This document shows positions 1 to 64,000 of a stretch of DNA of 64,000 nt, one piece after another. The notes beneath the pieces were generated by a model. The model was not told the origin of the DNA, made no database searches, and worked only from the letters and a program-made list of their open reading frames with translations. The stretch comes from Octopus vulgaris (lineage: Eukaryota): contig OX597816.1 of the NCBI GenBank assembly GCA_951406725.2, positions 87,172,001 through 87,236,000 on the forward strand, read 5' to 3'. The translations under genes and the position numbers were made by a program. Each line of letters begins with the position of its first letter. Positions within the stretch are counted from its first letter, which is position 1.

Positions 1-421
1 ATATTTATGTGTCTATTTAACTATCTCTCGTTCCTTTATATACATACATAGATACAAACACACATACATACATACATACATACATACATACATACATACA
101 TACATACATACATACATACATTCCTAAATATATAAATATATATATATATGTCTGTGTGTTTGTACATTTTTTTCATGCATAAAACAAATGTCGACTACAT
201 AACAAGTGTATGTGTACATACGTATTCATATCTTTTTGTTCACAAGAAGACAATTTAAATTTTATCACCATGAGTAAGACTAGAGAGATTGAGAAAATGA
301 GAAACGGGGAAAGACATGTGTATATATGTTTGTATAAATATATTTCAGTTTGTATATACATATAATATATTTGTAAATATAAATATATTTACATATCTAG
401 AGAGGAGACAGACAGAGTGAC

Positions 422-566
<145 letters not shown>

Positions 567-745
567 CATACATAGATATACTAAGTTGTCCTAAAACTGA
601 ATTTAGTAGGGGTTTTTTTTAATATTTTCTTTTAATATACTTCTTTTTTAAATGGTTATCATGTTTATTTCCACTAGAAATATTGCTACAATTTTATTAC
701 TACACATTTTTTGTGTATGATATCAGTTCAGCTCTGTTGGAAAGA

Positions 746-776
<31 letters not shown>

Positions 777-1316
777 CATACATACATACATACATACATA
801 GTGTATGTATGTGTATGTGAGAGAGTGAGAGTGAGAGCTATGAAGAACCCAAGCAATACTAAGAACATATTTCTGTGGTCTATCAATGTTTTAAGGCATT
901 TCACATTGAAAGAAGACAAATTGATTTCATTGTACCCAATCAGAAACTAGCATAAATAGTATATAACAAATCAAAAAAATTTTTAATCTTTGCTTCAACA
1001 ACAGACCTTAGACTTTCAAGCCATTGGAAAATTTCAAATGACTAACGTAATTTACAAATTTATATGTAAGCATTAAAGTCGTTAGCTACTAAAAACATAC
1101 GCCGATATTTTAGTTATTTTTTGTAGAATGTAAAACACAGATTTATATCGTATACGTACATGTACCTTGCTTTCCCACCAGCTAGTAAGACATCTAATAT
1201 AATGTGATATAGAATAGAATATATTACAGAACGCTACATAAAAATAAACAGAAGAAAACATATACTTAAAGCATGGTGCATTATATAGAATTAAAGAAAA
1301 AATCTTTTATAATGGA

Positions 1317-1713
1317 CTAGCAGTATCGCCCGGCGTTGCTCGGGTTTGTAAGGGAAATAACTATATAAGCAATTTTAGAGATGTAAAGTATAATAGCCAT
1401 CTCAATATGGCTAACCACAAAGGGTGGGGGTGTTACTGTAGCTTTTTACGTTCTGAGATTTAATAATAAATTTTTAGAGAGTTACTTCCCTTATATATGA
1501 CAAAAATGCATTACAAATGGGAAAAATTGATGGTAATTTTTTTTTAAATCGTAGACTCATCGTAGACGCGCGCTAATACCCAGAAGGGCTCGATATGAAT
1601 CACGACTATAAGATACCTGGTTTTGGTTAAACTGCACCGCAAAATGTGGGAGTAGTTAGGAATCTAAATCGTAGGAGACAGACAGCACACAACCTCAATT
1701 TTATATATAAAGA
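1317..1713 (-). mobile_element. Non-autonomous Helitron (about 400 bp)
   Basis: On the minus strand it starts TC (TCTTTATATATAAAA) and ends CTAG, with a GC hairpin CCCG-agcaacgc-CGGG just upstream of the end. It sits between host A and T with no TSD. These are the canonical Helitron termini. Confidence 0.85.
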
Positions 1714-2443
1714 TATACAAATTTGCAGACAATACTTTGGTGTGGTCATCCTTGTAATGGCTAAAAGAAACTAAAGAACAAGTATCCCATGTTCTCTTCC
1801 GGCTGACAGTGAATATACTACAAGGTGCCATTCGAATAAAAAAGCATATTTATCGTAGAACGTAATGAAACACTTATTCATCGTGAAGAGAGCTTTCCAA
1901 GGTTTCGACGAAGAACGTTCCGTTAAACCTTCATTGAGAAAATGAATTCTGAAAACAATGTGTAAAAGGGTGAGTATTCTACAGGATGAGCAGCCTTGAC
2001 AAATTTCTCGAGCAGAATCAGTGTTACAAGATGCTATGAGGTTGAAACTTTGAATTTCAAGTGCCATCCAGGAAAGATTGCGCATGTAATTATCACTTCA
2101 TGTGATAAGTTCTTCAAATCATAGAAGGATTTCTCGATGCTATTTTAACGTCAGCCTTATGTATGCGAGTAGGTCTGTGCTTGTATGTCTACGCGCGTCT
2201 GTGTGTGTGTGTGTGTGTGTGTATGCTCTCTGTACATATGTATATGTAAAGCAAAATAATACGAGTTACCATTAGTTTCACGATTCTCGTGTTCAAACCC
2301 TGTTTGTCCCTACCGCGTTAGAAATTTACGTTTTTGTCTGTAAAATACCAAACACATCCGACATTTCCAAAGTTTACTTATCAAATTTTGTCGCATTCGA
2401 AAAAGCTATTATTTAGCTTTCAAATTGTCTGTAATTGTTGTCA

Positions 2444-2767
2444 GCGGGACGTTTAACTTAATGGTAGGGTACTCAGTCGGAAGGCGGCGAGCTGGCAGAA
2501 ACGTTAGCACGCCGGGCGAAATGCTGAGAAGTATGAGTTATGAGTTTTCCTTTAAAATTCCGCCGAGGTCGATTTTGCCTTTCATCCTTTCGGAGTCGAT
2601 TTAAATAAGTACCAGTTACGCACTGGGGTCGAAATAATCGACTTAATCTGTTTGTCTGTCCTTGATTGTCCCCTCTGTGTTTAGCCCCTTGTGGGTAGTA
2701 AAGAAATAGGTAGAGTACTCAGTCGGTATCCAAGGGTTATGGGTTCGATTCCCGTAGTTGCCCGCCA
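2444..2767 (+). pseudogene. tRNA-like sequence split by the SINE insertion
   Basis: Removing the SINE and one TSD gives GCGGGAC..TTAATGGTAGRG..ATGGG-TTCGATT-CCCGT..GCCCGCCA, with A/B boxes, a T-arm and GCGGG/CCCGC acceptor pairing. The anticodon arm is degenerate. Confidence 0.5.
2481..2708 (+). mobile_element. tRNA-derived SINE with Deu/Nin-like central domain, 18-bp TSD
   Basis: Head AAGGCGGCGAGCTGGCAGAAACGTTAGCAC; core GGTCGATTTTGCCTTTCATCCTTTCGGAGTCGAT...AAGTACCAG. TSD GGTAGRGTACTCAGTCGG at 2463-2480 and 2709-2726. Confidence 0.9.
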
Positions 2768-3399
2768 ACAACCCCCTTTCTGTCTTGTAAGCGTAAATAC
2801 GCAATATTTCTGCTGTTTTCACGGCTATACTATGTTCGAAATTTACATTGTCTGTAAAATACTAAACACATTCGGCGCTTCCAAAGTTTGTTTATAAAAT
2901 GTTGTTGCATTCGAAAAAGCTATTGTTTATCTTTAAAATTGGCGGTAATTGTTGTCGACTTCCGTAGCCGCCTGCTGGCAACTTTTATTACTTCCGTCTG
3001 CAATATGTGTCTTGAAAACGCATTTTGCAGATTTTCCTTTCCATCAGCAGCTGAGCGGGATTTCCCTTTGTGATCTTAAGTCTGGTGGAAACCAGTTTTT
3101 GAAGTTGATGGGAAACGAAAATAGTTTTTCGTTTAACAATACTCACTTGCTCAATAAAATTTAGGGCATAATTACCGAAGTATACCCGCTGAATTTTTTT
3201 TTCTCGTAACTTTCTGCAAAATGGGAATTAATTACAAATTTTATAAATGCGTTTCAGATGGTGCATACTATGATTATATTGGAATGTGTGTGGAAAACCT
3301 TCTGGGGCGAAAAAGTTTCGGATAAATCACGAGTCGACTGCTCTCCATAATTTTCTGAAAAAGAGAACGTTTTTAATGAAATTTTCAAGAAATAACTTT

Positions 3400-3950
3400 C
3401 AGTTGTTTTAGATTAGGATTCATGCCCACTTTCCCTCCTCCCCTGCCTCTACCTCTCTCTCTTCTCTCCCCACGTGACTGGTGTTCGGCCAAGCCTGACC
3501 TTTCTTTCTTGGTTCGACTACCATTTATGCAACATCCATATTCCTCCCTGTGCCTGTCAAACCCTATGTCCCTGCCGTAAGGCTTTACTTCCACACACGC
3601 CAGCTTAATTTAATTCGTCCTTAGTCGAAAGATACCTGTTGTTATTTGCATTTTTATTTGTGTAACATTTCTCCGTTTTTCTGTCCTTGTTTTCGTGTAC
3701 ATTCGCTGCTTTCTTCCAAGGAATCTAATGCTCTTAGCTTAGTTTTTTCCTTGGGGCTGGCCAGATTGGAGCAACCTCGAGTGTAACCAGCTGAAATTGC
3801 AAAGATAATCTGGAACTCGACTGAGGAAAGAAAACTCCGAATGACCCGTTCTTGTTTTCTTTGTATCGTTGGTTTGGATGTTTTGCGTTCTTGTCCTATT
3901 TTTGTATTTTTTATAAATAGATATATAGCGGCGTACGTACACTTTGGTCT
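3400..3950 (+). mobile_element. Diverged copy of the non-coding Penelope-pLTR/retrozyme-like family (related to 57640-57910 and 61833-62880)
   Basis: Shared blocks: AATTCGTCC..GTCGAAAGA, TTTCTTCCAAGGAATCTAATGC, GGGCTGGCCAGATTGGAGCAA, GACTGAGGA..GAATGACCCGT. Ends in (TA)n. Confidence 0.75.
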
Positions 3951-3992
<42 letters not shown>

Positions 3993-3996
<4 letters not shown>

Positions 3997-4125
3997 GGGC
4001 TTCTTTCAGTTTCTCTCTACCAAATCCACTCACAAGGATTTGGTCGGCCCAAGGTTATACTAGAAGACACTTGCTGATGGTGCCACGCAGTGAGACTGAG
4101 CCCAGAACCATGTGCTTGGGAATTA
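3993..4125 (-). mobile_element. Partial tRNA-derived SINE, same family as 14413-14778
   Basis: GGGCTTCTTTCAGTTTC..ACCAAATCCACTCACAAGG..GGTGCCACGCAGTG matches the reverse complement of the family body. Confidence 0.8.
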
Positions 4126-4631
4126 AAAAACTTTTGAGGACTATTCCACCGTTTCCCGAAAATTGACTAACGTAAGTAAATTAAAGCCCGTTTTCCTATT
4201 CAGATTTCTATTTCTTCAACAACGTCCAAATATGAAAAGGTACAACAATCAGTATAATTTGGTTGACACTGGATTAAACTTATAATTCGTAGAAAGTAGC
4301 TTTACAAATACTTGGTCAACCTTTATGACCAAATTTAAACTACCCTGCACTAAATCGAAATGCCGCATTGAGTAAGATTTGTGATTCAAACATATACTCG
4401 AAATATTCGATAATGAAAACAATCTTCAAAACCGAATTTTCATAAAAACGTATTAAAACTGGAATTTAAAAAAAAATTTCCAGACAGCCTAACCTTTGAT
4501 AAATTGATTTCTTTTAGAGAAAGTTACATATAACCAACTAATTAATAAGCAGCTTACTCTATTAGAGCATAGATACATAATTTATGGTCATATTTATCAA
4601 CATCGTTATCATTATTATTACTAAGAAATAA

Positions 4632-5330
4632 TTATTAGCGGCAGAAGCAATACTAAATACCAAAAGGCAATGTTTATATCCAACTTAACATGGGTGTATT
4701 ATTAGAGCACAGAATACTGCGTTATTTACTTAGAGTGAACCTCTCATATGGATGCATGGGACATAAAAACACATATATTTATATGGATAGCTGACGAGAA
4801 TCGTCTGCAACAGGCGCCGGCCTGGTAAGTCACACGATTTCGACGTTCCCCGTCTCTTCTCTTTTATGAGTTCTTAAAAGTAGTCAGATTCGTATCGCAT
4901 AATTATATGCATTATGCGTCTATATGAGAAGTCAGCTAATGAAACAACGCAGTATTCGGCACTCTAACAATACATATTAAGTTGGATATAAAGATTGTAT
5001 TTTTATATCAATTCTGCTTCTGTCGCTAATTATTTTTTTTTAATAAGCTTGTTGGCTATTTGCAAAATCAGTTTCTGAAGGGTCACCGAAATTCTATATA
5101 TCACTGGCAGTAATATTTGCCTATATGCGACTACCGGATGTAATGCTACTGAAGAGGTGGGACACGTCGATATCACGTGATCTGAGAGTTTCAGCGCCCA
5201 TAGCAGACAATTCAATAAATATGTGTGCTTTTATGCACGATGCGCCTATATGAGAGGTCTTCACAAAGTAAATACGCAGTATTCGGTACTTTAACAAAAC
5301 AACCATATTAAATTGGATATAAAGATTATT
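4632..5330. mobile_element. Degenerate foldback/MITE-like element with about 140-bp inverted arms plus a third arm copy
   Basis: 4632-4780 is the imperfect reverse complement of 4900-5030 and of 5217-5330 (shared TATGAGA..ACGCAGTATTC..TTGGATATAAA). Confidence 0.65.
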
Positions 5331-5341
5331 ATCACTGTTGC

Positions 5342-5548
5342 TTAAGGTGGTGAGCTGGTAGAATCGTTAGCACGGACAAAATGCTTAGCGCTATTTCGTT
5401 TGTCTTTTTTTTAGTTCAGATGCTGCCGGAGTCGACTTTCTTTCTCATCCTTTATGGGTCGATAAAGTAAAGTACCGGTCGAGAGCTGTGGTTGATGTAA
5501 TCGACTTTCCATCCCTTCAAAAGTTGCTGGCCTTGAGCCAAAATTAGG
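5342..5548 (+). mobile_element. Deu/Nin-domain tRNA SINE, diverged
   Basis: AAGGTGGTGAGCTGGTAGAATCGTTAGCAC head and CATCCTTT..GGGTCGATAAA..GTACC core. Confidence 0.8.
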
Positions 5549-8500
5549 AAGATTATTTTTGTTGTCGTTACTGTCCTCAAGTCACGATGTAGGGTCGCAT
5601 ATTAATTATAAAAAGTTAGGCAATTACTTTGAAGAGTCGAAGCTGCACAGCATGCCATCAAGCAATATTATAGAGATACCTGAACGTATTCTACTAACTT
5701 GCTGCAAGATATTTTCAATCGTATTCATCTATTTATCTATAATCCCGTATTTCATTGTAGAGTTATACTATCTTCGTTACATCACAGAAATTAATTTTAA
5801 AATTAATTTTTTGCTCTTCTTTGGGTCTTTTAGAAAATTCCATTACTTTTAATTAGTATCGTTACATGCCTATCGTACCCTAACTTCCTCAGCTATTTTA
5901 TGACATTTTTTATTAGTTTATTGAAATGCCTCATTCAAGGAACTATTATGAATATTTTCTCCCCTTGACCTATCAGTCTACAGAATTTTAAATTGAACTT
6001 TGCCATTAATGTTGAATATAATCATTATTCACTCAAGCTATCTGTAAAGCCATCTTAATCTTATTTTACTTTAAACTGATACGTTCACAACACAAAATAT
6101 TCTAAACATAAGATTAATGTCGCGTGGCTTTTAAACTTAAAATTACCACATAAACCCTTTTAAAACAATTTTAATGAGTCATTTATCTCTTATACAACTC
6201 TTTATTTATAATTTTTTCAATAATACTTTTTTGCCATTTTATTCAAATTACCGTTTATTGCTTCCTCCTCTAGACACCATTCAATTTTTGTCATTATGGT
6301 ATACACCACTGTATTCAAAATTTCTAATCTTGCGTATCTCTTATTTATTTATTTTTTTACTGTCAAATGTAATTCTTCTTTATTCACTTTGTTTTTTGAA
6401 TTCATCATTTATTATCATGTAGCTTCAATACTTCGATATTGTGACTTGCTTATTTTTACAATGACATTGTAAGTATGAAAGGCCAGATCTAGCTTGCTTG
6501 AACTTAAAATAGAAAATTTGGGCCATATAGTAGGTTACGATTCTAAAGAGACATGCCATACATATATGTTAGCTGGTTGATAATAAGATTATATTTACCA
6601 AAGAGATCACTGAAGTCACAAAATTTCATAGAAAACTAAATGTGTCAAAATATTGCAAATAAGCATGAAAAACTGAACAAAATTGCAGTAACCCTGCTTT
6701 TTTTTTCTTTTTCAATTTTTTAAATCAAAGATTTCCAACCACCAAACTCAAACCATTTCTATTTGTTCTTTGTTACTCCTTTTTCACCACTCAATACTGC
6801 CGATTTCTTTCCAGTTCTTCACGCCAACTTTTATACAACTTACATCTATTTATGTATGTTTTCTAACGAAACTGTTAGCTTTTAGTGAAATTTAAAACAA
6901 CTGTAATCTTTATTATCATATGATTATATATAAATCGAAATTATTTTAAATTTATCATTTCACTGTTTCGTTCTTCCAGGTTACAAACAGTTGTAAAATA
7001 TAGAATGTAAATATGTTCGAATCCCAAATAGTTTAAAGAGCGCAATAATAACCCCCTCACATATAAACACACACTGTGACCTTCTAGATTTCTGACATGA
7101 AGCAATTGAAAAATACCATATTTATCGATTGATATGGCGCCATTTTCCCATAAAAGATGTCCCAGAAAATCAACCAGTATTTTATAAATACAAAGTCAGA
7201 GTTTGGCTTATCAGATGCCGTAATGCGCTTCAACTACCACTTGCCAGTAACTTCCAATTATAGATATCTCTATTATAAAACTATATTTCAGAGTTATTAA
7301 TGTTTTCTAAGATAACAATGCATGCATATCAACAGTATTTGCGTCATATATAACAACATCTGTTTGGAAGAAAATTAAATAAAATTGCTTCAATAAACAC
7401 CATAATCAAATTAGCAGTCGTTTACATACCAAACTTAAAATACTGAACAAAATTAAGGCATTTTGCTATATGTAAAATAATCAGTATTTCACGATGTAAA
7501 ATGAGTTAATAGTCAATATTATATTACATTATGCTGTATTGTATTATATGTTATGTTATGGTGTATCACTTACTGAATACCCATACGCTATATTACGTAA
7601 CACAGTATAATAAAAAAAATATATAATATGCTATAATATTGGCTATTAACCCATTTTATACAGTGATACTTTGACAAAATTTTAAGACTTCCAGATTTGT
7701 GATTATACCTGTGCCTGCCTATAAAAAAGAATAATTTTGAGACAAGAATTATGTAACATATTTTTGTAGGAACCTTTTGTTGCGTACGAAACGCAACTTT
7801 CATATATGATTAAACAAAATAAAATAAGTCGTAGTTATTTTATGAATTCAGTCTAAACACAAATATTTTAAAATTTTATTAAAACACATAGGTTGTATTT
7901 TTTAGTAAAAAATAAAAGCAAAAAAGTTAAAGATATCTCAATATAAAAAAGGATAGCGAGACTTCATAAGAATCGAAAAACATCAAACTATAAAATTAAC
8001 TGACAGTGGGGGAGGGGACAGTGAATGTCAAGCATAAATGGTGTTTTTACTTTTTCTTTTTTTTCTTTTTTCTTTTTTTCAAGAAAACCGACAAAAATTG
8101 ATGGGCGCTTTATGGATTAAATATTTGTCTGGATGAAATATTGTGTTATCATATGTAACATTTCTCGAAAAGCGAGTACTTTTGACTCAGAGACTGAACG
8201 ACGATATGTAGAATAAAGTGTTCTGCCAACAATAAAGTGTTCTTCGCAGGTATTACTTCCATAGTGGATAATGGTACAATTGCTATTCGGTATGAGCATA
8301 TCTAAGCCGGCGTCAGCCGTAAAAATATGGATGAAGGGCATAAGAATATGGATGAAGAAGGGACTTCGGGAGATGGAGGGCTGATGTTCTGGTGTGAAAG
8401 GACCAAGTATAGACATTAGAAAAACCTAGTGATGAAACACAATTTATAAGAGACGGAGAGGTTGGTGTAGTTGAGAGGAACATAATTTTTATAGTAGTTA

Positions 8501-8732
8501 CAGAATAAACAGAGAGATTTGACAGCCTTCTCCCATTGTTTCGTAAGGATTGTAGCGGTTCAAGCAACTATTTGAATCTGAATTATTTTTTATCTTCACA
8601 TACGAAAGCTAAACTTTAAAAGAATGTTGTAAGAGTAACCCACAAGGATCACGTATTGTGAGTCCTTACCATTTTTGTCTTTTTGTGGGTGTATTTTATA
8701 TAATTTTATGTCTAAATAGTGTTTCCTTGGTT

Positions 8733-8965
8733 AAGGCTGCGAGCTGGCAGAAACGTTAGCACGTCGGGCGAAATGCTTAGCAGTATTTCGTCTGTCTTTA
8801 CGTTCTGAGTTCAAATTCTTCCGAGGTCAACTTTGCCTTTCATCCTTTCGGTGTCGATAAATTGAGTACCAGTTACGCACTGGGGTCGATGTAATTGACT
8901 TAAACCCTTTGTCTATCCTTATTTTTCCTCTCTATGTTTAGCCCCTTGTGAGCAATAAAGAAATA
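8733..8965 (+). mobile_element. Full-length Deu/Nin-domain tRNA SINE with TSD
   Basis: Same head and core as 2481-2708; TSD AGTGTTTCCTTG at 8718-8729 and 8966-8977. Confidence 0.9.
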
Positions 8966-10192
8966 AGTGTTTCCTTGATATGAACAGTGATTGTGTCTTT
9001 ATGTATTTCTATTATTCAAAGAAGGTAGATATATTTTTATCAATAGTCTTTTACTTGTTTCAGTCTAGGACGCTGCCTTGAAGAGGTTTTAGTCGAACAT
9101 ATCGACCACAATGCTTTTTTGCTAAACATGGCACTTTTTTACCGAACCGCTAAGTTACGGGGATGTAAACCAACTTCTAAGCAAATAGCCATGCCTGCGC
9201 TTATGAGAATGCTTTTAATACATCTATTCATGGTGGTGTCTAAGTTGCATGTAGAAGTAATGAGCTGAAGATTAGTAAGCGTTATTATGTTAAAGAAAGC
9301 ATCAGGCGAGTTGAAATAACCTATTCATTAAACTGATTGGCGGTGCTTATTACTGATTTTGCTCGATTTACATCTTTGTCAGCTTTCAACGACCTCGTGT
9401 ATTTTGATTTAGCTGCATCCAAAGATTCTTTCTGTATTTCTAAAAGAATTTTGTTGCTGATTAAAATATCCTTGAAAACTATTTTCGCTTTATCCAGATG
9501 TACTATTTGAGAACTGAATTACCACCTGTAAATACTTCTACACAATAAGCTATCGATTTCGAAAGACAAGAAATATTTAATGGTCAGTTTAAAGAGTTCA
9601 GAAAGTGGCATGAAGAGTATTAGAAGTAAATGATGTGTAAGATTTTACTATCGTTGTCGGCTATTTCGGTGTAAAGTCACCTGTACAGTTTCACATTATT
9701 TCTATTAAAAAATTTTATAGTATTTGTGATTCTTCGAAAGTGTTTATCGGTTAAAAGAATGGAGCATTAAAACAAATGATTTTACGTGTTCCATTGTCAT
9801 GTGCCAGAGAATTAAGACTTTTCATGTAATTAATTTTATCTTTAAAACCGCTTCGTTTTAACGCCTAATTATAATAATAGACTATTTTGTTGAAAGATTT
9901 CTGGGATGAAATATAGGATAATCATACGGTAACATTTTCTATAAATTATTAATAATGACAGGTGGATGACTTGAGGCAGCATTTATGTGTTCTAACGTTT
10001 ATTTGGCTTCTTAAAAGCTAAGTACTTACTTGTTTTTAAAGTTAACTTTACATCTCAAACATTAACTATGTATAAATCTGTTTCAACTGCAACTCTTAGG
10101 TTTCCTTCTTGAGATAATTCAAAGAGATAGAACTGTTCTAAATTTATTTAACTGTTGCGTTTTCATATAGCGTGTGTGTAACAATTAAACGA

Positions 10193-11243
10193 TCACTTCA
10201 ATATATTCACATTTTATATTATTAAACTTATTGTTTAACAGATTTAAAATATACAGGGTAATGACCTCACCAATTTTAACACAGCCTAATCAACCCATAA
10301 ACATTATTCTTCTTTAAACAACCTTCTTCAAGACAACCAATTAGCATAATTCTTCTTTAACCACTTGGTACTATCGCAAGTATGTAATGACACTTGTGAT
10401 ATTTGAGACAAAAATTGCAATATTATTTTTGCAAAAAATAAAATTCAATTACCGATGTATAAAATCCAATTATGCAAAATGGTCAGTCTATATCGTTGTT
10501 TCTGTTATTGGGCCAATTAATAGCACAAGAACTGTATTCCGTGATACGATACTGGTCGTTTGTATAAATCAACGGATTAAACAAACAACTACTTTGCCAT
10601 TATGAAATAACAGCACTTAGTATCAGTAAGATAATCTTGTCTATGTTTATCTTGCGTAATAAATTCGGGTAAACTATTTAGGTTTTCCCTATTTCAGGTT
10701 ATTAATCTCTATGATGGAAATTGGTAAAAATTTCGTTTGTCCTATTTAACCTTTTGACAGTGAAATTAAATTTCATGGTCATTTTTCTAATGATGTTAAT
10801 TATTTATCAAAAAATAGAAAGCGTATTTTCTGCTTCTCCAATACTTATTTTAGTATTCTGTGTAAGTCTGGTTTTCATACAACCACAAAAAGTATGTTAT
10901 TCTTGCCCTGTAAAGAGATATTGGATGAATTATTTTCTTTTTTAAATCAAGAGAATTTGCAAAATTGTCTTTTGAAGAAAAGTGCCACTGATGGTGTCTC
11001 TGCTTCTCGCATAATTAGGAGAGGGTTTTTGACAAAACCATGGGGCTAAAATCGCTTTCCGCAATTAACGGTAATAAAATTTTGAGAGGATATATCACAT
11101 CGATATATAAACATTTTATATTATTGAACGCTTTACTCGACAAATTTAGAATAAACAGGTTAATGACCTCACTGATTTTAACACAGTCTAGACAACCCAT
11201 AAACAATTCTTCTGTCAACAACCTTCTTCAAGACAACCAATTA
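10193..11243. repeat. Diverged direct repeat of about 150 bp (10193-10343 and 11096-11243)
   Basis: Shared ACATTTTATATTATT..TAATGACCTCAC..TTTTAACACAG..CAACCCATAAACA..ACAACCTTCTTCAAGACAACCAATTA. Confidence 0.85.
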
Positions 11244-11567
11244 ACGTTTTACACGTTCGAAAAATTAAAGATAATGTAAGACTTGTGTAAGACAATGCTC
11301 TTAACCCTCTTATCAATATCGTATTTTGTAATTCTTTAGCTTCTAAATTATTGAATTCATCTAGAATAAGGTAATAACTACATCAAAAGACTGCGGAGTT
11401 AACGTAAGCAAAACTAATAGCTGCGAGTTGTAAGGATTCGGTTTGAAATAAAATTTGTATATGAAAAGGTGTGTGTTTCTTTGTGTGTCTGTTTGTATCT
11501 GTCTGTCTATGAGTGTATACATATACATGTATACATACATACACGCACACACATACACACAAACATA

Positions 11568-12424
11568 CAGGGTGCGATGGGTAAATTGTCGCTGCTTTAT
11601 AGCTTTAATTTCGTGCAAGCACATTGTGCGTTTTTGATTTTGTTGGCTACACAGTATGGTAGGGTCAGTTGGGCACCATCTGCGAGAAAAACAGGACCAT
11701 GATTCAATTTTCTCTGCCAGAAATTTGGAAACGACATGCTGTACTGCTTGGCATTCGCAACGGAAGCTCCAATACGAATATTTCAGAGTATTTGGGTGTC
11801 AATCTGAAGACAGTGCAATCTGAGGACACGTACCGAGAGTGATAAAAATTAAACATCCAGTGAACATCATGGTGTTTGAAGTGATCACCAGTGATGGCGA
11901 CGTTATGTCGCTATTCATCTTCCCCACACTGCCTCACACTCAACAGGGGGCCTACCTCAAGTGCCCGGTGGAGGTAGTGCAGCCCTGGGTGAAGCGGGTG
12001 GCTGCTGGAAGACCCTGTCTGGCAACAGGACTCTGCACCTTGCCACACAAGCAGGGGAACCCAGTCATGGCTGTCAAACAATTTCTGCGACCACATCACC
12101 CCTAACATGTGGTCACCTAACTCCCCAGACTTGCAGCCCCCTTGATTATTATGTGTAGAGAGCAGTTGAGCGAGAGACCAACAAAATTCATTGTAACACC
12201 AAACATGAACTGAAGGCAAGGATTATAGCAGCATTCCCTAACTTAAACAAGGAGACAGTCCAGAAGAGTTGCAGGACATACCGAAGTCGTCTGGAGGCCG
12301 TGGTCGAAGCCATTGGCGATTATATTTAATAAATTTACTCTTTAGTATTTCAAGATATTTTTATGTAATTTTGGCAAATGTATCCGTTAGAATAAGCTGT
12401 CAGTGTAATATTCACCGCACCCTC
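11568..12424 (+). mobile_element. Internally deleted Tc1/mariner DD37D (maT-type) transposon
   Basis: TA-CAGGGTGCG left end and CGCACCCT right end. Broken frames give MVFEVITSDGDVM..PWVKRVAAGRP..WQQDSAPCHTSR..HITPNMWSPNSPDLQ/CSPLDYYV, with about 37 aa between the last two catalytic Asp. Confidence 0.88.
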
Positions 12425-12526
12425 TCTCTCTCTCCCTCTACATATATATGTTTGTGTCTGTGTGTGTGTATATATATATATATATATACATATTTGTGTG
12501 TGTGTGTGTGTGTGTATATGTATATA

Positions 12527-12724
12527 GTAAATCCCAAAAAGAAGAACAACAAACATAAAAAATAAGAACAACGCGAGCACGCGGTACATGTAATGTATTA
12601 GCTGACGCCCAGGGAAGGAAAATATGATTTAACGTTTCGAGCAACGCTCTGCTTTAGAAACAGAGGAAAGTCCAATAGAAAGGAAGACGGAGGAAGAACA
12701 TCGCCAACGAATCACATGTGGTTA
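12527..12724 (-). mobile_element. About 200-bp pLTR-like element with decayed minimal hammerhead (family of 25970-26183)
   Basis: Minus strand TTT-CTAAAGCA-GAGC-gtt-GCTC-GAAACGTT-AAA. Homologous to the 26.0 and 27.1 kb copies and flanked by TA/TG repeats. Confidence 0.7.
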
Positions 12725-12734
12725 TACATATACA

Positions 12735-12774
<40 letters not shown>

Positions 12775-13603
12775 GCAAATAATATAATATAATATAATAT
12801 AGTATAACATACTATGAGATGGCAAAGGAATAAACGATAAGTCATGATTTTAAGATGGATGTACTGCTGAAAAGGCGCTAGACTGCGTTCGCTGAAATAC
12901 CTACCACTGAAACAAGTTCCATAAGGAAAATATTCAGACAAGGTCTGGCAGATAGACGGTGACTGCAGCGACTGGTAAAAAAAGTAATGCTAATATGAAT
13001 AATAATCAGATTAGGAGACTGGGTTTTTATAGTAAAAAGACCGTACGGGTCATAAACATTATGTGTTGAAATTTCCATAAGGCGGATCATTAAAATTATA
13101 AAATAAAGTTATCGTTCAATTAAATTATAGAAGAAAATATTAAAAACTTGAAAAATTCAAATCGTGCGAAGATGCCAGCTATAAAAATTAGAAAGTTATC
13201 TTGAGGAAATCATGCAATGAATAATATGACTAGAAAATTTCATTTGCTTGGGGGTAAAAGAGCACACACATACTCACACACAGATTCTCGCTCATGATTC
13301 ATATATATATATATATATATTTAAGCACATATACATATAGATAAGTGTGTGTGTATCTGTGTAATATAAGCTATATAAAATATATGGAAATGTACTTTCT
13401 ATATTTTACGTTGGGTAGAGTGGATAGATATATCTATTATATCTACTTATGAGTTTCGCTTTTGGCTGCTCATGACTGTAGAGAGGAGAGAAGAAAGTGG
13501 GGATAAGCTTTCTCTAAAACAAGTCAGTTAACATCTCAAATATCCCTACACAATCATAAGATATAAGGAGTGTCTCTGCACATTCACGTAGGAAAAAAAA
13601 AAA

Positions 13604-13664
<61 letters not shown>

Positions 13665-14139
13665 TAGGTACAAGGCCTCAAATTTGGGGGAGGGGATTGC
13701 CGATTATATTGACCCAATACTCAACTGAAACTTATTTTATCGACCCCCGAAAGGATTGAAAAGGAAAGCCTACATCAGCGGAATTTGAACTCTTATCAGA
13801 CAGTTAGTCAGGATGGGTATACTGTGCTTCGTATATTTTACCCCAGTGTCCCTTCAAGGAGTGTAGTCGACCTAAACGATTCCATTTTAGTTCGGTTCGT
13901 CATTTAGTGATGGATATTCTGTCGATGGGTGAAAATAAGATTTTCTCGCAAGATCAGTTGTGTTTTAACCGGTGTTGTTGCCTCAAACACATATATGTAA
14001 ACACATATATGCACTCAAATGCATACATGCGCACATACACACACACACACATGCATATACATGTATACATACATATATGTGCGTGTGTGCGGTATGTGTG
14101 TGTATGTGTGTATGTGCGTATGCGCGTATGTATGTACAC

Positions 14140-15300
14140 ACACCAGGGTTCTGCCGAAATTAATACAAAAGAAGGATAATCTTTTCATTAAATGACAGAG
14201 ATCGTTCAAATTGCATGTTTTGATAGAGTAACACTTCGCCTATATTACCTATTCTTTGTTGTAGGCAAATGATGGGTTCTAAGCAGAAGCAACGTTTTGT
14301 CATCGAATTCTTGGACGAAGGAAGAGTATCAGCTCTGACATTTACACAAAGCTGCAGTCTGTTTGCAAAAATGACACCATTGACTGTAGCAATGTTTACA
14401 GATGTTTACAAATAGGCGTAGGAGTGGCTGTGTGGTAAGTAGCTTGCTTACGAAGCATATGGTTACGGGTTCAGTCCCACTGCGTGGCACCTTGGGCCAA
14501 CTAAAGCCTTGAATGGATTTGGTAGACGGAAACTGAATGAAGCCCGTCGTATATGTATGTGTGTGTATGTGTTTGTATGCCTGTGATCCCCCCCTCCCAA
14601 CATCGCTTGACAACCGATGCTGGTGTGTTTACGTGTCCGTAACTTAGCGGTTCGACAAAAGAGACCGATAGAGTAAGTACTAGGCTTACAAAGAATAAGT
14701 CCTGGGGTCGATTTGCTCGACTAAAGGCCTTGCTCCAGCATGGCTGCAGACAAATGACTGAAACAAGTAAAAGAGTAAATGGGCGAAGAAGTATTGAGAT
14801 GGAAAATCAGCTTTGAAAACAAGTATACATCGGAAGACTATGAACTGTGATCACTGAAATGAATTGTCACCATGTGGACGAACTAATTTGAGTGGACGGA
14901 CTAGTCACAATCCGATTTTGATGTCCAGTTTGTCTGTGAACACAATGCACTACAAATTTGGCTAAATTATGTGCAAATGGGTACTTTGACATTTGACAGC
15001 CTGTTTGAAGAGTTGGGTAAAAGGTAAACTCGATCTATTGGAATCGTTTGAAGTGAAGGAAAATGCGACTTTGAACAATCTGAGGATCGAGGGTGAATAG
15101 GAGCCATATGTTTACGATCGGAAAACAAACGCTCAGCTCGTGGAATGGCGTCACAATTCTTCTCCAAAGTTTAACAATGTCAAGAGCCAAAGATCAAAAG
15201 TCTCAGAACATCAAAGCGTTTGTCATTTTCTGAAATGTAGTTTTACGGTGAACAATAAGTGGGACATTCTTGTCAAAGAACAATAAATATGTGATCTAAA
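14140..15300 (+). mobile_element. Highly degraded mariner remnant interrupted by a SINE
   Basis: Fragments KQRFVIEFL, DIYTKLQSVCKNDTIDCSNVYR, VDELI and YDRKTNAQLVEWRHNSSPK resemble the mariner HTH and the YDPETKxQSxEWRH motif. Boundaries are approximate. Confidence 0.65.
14413..14778 (+). mobile_element. tRNA-derived SINE with internal microsatellite and LINE-derived tail
   Basis: Head GGCGTAGGAGTGGCTGTGTGGTAAG..GGGTTCAGTCCC; tail TGCTCCAGCATGGCTGCAG..TGACTGAAACAAGTAAAAGAG. Further partial copies at about 9048-9200, 21010-21185, 24915-25310, 26822-26983, 33385-33590, 34696-34775 and 57930-58095. Confidence 0.9.
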
Positions 15301-15431
15301 AAAACTATTGACTAATCCTTGAGTAAAATGCAAAATTGTTTTTATAACTCGACATAAAAACAAACATTACTATTCATAAGATATATATATATATCTTTGA
15401 TTTGCCTAATAGTGGTTTTATCTCTAATTTA

Positions 15432-15474
<43 letters not shown>

Positions 15475-15901
15475 ATATATATTCAATATATATTTTGATA
15501 TATTTCATATACATTGCATATATATGCAATGTATATAAATATATATCAAAAATATATATTGAATATATATTAAATATGTTTATAATCCAGAAACATGATG
15601 TTCACAGATAACCGCCAGACTTCGTATTCGTTATCTATTCCTTCTGTTTTGCATATGTGAATTACAGGGTCTGTCATGCCCGGAGTCCAACTTTGATAGA
15701 AATAAGCATCCTTGACTGCTATTTCTATTTTTTCGGTATGCGGTCAAGCAACCTGTTTCGCCTGTCCCTTTTTCTTATATACAATATATATACTGAACTT
15801 TACAGAAGTTCCTGCCGGTAATCGGCTATATTTACATACCGAATTCTACCAGTAAATAATTGGGGTTTTTTTAAAGGCCTTTATAGAAATTATTTACTTT
15901 T

Positions 15902-15984
<83 letters not shown>

Positions 15985-16008
15985 AGGAAATATATATATA
16001 TGTATATA

Positions 16009-16066
<58 letters not shown>

Positions 16067-16563
16067 TACATACATAAATGTCTGGTAGTGTGTTGCGTAC
16101 CGTTACTTGATAAATTTTAAAAATTCATTGTAAATAAACAACAGATAAAATGGTATACGTTTAAGACACACCGGATCGCTAATTCTTTATCAGCTATCAA
16201 CCAGAATGGTTAAAGGTGCGAAACTGAGTATTACCATTCTGGTTGATAACTAATGAAGAATTAGAAAGCTTCTGTGTCTTATACATATACGTTTTTTATC
16301 TGTTATTTATTTGCAATGCATCTGTGTGTGTGTGTATGTGTGTGTGTGTGTGTGTGTCTGTGTGTGTGTGTGTGTGTGTGTGTAATATGTTATATTATAT
16401 TATATTTGGTTTAGGCATTGTAAGACTCATAACCTGATTATTAGTCAATATATGAGTCGATAGAACTCACTGAACGTATGTTTCAAAATAAAGTATTACA
16501 TGAGCGGTAGTAAGAAAAAGAGATGACACGGGAAAAAGAAAGGTTATGTTATATTTTTCATTA

Positions 16564-16635
16564 GCTTACATCTGTTTCTGCTATAAGTTGTAGTGAACTA
16601 AGTACCTGGATAACATCCTATAGCTTCATCGGAGC
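16564..16635 (-). ncRNA. Type I hammerhead-like motif with a core substitution
   Basis: Minus strand GCT-CCGATGA-a-GCTATA..TATAGC-a-GAAACAGATGTA-AGC. Stems I, II and III can form, but core U4 is C. Confidence 0.55.
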
Positions 16636-17044
16636 CTCAAATATGATGTGCAATTTATTTGGGATAAAAAGAATTACATTTTTTGGAATTTACATTAGTG
16701 TCGACGAGCAGATAAATATCTACATATATATATATATAATGCATGTGTTGCCACTTGACATCAGTTGGTTCAACAAACTCAGCTTATACCTCTCTACATC
16801 GTAGTTCAATATGATTTTTCAGTTTTCAGATTAAGTCCTTGTACGGGCACAGAAATAAAGAACAGTAAAGATAACCACATTGTCATGAGAATGAACTTCT
16901 CAAAGACTCTTACAGAAGAGCAATTTCGTTTTGGGTCTCATAAACACAATGTAATTTCTTTGCAGTGCAAAAAATATGCTTCGTAAGAAAGTTTGCCGTT
17001 TCGCTTCAATCCATGTCTATATGCATGCATGTATGTATATATGC

Positions 17045-17102
<58 letters not shown>

Positions 17103-17419
17103 TGTATGTATGTATATACATGTGGTGTTGTATGTATGCGTGCGTATGTATGCATATGTACATATTTACATATATGTGCGTGTGTGTGTATGTATATATG
17201 TATATTCATATATATATATATGTGTATATATGTAAATATCCATACATATACACACATATGCTTGTACGTATGTATGTATGTATGTACGCACGTACGTATG
17301 TATTTATGTATGTGTGTATGTATGTATGTATGTATGTATGCATGCATGTATGTATGTACTAAAAGCTATAAATGACATGGGCAACTGTCTTTCTTGAAAT
17401 ACGTATATTAGTATTTTAT

Positions 17420-18300
17420 TTTCTTTATATTTTCGTTTTTCTCCAATCCAGAGGAAAGAGCAACAATATCCAATAATCAAGGGAGAATATCTTATGAAAC
17501 GAGCAATTAAGTCAAGCAATAAGGAAGGTACAAACGATTTAGCTTTAAGAAATAAACTGTGAAGAGATATTGTAGAAGAGGGAGAAAACCTGTTGAGGGA
17601 TTTCATTTGTTTATTAGAAAAGCATGCACGATAAAAATTAATCCTTGAGGAAATCGAACCAACGCAGAAACTGCGTGAATATAAATGAATAAAGAACTTC
17701 AATACTATGTCGATATATACAACAATACCTCGAATCAATTGAATACCATAAATTATATAATTGGCGTGAAGGGAAATTAAGAAATAAAATAACATCTTGC
17801 ATGTTAGCAAATGAAATGAAACGACACAGGAATACATGTCAAACACACAATAACGTAGTGTCAACGATTTAGGGATTGCTACTGAATATAAAACTGGTAA
17901 ACAGTCAAGGAGCTTACTAGCAAGTAGAAGTCGCTTTGTGATTTAGAGTCTACGAAAAGAGTTTGAGAGAAAAATGCAAATCTTCAAAGCTTAGAGAGTA
18001 GATCCTTGCTTACTCATAATACTGACTGTAATAGTGGGTGGGGGGACAGGAATACTAAACAATTAAATGGTTAGAGACAAGCGATAAAGTTATAAATTAT
18101 CGAATTGAGAGTGTGTGAGAAGAGAAGTTTGCACAGCACCAAAAGTGGAGTTGAAATGTTTGGAAATTAAGGTAAAAATTATACTGAAACTTTATTATCA
18201 AAAGAAAAGATATTGATATCGAAAACTATCGAGAAAGCGAAGAAAGTATTGATCTGCAACAAGTATGTTGATGTCCACAATAAAACCTACACCACATAAC
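17420..18300 (-). mobile_element. Possible ancient Penelope-like RT remnant
   Basis: Weak resemblance only: LRYCVFD..YFLISLHA..IVVYIDI compared with the PLE RT pattern RYIDD..FLNSLHP..I.FLDI. Confidence 0.25.
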
Positions 18301-18809
18301 TGGTGAATTTTGCTGTATATTATAGAGTATTTTCAGATCAACCTAGATTTTAAAACAGTATCAGACCAGTTTATCTCATTCCTAAGTCGGAAGGCTCAAT
18401 TATTGTAACGATTAGTCCATCACTTGCCTCAAAATCTCAAATAATACCCGGGTGGTAGTGAAATACAAGAAGTACAATAGAAATCGTCAACATTTTCTTT
18501 ACATTTCAGCAAGTAATTTATGCTACATTCTCTGCAAGACACAGATAAGCAATCCCTGAGAAGTGATTAATGAAAGACGAAACGAGTCGGTTCGATTTCT
18601 ATTCCAGAGTACTTAAAACTTTATGCTTTAATCATGAAGGTTCACTTTTTCCATGTCTCCCAATGCATAAAAAAATATGACCATATATGAATATTCATTT
18701 TTAACTTGCATTATATCAATACTCAGATTATCACTATTTCGGAGCTACCATATATTTCAGCAGACAAATGTTCTGCACCTGAAAATTTCCTTGTAGTATA
18801 CTGGTCGGG

Positions 18810-19125
18810 GTGGAGGCGCAATAGCCCATTGGTTAGGGCAGCGGACTCACGGTCGGAGGATCGCGGTTTCGATTCCCAGACCGGGCGTTATGTGTATTTA
18901 TTGAGCGAAAACACCTAAAAGCTCCACAAGGCTCCGGCAGGGGTTGGTGGCGACCCCTGTTGTACTCTTTCGCCACAACTTTCTCTCACTCTCTCTTCCT
19001 GTTTCTTGAGTAACGCTGCGATGGACTGGCGTCCCGTTCAGCTGCGGGGAACACATGCGCCACAGAAACCGGGAAACTGGGCCCATGAGCCTGGCTAGTC
19101 TTGAAAAGGGTGACATTTATCCTTT
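18810..19125 (+). mobile_element. tRNA-derived SINE (tRNA-Arg-like head, octopus OR-type) with 13-bp TSD
   Basis: Head GTGGAGGCGCAATAGCCCATTGGTTAGGGCAGCGGAC..GGTTTCGATTCCC; TSD TATACTGGYCGGG at 18797-18809 and 19126-19138. Confidence 0.88.
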
Positions 19126-20095
19126 TATACTGGCCGGGACGCGAATTTTTTTCCCCACGAGAGTTCCAAATCCCAGTTATAAACTCATTTGCATACAACC
19201 AATCAGAGCTCAACTATCAAACTAAGTTATGAGCGCATAACAAGTGATGGGCGATAAGAAAAGGTCATTTGGGTAAGGAATGACCATGCTTCTTTTCTTT
19301 TTGATATTGCTTGTGTTCTTGTTCTTGTTTCAACCTTAGCTGAGTAGTTATTTGTGTTGTTTACTTTCTAAAACAGTAAGGGGAGAGTGTTGCTAGCACA
19401 TCTCCCTCTACCCATATTTTTCCCATCCATATCTTTACCATACGGGGCCCTAACAAAATCCGATAATAGGCATAGATGCAAAATTATCTAATTACTAGTC
19501 TGCTTCTAAAATCAGGTATAACTTGGCGATCGGTCGACTTACAACACTGTTCATCATCTTGAGTTTACTTGATAGAGTGTGTTTGTTAATTTGACAATAA
19601 GGTCAAGGTGAGCTCTGATTGGGTGTCGAGAAATGAGTTCATTACTGGGGTCCAGAACTGACGTGAGAAAAAAAATTTCGCGGCTGTGACAATCGTTTTC
19701 ATGGAAATTCAAGAGTTGCTCATGAGCGCAACTTTTCACTCACTGTCATATAGCTGGTTTCTAGAAATAAGTTGAACCAAAGGAGCTTGGTATCAATGTC
19801 ACTGCAGTTGTAAGAACATAAAGAACCTGGATATATACGGCAGAGCATCTCATTCGATACTTTATAATTTTTCCGATCAATCATTCAGAACCAGTACATT
19901 ATTTATCGACACTGAAGGGTAAAGTTGACCTCTGCGCGATTTAACCTCAAAGTTGAGAAAACTGCAGCATGCAATACTGGTGATTCTATCCCACACTGTA
20001 ACAACTCTGCCGATTCGCTGGCAACTTATAGCTATAAAGCTAACAGGCTGATGACATCGGAACACATTGTTTAGTATTTGACATGATAGATAACT

Positions 20096-20198
20096 CGATA
20101 AAATATACAAATACACATTCACATACACACGCATATACATACACAGATACGTAAAATATATAGCATACGTATGTGTGTGTATAGATTTACACACACAC

Positions 20199-20291
<93 letters not shown>

Positions 20292-20391
20292 TACATACAT
20301 ATATTTTATATATATATATATGCTATATATTTTACGTATCTGTGTATGTATATGCGTGTGTATGTGAATGTATGTTTGTATATTGTATCAA
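20096..20391. repeat. About 72-bp inverted repeat around a (TA)n tract
   Basis: 20096-20167 is a near-perfect reverse complement of 20319-20391. Confidence 0.9.
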
Positions 20392-20433
<42 letters not shown>

Positions 20434-22487
20434 ACGTGAATTGCAACGGAAACCAGTTTATGAATTAACCTAAGAAAGACCAGAAGCTCACCAATACCAG
20501 TATATGAGTATATTGCTGAAACGGAACGACATAATACGTTGTTTTAACTAGAATAAACATAAGGGTTGCTTTTATTCTCAATTGGAAACACGCACTTCCA
20601 GAATGTAAATATTTGTTCATTTCTAACCGTGGGAGTACATTGTTTGAAAGACATGAAGTAATAAGAAATACGCCCGTAATGATAAAGATACAGCAAGAAT
20701 AATATATGTTGAGTAATTAAATCATAATAGATAATTGTACGTATGCTTATGCATATATACGTGTGTATGAATGTATGTATGTATATGTGTGTGTGCATAT
20801 TTGTATATATATAAATATATATATATATAAGGACATATAAACGCACAAGAGAACTTTAAGCATATATATATATATATATACATAAGTATATATATGCATA
20901 TCTGTGTGTGTGTGTCCGCGTGTGTGTATGTACGAGGGGAAGTCAAAGATAATCCGCACTTTCGCTATAATATATCTTTCTTATCGTCACACAGCCTTCT
21001 GCGCTGATCGAAGTGTGGTGTGTTTATGTCCCGGTAACTTAGCGGTTCGGAAAAGGAGACCGATAGAATAAGTGCTAGGCTTGCAAAGAATAAATCCTGG
21101 GGTCGATCTGTTCGACTAAAAACAATGCTCTAGCATGGCTGCAGTCAAATAACTGAAGCAAGTAAAAGAATTAAAGAATAAAGGAATATATGTTCATATG
21201 TGTGTGTGTGTGTGTGTGTGTGTACACACATATATCTATAAACACACACACACACACATATATTTATATATGCGGGTGTATATGTGTATGTTTACGTGTA
21301 TGTGTATAAATATATACGTGCATGTATGGATATATGGATGCATGTAAATATAGCAGATTACAAAAGCTGTTTCTCAGTTTAGTCAGAGATCCCGATGAAA
21401 TTAAATATTTACAGTTACAGAATATCATTAAGAGCCAATGACTTAAAATACTCTAACAGAAATCTTTGTTGGTAGCAACAGTATATAATAGATCTGTTTT
21501 CTCAGTTGTATGTCTCAATTGAAGAATCTCCAGTATATCCTCAGATACAGGCATATTCATCTGTACCGCACTCCACCACAACAATGATTTAGCGTAGAGT
21601 TGCTTTACCTTAGCTAAATTTATGAGGAGGGTTAAATAACTAGATATAATCCTCCGTTTAATCTATATCTCCTTAGGAACACTGTCATGAACTTTCTGCC
21701 TCTTACCTGGCTACACATTCCAAGCCCGCGTAAATACTACAAGTTTTGAATTCACCTAATGTTAGGCTTAGCTACTCTTGCCTAGATATTAACGATTCCA
21801 AAACTATGCACTACAGCAGAAAAACCAGCGATATACAGAGCGATTATCAGAGTGTCTGATATTATCAGTGGAATGACATGGAATTTACACCAAATTACTT
21901 GAAGACAATAATTCTGCATATTAACTGTTTCAAATCTGGGGTCTGGGGAAACTTTCTTGTTTAGCTTGACTCATTGGAACTAAGAAAAATTACATGTTCA
22001 TTATATCACATCTCACTGAGGCACCCGCTTAATTTATTGCCCATGTCTTCATATAGAAAACCCACTGCAACAGCTTGCTCTATTCCTTAATCATAAACTG
22101 AAATGTCGTAACGTTACCACAACGGACCTTTTCTCTTTCAGCTACTTTTAAGCTATCAGCTAATTTCAAATTATAAATTTTAACATTTAAAAACAAAAAC
22201 AAACAAGTCACCATCTATATATGTCGACAGAAGTATCTCTCATTCAACAATAGTCACAGGCTTATGATTCCAACTCGTAGAGTTATGTTTAAGATCAGCC
22301 AAACTTATCAAGAAATGGTAACTTTACTTATTCAAAAGCTGTGACCGCCGAATCCTTCGATACTGTAGCTACCGAACAAGCAAACATTATTTTTCCGGCT
22401 GTGCAATTTTAGTAACGCAAATCTGAATTATGTTAAATAAGTTCTTGTGTGTAGTACGCATGCCATATATGTACGTATGTATGTATG

Positions 22488-22521
<34 letters not shown>

Positions 22522-23400
22522 TGTATGTATGTATGTATGTATGTATGTATGTATGTGTGCATGTATGTATGTGTGCATAATTTTATATAAATAAATAATG
22601 TATATTTCTACACATTTTTCAATGCTGAAGCATTTTCTTAAAGGCGCAGGAGGTAAAATATTCATCGAATTACGTAATAGATATGAAAGGAAATGACATG
22701 TGTGCGAGCGTATATATGTGTATGTAAGCTTGGGCATATTTTTGTGTATATGTAAGCAAGCATATACACGTGTCTGTATGTATATGCTTTTGTGAGGGAG
22801 CGTGTGCATAAATATGCATACTTATGAATATATACACTTACAAAATTATTATTTATACACTTTTATATACCCTTTTTCTATGTGGATATATTTAAATATT
22901 TTCTTTGAATTATCTTTGTGGCTGTTTCCCTATTTTCCTTCCTGTGGGTATTCTACCATTTACAGTTGCAATTATAAGTCTTTTTCCCTTTTGACTTTGC
23001 AATTTCCTTAACTGAAAATGAGGCAATTCCTGCCATTAATCTAACATTACATTTTTGAATGAATATTTCATATTAAGGTTGATTTCTTTTACGAATTTTT
23101 TTATTATTATTTTTTTGAAAATTTATCACGTATATAAAGCAACGTATATCTGATATCCCGTGCTTTGAGAAAAAGCTTTAAATCATTTGTACAACCATAA
23201 AATGTTTATTCGAGTAAAATTGTGTTAACTCTAATCTTCCTTGCATTGGGGCCATTTTTTTTTACTTTTCTTGGTGGTGAGGGATGCAACTCGCGAAATA
23301 ATTGTAATATACGTGTGCGCATATATGGGTAGGATAGATGTAGATATACAAGTGTGTATATCTTTATAGATACTTGTGCATATATAGATACATGTGCATA

Positions 23401-23470
<70 letters not shown>

Positions 23471-23481
<11 letters not shown>

Positions 23482-24125
23482 GCATCCTTTTTGTCTCGGG
23501 AGACAATGGAGCTGCGCATAAAATAATCTACACCGGCTTTTACATTTCATGTCCTAATACATCTGCTGTGGCTGTGTAGTCCTATCCTGGATAAACACTC
23601 CCTCTGGCAGGTGCCGCAAATGTAGCGAACATTTTGCCTGGCTGGTTGCAATGTCATAGTTTCTTGTTGACGTCTTTTCTTGTCTTTCCATTTCTCCTCT
23701 CTCCCTATGTCACTCCTTTGTGTTCCCTCTTTTACAGTACGTCGCCAATCTCCACGGTTGCTGGCAGCTGCTTCCCAGTTGCTAATATTGATGCCGCAGG
23801 CCTTCATGGTGCTTTTGCAAACATACTTGTATCGTAAGAACGGTCTTCCCACAGATCTAGTGCCCCTAGCAAGCTCTACGTAGAGTATGTCCTTGGGGAT
23901 TCTGCCATCTTCCATGCGGCTAACAAGTCCAAGCCATCTCATACGTCTTTGTGTGAGGAGTGCACATATGCTTGGTATTCCTGCTTGCTTGAGGACATCT
24001 TTGTTGGGGACATGATTCTGCCATTTGATGCGAAGGATATTCCGGAGGCAGCGCAGGTGAAAGATATTTAGGCGAAGGCTCTTGGCGTGTGTATGGCGGC
24101 CAAATCTCACTTTCATACGTCATGT
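23471..24125 (-). mobile_element. 5'-truncated RTE-clade LINE (RT C-terminal region and C2H2 finger)
   Basis: ORF 23547-24116: RLNIFHLRCLRNILRIKWQ..RRMRWLGLVSRMEDGRIPKDILY..GRPFLRYK..CGTC..GLHSH. Short 3'UTR ending in (CAA)n next to (TA)n. Confidence 0.93.
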
Positions 24126-24420
24126 TCTTGTCACTTGTTTTACCCCTCTGCAAAAGAATTTTATTTAATTCCTTTTGCAGGAAGTACTGCTTCGGCCTGG
24201 CCGTGTTCTGCCCTTACCTTCGAAACACGCATTGAGTCGAACCAGGGGCAGCTGATGAAGGGGAATTTTCCTTGTATTGTTTGTCCTATACTCTGTTTTT
24301 TCGTTGTTTTAAAAAAAGTATGTTTCCTTGTTTTTTAGTTGTTAAAAAAAGTCCGTTTCCTTGTTTGATTTTATGTTTTCGTCTCTCGTTGTGTTCTACG
24401 TTTATTTGTGGTGTCCTGTA

Positions 24421-24424
<4 letters not shown>
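24126..24424 (+). mobile_element. About 300-bp structured non-coding element (pLTR/retrozyme-like)
   Basis: Hairpin CTGCAAAAG..CTTTTGCAG, then hammerhead core segments, then a T-rich tail ending in (TA)n. Same architecture as the other pLTR-like elements in the window. Confidence 0.6.
24202..24263 (+). ncRNA. Candidate non-circularly permuted hammerhead ribozyme
   Basis: CGTGT-T-CTGCCCTT-a-CCTTC-GAA-ACACG ... AGGGGCAG-CTGATGA-a-GGGG. Stem III is 5 bp, stem I is 8 bp, stem II is weak, and the core is intact with a GUU triplet. Confidence 0.6.
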
Positions 24425-24493
<69 letters not shown>

Positions 24494-24649
24494 GCATGTA
24501 TATATATACATGTAGATGTATGTATGCATATACTTTATTTATTTATTATATTATTATATGACCGAACGCACGCGTTATTTCTCTTCTCCAAGCAAGTTTA
24601 TATATAATGTTTATATATATATATATAAACATATATATGCGTGCACTAA

Positions 24650-24855
24650 AACGTGGTTCTCAAGAGGATTCACACAGAATGTGACAAGGTTGACCCATTG
24701 AAACACTGGTACTAATCATTCTTTTCAGCTCAGTGTATTGGAGCAACGAGAAATTAAGTGTCTTGCTCAAGGACTCAACGCATCGCTAGGAAGCGAACTT
24801 ACGACCTTATGATCATAAACCGAGTACCCTAACCACTAAGCCACATACCCTCACT
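24650..24855 (-). mobile_element. Older tRNA-derived SINE with CORE-like domain
   Basis: Minus strand GTGGCTTAGTGGTTAGGG..GTAAGTTCGCTTCC followed by GTCCTTGAGCAAGACACTTAATTTC. Confidence 0.7.
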
Positions 24856-24859
24856 ATTT

Positions 24860-24903
<44 letters not shown>

Positions 24904-25148
24904 ACACATATCCTTTTATATCTGTGTCAGTCATTTGACTGCGGCCATGCTGGTGCACCGCCTTTAGTCGTGCAAATCCACCTCAGGACTTATTCTTTGT
25001 AAGCTTAGTACTTATTCTATTGGTCACTTTTGCCGAAACACTAGATTACGGGGACGTAAGCACACCAGCATCTGTTGTCAAGCGATGGTGGGGACAAGCA
25101 TAGACACACAAACATATACACACATACATACATATATACACACATACA

Positions 25149-25189
<41 letters not shown>

Positions 25190-25920
25190 CGGGCTTGTTT
25201 CAGTTTCCGTTTACCAAATCCACTCACAAGACTTTGGTCAACCCGGGGCTATAGTAGAGGACACTTGCCCAGCATGGCCGCAGTCTGATGACTGAAACAA
25301 GTAAAACATAAAAAAATACATTAATATTGATTTCAAATTTTGGCACAATACCAGCAATTTCAGGGTAGCGGGTGAGTCGATTGCATCAGCCTCAGTACTT
25401 GACTGGTACTTATTTTATCGAACTCGAAAGAACGAACGGCAAAGCCTTAAGATATATTAATATCAACATGCAAACATACATGCATATATAAGTTTATATA
25501 CACAGGAAACTCTATTTCTTAACACACCTACATTCATAACGGAAATAATCGTCTGACTTTCTCTTGCAATAGCAATGCGATATCAGTATATGATAACAAC
25601 TAGACGATATAAAAGGCACTTTCGATAATCCCAAAGCTGACAATCCTTCCAGCCTAATCGCATAATCCTTTAAAACTGTCTATTTGTATGTACTCACAAA
25701 TGTTTATAAATGTAGACGTTATGCTTCTGTGTATCTATTTATACATATATGCTTGTATAAGTGTGAATATATACGTATTTCAGTGCATATATGCATATAA
25801 ATATACACATACATATATACCACCGTATACATATATATGTGTGCGCGTGTATACTTTTAAATATGTATAATATATGTATATGTAAGTATGTATATACATA
25901 CATATATATATATTTATGTA

Positions 25921-25969
<49 letters not shown>

Positions 25970-25971
<2 letters not shown>

Positions 25972-26179
25972 TTCAAAATGTGACCGCGTGTGTATCGTTG
26001 GCGATTTTTTCCTCTGTCTTCCCTTCCTTGGACTTTTCCTTTCCTCTATATTTCTGACGAAGAGCTCCGCTCGAAACGTTAAATCCTCCTTCTTTCTTTC
26101 CTTTCTTGAGCGTCCAATAACACTATACGTGTTCCACGTCCACGCGTTGTTGTTTTTTTCTTTGTGTTTTCATGTTTGG

Positions 26180-26183
<4 letters not shown>
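25970..26183 (+). mobile_element. About 210-bp Penelope-pLTR-like element embedded in (TA)n
   Basis: (TA)n on both sides; contains a minimal hammerhead; homologous copies at 27022-27232 (+) and 12527-12724 (-). Confidence 0.8.
26050..26084 (+). ncRNA. Minimal type I hammerhead ribozyme (Penelope type)
   Basis: ATTT-CTGACGA-a-GAGC-tcc-GCTC-GAAACGTT-AAAT: intact core, 4-bp stems I and II, and a palindromic AACGTT stem III typical of dimerising PLE hammerheads. Confidence 0.8.
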
Positions 26184-26235
<52 letters not shown>

Positions 26236-26806
26236 AGGGTAATAAAGAGTTTAGAAATTATTACTACCAGTGGCCTAGCGTATAGAAAAATTAGTCAATA
26301 GACTATATATTATTCATATAAAATACAGTGTACATTTAAATACATTAAGAGGTATCCATCATAGTACTCCCTTACGCTAGAAGGAACAGCTAAAGTCCAA
26401 ACCACTAATTAGGGATAAATTCTCTGAATTATAAGCTAGTTATTGAGGTCGGTTACTGACGAGAATTCGCCTGGCGGATAATATTGTTTTGCTAAATTAC
26501 CTATTAAAGAATGGCAAATAATCTTATTTGCTAAAGACATTCGCAACCATGGTAATAAAAATAAACCACCGCTAATAAAAATAACAAGGTAAAAGTTTTT
26601 ATTTTTCATTTACTTCGAAAATTGTTATTAAATCGTGGTTTTGGCCGTGTTGGCTGCTATTTCTAGCATGTAGAAATTACCTGTTAAAGGGTAGTTTCTT
26701 TTGTGTTTAAATGTACACTATTTTAAAATATGAATATGTTGTCTATTGACTATTTATACATGCTTTCCCACTGGTGGTGATATTTATAACGAATATTCGC
26801 TACCCT
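26236..26806. mobile_element. Foldback/MITE-like element with long imperfect TIRs
   Basis: AGGGTA..ACCAGTGG..TAGTCAATAGAC..AGTGTACATTTAAA is mirrored at the right end over more than 100 bp. A solo terminal fragment lies at about 34550-34630. Confidence 0.75.
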
Positions 26807-26989
26807 ATATATGTATTTATATGACGGGCTTCTTCCATTTCTGTCCACGAAGTCCACTCACAAGGCTTTAGTCGGCCCGAAACTATAGTAGAAAACATTT
26901 GACCAATGGGCCACGCAGTGGGACTGAACCCGGAACTGTGTGGTTGGAAAGCAAGCTTCTTACCACGCAAGACTCCTGCGCCTATAAAT

Positions 26990-27021
<32 letters not shown>

Positions 27022-27232
27022 CTCAACATGTGATCTCTTGAGCACCACCAGCAAAAAAAATTTTTTCCTGTCTTCCCTTCTCGGGATCTTTCCTTCTCCT
27101 TTGTTTCCGACGAGAGCTCCGCTCGAAACGTTTAAGCCCTCCTTCTTTCCTGAGCGTCAAATAATACTTTAATTGTTCCACGTCCTCGCGTTGCTGTGTT
27201 TTTTTTTTTGTGTTTTCTTGTTTGGATTAACT
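27022..27232 (+). mobile_element. Second pLTR-like copy with hammerhead (core CCGACGA)
   Basis: TTT-CCGACGA-GAGC-tcc-GCTC-GAAACGTT at about 27104-27132; TA-flanked. Confidence 0.75.
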
Positions 27233-28179
27233 ATATATATATATATATATATATATACGTACATATATATATATATATAAACATATACATATATGTGTGT
27301 GTATGTATGTATGTATGTATGTGTGTATATACATATGTATTAATAATAAATATATAACCATGTGTGCTATGTAGTTATGCATGTGTGTATATAATGATTT
27401 CGACTAAGCTTTGCGATATAATACACGAACAAAAACAGCGTATATGCATATGTCAACATCACACCATTTGAAAATTTCCCATACTTGCCTTCTGCATTCA
27501 AAACTTATAGTTCAAGCCCAGGCTACCACGCATTGGTATGAAAAAAAGGACTGTAATTTAAGCATTCTCTCTGTTTTTAATGCAATGACTATAACGTGTT
27601 TACGACAATCATACGCTTGTGTTTATCTGACATTTATGTATGGTAACGCTCTACTCGCATACGAGTATGCTCACTCACCTCTTAGACGCAGATACTACTT
27701 CTTAAAGAGCAGCAACAACAGAAAAACAACGCTGCCGCCCGGGTGATTGGAGACTCGAGACTGTTCCTGCCTGCAATATAACTTCTTTTGACTTTGTGGT
27801 TTTCATAATTTTTTTTCTACTTGATATTTATTTTAATGATATAGTGTACATAGAAGTGGATTCATGTCTTGTTTTAATATATTTCAGTTGGAACTTACGC
27901 ATGAATGTATGTATGTATGTAGGTATGTCTATAAATGCACATGCATGTATACATGTGTAGACACTCATACAGACACAAACACAAGCGCGCGCGTATGTGT
28001 GTATGTTTTGTTTAATATCCTCTACATATGTGTATGTGCGTTGGTAGAAGAGTCCACGTATATAAAATATATATATGCATTCATATATGCATATATATGT
28101 GTTTGTATGTAAGCGTGTATATATACAACATATATATATACCAATATACGAATGTATATATAAATATATATAAATATAC

Positions 28180-28224
<45 letters not shown>

Positions 28225-28230
28225 GTATAT

Positions 28231-28299
<69 letters not shown>

Positions 28300-29226
28300 C
28301 TTATATATACATATACTTATATATATATTCATTCGTATATTGATATATATATATATATATATGTGTGTAGTATATATGTACGCTTACATACAAACACATA
28401 ACACACAAGCATACAGACTACCAAACGAAACTTTGTAGGCGAATACTAATTAATAACAGTTGTGTACCTATACAGACTAAGAAGAAAGAGATAGCTATGG
28501 AATGTTTGTTAATAGCAAATAGAAGCTCAAAATCAACACACACATTTATATGAACTTAGTAATAAAATGAAATCAGTTATTGATAGTTAAAAAAAACTTA
28601 AAAGTTAACGGGTACTAAATGATAAATCCGATGACGGTTATTTCATCAGTTATAATAATTCTGTTTGTTCCTCTGTTACTCCGTGGAGGGCAGGGGAGAG
28701 GGTGCAGGTGGAAGAGAAGAGGAGGGGAAGGGAAAGGTGATGGTGTGTGAAATGTGTGATTTTTTAAACTAAGTTTTTTCCTCCGTTACTTAGCCCGTGT
28801 GTAACGCTTTCACGTGATTAGTTATAGAGAACGGCGAAGATCGTGAGAAAAACAGAGAAAAATAAAAAGGAGAGAGAAAAGGGGTAAGGCGAAGACTGAG
28901 AGAGAAAGCGGGAGAGTGTTGTGTAACACAACACAGGCTACGCTTTCAAGTTTTTTTTAAATAAAGTTTTCAGAAATAACCCAGTAAGTTTACCATTAAT
29001 TCTATGAATTTACAGGTTCCGCTAGTTCATATGATTATTATAACTACTAATTCATTCAGGTATTGAGACTGAGAATGTCTAGAAGTATTAATTGACTCAA
29101 GTAATTTTGTTTCAAAATATATACAAAGTATTCATAAGCATTATGCAAAATTATCACTAAAAAATTATTATCTCGAAAGACTGACGTGCCTTCAACAAAA
29201 CACACCCATTTCTACAACACACCCAT

Positions 29227-29456
29227 TTCTTTACTACCAACAAGGTGCTAAACACAGAGCAGACAAACAAGGACAGACAAACGGATTAAGTCGATTATAT
29301 CGACCTCAGTGCGTGACTGGTACTTAATTTATCGACCCTGAAAGGATGAAAGGCAAAGTCGACCTTGGCGGAATTTGAACTCAGAACGTAGCGGCGGACG
29401 AAATACGGCTACGCATTTCACCCGGCGTGCTAACGATTCTGCCAGCTCACAGCCTT
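29227..29456 (-). mobile_element. Full-length Deu/Nin-domain tRNA SINE
   Basis: Reverse complement of the 8733-8965 family; imperfect TSD CTACAA(A)CACACC. Confidence 0.88.
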
Positions 29457-30882
29457 GTTCCTACAAACACACCGACATACTGGAGGAATCCAGCCTTTAA
29501 TGTTATTCTGGACTAATAAGAATCCCAGGAAATCCATGTTTCTCATCCCTTCACCAAACACTCCAATGCCAGTTGTTTTCAGTTCAGCGTCAAGTTCCTG
29601 TAGTCTGTAATAGCTTTGAGCGTCATGTGATATACAAGATGTTGAACATTTATAATTCCTCAGTACTGTAGTTAACGCAGAAATACCAAGAATTCTTGGA
29701 GTATTTCGTACTACTGGCAGCCAACAAGTTATTTAGACGGTTTGGAGCTTCTCTTCCAGCAGAATTTTATACTTATAAGAAGTGCTAAAACAATTACTGA
29801 CTGGTTTTCTGATCATAGCAACAACTTTCATACGTGGCCACGTAACTCACCTGACATGAAGCTTGTAGATGACCAATTTGTGTTCTGGCAATCAATGAGG
29901 GCTAAAAGCTACTAATCGCATAAAACAGTGTTTGTCATGGGTTGGCTTCTGCTATGCCACGGCGTACTGGCGTAGCAACAGGAGCTAGAATGACATTCCA
30001 TACCATCATTAGAATCTCTACACATTTTGCACAATTTTAGTGATTTCGTTTTCATACTCAGATATAATATTTCTTATGTATCGAGAGATTTAACTCTTTA
30101 TACAAACCACAAATATATACCTTTATACCTTTATACAAACCACAAATATTTGTATGTATGAATAAAATACAGGGAGCAGAGTGGTTTAGGAATAATGAAA
30201 CTGGTATAATTAAAATCGTAAAGCTCTGACTCAACTGTTAACAAATTTTTGCATAATAGACTAATTTTCTAAGACGCACCTATATATATGTAAATATATA
30301 GATAAAGTACATACATATGACTGACACGTATGACATGGGGTGACATACAAGTTTGAATAGACAACCTGTGCAAATATTCATAAATTGGTGCCTTATGCAG
30401 GATTAACTTTAACAACGCTACAGAATTATTTTCCTTTATGAGTGGGCTCTTATAGCTTTAGAATATGTCTATGCATTGTGCATACATACACACATACACG
30501 CAGACATACAGATATATAAGTACGTATGTATGTATGTATGTATGTATGTATGTATGTATGTATGTATGTATTTACATTACCAAAAAGTTTCAGGTGTGGT
30601 GAAACGGCTAGCAGTATATATTCACCAATATGAATAGTTCTATGCTGACGACGATAGGAACTGAATAGAGAATGTGTTTAACTTCATTTGATCAATGAAT
30701 AAAAGTCGTTGCGGGTATCATGTGGGAGTGGTTGTGAATATATGTATGTGTTGTGTATGCAAAAATATGTGTAACTTTATACATAAATATTTTAATATCT
30801 ATATGTGTGTGTGTGTGTGTGTATGTGTATATATCTGAGTGTGTGTAATATTTATAAAAATATACATATATAAATAAATATA

Positions 30883-30968
<86 letters not shown>

Positions 30969-30971
<3 letters not shown>

Positions 30972-32222
30972 GGTGCGTAAGGTATTTGATGACATACCTT
31001 TTGGGAGTCATTGCTGCATTTTTTGCTAAGTTTGTATAATCTTTGTTTCAGAAAATAATAATGGCAAACCTTCAGCTTACTCAAGAAATGAAGAGGCATG
31101 CAGTTATTGTAGTATTAAAGGTTGAGCATAGCGATTTAGAAATATCTCGAATTTTAAAAGTTGCCAGATCTTTCGTCTATAAAGCTTGTAAGGAGCTAGA
31201 GACTGAAGATGGAAACGTATCGTCAGTGTGAAAGTATAAAAGACATACTAAACGCTCTGAAATCATCAGAACATCTGAATTTATCCACTAAGTTCAACTG
31301 ACCATTGATTACAGAATGTCCATGAGGTCAATTGCAAACGATCTCCATGTGTGAGAAGGAACAGTCGGATATATTGTCCACGAAGACATCAGATATAAGT
31401 TTTATATGATGAGGAAAGATCTATTTGTCAAAAAATGCAAAATAAATTCACTATATCAGATCTAAAAGGCTCTTAAACAAACTGAAAAATCCAGCCGAAG
31501 ATTTGATTTGGTTTTTATCAAACGAGAAAAACTTCGAACAAGACCAAAAAGTTAACAGAAAAAAATGACAGGTGGTTATGTGCAGACCCTTCCAAGTGTT
31601 ATTCATACAAAATTTCCTGTAACAGTCACGGTTTTAGGAGCTCTCAGCAATGAAGGACATGTGATGCCGCCTTACTTCTTTCCACAAGGCCTTATAGTTA
31701 ATTCTGCTGCCTACATTGAGGTTCTGGAAATAATTGTTAAGCCCTGGATAGACAGTGTATGCAATAGAAGGCCATATGTGTTTCAGTAGGACTCTGCGCT
31801 ACCACACATGGCTCTAGTAACACAGGAGTGGATGGCTGAAAATTTTCATGATCACGTAACTCGTAATATTTGGCCTCCTAATTCCCCATTTTTCAATACA
31901 TTGGACTATTTACATGTGAAGCATTGTTGAGAGAGAGGTCAATGAACACGCCCATAACACCAAAGATTCCTAGAAAGCTGCCATAGTCAGAGTAGTGTCC
32001 AAAATGAACCAGGACCATTTTATTTGAGCATGTAGATGATTTAGATCTCATATAGAAGCAGTTGTTGAAGCTGAAGGTGGCTTTATTGAATAACATTATA
32101 GGAAAGAAGGTTTATTTTTATTCTCATAGCAATTTTTTTATAAATAAAGTTATTATCTGTTATTATGTATCTGTTTTGTTTTTATAAACATAAAACTGTC
32201 CACAAATATCTTATGCACGATG
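30969..32222 (+). mobile_element. Full-length but inactivated Tc1/mariner DD37D (maT-type) transposon
   Basis: TIRs CAGGGTGCGTAAGGTATTTG and CAAATATCTTATGCACGATG. Transposase pseudogene at about 31061-32093 with stops and frameshifts: MANLQLTQEMKRHAVIV.., WFLSNEKNF, YVFQ*D-SALPH..WPPNSPFFNTL-D (37-aa spacing). Embedded in (TG)n. Confidence 0.92.
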
Positions 32223-32334
<112 letters not shown>

Positions 32335-32719
32335 CGTGTGTGTGTATGTATGTATGTATGTATGTATGGATGGATGGATGGATGGATGGATGGATGGATG
32401 GATGGATCAAAACAGTTTGACTTATTGTGGTATGGTAGTGTGTGGGTGGTGGTGTGTGGTGTATGTTGGGGTGTGGGGCAAACGAGAGTGGGGGAAGCAA
32501 GGTAGGGTTCTAAGGGATGGGGTGGGTGGGATGGGATGTATAGGGGTGGTGGGGGTGAAATGTGTACGGTGGGGTAACGAGGGAAGGGTGACGATGAAGG
32601 GAGAGAGTGGAAGGCAGAAGATGGGTAGGAGTGAAGAGAGGAAGAGAAGTGTCAAGGCAAGAGAAGAGAAATGGGTGCTAGGAAGTAGGTGTGTGAGGAA
32701 GAGAGGAGATAGGAGGAGG

Positions 32720-33384
32720 GCTAGATGAAGAGGAGAGGAGACATGAGCCCATGTGGCACACAGGAGCAAAGAGAGAAGATGGGAGACCGTATGGACCCTG
32801 TGCAAGGACAATCCGAACACAGACAGGTGTTGTAAAGAGTGACCGGTAGAGCGGAAATGACGCAAGACCGGGGTGTCGTTGCAGTCAGATGTCTCGGAGG
32901 TGTTCCGCGAACCGGGAAGCCAAGCGGCGTCTCGTTTGATCGATGTATAGAGAAGGGCAGAGAGAGCAGGAGATGCAGTAGATGACGTTGCTAGAAGCGC
33001 AGGTGAAGGAGTCAGTGATATGATAGGGTTGATGAGGGGTGCCTGTGAGGAGGGTGGTGCTGGAGAGGTAAGGGCAGGTGAAGCACCGTGGACCAGAGCA
33101 GAGGAACGAACCGCGTTGGGAGGTTGGGTTAAGGCGGAAGCTTGTGGGCTCGTTTGAAGGAGAGGGTTGGTTAGGGAAGATGTGCGAAGTGGAGGAGTCG
33201 GACAAGAGTGCCGGAAGGCTCGGTGAATGGTGCGTTGGAGAGGTGAGAGGTAGAGTGGTGGGGTGGTAGGTGAGAGGAAACAGAAGATGGGTAACGGCGG
33301 GGCGAATGAGGAGGAGAGAGCCGATGCACGCCACGGAACGTACTCTGGCAAGGGCGGTGTGTATAGTGATGAGGGGATATCCAT
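32720..33384 (-). mobile_element. Penelope-like element 3' fragment (RT thumb, Zn motif, GIY-YIG endonuclease)
   Basis: FPLTYHP..CSGPRCFTCPY..FTCASSNVIYCISCSLCPSLYIDQTRRRLASRFAEH, then after a frameshift PVLRHFRSTGHSLQHLSVFGL. Confidence 0.92.
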
Positions 33385-33601
33385 ATTCTTTTATTCTTTT
33401 ACTTGTTCCAGTCCTTTAACTGTGGCCATACAGGAGCAACGCCTTCTTTCGAACAAATCGACCTCAGGTCTTATTCTTTGTAGACCCAGTTCTTATTCTA
33501 TTGGTCTCTTTTGCCGAGGACGTATACACCAACATCGGTTGTCAAGTGACGTGGTGGGTTAGGGGCACAAAAACAGACACAGAAATACATACATATATTT
33601 G

Positions 33602-33643
<42 letters not shown>

Positions 33644-33692
33644 CATATATGCACGTGCATTTATATATACATATATTCACATGCATATACAT

Positions 33693-33740
<48 letters not shown>

Positions 33741-33903
33741 ATATATATATACATATGTAAATATACATATATATGTTTGTGTGTGTGTAATCTTACTTCA
33801 AATATATATATATACGTTGTTGGAAGTCTTCTTATATCAAAATATATTAGATAGAAAAATCTATATGTATATATACATCAAGATGTGGGTACGCACACAT
33901 ACG

Positions 33904-33983
<80 letters not shown>

Positions 33984-34472
33984 CAGACAGGCAGGCAGGC
34001 AGACAGACAGGCAGGCAGACAGACAGGCAGACAGACAGACAAATACATACATACGTACATACATACATGTATTCATACATACAATCATGCATACATACAT
34101 ACATAAACTTACATAGCAGCAACAAACAGAGGTAGTCGAGTGTAGTTAATTTCATTATGTATGCCATAGGCTACAACACGGTATTTCTGCGCAGAATCAC
34201 GTAATTTCATTTGACCTTCGTGTCTCAAACAAAAACAATAAAACAGACACGAAAAATACACATAGAAATAATAAAATTATATTCATGTAAATCTTATATT
34301 TGTGATTATTATTATCATTATTATTGTTGTTGTTCTTGATGCAGTTCGAGATATTCGTGCAATAGTCAACAGCTCAGCACATTATATATTATATATCCAT
34401 ATAGTTAGACAGATAAATAGATAGATACATTCATACATACATACATACATAAATACAGCTACACACACACAC

Positions 34473-34531
<59 letters not shown>

Positions 34532-34632
34532 TATATATAGTCCATATATATATAGTCTATTGACTGGTTTTTCTACACGCTAGGACCACGGTGGTAAAAA
34601 ATTTCTAAATAATATTTTACGCCCCTGAAATT

Positions 34633-34693
<61 letters not shown>

Positions 34694-34834
34694 CCTGAGG
34701 CTATAGCAGAAGACACCTGACCAACTCGCCAGACAGTGGGACTGAACCCAGAACTATGGAAAACAAACTTCTGCCCCGTCACACACACACACACATATAT
34801 ATACATACATATATATATATATGTGTGCGTGTAT

Positions 34835-34866
<32 letters not shown>

Positions 34867-35036
34867 AAACGTGTCCTATGACAGAAGTATGAAAAAGATA
34901 AAAGACGAAAGAATATATGATTATATATATGTGTGTGTGTGTGAGTGTCTACATATATATATATATATATATACACGTTCACATATAACACATGTAGCGA
35001 GCTATCTGTGTCCCCTTACCTCGCTCAATTTCTGTG

Positions 35037-35109
<73 letters not shown>

Positions 35110-35534
35110 TGTAGATAGTTTGAACTATATGAGAAGGTACGAATGAGTGCGTGCAAATATGTATGTGTAAGCGGTCGTACATTCGGGTCTGTAATTGTGT
35201 GACTATGAGTCAGACACACTCATAAATACATGACCTCGTAGAAGCTTTAAAAGTGCTGGCGAATTGGGTTGTGACTATTTTTCGAGGTAACTAATTTCTC
35301 TGCTTGGTTGGGATAATTAATATCTCCCATTTGTAATGTATATTCTTGATATAGCGCCAAAATATGAATATCCAATAATTTTTACCCTGCAAGCTCTTAT
35401 TGCAATTGGTGCGGCTAAGTGAATTAGTAAAGAACGCGTTTTTATCTAGCATGTCACACACTCCTGTCCAAAACTCCAGTGCTAGGTGAAGTAACAGAGA
35501 TGATGATCATGATGATTATGATGATGCTTATCCG

Positions 35535-35965
35535 TTCTGCTAAAGGCACAAGGGCTGAAATTTGGCGGGAGGTGGCTAGTCGATTACATCGACCCATGTA
35601 CTTGTCAGGTGCTTATTTTCTCGACCCGTAAAGAATGAAAAGCAAAGTTGACCACGTCTGAATTTGACGAAATACCGCTAAGCATTTTGCCTGACGTGCT
35701 AATGATTCTACCAGCTCACCACCTTTGGTGCCGGTTACAAATTTTGGCACAAGGTCAGCAACTTAGGAGGTGAGGTAGGTTGATTACATCGACCCCAGTG
35801 CTCAAATGTTGCTTATTTTATCGACCCCAAATAGATAGAAGACAAGGGATAGAAGAATGAAAGGCAAAGTCGACCTCGACGGAATTTGAACTCACAACGT
35901 AGCGACGGGCGAAATACCGCTAAGCATTTCGTCCAGCGTCCTGACGATTCTGGCTGCTTGCTGCC

Positions 35966-35967
<2 letters not shown>
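35535..35967 (-). mobile_element. Tandem pair of Deu/Nin-domain SINEs
   Basis: Two consecutive copies of GCACAAGG..GATTACATCGACCC..GAATGAAA.GCAAAGT.GACC..CATTT.G.C..GCT..C..CCTT. Confidence 0.85.
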
Positions 35968-36056
<89 letters not shown>

Positions 36057-36139
36057 CGACGACGGCGGCGGCAGCGATTTATATTATATATGTGTGGTGG
36101 TGGTGGTGATGGTGGTGGTGGTGGTGGTGGTGGTGGTGG

Positions 36140-36181
<42 letters not shown>

Positions 36182-36182
<1 letters not shown>

Positions 36183-37699
36183 AGCTCTAAAATGAAATAG
36201 AAAATCCGCAAGGAATGCTGCCGAAGGGTAAGAATGGTCCAAAACTCAGAATTAAATGCTGCCAACAGAATTAATGCGATCTATTCTTTAGCCATATCAG
36301 TAACCTCGTATGGCTTCAGTATCGTTAAGTGGAGTTTCACTGACATGCAGAATATGTATGGAAAGATTTGTAAAATCCTTACAAGGTACTGAATGCACCA
36401 TCCAAAATCAGATGTAGACAGGATTTATCTCCCAAGAAAAATAGGAGGAAGAGGCCTGATACAGCTCGAACAACCCTTCAAATCAGCAATGATAGGCCTT
36501 GAAACGTACCTTAATACAGCTAGTGATGTGCTCTTACGAACTGCTCTGAAGCAAGAAGATTCCAAACAAGCTTCAGTCATGGAGCTTTGTCAGAAATTTA
36601 AAAAGTCTCTTGGACTACAAGTTAACAATAAGAATGACCAAAGACACCCAAATACTGACAGACCTACTATTGCTTCTCTTGATTTAGAAATTAACAATCA
36701 GAAAGACCAATGAGATCCAAATAGGGACAAACCTATCACTGATGCAAGAAACATCACACAAAAAGAAAGCTTGCACGAATAATGTGCAAAGACAACTAGA
36801 AAGGCAAACTCCTGCAAGGAAAATACTCTAACCGCCTGTCCAAGCCAGATATTGATCAAGACCTAACATACCAATGGCTATAAGGGTCAGGTCTGAAATA
36901 AGAAACAGAAGGTTTTTGTTATTGCAGCGCAAGATCAGAGCTTACCTATCAGAAACTACCATGCAAGCATCCGTAAAGGTAGATCTGACCCCTCATGCAG
37001 GATTTGCGGAAAATTTACAGAGACAATTGATCATGTTGTTTCTGGCTGCCCAGTCTTCGCTGAAAAGGAGCACCTCATCAGTTCCATGACAGACGAGGGC
37101 AGTACATCCACTGGAATGCTTTTTAAATACTACAAAATCAAATCCCATGATAAGTGGTACAGGCACCATCGAGAGGATGTAGTAAATGGCGAGGGCGTCA
37201 CCATCTTTTGGAACTTCCAAATACAAACAGAGAGCAAAATTGACTCCAATCGACCAGACATTGTGATCAAGGACTGTAACAGAGGAAGTTGTCTGTTAAT
37301 AGGTATGTCAAAATATCTCAAGAAAAGAATACGAAAAGCTTTCTCACTATAAAGATCTGCAAGTTGAAATCACAAATATGTGGAATCTTAGTACTATGAT
37401 AATACCAGTAGTAATTGGTGCATTGGCAATGATAAAAAAGAGAGCTGAGAAGTATAGTAAGCAACTCCCTGGTAACTCCAATCTCCGTGAACTACAAAAG
37501 ATACCCTTGATGGGTACAGCGTATGTACTACAGAAAGCACTCTCCATCTAAAATGGAATAAATGTGGAGATAATTTTAGCATGTATAGCAAAACAAAAGT
37601 GTCCTTGTTACTCTTGGCCTCCGGGGGATGCCCGATACAAAGGCAGCTGAAATAAAGTTATAATGAAAAGAAACCATAAATAACAATAATAATAATAAT

Positions 37700-37732
<33 letters not shown>

Positions 37733-37736
37733 AATG
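36182..37736 (+). mobile_element. 5'-truncated R4/Dong-clade LINE with restriction-like endonuclease, in a trinucleotide microsatellite
   Basis: MHHPKSDVDRIYLPRKIGGRGL; ETEGF..AAQDQSL; CCHC knuckle CRICGKFTETIDHVVSGC; RLE motif NRPDIVIKD; C-terminus IPVVIGALAMIKK..LQKALSI* (37550). (AAT/AAC)n tail; (TAA)(TGA)(TGG)n upstream. Confidence 0.92.
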
Positions 37737-38133
37737 AAGGTTCCTGTAAATATAATGAAATACATCGAATTACAAATCGTGTGGTGTGGACAAACAAAAG
37801 TTGTATAAAAATATTAGTTGTATAAAAATATTATAACAGAATAGTCGGCTAAGAAACGTAATGACAGGAGATAAAGGTAAAATTATATAAAATACAATTA
37901 AAACAAGATATTTAATTTTGAACACATGTAAAGAAGAAAAATGCAGTTAAGTTTATTATTGCACTCGCAGGTAGGAACCAATTGACTCAACTGGGCCTAC
38001 GCACCCAAAAACTGGGCTTCAGCCATTTCTAAAGCTAAATTCTGATACACTCTAAGCATTATATTCTTATTTCTGTATTGAGTGAAGTTTTTATCTTATG
38101 TGTAAACTCAACTCCCATCACTGTAAGCGTCCA

Positions 38134-38166
<33 letters not shown>

Positions 38167-38203
38167 GTCTATCTTTATCTATCTAACTATCTATCACTAT
38201 CTA

Positions 38204-38252
<49 letters not shown>

Positions 38253-39095
38253 CTCTCTTTCTGCGTCTACACATACACACGTACATTCTTACATGTATGT
38301 ATGTGAGTGCGTGTGCTTATGTTTGCGTGTGTGTGTGTGAAAGAAAGAGAGAGAGAGATGGTCGTTTGTGGTTACAAAAGTTGAAAACCTTTAATCAATG
38401 TAAAAGCAAAAAGTATTAATTACATTAAAATCTGAGGTTCCATTAACTGATATACTGAATTTCATAGTCTTGTCTATTTAAATAATTTATTGTGTGAAAA
38501 TAAATGTCAAAATAAGAATCCGGAAGATACAAGCTTCTAATAAACAACGCGTGCGCGCGGTTGTGGGTGGGTGTGTTTATATGTGTATTGTATTAAAAAC
38601 ATGATGTTTTTAACATTTTAGTGCTTTTCTTCGAATTTCGTTTCGGATTCTAAATAGGTTATTTGAAATATACAATCTTTTTCGTCACCTTTTGAAGTTA
38701 CACAATTTCCGGTAATAACCAATGCTTCAATCTTCTCTAATAAAGCACTTGGTTGGCTTCTTGACTGAAAGTCAAGGATATATAACTGTAACGTTAAACT
38801 GGCCGGATAACTGCCTGATTTAGTTTTTAATCAATTGATCTCATATTAGAACCTTGATTTCTCTAGAAGACCACCTGAACACGGTTACCATATTTTCAAA
38901 CTGCTTTCATCGATCTACCATTTTTATGGATGTGGAAAAAGCGCAGGTGGGATAATAAGGAATTCATTTTCGTTTAAAGATTAGTTGGAGCAGTTCGAAT
39001 ATATTACCAGTTTGCCCTACTTTATTATTTGTTTCCATCGTGGTGCTGATCACCCATTTATGAAACTCCAGATTTTCTTCATAAACTTTCAATAA

Positions 39096-39378
39096 CACAG
39101 CTCTTCAATATCTTCCCGAAGGACCTGAGAGACCTGCATGGGGTGGATGCAGATGTCTTCAAAATAAAGGTGGACCTCTTCCTGTCAGGTGTCCCAGATG
39201 AACCAACTTCACGGCAGGAGGTGCAGATGAGGGCAGCTGTATCAAACTATCTCATGCACCAAATGTCAATTGCTAAAAAGCATTCGCGAAGTAAAATCGT
39301 GTAGCAACACCGAATGGCGGTGCCCCAGCATGGCCACAGCTTGTGAACTGAAACTAGAAGAAATGAAATGAAATGAAA
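39096..39378 (+). mobile_element. 3' end of a CR1-group LINE
   Basis: QLFNIFPKDLRDLHGVDADVFKIKVDLFLSGVPDEPT..RAAVSN, a 3'UTR motif GGCGGTGCCCCAGCATGGCCACAG and a (GAAAT)n tail. Confidence 0.8.
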
Positions 39379-40379
39379 ACTTGTAACCTTTACTTTCATG
39401 CTTAAGTTATGCCTCTTCTTAAAACAATATCATATTAGCTGATATCTGCGTCATTTGCTCCAAAGTCCACCCACATACTCCAGTAGTTCTATAACCATAA
39501 TTTTTACGGCTTTCTCCAGTGTCCTCCATGTCCTTTCTGCTCTGTTTTCTTTAATGTTTCTTCCTGATTTTTCCACTCACGAATCACTTTTTTTTTTTTT
39601 TTTTGCGGTTGGTTGTGACCCGTATTGTTGCTTAGCTTTTCGCTTGTTATTTGCAATAATCAACCACTTGTAGTCAGCAACAAATTGTGTATGGTTGTCC
39701 TTTCGACTTAGTTACCATCGAGTAGAGTCGAAGAAGCTTATCGTCAATTGAATCACTGAGCAGATAACAGATGGCGACTTCTTTGGTGATACTTCTCTTA
39801 GCTTACAGATGGTGTGTGAGATACCATTATTGTTGATTCACCAAAGCAAATTGACATTTAGTAACAAGCTTACTTGTAAACTTCATATACGTTTCCATCA
39901 ATAAATTACAAAACTAACACATAATGTAATCATAGTAGTGGGATACATTAATATATATATATATATATTAGCCGGTGTTTTCAAAGCGATGAATAGCTTT
40001 TTGCGGAAACCATGGTTCGCTTTGTTTTCTGACTTTATAATCATCTTATAATCATCTCATAATAATGACTTTTATGACTTTTATTACTACCTCAGTCCAT
40101 CTAAATGTATATATTTGTCATTACCTGTCATAAAAAGCCTTTTTTTTTATTTACAATGTGCATTTTCGTTGATTTTTCATATTTTACCCTTACATTTCCA
40201 CGTGTATTTTGTATTTTCTTTTTGTAACATATTTCTACTATATATATATATATATATATATAAGGCTTATGTAATGACACTAGTATTCTAGTGAGAACTG
40301 GGCGCAGCTGCCACACTCTGTTCTACAACCCGATTGTTTAGTGATAAAGCACAAAGTATGAATCGAGAAGACACAGTAT

Positions 40380-40950
40380 TTCATGTACAGCTACTTTTAG
40401 CTCTTCCTTTGATTCAGGAATTAACTTAGCATTTCTCCCATGAAACACCAAGTTCGTTATTCTGTAAAAACATTTTTTCCCTTTTTCTTAGATGTTTCCC
40501 ATCAATGTTAAACACAGGTAGCACTTTTTATCTCTTCACTTTGTCTGTAATCCCATTTGTTATTTTGTGAGCTTCTCTGATTCCTCCACAGGCTCTTGTA
40601 TTCAGAAATTTTTCTGTTCCATCGGCTTTCATTTTCAAGAATCTTCTTTCTCCTCTTCTTTTTCAGTTCTCTGTTGATACTCTAATATTTAGCTATTTTC
40701 ACTTTAAGCTTCGTCTTATTCCTTTCCCAACTTTCAACAATTCGTTTTTGCTCCTTACGTGTCTTAATAACTTCGCGTGTTTCATCTAAAATCCGTTTCC
40801 TTCCTTTTTATCTTTCTTTTGCTCAAAACAACCTCGGCTACATTCGGGCATACTTCCTTTGCATTCTTTAACTTACCATTGTTGTCTACATTTTCAACTA
40901 CAGCGTCCAGCAGCACAAATCGATTTCCAAATTGAACTACAATTTATCTT
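40380..40950 (-). mobile_element. Degraded RTE-like LINE fragment
   Basis: NRFVLLD..VAEVVLSKRKIKRK..ILDETREVIKTRKEQKR resembles the RTE EN-RT linker and is similar to the 59.1 kb fragment. Confidence 0.5.
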
Positions 40951-41222
40951 TAATTATATCAACCTCCAACATTTTTTATATCAAATTTAGTAATCCCTTC
41001 CCTATTTTTCTTTAACCTTAACCTTTAATTGAATTGTTCCTATTACAAACTGATGGTCACTTGTGATATATGTGCCTTAAAAGGTTCTACCACTGAAAAG
41101 GGATTTTTAACGTTGCATATGTATCAAAATATAACGTATGTTATTCCGATATTTTTTTATATGGAGATGTCTAAGTATATCTTTGTAGTTAAAGAAATTA
41201 TCTTTCCACATGGTGAGATTGT

Positions 41223-41312
41223 TGGCTACAGAGTAGATCGCCCATACACTGTTTTTATTATTATCTCTGGCTACAGAGTAGATCGACTGTACACTGTTTT
41301 TATTATTATCTC
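41223..41312. repeat. 45-bp tandem duplication
   Basis: TGGCTACAGAGTAGATCG..TACACTGTTTTTATTATTATCTC occurs twice. Confidence 0.95.
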
Positions 41313-41499
41313 CAAATCCTTGTATAATCATTTCCTGTTTAATTCCTTATTTGCTACTACAAATTATCGCATTTATATCCCTAATCACAATTTCTGAATT
41401 GAAACTGCCATCAGCTACAAACCGACAGACCTAAACAAAATTTATTACTTGCTTCTTGCTAATATATTACCCAAACACACCATTTCATTTAACACGAAG

Positions 41500-41960
41500 G
41501 GTATACTTCGTTTTGAATTTTGAAGCTCAAAATAAAAGATTCCAAAAATGAAAACTACTACTTCTTAAAGAAACTATCCAACAAAATTGAAGTATAACAC
41601 AACAGAATGTTTGCAAAGGCATTCATGCATTATGAGGGACAAAATACAGGCCAAATATATCAAATACTCAAGAACACAACACAGAACTGAAAATATATGG
41701 ACGCACATTATTCATCAAAAACTTCTATCATTGAAAGAAGACCCTAGAATGAAACAGGACTCGAAATGCACAGAATACGCAAAGCCAGGAGACAACCAAA
41801 AATCTCGAACAAGAAATTACTTCCCGGAAGCCAATTAACTACTAAAATACAACGTCTATAGTAAAAAAAAATTGGTTACCCTAACTGCGGAATATGCGTC
41901 AACAATATAGAAGACTCATAAATTTAAATTATATAAATCCCTCGTCCCAAAAATATAGAA
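41500..41960 (+). mobile_element. Degraded Penelope-like fragment
   Basis: LKEDPRMK.., ARRQPK and GYPNCGICVNNIE resemble the PLE thumb-to-Zn linker. Confidence 0.4.
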
Positions 41961-42047
41961 TCGTATTACCTAATTGATACAGTGCCGACATGAGACATAA
42001 AGGTAGGTTTATAAGCCTTAAAAATCCATTCTAACTCTGCCTATGAG

Positions 42048-42182
42048 TATAGTGCAGTGGATAAATGCGCTGAACTACATTACAGTCACCTAGCAGTTCT
42101 GAGTTTAATCTCAGGCAAGGTATTAAGGTGAATCACAACACACCTGAAGAAGGCTGGAACGTACACAACCTAAACGTAGTGA
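42048..42182 (+). mobile_element. Old copy of the tRNA-head plus hammerhead SINE-like element
   Basis: TAGTGCAGTGGATAAATGCGC..CTGAGTTTAATCTC head followed by ACAC-CTGAAGA-AGGCTGG..CAACC-TAAACGTAGTG; similar to the 49.5 kb element. Confidence 0.55.
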
Positions 42183-42633
42183 AAGCATTCCCAATAATAC
42201 TTAATACGTAATCTCCTTTATTTTCTTGTATATCAAAAGAGAGTAAGCTGTTTTTCGCGGCTGTTTAAAGCTTCACATAGAAGAGTTTTTGATTTATAGC
42301 GTAACTACCTAGGTATTTCTAAGGGCTGAAGTTACCCTCTGTTATTACTCTGAGTTTTCGCCCCTATCGCTGTAGCACACAGTTCTTTACTTTAAATTTA
42401 CCACGAGTTTTCTACTACACATGCGTGCTGGTGCGTGCGTGAATGTGTGTGCGTCTGAGATGTATATACATATATATAAATGTGTGTATGTATGTATATA
42501 TCATATATGACCTACGTTGGACTCCTCATTCGCATAATCACCGAACTTGGAGCTTAGCTATAGTCTATCCATAGCACTTACTCAGCATTACCTAACACCT
42601 TTGGGTCTTATTGACACTATTATCTCTCATAAC

Positions 42634-42678
<45 letters not shown>

Positions 42679-42739
42679 AGCACGTATGTCTTTTACTTGT
42701 TTCAATCTCTCTTTGTCTCTTTCTCTGTGTGTGTGTCTA

Positions 42740-42774
<35 letters not shown>

Positions 42775-44281
42775 ATGTATGTATGTTTGCGTTTATGTTG
42801 TTGCTCAATAACTGCTATTCGCCCCTACTTGATCAGCTCTCGATAATAATTATCACAAATTTGCTTCAAAGAAAACCTCTTCAAATTTATCATAACTGAT
42901 TACGCCTCATTTTCCGTAAAGTTTTTTGCCGCTTATTTACTAACCCTTTTTTATTTTTTGTATCTGTTTTTTTATTGCTCTTATTGTTGTATTTTTCCTT
43001 ATTATTATGTTGTATTATCATCTTGTCATGACTTGTGTATTTTTGATCTTGTTACGTTGATGTTGTCGTTCTTGTTGTTACGCCACACCCTTCGTTATCT
43101 TTATTAGGTGAAGGTCGACAGTGTGAAAAAAAACTTGTGTCCCACTATCATTACAAGTTGATATCTACAACAATTAAATTTATAGCAGAGATTTCGTATC
43201 TCTATCCACATGGGCATTCTTTGTTACTTAACTATCCTAAATAAATATCTAAACAATATTTCTTGCACTCAGCCAACACGAACATAAAAACACGTAGACA
43301 CTGAAACAGCGACAGTATCAGTTGTCTGATTATCCCTAAACAGTGATTTTGGGGTGGACATCACCCAGGTGATCCACTGAAGTTGCCTCAAGGGGATTGC
43401 TTAACCTGTTCGAATTAACAATCAAATTTTCCTGTCATGAAATCCTTTAAAAATAATGAATATATTGGAAAGTGTTGAGATTTTCCAAGCTGGAATACTT
43501 TTAGTCATTGGTTTCCATGGTTAGGGTCGAATTTGGATCAGGGTTGGTGTCCGGCGTGTTGGAAGATCACCGGAAGTCAGGCACCCCTCAGCTTTTGCTA
43601 AAGCGTGTCTCTGGGAGAAAACCAGATAAGCAGGGCAGAGCATTGAAAATGCTTCCATTCCCTATTTTCTGAGCCTGCGACCCATAATGACACTGGATAT
43701 CTTACCCTGGTTTGTCTCCGGATCCTTTCAGTACGGTGGAGAAGGTCTGTAAGGCGCTGTACAAGCCTTATTGGACGTACAATTTCAGGTTGTGCAAATC
43801 GCCTGCAATGCAATTATCCGATGCCCTGTTGAGTAGGAGGGCGCCGTGCTAAGCATGAAAGCTGATGTCGCGAATCTGAATGAAACCAACAGCTGGCGCA
43901 ATAGCCTCATGCACCGACATTGCTGGCATTTTGCATGGGCAGCCATTTTGCATGGACAGCTATTATATGTGTGCGTGTGGGGGGTGTATGTGTGTGTATA
44001 ACAACACTGATGGGCTGAGGTTCAAGCGTGTATTTTATTGATAAATAAATCAATTACGTCATGTTAAAAAAAAATCTTTCCTTCACGTGAATTAAGAGTA
44101 ACATTTAACGTTTAGAATTTTCCACACAAATGGTGTATAATGTATATTGACCCTCTCATATCGGTGCTAGTTCAGTGAGGAAATAGGAAATGCTGTTTCG
44201 ATACTAATTATACATAGTAATAAATCAATCAGCACCTTTCATGGAAGGTTTCCTTGATGGAAGGTGTGTGTGAGTGTGTAC

Positions 44282-44282
<1 letters not shown>

Positions 44283-44364
<82 letters not shown>

Positions 44365-44365
44365 A
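44283..44365. repeat. (GAAA)n microsatellite
   Basis: Perfect tandem units. Confidence 0.98.
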
Positions 44366-44574
44366 GGAGTAGTTGATCCCACTACTTCACTGGTATTTTA
44401 GTTATCGAGCCTTTACAGAAAAAAAAGAAAGCTGATCGCAGCAGGATATAAAGTCAAAGTGCAGAAAGCAGGAACAAAAGACCTCAAAATACTCTCTCTG
44501 ACTCACTTACTAAAGATAAATACGATAAATGCTAGCTCACTACCTTTACTCATGGAAAGACTACTGTTTTCAAT

Positions 44575-45201
44575 TTTTGGCACAAGGCCAGTAATTTTGG
44601 GGAAGGATGCCAGTCGATTACATTGACCCCAGTGCTCAACTGGTACTTATTTTATCAAACCTGAAAAGGGTGAAAGGCGAAATTTGAACTCAGAGTTAAA
44701 GACAGACGAAATAAGCATTTTGCCCGACGTGCTAACTTTTCTGTCAGCACGCTGCCTTCATAGAAAAAATACTTTTTTCTACTCTAGGCACAAGGCCCGA
44801 AATTTTAGGGGAGGGGTCCAGTCGATCAGATCGACCCAGTACGGAACTGGTACTTAATTTAGCGACCCCGAATGGATGAAAGGCAAAGTCGACCTCGGCG
44901 GAATTTGAACTCAGAATGCAGCGGCGGACAAAATACCTTAAGCATTTCGCTCGGTGTACTAATGTTTCATATTTCTTTATTGCCCACAAGGGGCTAAACA
45001 CAGATGGGACAAACAAGGACAGATAAAGGGATTAAGTCGATTATATCGACTCCAGTGCGTAACTGGTACTTAATTTATCGACCCCGAAAGGATGAAAGGC
45101 AAAGTCGACCATAGCGGAATTTGAACTCAGAACGTAATGGCAGACGAACTACCGCTAAGCATTTCGCCCGGCGTGCTAACGTTTCTGCCAGCTCGCCGCC
45201 T
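44575..45201 (-). mobile_element. Cluster of three head-to-tail Deu/Nin-domain SINEs
   Basis: Copies at about 44575-44758, 44771-44968 and 44972-45201. TCATAGAAAAAA flanks the last two (about 44758 and 45204). Confidence 0.88.
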
Positions 45202-45884
45202 GATCATAGAAAAAAATATTGGCAAACAAAAGTATCGCCCTTAAAAGAATACGAACCAACATTTTTACAACCTGGCACGGTATCGATTCAAAGAACAATA
45301 TTTGTCATTTGGTACATGAGGACCTAGCAGATAAAGACATTAAGGGATTGTTATGTTGAGACAAGATGTAGCAATGTGAATTAAGAAATGGAATATGTTA
45401 ACGTAAAAGCATTGCGATTAGCTTCTGTTGTAACAAAGTATCAAGACTTAGATATGGGCTCGGATTTGCAAGGATTTGTTTTGGCATACCATTCCGTTGC
45501 TGTATTAACAGATCACGTGTCATTTTATAAATTCATCACGTCATTGGCTCAGCTGCGTATTGTGAATTCGGATGACGGTAGCTTCTTCTGTACTTATCTG
45601 TGCGTATAGATGCGAGTGAGTTCTTGCTTCTATGTGTGTGTGTGTGGGGGGAGGTTCGTGTGGGCGTGTGTGTATGCATGTGTGTGAGTGTACGTTGCGT
45701 ATGTACTATAGTTTATATGCATACACATATGTCAGTATATATACTTATAATTATCATGAGATTTGAATTGTGCAGTAACATGTGGTTGTGTTTGACTGAA
45801 CCTTTTTGATAAAAACAATAATTCCGATGTTTATATGCAGCGTGTATATATATGTGTGTGTGTGTGTATGTATGTATGTGTATA

Positions 45885-45967
<83 letters not shown>

Positions 45968-46016
45968 ATATTTATACATATATATATATGTGTATATATG
46001 TATATATATATATGTA

Positions 46017-46074
<58 letters not shown>

Positions 46075-46410
46075 TTGGCTAGTCTTTCTTTCGCTTTATT
46101 CTCTCTCTCTCTATCTATTTGTGTCTACACGTAAAATTGTATGGATGTATAAATACATACGCACGCACACACACACACATGCACAAGCATACACACGCAT
46201 ACGCACACATACGCACTCATGTACACACACCACACACATGTGTGTGTGTTTGTATGGGCATGAATGATTGTAGCTGTAGTAAGTATACATAAATATGCTT
46301 GCACACGAACATATCTACTTGTTTTCCTCGTTTACTCCAAAAGATCTATACATTAATCAATCCACACACACGCATACAGATACATACATACATATATATA
46401 TAGACACATA

Positions 46411-46468
<58 letters not shown>

Positions 46469-46584
46469 CATATACATATATACATGTGTAGGTATATACA
46501 CGTAGCAATATATATACATATGCATATACATATATATATCATATACATATGCAGACACGCAGACAGATTGACAGACAGACAGGC

Positions 46585-46685
<101 letters not shown>

Positions 46686-47527
46686 TGCAGTGATCTCGCG
46701 CGTTGCGGAAACGTGTTCTTGAAAATTTTGCTATAGATAGCAATAGAGTTCCGTCAGTCGAAATTCTTTTTCCATTGATTTTCTCGTTACATAGAAGTCA
46801 ATGATCATGGAAATAGTGGGTGTAGAATACGCTTCGCATTACAAAATTCCATATTTCAACAAGAGATAAGATGACGAAAGTTACCATCACAGATAAACTC
46901 CATTTATTGATGACGCAGCTGTCTCCTCCACAAAAGTCATACGAAGCCTTATGAACAGATCCTCGCGAGTGTGCGACCATTTAGTGTTTAGTATAAGCAG
47001 TGAAAGCTAAGACGAAATAATTGCTATTCCGTCGTGACTTCGCCCTCGACACACGCTCAGTTTGTTAACAACAGCCTGTGCATCGGTATTTATTTGGGGC
47101 GGGCTTGGCCTCCAAATCTGTGAAACCCGCAAATGCCGCTGTTAGGACCGGATTAACACCCATAGTGACCCTAGCAACTAAAGAGATTTTCCTGCCCCTA
47201 TATAGGATCTTTTTTTTTTTTTCGATTTCTTCCAACCACTTGAAGGTTTATCTTGCTCCAGTCCATTCAGCTGGCTAAAATGAGTTGCAACTGTAATTCG
47301 AAAGGGCCAACCTTTTCACATTCTGTGTGGCTGAATCTCCTTCAGAATTATGTTAATGGTATGCATGTCTGTGGAGTACAGTACTCAGCCACTTGCGCGT
47401 TAATTTTATCCTCGTGTAGTAATGAAAAATGAAAGTGACATCTAATATTTGCTGTAGTTATTTGTCTTTGATTTAACAATGTGTCTATGTATCTATGTAT
47501 CTATGTATCTATGTATTTCTTTTTTTC

Positions 47528-47880
47528 TATGTATCTACTTTTCTTTCGATCTATGTATCAGTCTACTGTGAAAATACTGATAAACATTTAAAAACACAAA
47601 ATGAATGCCACCTTCCTTTCAGTCACCACTCACTGTCACTCTCACTTCCTCTCTCTCCCTCTCCCTCTCTCTCTCTCTCTTTCTCTCTCTTTCTTTCTGT
47701 CTCACTTCCTCCCGCTTTTAATTGAATAATGTATGAATTTGTCTATGTATGTATCTATCTACTTTTCTTTCGATGTATGCATGTCTACTCTGAAAACACT
47801 GATAAACAGTTAAAAACAAAAAAAGGAACACCACCTTCCTTCCAGTCACCACTCACTGTCTTTCTCACATTCTCTCTCTC
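47528..47880. repeat. Diverged tandem duplication (about 130-bp core, about 225-bp period)
   Basis: TATCTACTTTTCTTTCGAT..TGAAAA.ACTGATAAACA.TTAAAAACA..CCACCTTCCTT.CAGTCACCACTCACTGTC occurs twice. Confidence 0.85.
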
Positions 47881-48450
47881 ACTTTCTCTCTCACCTCCTC
47901 TCTGTCCCTACTCTCTCCTGCTTTGCCACTCCTTTTATTTCTCAACACCTCTTATTTCTCTTTTTTTTTAACCTTTTTACCTCTTCCTTTGAAATTTTAT
48001 GACAGACACCACAGGTACGTACGTAAAAAGACAAAAGTTAGCATATTGATATTATTGATGTGCGTGTTTAAGTATGAGTGTGCACTGCATAAAAATATAT
48101 AAGCCCGACATGAGAATAACCAGCATCAACTTTGACACCGCAGAGGTAGCAGTAATAATAAGATTTCATGATGACAGCATGTATCGCAGAGATTGAGAAG
48201 CGGAAGGCAAAAACTATCCGAATATTTGGATGAACAAATCTAACAAAATCAACTCAAGTCATCTTATAAAATATCGATATGCAAGATCCACACAAGATCT
48301 TTAGATGCCAAATCTGCTGTCAAAACCGTATGTCAAAGATTTCACTGCACAGACTTTTCACACAGTACTCTTTTTCTACCCGTTCCGCGACTGGGTCTCT
48401 GTATAATCTGAAAGACTAACGGTTGACACCAATTTTTTTCTCCCTCCTAA

Positions 48451-48531
<81 letters not shown>

Positions 48532-48573
48532 GATTCTTACTTCCCCTACCTCTCAAGCTCTTTCATGCTCTGT

Positions 48574-48652
<79 letters not shown>

Positions 48653-48689
48653 TGTACGTGTTTGTATGTGAGCGCGCGCGTAATGAATG

Positions 48690-49000
48690 AGCTAAAATAC
48701 AAAAACACTAGAGAGACAAGTTTTTCACAAAAGTCTATTAGTTTCACTTTTGAAAACAAAAACAAAGGAGCTTTGACGTTTCGGACATAGAATACTTTAT
48801 CAGAAAAAGGAAAAAAGGAAAATGAGAAAAGTGGTGGAAAAAAGAGAGAAAAGTTAGGAGGTAGATGGCACTCATGTTCTATAGAGACGAGTTAAGAAGA
48901 GAGAAAGAGGCGAGGGCTGTATCCATGTAAATGAGAGTATCTGTTGAAGGAGAAGGGCATTGGTGGGTGAACGGCGCGAGGCACAGGGGCTTCGTCGGAT
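48690..49000 (-). mobile_element. Decayed Penelope-like 3' end with hammerhead remnant
   Basis: Minus strand TTTT-CTGATAA-agtattctatgtcc-GAAACGTC-AAAG at about 48772-48808, preceded by a C/T-rich tract like other PLE fragments. Confidence 0.45.
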
Positions 49001-49401
49001 TTGTGTGGTGTGGGACGTAAATGGATTAAATGTGAAGAGTTGTGGGAGCAGAAAACTGGGGGAACAGTGAAGAAATCAGTGTAGTAGGTGAGACACGAAG
49101 CAGGTAGAAGTAGGGGGAAAGTGAAAAAATAGATAAAGGTGGAAAATAATAAGTGGAAAATTAAATAGGTAAATATCCAGAAAAGGAAGCAGTTCGTAAA
49201 AGAGTGTGTAAAAGGACAAAGAAGAGAAGATGCTTAAGAAATATACATGAACCATGTGATTATTGGAAAGAGTTACCAAACGGAGAGATACTCATCAAAA
49301 AAATTATAAATAAAAGAATGCAACTGAAAAGTATATAAAAAAGACAAGTCCAAGTACAAAGAAAAGGGTTGTAAAGTCAATAACATGGTATAGAAAGGAT
49401 A

Positions 49402-49559
49402 ATTATTTACATTATTTACATTCAACGGATATTTGACCTCATCTTGTTTGTTGTTAACGCAACGTTTCGGCTGATCTACCCTCCAGGCTTCTTCAGGTGT
49501 CTTGGGGAAATTTCGAACCTGGGTTCCCATTCCTGAGGTATTTTTCGATGTTGTTGTTG

Positions 49560-49624
<65 letters not shown>

Positions 49625-49790
49625 TAGGTCACTGCCAGGAATCAAACTCGTAATCTTGGGGTTAAGAGCGCGGGCTACTAACCCCAAGATTCCGAGTTTG
49701 ATTCCAAGCAGTGACCTGAACAATAATAATAATAATAATAATGTAAATAATGTACATAATTCCTCATCTCTTAAATATAGAACTGTAGGA
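49402..49790. mobile_element. Inverted pair of tRNA-headed elements; the minus-strand copy carries a hammerhead
   Basis: 42-bp inverted arms at 49623-49664 and 49679-49720, extended by (TTA)n/(AAT)n. tRNA-like GGTTAAGAGCGCGGGCTACTAACCCCAAG..GAGTTTGATTCC. Both copies end in AATGTAAATAATGTA. Confidence 0.75.
49457..49500 (-). ncRNA. Minimal type I hammerhead ribozyme
   Basis: ACAC-CTGAAGA-a-GCCTGG..TCAGCC-GAAACGTT-GCGT: intact core with one mismatch each in stems I and II. Confidence 0.72.
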
Positions 49791-50080
49791 AGGATAATGT
49801 TAAGAGACAGAAATGATTGGGAAAGGCAGAAAGTTATGGAAATCCTTTAGAGATAGTAAAATTTTCAAAAACCAAAGGTAATCAAATGTTGCAAGAGATA
49901 CAGGGATGGTTTAACGGTCAGTTCAAGGCGTAAAAAAAAAATGCGTAGTGGAGGTTTTGTGAAGAGGGAGAGAGATAGTAACAGTGATAGGAGATTATAG
50001 CGGAGCAAAAGAGGGAAGCCAAGAGAGATAATAGGTTGTTTGTTACGGTGTGTGCGTTAAACGTGTGTACTTTCATAATA

Positions 50081-50119
<39 letters not shown>

Positions 50120-50685
50120 TGTGTATAGATATGGAAGATCAGTACACAAGCAAGCAATGAGTGGCAGATGGAAGGGGCTGAATGTTGGTGTGAGTGCGAT
50201 CCATCAATCTGTCTATCTATCTACCTATTTATCTATATTCATCTTTCTGTCTCTGTCTATCTAATTACCTGACAATCTAGCTAGCTAGCTATTTATCTAG
50301 ATCCCTAAACTAGAAACCAATAAATAAACATTACCCTAGCCTATATTAGCATCTCAATGAAGGACAATCACGCAATATGAAAGAACGGTATAAGTAGGTG
50401 TGCACGTGCGCCTATGTCTCCGTATGATTGTGTTCCTGCGTGTGTACACATGCGCATGTGTGTGTGAGTGTGTCAGCGTGTATGTGGAAGCATTTGTCTT
50501 CATGTATGCATATTTACATGCATACATATGTATGCATGTGCATACACACTTATACAAATACACTTACGTCTATACGTGACACACGCATAATATATATATA
50601 TGCAGAGAGATAGAAATGCGGGCTAAAACATGCACACGAATACACGTTTACATATGTACAGCCATACAAACATCCATACACACGC

Positions 50686-50739
<54 letters not shown>

Positions 50740-51008
50740 TCTCACATATGTGTGTGTATGCGTGTTTATATAAAAAAAATGACAGAGAAGCAGAGAGGGA
50801 GAGCCATACAGATGGGACTTGTAGATTATTTATGAGATTCCAATATGGTTTAAACAACGAGAAGATAGATCCTCTGGCTAATTTTTCCTTGAAAATATTA
50901 ATATTTTCAAAATAGTATCATTTAGAAATGAAATACACGAGTTCCTCACTGGGCGTATATACATACATGTGACTGTGTGTGTGTGTGTGTGTGTAATCTA
51001 TGTATGTG

Positions 51009-51079
<71 letters not shown>

Positions 51080-51080
51080 G

Positions 51081-51124
<44 letters not shown>

Positions 51125-51533
51125 TATATATCTATATATATATATGCATGCTTATTTCCCCATACGTGTATATGAATCTATACGCACACATAAACACACA
51201 TACACTCGCGCATATATATGTATAAATGTATAGGGAGAAGGAGAGAGAGGGAGAGAGATCGATATAAATACAGATGTATATATATATACATACACACACG
51301 CGTGTGTGTGCACGCGTGTGTGTGCACGCATGTGCGATATGTGCGCGTGTGTGTGTGTGTGTGTGTGTAAGTATATATATGCATGTATTAATATGACTGC
51401 AGATATATGTATGCACACATACATATGTGCGTGTATTGATGTGTGTGCATCTGTACGTATATATATATATGTGTATGTGTGTGTGTGTGTGTGTGTGTGC
51501 TAGTGTGTGTGTGTGTGTATGTTCTACATATTT

Positions 51534-51589
<56 letters not shown>

Positions 51590-51915
51590 ACATAAAGGAT
51601 GGCATAATATATTTCTACTTCGAAATTTCAGAGCCAGCATTCTTAGACATATTTTGCCTAAAGCAATTATATCTATCACACAAAACACACACAAAAAAAA
51701 ACATCTTTACATGATCATATACATTCATCACCATGAAACATTAAAATACAGGTCCACATACTCATGAACATACACCTGCGCGCGCATACCTTCATTTACG
51801 CTGACACAGAGAAAATCATATATATCGAGATACATTTTTAAGAGAGTGTGTTGCACATCTACCATTTAAAATCCTGTTGATTTGCATGTATGCATACATA
51901 CATACATATACATAT

Positions 51916-51954
<39 letters not shown>

Positions 51955-51986
51955 TATATACATACATATATATATATATATACATA

Positions 51987-52024
<38 letters not shown>

Positions 52025-52269
52025 CATACATATACATATATATGTATACATATATATAAATACATACATACTTGCATGTATATATAAATATATATAAATA
52101 CGCATATGTATATGCATACATACATATACACCTACGCACATATATACATATATACAGTTATACATATATATTTGTCGGTTCATTGGATATTTCAGTTGCA
52201 AGACAGAAAACAGTTGTCTGCATGTGTATATAGGTATGAATAATGTGTATGAATATACATGTATGCATG

Positions 52270-52322
<53 letters not shown>

Positions 52323-52719
52323 ATGTTACGTAGTAAACATATGAATATGAATGGGTTTCTGTCTTCTACTCTTCACCTCTCTTTCCCTTTCGCCTCTCTC
52401 TGCATATATATTTATGTGTGTGTGTGTGTTCATAGAAATATTAATATGTACATGCATAGGTACACACATTCATACGTATTTTATGTTTTATATATAAGTA
52501 TATGTACACAAATATGTGTGAGTGTGTGAATGTGTATGTGAGTGTGTGTGTATGTGTGTGTGTGAAGTCGAGAAAGGAAAAGAGTGGTCCTATAGTAAGA
52601 TATATTTCAATCTCGGTTAAAAAGAGACATTTTCAAGACAACACCCACAATATATTTGCTATTGTTGATTAGATTCAAAGCAATATATACCAGAACAATA
52701 TATACATATATATATATAT

Positions 52720-52816
<97 letters not shown>

Positions 52817-52855
52817 CATATATATATACATATATATATACATATATATACATAC

Positions 52856-52888
<33 letters not shown>

Positions 52889-53023
52889 AAACCATACACT
52901 CATATACAGAGAGATGAGATATATACACATATACGTATATACATATATCTGTTAGCTCTATATAGGAACTTTTTTTAGTACTGCCGGATTACTTGAATCC
53001 ATATATTGTAAGTTAGGTATGTA

Positions 53024-53054
<31 letters not shown>

Positions 53055-53296
53055 GCAAACATGTTTATGTGTTTATATCTATGTGTGTGTGTACGTTATT
53101 ATTGTATATATTTTTGTGATTAGAAACGATCCATCATATATATATATATATATATGTTTCGTATGTTTCATGCTTTTATGATATATAAATATATATATAT
53201 ATATGTATCTATATGTACATGTGTATATGTGCACGCGCGCTTCGATGTGTGTTGACCTTTCCGAAATATATAAAGGGAGGCATATAAACGCACATG

Positions 53297-53334
<38 letters not shown>

Positions 53335-53759
53335 TAAATGCATATATATGCTAGATATTTATGCATTAACACGTGTGCATGCATAATCACATATCAGTCT
53401 ATCAGTTTATCTATCTGTGTGTATGTGTGTGCGTATGTGTTTGTGTCTGTGTATGTGTGTAACTGCGCGTGCATACGTATGTATCGGTAATGAATATGTA
53501 TACATGCAAATATATTAACATATTTCGAGTGAACATTTATTATTCATACAAGTCCTCCTACATATGCATTCATATATAACTTTGCATGTATTAATGTATG
53601 AATCCATACGGATGCACGCATGCGTGTATGTGTGCATATAAGAATGCATGTACGTATGTTATTGTATGCAACCGTGTACGCATGCTCAATAATCTTGTGC
53701 ACAATCACACATCTCAAGACACACATAGATATATTTGCATACTCACACATACATCATAT

Positions 53760-53790
<31 letters not shown>

Positions 53791-54083
53791 TACATACATA
53801 TATATTTATATGTATATACATATATATACATATATACATATATATATACATGCATATGTATATATTTGTATGTGTGTATATATATATATATATATTCAGT
53901 CACGGTGATGCATATTTACGCATAAATATTCATTGGTACATATGGAACCATACGTGATTGATATGCGTGTGTTACATGCAAAATTATGCATACGCCTCGG
54001 TATATACGTGTGTGTGTTTGTGTGTGTTTGATTGTCGGTGTCCTTATACAGCCGAGTGTATTTTCTCGCTTACACACACACAC

Positions 54084-54116
<33 letters not shown>

Positions 54117-54394
54117 CACACATACACACAAATATCTATGTCCACGCGCGTGTGTATGCACGTACATTCACATACAAGCACACACTCGCGCACAAACGTA
54201 CGCACATGCATACACATCGGTATACATGTTTGTGCGTAAATACTTCCAAATATATGTATGTAAATTTACCTTTTGCTAATATGCTCATACCACTGTGTGT
54301 ATATATATATATATATATATATACGTATGTTTGAATGTACATACATATGTATGTATGATTGTATATACATTCATACATATCTGTTCACATATAG

Positions 54395-54430
<36 letters not shown>

Positions 54431-54435
54431 TCACT

Positions 54436-54497
<62 letters not shown>

Positions 54498-55279
54498 TAT
54501 ATATATATAAATATATATATATACATGAATATATATATATGCGAACATGCAAACAGACACATACATGCATACATAAATACGTACTTACATATAAACACGA
54601 GTACATATATACATTCATACATACATACATACATACATACATACATACAAGATAACAGTTTTATTGGGGTTCTTTCCATTCTACATTGATAAATTTGCAA
54701 TAATATATTTATTTTATTCTTTTTATTTACTATTTTTTTCATGATTTCTTTTCGAAACTAGATTTTTGTTATCTCTTATTTTGTTTGATATTATTTTCTA
54801 TACCAATAGTTTAACCATGCCAACTTATTGATCAATAACTGACAATCTGTAATGTCAGCCAGCTTAGTTGACAGGTGGATTAATATCTGATATGTGCAGT
54901 AAAAACACCAATTATATAAAGTTGATAACCATGTTGGACTAAAATTTAAATAAAGTGATATACATGAAGAAAAATATACATTAATGTTGTATATATCTCT
55001 CTTCCAAATTTAAGATCTTGTGCCCATGTTAGAAATCAATAACTTGTCAAACATTTCCTTTATATAAACAGAATTTGTAAGTTTGGAAGGAAGTCGTAGT
55101 TTTGTGGGGATTGAAACAATCAGTTTAGTCAACCTGTTACACTGTATGTTTGCTTTATGGAGAAATGAAGAAACGAAAAGGAAGTTCAATAGCAGTCGGA
55201 TTTGAACGCAAAATGAAAGGTACAAACTATATTTCCTAGTTATCCACGTTTCTATGCCTATGAATATATGTCCTTAGTC

Positions 55280-55400
55280 CCTGAAAGGATGAAAGTTTAA
55301 GTCGACCGAGCCGAAATTTGTACTCAGAACATGAAGACGGACGAAATTTCGTTAAGCATTTTGTTCGGTGTGCTAACGATTCTGCCAGATCGGTGCCTTA
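55280..55400 (-). mobile_element. Partial Deu/Nin-domain SINE
   Basis: CCCTGAAAGGATGAAAG..GTCGACC..TGCTAACGATTCTGCCAG..GCCTT. Confidence 0.8.
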
Positions 55401-55437
55401 CTGGTTTATATCATTACTAGTAGGTCATTGTTGAAGT

Positions 55438-55825
55438 TGGGAAGCACTCCGTCGGTTACGACGATGAGGGTTCCGGTTGATCCGAATCAACGGAACAGCC
55501 TGCTTGTGAAATTAACGTGTAAGTTGCTGAGCACTCCACAGACACGTGCACCCTTAACGCAGTTCTCGGGGGATATTCAGCGTGACACAGAGAGTGACAA
55601 GGCCGGCCCCTTGAAATACAGGTACAACAGAAACAGGAAGTAAGAGTGAGAGAAAGTTGTGGTGAAAGAGTACAGCAGGGATCACCACCATCCCCTGCCG
55701 GAGCCTCGTGGAGCTTTTAGGTGTTTTCGCTCAATAAACACTCACAACGCCCGGTCTGGGAATCGAAACCGCGATCCTATGACCGCGAGTCCGCTGCCCT
55801 AACCACTGGGCCATTGCGCCTCCAC
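55438..55825 (-). mobile_element. Young tRNA-derived SINE (OR-type head) with perfect 13-bp TSD
   Basis: Same head as 18810-19125 with a different tail; TSD TCATTGTTGAAGT at 55425-55437 and 55826-55838. Confidence 0.92.
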
Positions 55826-57639
55826 TCATTGTTGAAGTGACCTAACAATAACATAAAATGTTATAGAGTTATGAAACATAAAAATGCATAATACACATAT
55901 TTATACCTTTTATATTTATGTATTTCTTAAATCAATTGATTTTAGTGTCCTCAAATGCTAGTATCACCACCTTAGTGGGATTTCATCACACCAAAATACC
56001 TATCAGTTTCTAAATGACTGGTTTTGCTTCGGTCTGAACAATTTGCCATTTCACAATTTACAAGTTTCATCTACTTTTTTATTTAAATAACAACGACTTG
56101 ACTTACCTGTTCAAGTCATCTCGAAGAGGCTGAGAATTTCATCAGATAGAAAAGATTCTAACTTAGCTTCTTCAATATCTCCTGCTATAGCTGACTTCCT
56201 TTACCAAAAGGCAAAACAGTTAAATGCTTTTCCCGTGCTTAGATGACAGCAAGGGTTTTACAAGATATGATATGCCCAGATAATAGCTACTGTCATACTT
56301 AACAAAAGATGAAAGCTCACAAATAGACAATGCATAAAGTTTGGATTTTTGAATCGGGATTGCAGTCAGACAATCCATGTGTTATTTTTTGACAAAACGC
56401 ATTTTCCTGTTGACTACGCTCCCATATGTATAATTTTAACTGGAATTGTATTTACCTTTTATCGACATTACATGGCCAATATACTTTACAAAATCGTTTA
56501 AAGTTCTCGGCTTAAAACTGCGCAGACTGAGGACGTTCACCATTGTCCATCATTAGATATATTCTTCACTACCAGACTATAAAATGCGACAGCATGCATT
56601 CTAATGGCAGCGTTTCATAGATAGCACAAGTCTATTTTCCTAACTACATTCCAGTTACCAAGAGCTTCTCCTTAGCTTGCGCTTGATCTAGTAATGCAGC
56701 TTACTCGACTTAATGATTGCCATATCTTTCCAACTTCCGTGGCTATTCGTTTCCGCTGTCGGCAGTGTAAGCAAAACTCTGGTTGTTGAGAATAGTTCCA
56801 CTCTGCTGCGGAGAAGGGAGTAGGGGAAAGGGAAAAGGGGGAAATGGAGATGAGGAGGGGAGAGTAAGGAGAGAGGGGAGAATGCTGAGGGAGAAAGAGA
56901 AGATGGGGAGGGGAGGGGGAAGAGTGGAAAATGGGGATGAGGAGAAACAGTCACAAAGCCAGCAGATAAGGAGCTTCATAATCTTTTATCAAGTTCTCGT
57001 TGGTACCTTTCTACTTTCGTAGAAAATTGCCAGGACTTATTAATTGCATAGTGATCAGGGGACAGCTCAATGACGTCAATGCATATTCAAATTATTCCAG
57101 CATAGAATTCATTGATTAGAGCATTGATCTAAATGAACAGCCATTGTCAAAGACAATATACCACACGATATTGAGATGTCTTAAACAAGAACACTGCCAA
57201 ATTAAATAACATTAAAATTGGAAATAGCTTAATCGCTTTCTGCTTAATTTGATTACGAGATATAAAACCATGAAGCAAAAATGGCTGCTTTTCTGTTGTT
57301 TTGTATTTTTGTGGAATTTCAAGAGCACCCATTTAAATTCTGAGTTCAAATTCCACTGAGAAAGATTTTTTCTTTCATTAATCCGTGGTAGCAGTCAGAT
57401 TCTGAGGTCAATATAATCGGTGATCCTCAGCATTAGTGGCCTTCTGCCACTATACGAATTGTATATGTACCAGTTCCGTTAACAATGCACTTCTCTAAGA
57501 TCACAGGTTCTGAAATGCTTTTAGACCCATATGCTCTGGTGTTTCTACAACATTTTGTGGACCCTCTCTAGAACCTTGTAACTTATGCCGTTTTTTTTCT
57601 GGAACACCTCAGCAGCTCGGACTAAGTTGTCAAACGACT

Positions 57640-57910
57640 GCACCGACTGTTTTTCCGTCCTTGTTTTTGTATATATTCGATGCTTTCTTCTAAGGAATCT
57701 AATGCTCTTAGTTTAGATTTTCCTTGGGGCTGGCCAGATTGGAGGAATCTCAAGATTAATCAGCCGAAATTACGAGCATGATCTGGTTCTTGACTGAGGA
57801 TAGAAAGCTTAGAATGACCCGTCCTTGTTTTTTTGTATCGTCTATCTGGATGTTTTCTTATCCCTTTTTGTATCACCTAGTTGTCCGGATCTTTTGCGTT
57901 CCTGTCCCAA
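57640..57910 (+). mobile_element. Copy of the retrozyme-like family repeat with permuted hammerhead motif
   Basis: AATC-TCAAGA-ttaat-CAGCC-GAAATT..GATCTGG-t-TCTTGA-CTGAGGA at 57746-57800; ends at (TA)n. Confidence 0.75.
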
Positions 57911-58379
57911 TATATATATATATTTATATACGACAGACTTCTTTCAGTTTCCGTCTACTTAATCCACCCATACAGCTTTGGTCGGCTCGAGACTATAGTA
58001 GAATACACATGGGCAAGGTGCCACGCAGTGGAAATAAACCTGAAACCATGTGGTTGGGAAACAAGCGTCTTACCGCACAGCCACGCCTGTGCCTAGTGGA
58101 TAAATAATACCAATTTTTTTCCAAACTCCTATTTTGGTATATAATGACTCTGCAAAGAATATTGTTCGGAATTTACAACTTTTACGTAAACTCTCTCAGA
58201 TATAACATCTACATACGGATTTGGAATTCTGGAATAAAGAGTTGTGCTTCAAGAAGACACAGCTTGGAGGTTGCACCCTTATGTGTGTGTGTATGTGTGT
58301 GTGCATACATACATATATATATTTATGTATATGTGTGTATATATATATCTATATATATATATATTTTTGTATGTACATC

Positions 58380-58426
<47 letters not shown>

Positions 58427-58497
58427 GAAAAAACAAGTCAAAATAGAAAATGGTAACATAATTTTATAAAGAACATTTCAGTACCGGTTTATACACC

Positions 58498-58579
<82 letters not shown>

Positions 58580-59069
58580 ATTACAGGTATAAACCTGAAC
58601 CTGTAATCTGGATAGAGTAGCTGCAAAGTATGTATGCATACATGTATGCATGTATGTATATACGTATGTATGTATGTATGTATGTATGTATGTATGTATG
58701 TATGTATGTATGTATGTATGTATGTATGTATGTATGTATGTATGTTTGTATGTATGTATGTATGTAAGTTTGTATGTATGTATGTATGTATGTATGTATG
58801 TATCTATGTGTGTGTGAGTATGTATTCCACTGCGTTATATTTCACTGATACGATCAGTGATGACATTTGACCTTGATTATGATGTATATTTGTTTGTAAG
58901 TGTCTAAGCGACAATGTGGAAAAGCCAGAAGTTTCAGACAAGAAAAGAGACCGATTAATATGCATTTTACAGTGATAAACCTGCAATGTAAAACGTCCTT
59001 CAAAATGTTAGAACATATCGAGCAGCAAGTATCAGATGTAACAATCAGTTAATAATAAGAATACTTCAG

Positions 59070-60150
59070 TTAAAGCTGAAGGATGATAGGAATAAAGATG
59101 AGTTTGTAATTGAATATAAGAATCGATTTGTTGGGGCTTGTAAAAGGATAAAAAGAAGGAGACGCATTTCGGGTGATACATACGAAGTTATTGAGGCGCA
59201 ATAGGAACAAAAACGTGAATTGCTGAAAGCTGGAGAAAGAATAAGATGGACCTCCTTAACATGAAAGAGGCTAAACATTGGAGTCACAACAGAGAAATGA
59301 AAAGGTATTCAGGTAGAGATAAAAGAGAATTCTTGAAAGTGAAATCTGTTGAAGCGGATAAATTACTTAAAGCTGAAATCAGAAAACTCGAGGTAAAATA
59401 AATGAAATTTCAAGTAAAGTAAAGAAATCAAAAAAGATTACCTGCGTTTAGAACTAATAATATTTAATATGAACATCGAAGATTAAATTGAAAGAACATC
59501 TTAATATTGTCATGAACAAGGTGTTGAATGAGGAAATGCTCTGATAATTCCTGATCCACAAGTTGAACTGCAAGTAACTTGAGATGAATCATCTGATAAA
59601 GAAATAACAAAAGCCATTGTGTAATTTAACAACGGAAGAGTTCTTGGATTAGATAGAATTGCAGAAGAAATGCTAAAAGCATTACTGAATCTATTTTGTA
59701 ATATACGATTATTGAAAGATACTTGGTGATTGGAAAATTGTTGTAATAACTATGACGCCTAAACATTCGGCGGTACATATTCCTGTGCAACATTGTGTTG
59801 AAAGCGTTCAGTTTGGTTATCCTGAATAAGATACAGCTAGTTTTGGACAATACGCCAAAATGGATAAAGCAGGTCTCGGGCGAACGCGAGGTTGAAGTGA
59901 CTAGTTATTTTTGCTTGTGCATATTGTACAACTACTTATTGAACTCAGACAACCTCTGATCATGAATTTTGTAAAGAGATTTGACATAACGATTATAGCT
60001 TGGAAGCATCACAATGATACGGATGGTTTGCCCTAAAGGTATGACAAACTGATACATAGAATACATCAGCCTATCGACTAACCTAGAAGTCATTACAGCC
60101 GAGTTAGTCTGACGTTCGACTCTTGGAAGCTAATTAATATTCCTGGGTGT
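59070..60150 (+). mobile_element. Degraded RTE-clade LINE RT region
   Basis: RISGDTYEVIE, RDKREFL, EITKAIV*FNNGRVLGLDRIAEEMLKA (compare KAPGxDxI.AEMLK), LKAFSLVILNKI, KAGLGRTRG*SD*LF (compare QAGFR.GRSCTDQIF). Confidence 0.7.
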
Positions 60151-60186
60151 TTGTTCATAAGAACAAGACATACATATAGAAAATTA

Positions 60187-61475
60187 TCATGTCATTCCAT
60201 AAGTTCTGTCCGATTTTACCCTTTTTTTAAAATTGAAATGAAATTGAATACTATTTTAGACTGTCGAATGGAATTAAAAATTATTTCTATGCATTTTAGC
60301 ACATTTAAACTAATTAAATATTATTTTACCGAATAACAGAATTAAATTTTCTTTGGTTAAAACCCTTTCTAACATGGAAGTATCAAAAGAGCATTTGAGG
60401 CACATAATGCTTTATGAGTACAAAAAAGGAAACTCTGCAGCCGAAGCGACTCGAAACATACATTCAGTTTATGGGAAATAATGCTTGAATGAAAGAACTT
60501 GCAGAAGATGGTTTGCAAAATTCACAAGTGGAGATTTCAGCCTTGAAGATGAAGAGTGAACAGGACGTCCAGTTGAGTTTGATGATAAGCTCCTTGGGGC
60601 ATTACTTGAAGAAAATCCTGCATTATCAGTTGAAGAATTGGCAATAAAACTTAGTTCAAACCATACAACTGTTCATCGTCATCTCCAACAACTTAGAAAG
60701 GTTCCTAAACTTGGAAAATGGGTGCCTCATAAATTGTCCGAAAGCAACCACAAATCCCGAGTTGACATCTGCTCTTCTCTCCATTCTCGAGAACTTAATT
60801 CACCCTTTTTGGATAGACTTGTGACCGGTAACGAAAAATGGATCTTCTATCGAAATGTTAAACGTCGAAAACAGTGGCTTGGTAAAAGGGAAAAGTTCAA
60901 ACACAGCCGAGAAGGGAACTCATGGGGAAAAGGTCCTTTTCTCTATCTGGTGGGATTGCAAAGAAGTAATTCACTTTGAATTGTGGCCATCTAATGCAAC
61001 AATCAATGCTCAAGTCTACTGTCAGCAATTAGAACGTTTGAACCAAGCTTTGAAGAAAAAAAGACCCACTTTAGTGAATCGAAAAGGAGTGATGTTTCAT
61101 CAGGACAATGCACGACCCCACACTGCAAAGATCACATCACAGAAGATCGAAGAGCTTGGTTGGGAAAAAATTCCTCATCCACCTTATTCTCCCGACCTTG
61201 CTAGTTCAGACTACCATTTGTTTTGTAACTTACAGAATCATTTGTGGGACATAACTTTTGCAAACCAAGAAGAGGTCGAAACTAACATTTCAGAGTTCTT
61301 CGCCTTGAAACCAAAAGAGTTTTACATTGATGGGATTAAAAAGCTTGTAAATAGATGGAAGGAAGTCATAGATAATGAGGGAAAGTACGTTGAGGATTAA
61401 ATTTCAATTAAATATAACATTTGATCACTTGTTTTCTTTATTCAAAATTCAAACAGAACTTATGGGATGATCTGA
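60187..61475 (+). mobile_element. Full-length mariner (DD34D) transposon with TA TSD
   Basis: TIRs TCATGTCATTCCATAAGTTCTGT and ACAGAACTTATGGGATGATCTGA, with TA on both sides; about 1.29 kb. Confidence 0.95.
60374..61400 (+). pseudogene. Mariner transposase pseudogene
   Basis: MEVSKEHLRHIMLYEYKKG.., WVPHKL, VTGNEKW (first catalytic D changed to N), HQDNARPH, YSPDLASSDYHLF. Two in-frame stops and a frameshift near 60900. Confidence 0.95.
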
Positions 61476-61799
61476 TATATACACCATACTTCAGGAAGTT
61501 GTGTGCTATATTTTTACATGACTCAGATGCACATCAAATAAACTGGTAGCACTCCCTTGTCACTCTCAGTAGCAGAAATACTGCGAGCCAATAATGGTGG
61601 GTGGTGGCATAGAAAATCTGTAACCGGGACGTTATTGTCCATAAATTGCTATACAAAGTAATATGTATAGATCAGAGTGTGGGTGGTTATTTCCTAACTT
61701 TACGGTTTGTTGACGAATAAGGAAGAGAGTACTCAATATATGAAAAGAATGTATAGTTTATTTAAATTTAATAGCTAACTGACGACACAAGTTTCACGC

Positions 61800-61832
<33 letters not shown>

Positions 61833-62876
61833 GGTAAACAGTAAAAATAATTACAGACATGGACAAGAACATGAAACGCCACAGAGACGACACAAGAACC
61901 ACAGGACGGGACATTCGAAGCCCTCAGTCATCAGTCAAGAACCAGATCATCTTAGCAATTTCGGCTGATTAATCTTGAGATTGCTCCGATATGGCCAGCC
62001 CGCCACGGGAAATCTAAGCCAAGTGCATTAGATCCCCTGGAAGAAAGCTTCGAATGTATACAACACGAGGACGGAAAACGAACGAAGTGCACGAACAAAA
62101 ATACAGAATACGTGACAACAATAAGAATACAAAAACGTAAAAACAATAACGGTAAAAATAAAGTATAACAAATAAACAACAAAACAAAACCAGGACGTAG
62201 GACAAGGGTCTTTCGACAGGACGAATTGAGCATGGGGCAGGCTTATGAAGTTGTGCCTAATGGCCACAGGGAGACGAACAAGTACGTGTTGCTTCAACGG
62301 CTGCTGGAACGAAAAGAGCGTTCAACAGCGGCTAGCGGTCACGTGAGAACAAAAGACAAGAGAAAGGGACAGATGAAAAGAGAGAGAAAAGGTGGACGAG
62401 GGAGGAGAAGAAAGAGACAGATCGAGGGGGCTGGAGGTGAGAGAGATAGAGAAACGTAGAAGGGGGGGGGGAAACGGATGGAGAGGGAAAGAAAGGAGGG
62501 GGAATAAGGGAGGAGAGAGAGAGAGAAAGAAAGATTAAGAGTCGTATCAATGCTTGAGAAAAAAATATACATATCGTATAAGGACAATTGTGGATACGTA
62601 GCCGCCGATTATATAGGTAAACAGTAAAAATAATTACAGACATGGACAAGAACATGAAACGCCACAGAGACGACACAAGAACCACAGGACGGGACATTCG
62701 AAGCCCTCAGTCATCAGTCAAGAACCAGATCATCTTAGCAATTTCGGCTGATTAATCTTGAGATTGCTCCGATATGGCCAGCCCGCCACGGGAAATCTAA
62801 GCCAAGTGCATTAGATCCCCTGGAAGAAAGCTTCGAATGTATACAACACGAGGACGGAAAACGAACGAAGTGCACG

Positions 62877-62880
<4 letters not shown>
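61833..62880 (-). mobile_element. Non-coding retrozyme/pLTR-like element: 265-bp direct repeats, 783-bp period, inserted in (TA)n
   Basis: 61833-62097 appears identical to 62616-62880. (TA)n lies immediately outside both ends. No credible ORF. Each repeat holds hammerhead core segments. Confidence 0.85.
61928..62000 (-). ncRNA. Candidate pseudoknotted/permuted hammerhead (second copy 62711-62783)
   Basis: Minus strand GGCTG-g-CCATATC-gg-AGCAAT-C-TCAAGA-ttaat-CAGCC-GAA-ATTGCT-aagat-GATCTGG-t-TCTTGA-CTGATGA. Confidence 0.55.
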
Positions 62881-62913
<33 letters not shown>

Positions 62914-63284
62914 TATGCATAAGCTAGTGGGGGATATACTACATAACATATGCAAAAATATTCTTAATTGAAATTTCCTCTTTGTTGAAGAAAGAAAATA
63001 ACGACTTAGTATTACTGAAGTTGGGTGGCAGAGTCAGAAGCTGACACTCTCAATTCTGTTTTCGCCTCTCTTCTTTGTCCTGCCGATGTTGACCAACAGA
63101 AGTTAAGGCTAGACATCAACCGCATGAATTTCATTCGTATCGGAAGGTCTATAAAGGCCATTTGCACTGTTTCTCTCCCTCCTCCACTGACTAAATTATT
63201 GATAGAAAGCGACCAGAAGATGGATAGACAGTCGTTAGAGCATTGAACTAACTACTATGTGATATTTAATCTGATACCTTGGGC

Positions 63285-63600
63285 TCTAAGTTCAGATCTC
63301 AGCAAGGACTATTTTGCATTCATCCTTCGGGGTCAATAAATTAAGTAGCCGTCAAGCGCTATGCATTGGCGGAATCACTAGAGAGTCCACCGAGGTCGAT
63401 TTGCCTTTCATCCTTTCTGGGTCGATAAATTAAGTACCAGTTGCATACTGGAATCGATCTAATCCACTGGCCCCCTTCCCAAAATTTTCTGGCCTTGTGC
63501 CAGAAAAGGAAACGCTAGAGCGTCAAACAAAATGCATTGCAGTATTTGTTCAGGCTCAGTACGTCGTGAGTTCAAATATCGCTGTGAGCTACTCAACTGT
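63285..63600 (+). mobile_element. Nested/fragmented Deu/Nin-domain SINEs; another head starts at about 63940 and runs off the window
   Basis: Repeated GCMTTCATCCTT..GGGTCRATAAATTAAGTA cores; AAGGCGGTGAGGTAGCAGAATCGTTA head at the window end. Confidence 0.8.
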
Positions 63601-64000
63601 TAATCTTAATCCGTCTCCAAGTTTAAGAACATTACATATCACCTAAGGTACCTCTAGTAGGTTCCACTCAGTTGCAAGCATACGGGCTTGAACGCCTATT
63701 AAAAACCTTCTTTCTTTCGCCTGCACCAGTTTTGGGATCTTTGTGAAGCATCTTGGGCATTGCCTTCTGACAAAAAAAAAATAATAAAAATCTGCTCTAA
63801 ACAAACACAGCAGTGCTATAAGAATCCTTGTCCACTTGTTATTGTATATAAATACCTTGGTATATAGCCTGGGTACCAGGACGATAGCCTATCTCCGTTG
63901 CCTTTTGTTCTCCTCATGATACCACTGAACTTAGCTAAGAAGGCGGTGAGGTAGCAGAATCGTTATCACGCCGGACGAAATGTTTAGCGGCATTTTTTCC

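Follow-up and report, generated by a model that had tools for sequence, protein, structure and literature searches.

Several described systems join retroelements with hammerhead ribozymes. The non-LTR retrozymes of animals are non-coding head-to-tail units of 51 to 972 bp with one type I hammerhead each, for which both circles and a non-autonomous origin from Penelope-type elements (PLEs) have been proposed (PMC7229834; bioRxiv 10.64898/2026.07.22.740005). The view of retrozymes as non-autonomous PLE derivatives (bioRxiv 10.64898/2026.07.22.740005) and the circle model, in which PLEs proceed from a circle to an insertion of more than unit length, as proposed in 2014 (PMC4209133), are thus already in print. 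Penelope and Neptune elements carry a minimal type I hammerhead in their pseudo-LTRs (PMC4209133); Naiad PLEs prefer (TA)n, form partial tandems with pseudo-LTRs, and end in a tail of 30 to 40 bp (PMC8557442); and plant LTR retrozymes have a monomer of about 600 to 1000 nt between two hammerheads located in terminal repeats (PMC4918200). The hammerhead types I, II, and III of Rfam are circular permutations of one block order. Non-circular permutations, including SGC and CSG, were described by Eckert et al. in 2023, SGC mostly from metatranscriptomes and CSG from two metagenome sequences, with none from the genomes of known organisms in the accessible text (PMC10085705).

The window analyzed here, a stretch of 64 kb, is microsatellite-rich animal DNA with a GC content of 35%. 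SINE features, together with a 12-nt word common to an element at 24.2 kb and two octopus Naiad consensi, suggest that the animal is an octopus. The window contains a 1,048-nt element, read on the minus strand, in which the repeats R2 (62616 to 62880, the 5' pseudo-LTR) and R1 (61833 to 62097, the 3' pseudo-LTR) enclose a 518-nt non-coding middle (62098 to 62615) with a long pyrimidine tract. R1 and R2 show 0 differences in 265 positions at an offset of 783 nt, and the exact match covers 271 nt (61827 to 62097 and 62610 to 62880), because the unit has (TA)3 right past the repeat end, at the start of the middle (62615 to 62610). The element amounts to 1.34 units of 783 nt and includes two complete ribozyme domains, each reaching from the 5' strand to the 3' strand of the helix P0 (62694 to 62840 in R2 and 61911 to 62057 in R1, predicted folds on the minus strand). 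A (TA)n tract adjoins it on the 5' side (62880 to 62909), and the (TA)n target tract lies on the 3' side (61806 to 61832); with such flanks, the right boundary can be placed only to within about 1 nt, and any target site duplication (TSD) is unreadable. None of the four ORFs (96 to 124 amino acids) overlapping the element had a Pfam match at an E value of ≤0.05, and a tRNA gene search found none. A sequence-only reading of this DNA had described identical 265-bp repeats 783 nt apart, a lack of coding capacity, and (TA)n directly on both sides, all of which hold, and the class that it proposed, a non-coding Penelope-type partial tandem with a (TA)n target, is supported. The element is very probably a non-autonomous Penelope-type retroelement, that is, a retrozyme. 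A GAAA-containing segment of the middle (62205 to 62220, minus strand), which forms a small hairpin in this young copy and is kept in an old copy at about 3620 to 3635 (plus strand), is a possible protein-binding element. A broken mariner-type transposase (PF01359, with HTH domains; 60560 to 61400, plus strand) lies about 400 nt from the element.

The element resembles the animal non-LTR retrozymes in its non-coding head-to-tail units with one hammerhead each, and its 783-nt unit falls inside their size range, but it differs from them by its predicted split, non-circular hammerhead, the 1.34-unit insertion, and the (TA)n target. With Naiads it shares the (TA)n preference, the partial tandem, and the tail, although Naiads are autonomous elements of 3.4 to 4.4 kb with an N-terminal GIY-YIG domain (PMC8557442), whereas the family of this element, called the main family below, is non-coding, and no sequence homology with Naiads was found. 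The distance between its two hammerheads is like that in plant LTR retrozymes, but these have a type III hammerhead, a PBS and PPT, a 4-bp TSD, and a Ty3-gypsy partner (PMC4918200), none of which were found here, a TSD being hidden in (TA)n.

On the minus strand, each repeat contains one CUGANGA motif, with GAAA upstream of it and AUC upstream of GAAA. Every hammerhead core nucleotide (CUGANGA, GAAA, and UH) is present in both repeats, and the order of the blocks is S-G-C (S being the cleavage site, G the GAAA, and C the CUGANGA), a non-circular permutation that is unlike types I, II, and III; an Rfam search of 61000 to 64000 at an E value of ≤5 gave no hammerhead match. The predicted H17, in the triplet AUC, falls at 62762 and 61979, exactly at the ribozyme sites of the sequence-only reading (62762/62761 and 61979/61978), with one domain per repeat. 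The 783-nt monomer of that reading corresponds to the distance between these sites (61979 to 62761, 44% GC) and would be released by cleavage at both. In R1, GAAA begins at 61962 and CUGAUGA at 61934. The R2 fold, all on the minus strand, consists of P0 (5' strand, 62840 to 62826; 3' strand, 62708 to 62694; 15/15 pairs), the hairpin P2b (about 62823 to 62786), stem II (62783 to 62778 and 62751 to 62746; 6/6), the helix Pi (62777 to 62771 and 62731 to 62725; 6/7), stem III (5' strand, 62767 to 62763; 5/5), H17 (62762), stem I (62761 to 62756 and 62723 to 62718; 6/6), GAAA (62745 to 62742), and CUGAUGA (62717 to 62711). Stems I and III abut the core, with 6 bp each by greedy extension.

The placement of stem II sets this fold apart. 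Stem II abuts GAAA with a G-C pair at 10.1-11.1, and its 5' strand, GGCUGG, stands upstream of block S, directly after P2b. A canonical stem II after CUGANGA (0 to 2 nt inserted) would have at most 1 bp in the young copy and in an old copy at 57 kb and 2 bp at most in an old copy at 3.6 kb; with complementarity this low, a canonical stem II was ruled out both in cis and between two copies. The strand that follows CUGANGA pairs about 120 nt upstream, forming the 15-bp P0. The far end of stem I is linked to that of stem II by Pi, which has 7/7 pairs in the other two copies and 6/7 in this insertion; the linker between stems I and II is 4 nt. The predicted model places a four-way junction at A9/10.1, where P0, P2b, and stem II would come together with the core. 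PLE hammerheads usually leave one base unpaired at this point, the 5' end of stem II (PMC4209133), and of 24 minimal cores on the plus strand among the best 80 of at least 362 relatives of a GIY-YIG fragment described below, 21 have such a base. Because PLE hammerheads commonly have this base, A9/10.1 tolerates insertion, and we infer that it may tolerate two whole helices. The S-G-C order, the short linker (about 3 nt there), and a I-II helix are shared with type SGC (PMC10085705), in which, however, block C is intact, while here the 5' strand of stem II has moved upstream and leaves a four-way junction. The Penelope/Neptune hammerheads share the position in a pseudo-LTR and have their unpaired base where the junction is placed here but, unlike this one, have the circular order and no stable stem III and are thought to act as dimers (PMC4209133). 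Nested folding gave z-scores of 0.29 and −1.33, neither significant, as expected for a pseudoknotted fold; the nested model, which cannot hold pseudoknots, favors P0 and leaves stems I to III uncertain, with a stem I probability of 0.05 in the young copy. For the plus strand, an HDV-like fold was considered by eye and discarded because it had no Rfam support. On the predicted model, the repeats would probably self-cleave at the two sites. This ribozyme topology and the link to Naiads described below are the most unusual features of the locus, and both were absent from the earlier reading.

Two old, diverged copies of the family, both on the plus strand, provide a comparison. The copy at 57605 to 57924 ends at (TA)n and has an intact core with one stem III pair broken; the copy at 3421 to 3974 comprises part of the middle, the repeat, and a tail, followed by (TA)n, and carries U16.1 to C. 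Both are about 29% different from the young repeat outside the ribozyme, and each has one damaging stem III change. Differences from the young repeat number 0/12 in the core, 2/30 in the stems, and 59/204 elsewhere in the 57.7-kb copy and 1/12, 5/30, and 65/221 in the 3.6-kb copy, where four of the five stem differences make up two compensatory stem I pairs. In the pairing alignment, which has four rows from three independent copies, 92.9% of the cells pair, compared with 22 to 45% when the rows are slid, and three pairs have both partners replaced, two of them in stem I and the third in Pi. Stem II shows two one-sided changes and no double-sided change within the family, and its covariation therefore comes from other families only. 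When the repeat was shuffled with its dinucleotides preserved, 9 of 100,000 shuffles reached a stem I of ≥6, a stem III of ≥5, and any stem II of ≥6 in any block order. Among the sequencing variants listed for the four runs aligned, the seven variable positions within 61928 to 62000, one of which is N7, all fall outside the 43 core and stem positions (rough P of 0.001). A variant at 61944, at 31 to 51% of the depth in three large runs, would mismatch Pi, and no partner change was found for it among the variants listed. It is very likely that the fold has been under selection. The end of the 3.6-kb copy lies some 39 nt deeper in the unit (1 of 5,000 shuffles scored as high), on a sequence that in the young element is the start of the middle (62577 to 62615, minus strand); this further end, in one old copy, matches the 'tail' signature of PLEs. 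Both old copies end at (TA)n that is followed by the same SINE-like sequence (3975 to 4120 and 57925 to 58090), which suggests that a microsatellite inside a SINE-like repeat is a frequent target.

Apart from the two repeats, a blind scan of the 64-kb window for all six block orders yielded a single further site, at 24207 to 24258. It lies in a sequence-unrelated element (24143 to 24424, plus strand) with a predicted split S-G-C hammerhead (H17 at 24207, GAAA at 24222, and CUGAUGA at 24252), which ends at (TA)n and stands head to head with a LINE-like fragment. Its helix order is that of the main family, with which it has no similarity beyond one 13-mer; its four-way junction has zero nucleotides, and two octopus Naiad consensi contain one of its 12-nt stem I/core words. 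The nested model prefers a local hairpin over stem II, giving stems II and III a probability of 0. The full descriptor, which was tuned after both elements were known, matches just these two families in the window and gave 6 matches in 2,251 shuffled windows. All four independent ribozyme-bearing insertions in the window reach (TA)5+ within 102 to 173 nt after CUGANGA, against a background of 0.19 each. No type CSG hammerhead was found in the window, and a DNA pattern scan gave no matches in metagenome contigs or in viral contigs. Two pattern matches in prokaryote genomes had no other part of the fold and were set down to chance, and single GCS, CSG, and GSC matches, at chance level, were dropped.

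Other ribozymes and retroelement remnants were observed in the window. At 26054 (plus strand) lies a PLE hammerhead of the classic minimal type I, in which one base is inserted behind CUGANGA; it belongs to a short, non-coding family followed by (TA)n, with relatives near 27060 to 27226 (plus strand) and 12553 to 12705 (minus strand). Decayed minimal type I hammerheads lie at 42144 (plus strand) and 49496 (minus strand), and their stem II strands together correspond to that of the main family. From this resemblance in sequence, a common origin with the main family is possible, and since a minimal type I family apparently shares stem II, an origin in canonical PLEs is still conceivable. C-terminal fragments of non-LTR retrotransposons are found at 23547 to 24119 (minus strand), which we take to be RTE-like and which has no Pfam match, and at 36393 to 37551 (plus strand), with a zf-RVT match at 36897 to 37349.

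Naiads have been reported to be without canonical hammerheads, with 8 of 54 flagged as 'half core' (Craig et al. 2021, PMC8557442, accessible part). The last 300 to 600 nt of 17 of the 54 Naiad consensi were read by eye rather than machine-checked, with names taken from the following header and the order of the metadata. In this reading, the split S-G-C form, with differing helix sequences, appears in Naiad_Obim, Naiad_Ovul, Naiad-4_Dst (all helices perfect), and Naiad_Esco (one stem II mismatch), which come from two octopuses, a squid, and an ostracod and are all listed with a (TA)n preference. Clean type CSG hammerheads, each with a helix between stems I and II, were read at the 3' ends of Naiad_Parc, Naiad-3_Nbra, Naiad_Hpol, and Naiad_Smim, three from nematodes and one from a spider. 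The end of Naiad_Sdum looks by eye like a decayed SGC hammerhead; those of Naiad-2_Dst and Naiad-3_Dst contain CUGANGA and were placed in no type; and no hammerhead was seen by eye in the displayed parts of six further ends. By eye, then, seven of the eight half-core Naiads in the accessible consensi resolve as non-circular hammerheads. It is an evenly balanced proposition that Naiads and their non-coding dependents carry non-circular, pseudoknotted, self-cleaving hammerheads that feed, in the present high-copy family, a circular-RNA cycle into (TA)n. Type CSG would then be the form of nematodes and a spider, and the split S-G-C form of cephalopods and an ostracod, with a four-way junction within the catalytic core, would be a seventh arrangement beyond the six permutations proposed.

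The enzyme that mobilizes the element would be supplied in trans. The earlier reading had pointed to a Penelope-type partner at 32.7 to 33.4 kb and had suggested a search for autonomous PLEs with the element's repeat. The Penelope GIY-YIG fragment is real, an ORF at 32885 to 33415 (minus strand) with a C-x4-C-x2-C linker of the Neptune/Nematis type, and its full-length relatives (2,372 relatives in a full search) are RT plus GIY-YIG proteins; a word-indexed search with the GIY-YIG piece among longer proteins gave 23 candidates, none of them significant. Its role as partner found no such support: it has no similarity to the element beyond pyrimidine tracts, and among the best 80 of at least 362 relatives, a minimal type I core occurs in 24 loci and an S-G-C hammerhead in 0/80. 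Neptune-type loci were accordingly rejected as carriers of the split ribozyme. These 80 loci, mostly from a few host-rich samples, were picked by likeness to P0005 and are therefore not the elements of the window's own organism. The octopus Naiad consensi contain neither of two main-family words, so the Naiad link is one of architecture and target only. Cephalopod Naiads are described as inactivated long ago (PMC8557442), which fits poorly with a very young insertion, and a (TA)n insertion bias is also described for Neptune (PMC8557442) and is thus not diagnostic of Naiads. Since architecture and target point to a Naiad-type partner, Naiads are likelier than the 32885 to 33415 fragment, and a Naiad-type PLE is slightly favored as the enzyme source. 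Being non-coding, the element could belong to the Naiad clade as a dependent only, as it has no N-terminal GIY-YIG domain, CxC motif, or RT.

Twenty public sequencing runs, under three organism codes, contain part of the element, and 17 of these contain at least half of its words. Four runs were aligned, with X19 and X20 (share of 0.09 to 0.10) left out. In two DNA runs over 61450 to 62615, most of the element reaches summed depths of about 40,000 to 3.5 million, compared with roughly 50 to 230 on the inner flank; these depths are not copy numbers, but the element family is clearly a high-copy repeat. The depth peaks over 61957 to 61995 (the S and G blocks) in all four runs. The core-to-middle depth ratio in X1, a run whose RNA status is a guess, is 999 to about 42, like that of the DNA run X2, and X1 was for this reason rejected as evidence of expression. 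In one X1 contig, a short run of TA interrupts otherwise family-like sequence precisely where cleavage is predicted (61978) and could be a scar of ligation or of an RT jump.

Taken together, the evidence moderately favors a Penelope-type retrozyme with a predicted non-standard hammerhead that would release a 783-nt RNA, which a Penelope-type RT/endonuclease would copy for more than one round into (TA)n. Transcription of the minus strand would pass through both repeats, and cleavage at AUC in each would yield the monomer, which would be ligated into a circle or bridged by an RT jump between its ends. An endonuclease would nick (TA)n, and the RT would start inside the RNA, either at the (UA)3 that follows the repeat or some 39 nt beyond it, and would copy across the cleavage site twice, so that both repeats would derive from one template. 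Since each repeat contains a whole ribozyme domain, a 1.34-mer is the least that is able to release a unit-length RNA. The insertion crosses the predicted cleavage site twice, and its 3' end is at (UA)3, 146 nt from the 5' end of the monomer. R1 and R2 also have in common some variants seldom seen in the family (62089 and 62024 in run X2), and they were therefore copied from one template or homogenized. With one template for both repeats, a circle is the simplest explanation, and an RT jump gives the same product. The tail of PLEs has been traced to two internal RT start sites (PMC11167929), which the 39-nt extension of the older copy matches. Monomers of animal retrozymes form circles, and RtcB ligates them in vitro (PMC7229834). 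In vitro, however, a purified PLE initiates inside uncleaved RNA and inserts it, the hammerhead being dispensable (PMC11167929), and for this reason the circle step, as modeled, is put only a little above an even chance.

The same observation supports the rival that survives best, in which the element and its ribozyme are as described but no circle is formed: an uncleaved linear transcript of more than unit length would be copied by internal initiation, or the RT would jump from end to end, and the ribozyme would merely trim transcripts or be a passenger. The Anolis PLE initiates inside its template in vitro, its insertion is normal when the hammerhead carries catalytic mutations, and the RNA-seq reads included none that stopped at its cleavage site (PMC11167929, accessible part); the runs aligned here likewise gave no evidence of a circle. 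However, linear copying alone would let the repeats drift, and here they are identical and share rare variants in a family about 29% apart outside the ribozyme, so that a linear route still needs a jump or occasional homogenization, while the monomers of animal retrozymes do circularize (PMC7229834). We regard this alternative as unlikely, though one to be reckoned with.

A retrozyme with an active ribozyme is also preferred over a fold that is real but without an active ribozyme at this locus, being a relic, a protein-binding structure, or a ribozyme active only with a protein or as a dimer. Block C is interrupted here, which Eckert et al. assumed never to happen beyond 1 to 2 nt (PMC10085705), PLE hammerheads are often weak (PMC4209133) or protein-assisted (PMC11167929), and competing nested folds exist. 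Against this stand the retention of all catalytic nucleotides with N7 free and the recurrence of the same junction with different sequences in several families, and inactivity is improbable. Two identical terminal direct repeats, with a minus-strand TG start if one (TA)n base is counted, might still suggest a non-autonomous LTR element of the TRIM/LARD type, or else an LTR retrozyme, in which strand transfer would have made two true LTRs identical. The element does not end in CA, there is no PBS-like or purine-tract sequence next to the repeats on either strand, the older copy has other ends and a tail, and the target is (TA)n, in agreement with the earlier statement that LTR ends are absent; this origin is very improbable. 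Least likely of all is a second repeat created by assembly duplication or homogenized in polishing, to which the perfect identity and the lack of a listed contig spanning the whole stretch might point, because X1 contigs contain both unit junctions (record 1, repeat end to middle with 0 other letters and, within the middle, 4 gaps; record 6, middle to repeat with 3 other letters), so that the repeat-middle-repeat unit is not an invention of the assembly, and in the 3.6-kb copy, too, the middle runs into the repeat and the repeat into the start of the middle.

A split-block hammerhead and non-circular hammerheads in animal retroelements were not found in the literature searched, most subscription papers being out of reach; hammerhead variants with additional helices are mentioned in one passage, accessible in part, that cites another reference. 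The predicted split ribozyme described here belongs to an animal mobile element, unlike the environmental SGC and CSG sequences (PMC10085705). The non-circular permutations of 2023 rested on CUGANGA and stem II being inseparable (PMC10085705), and a high-copy animal family in which two helices separate them would, if true, widen the fold space of the hammerhead and provide RNA engineers with a new scaffold; many genomic ribozymes would then also be escaping descriptor and Rfam searches. For the Penelope elements themselves, such a family would answer why Naiads seem to be without the hammerhead that is present in the others, and with a young and compact element, the role of cleavage in Penelope transposition would become testable.
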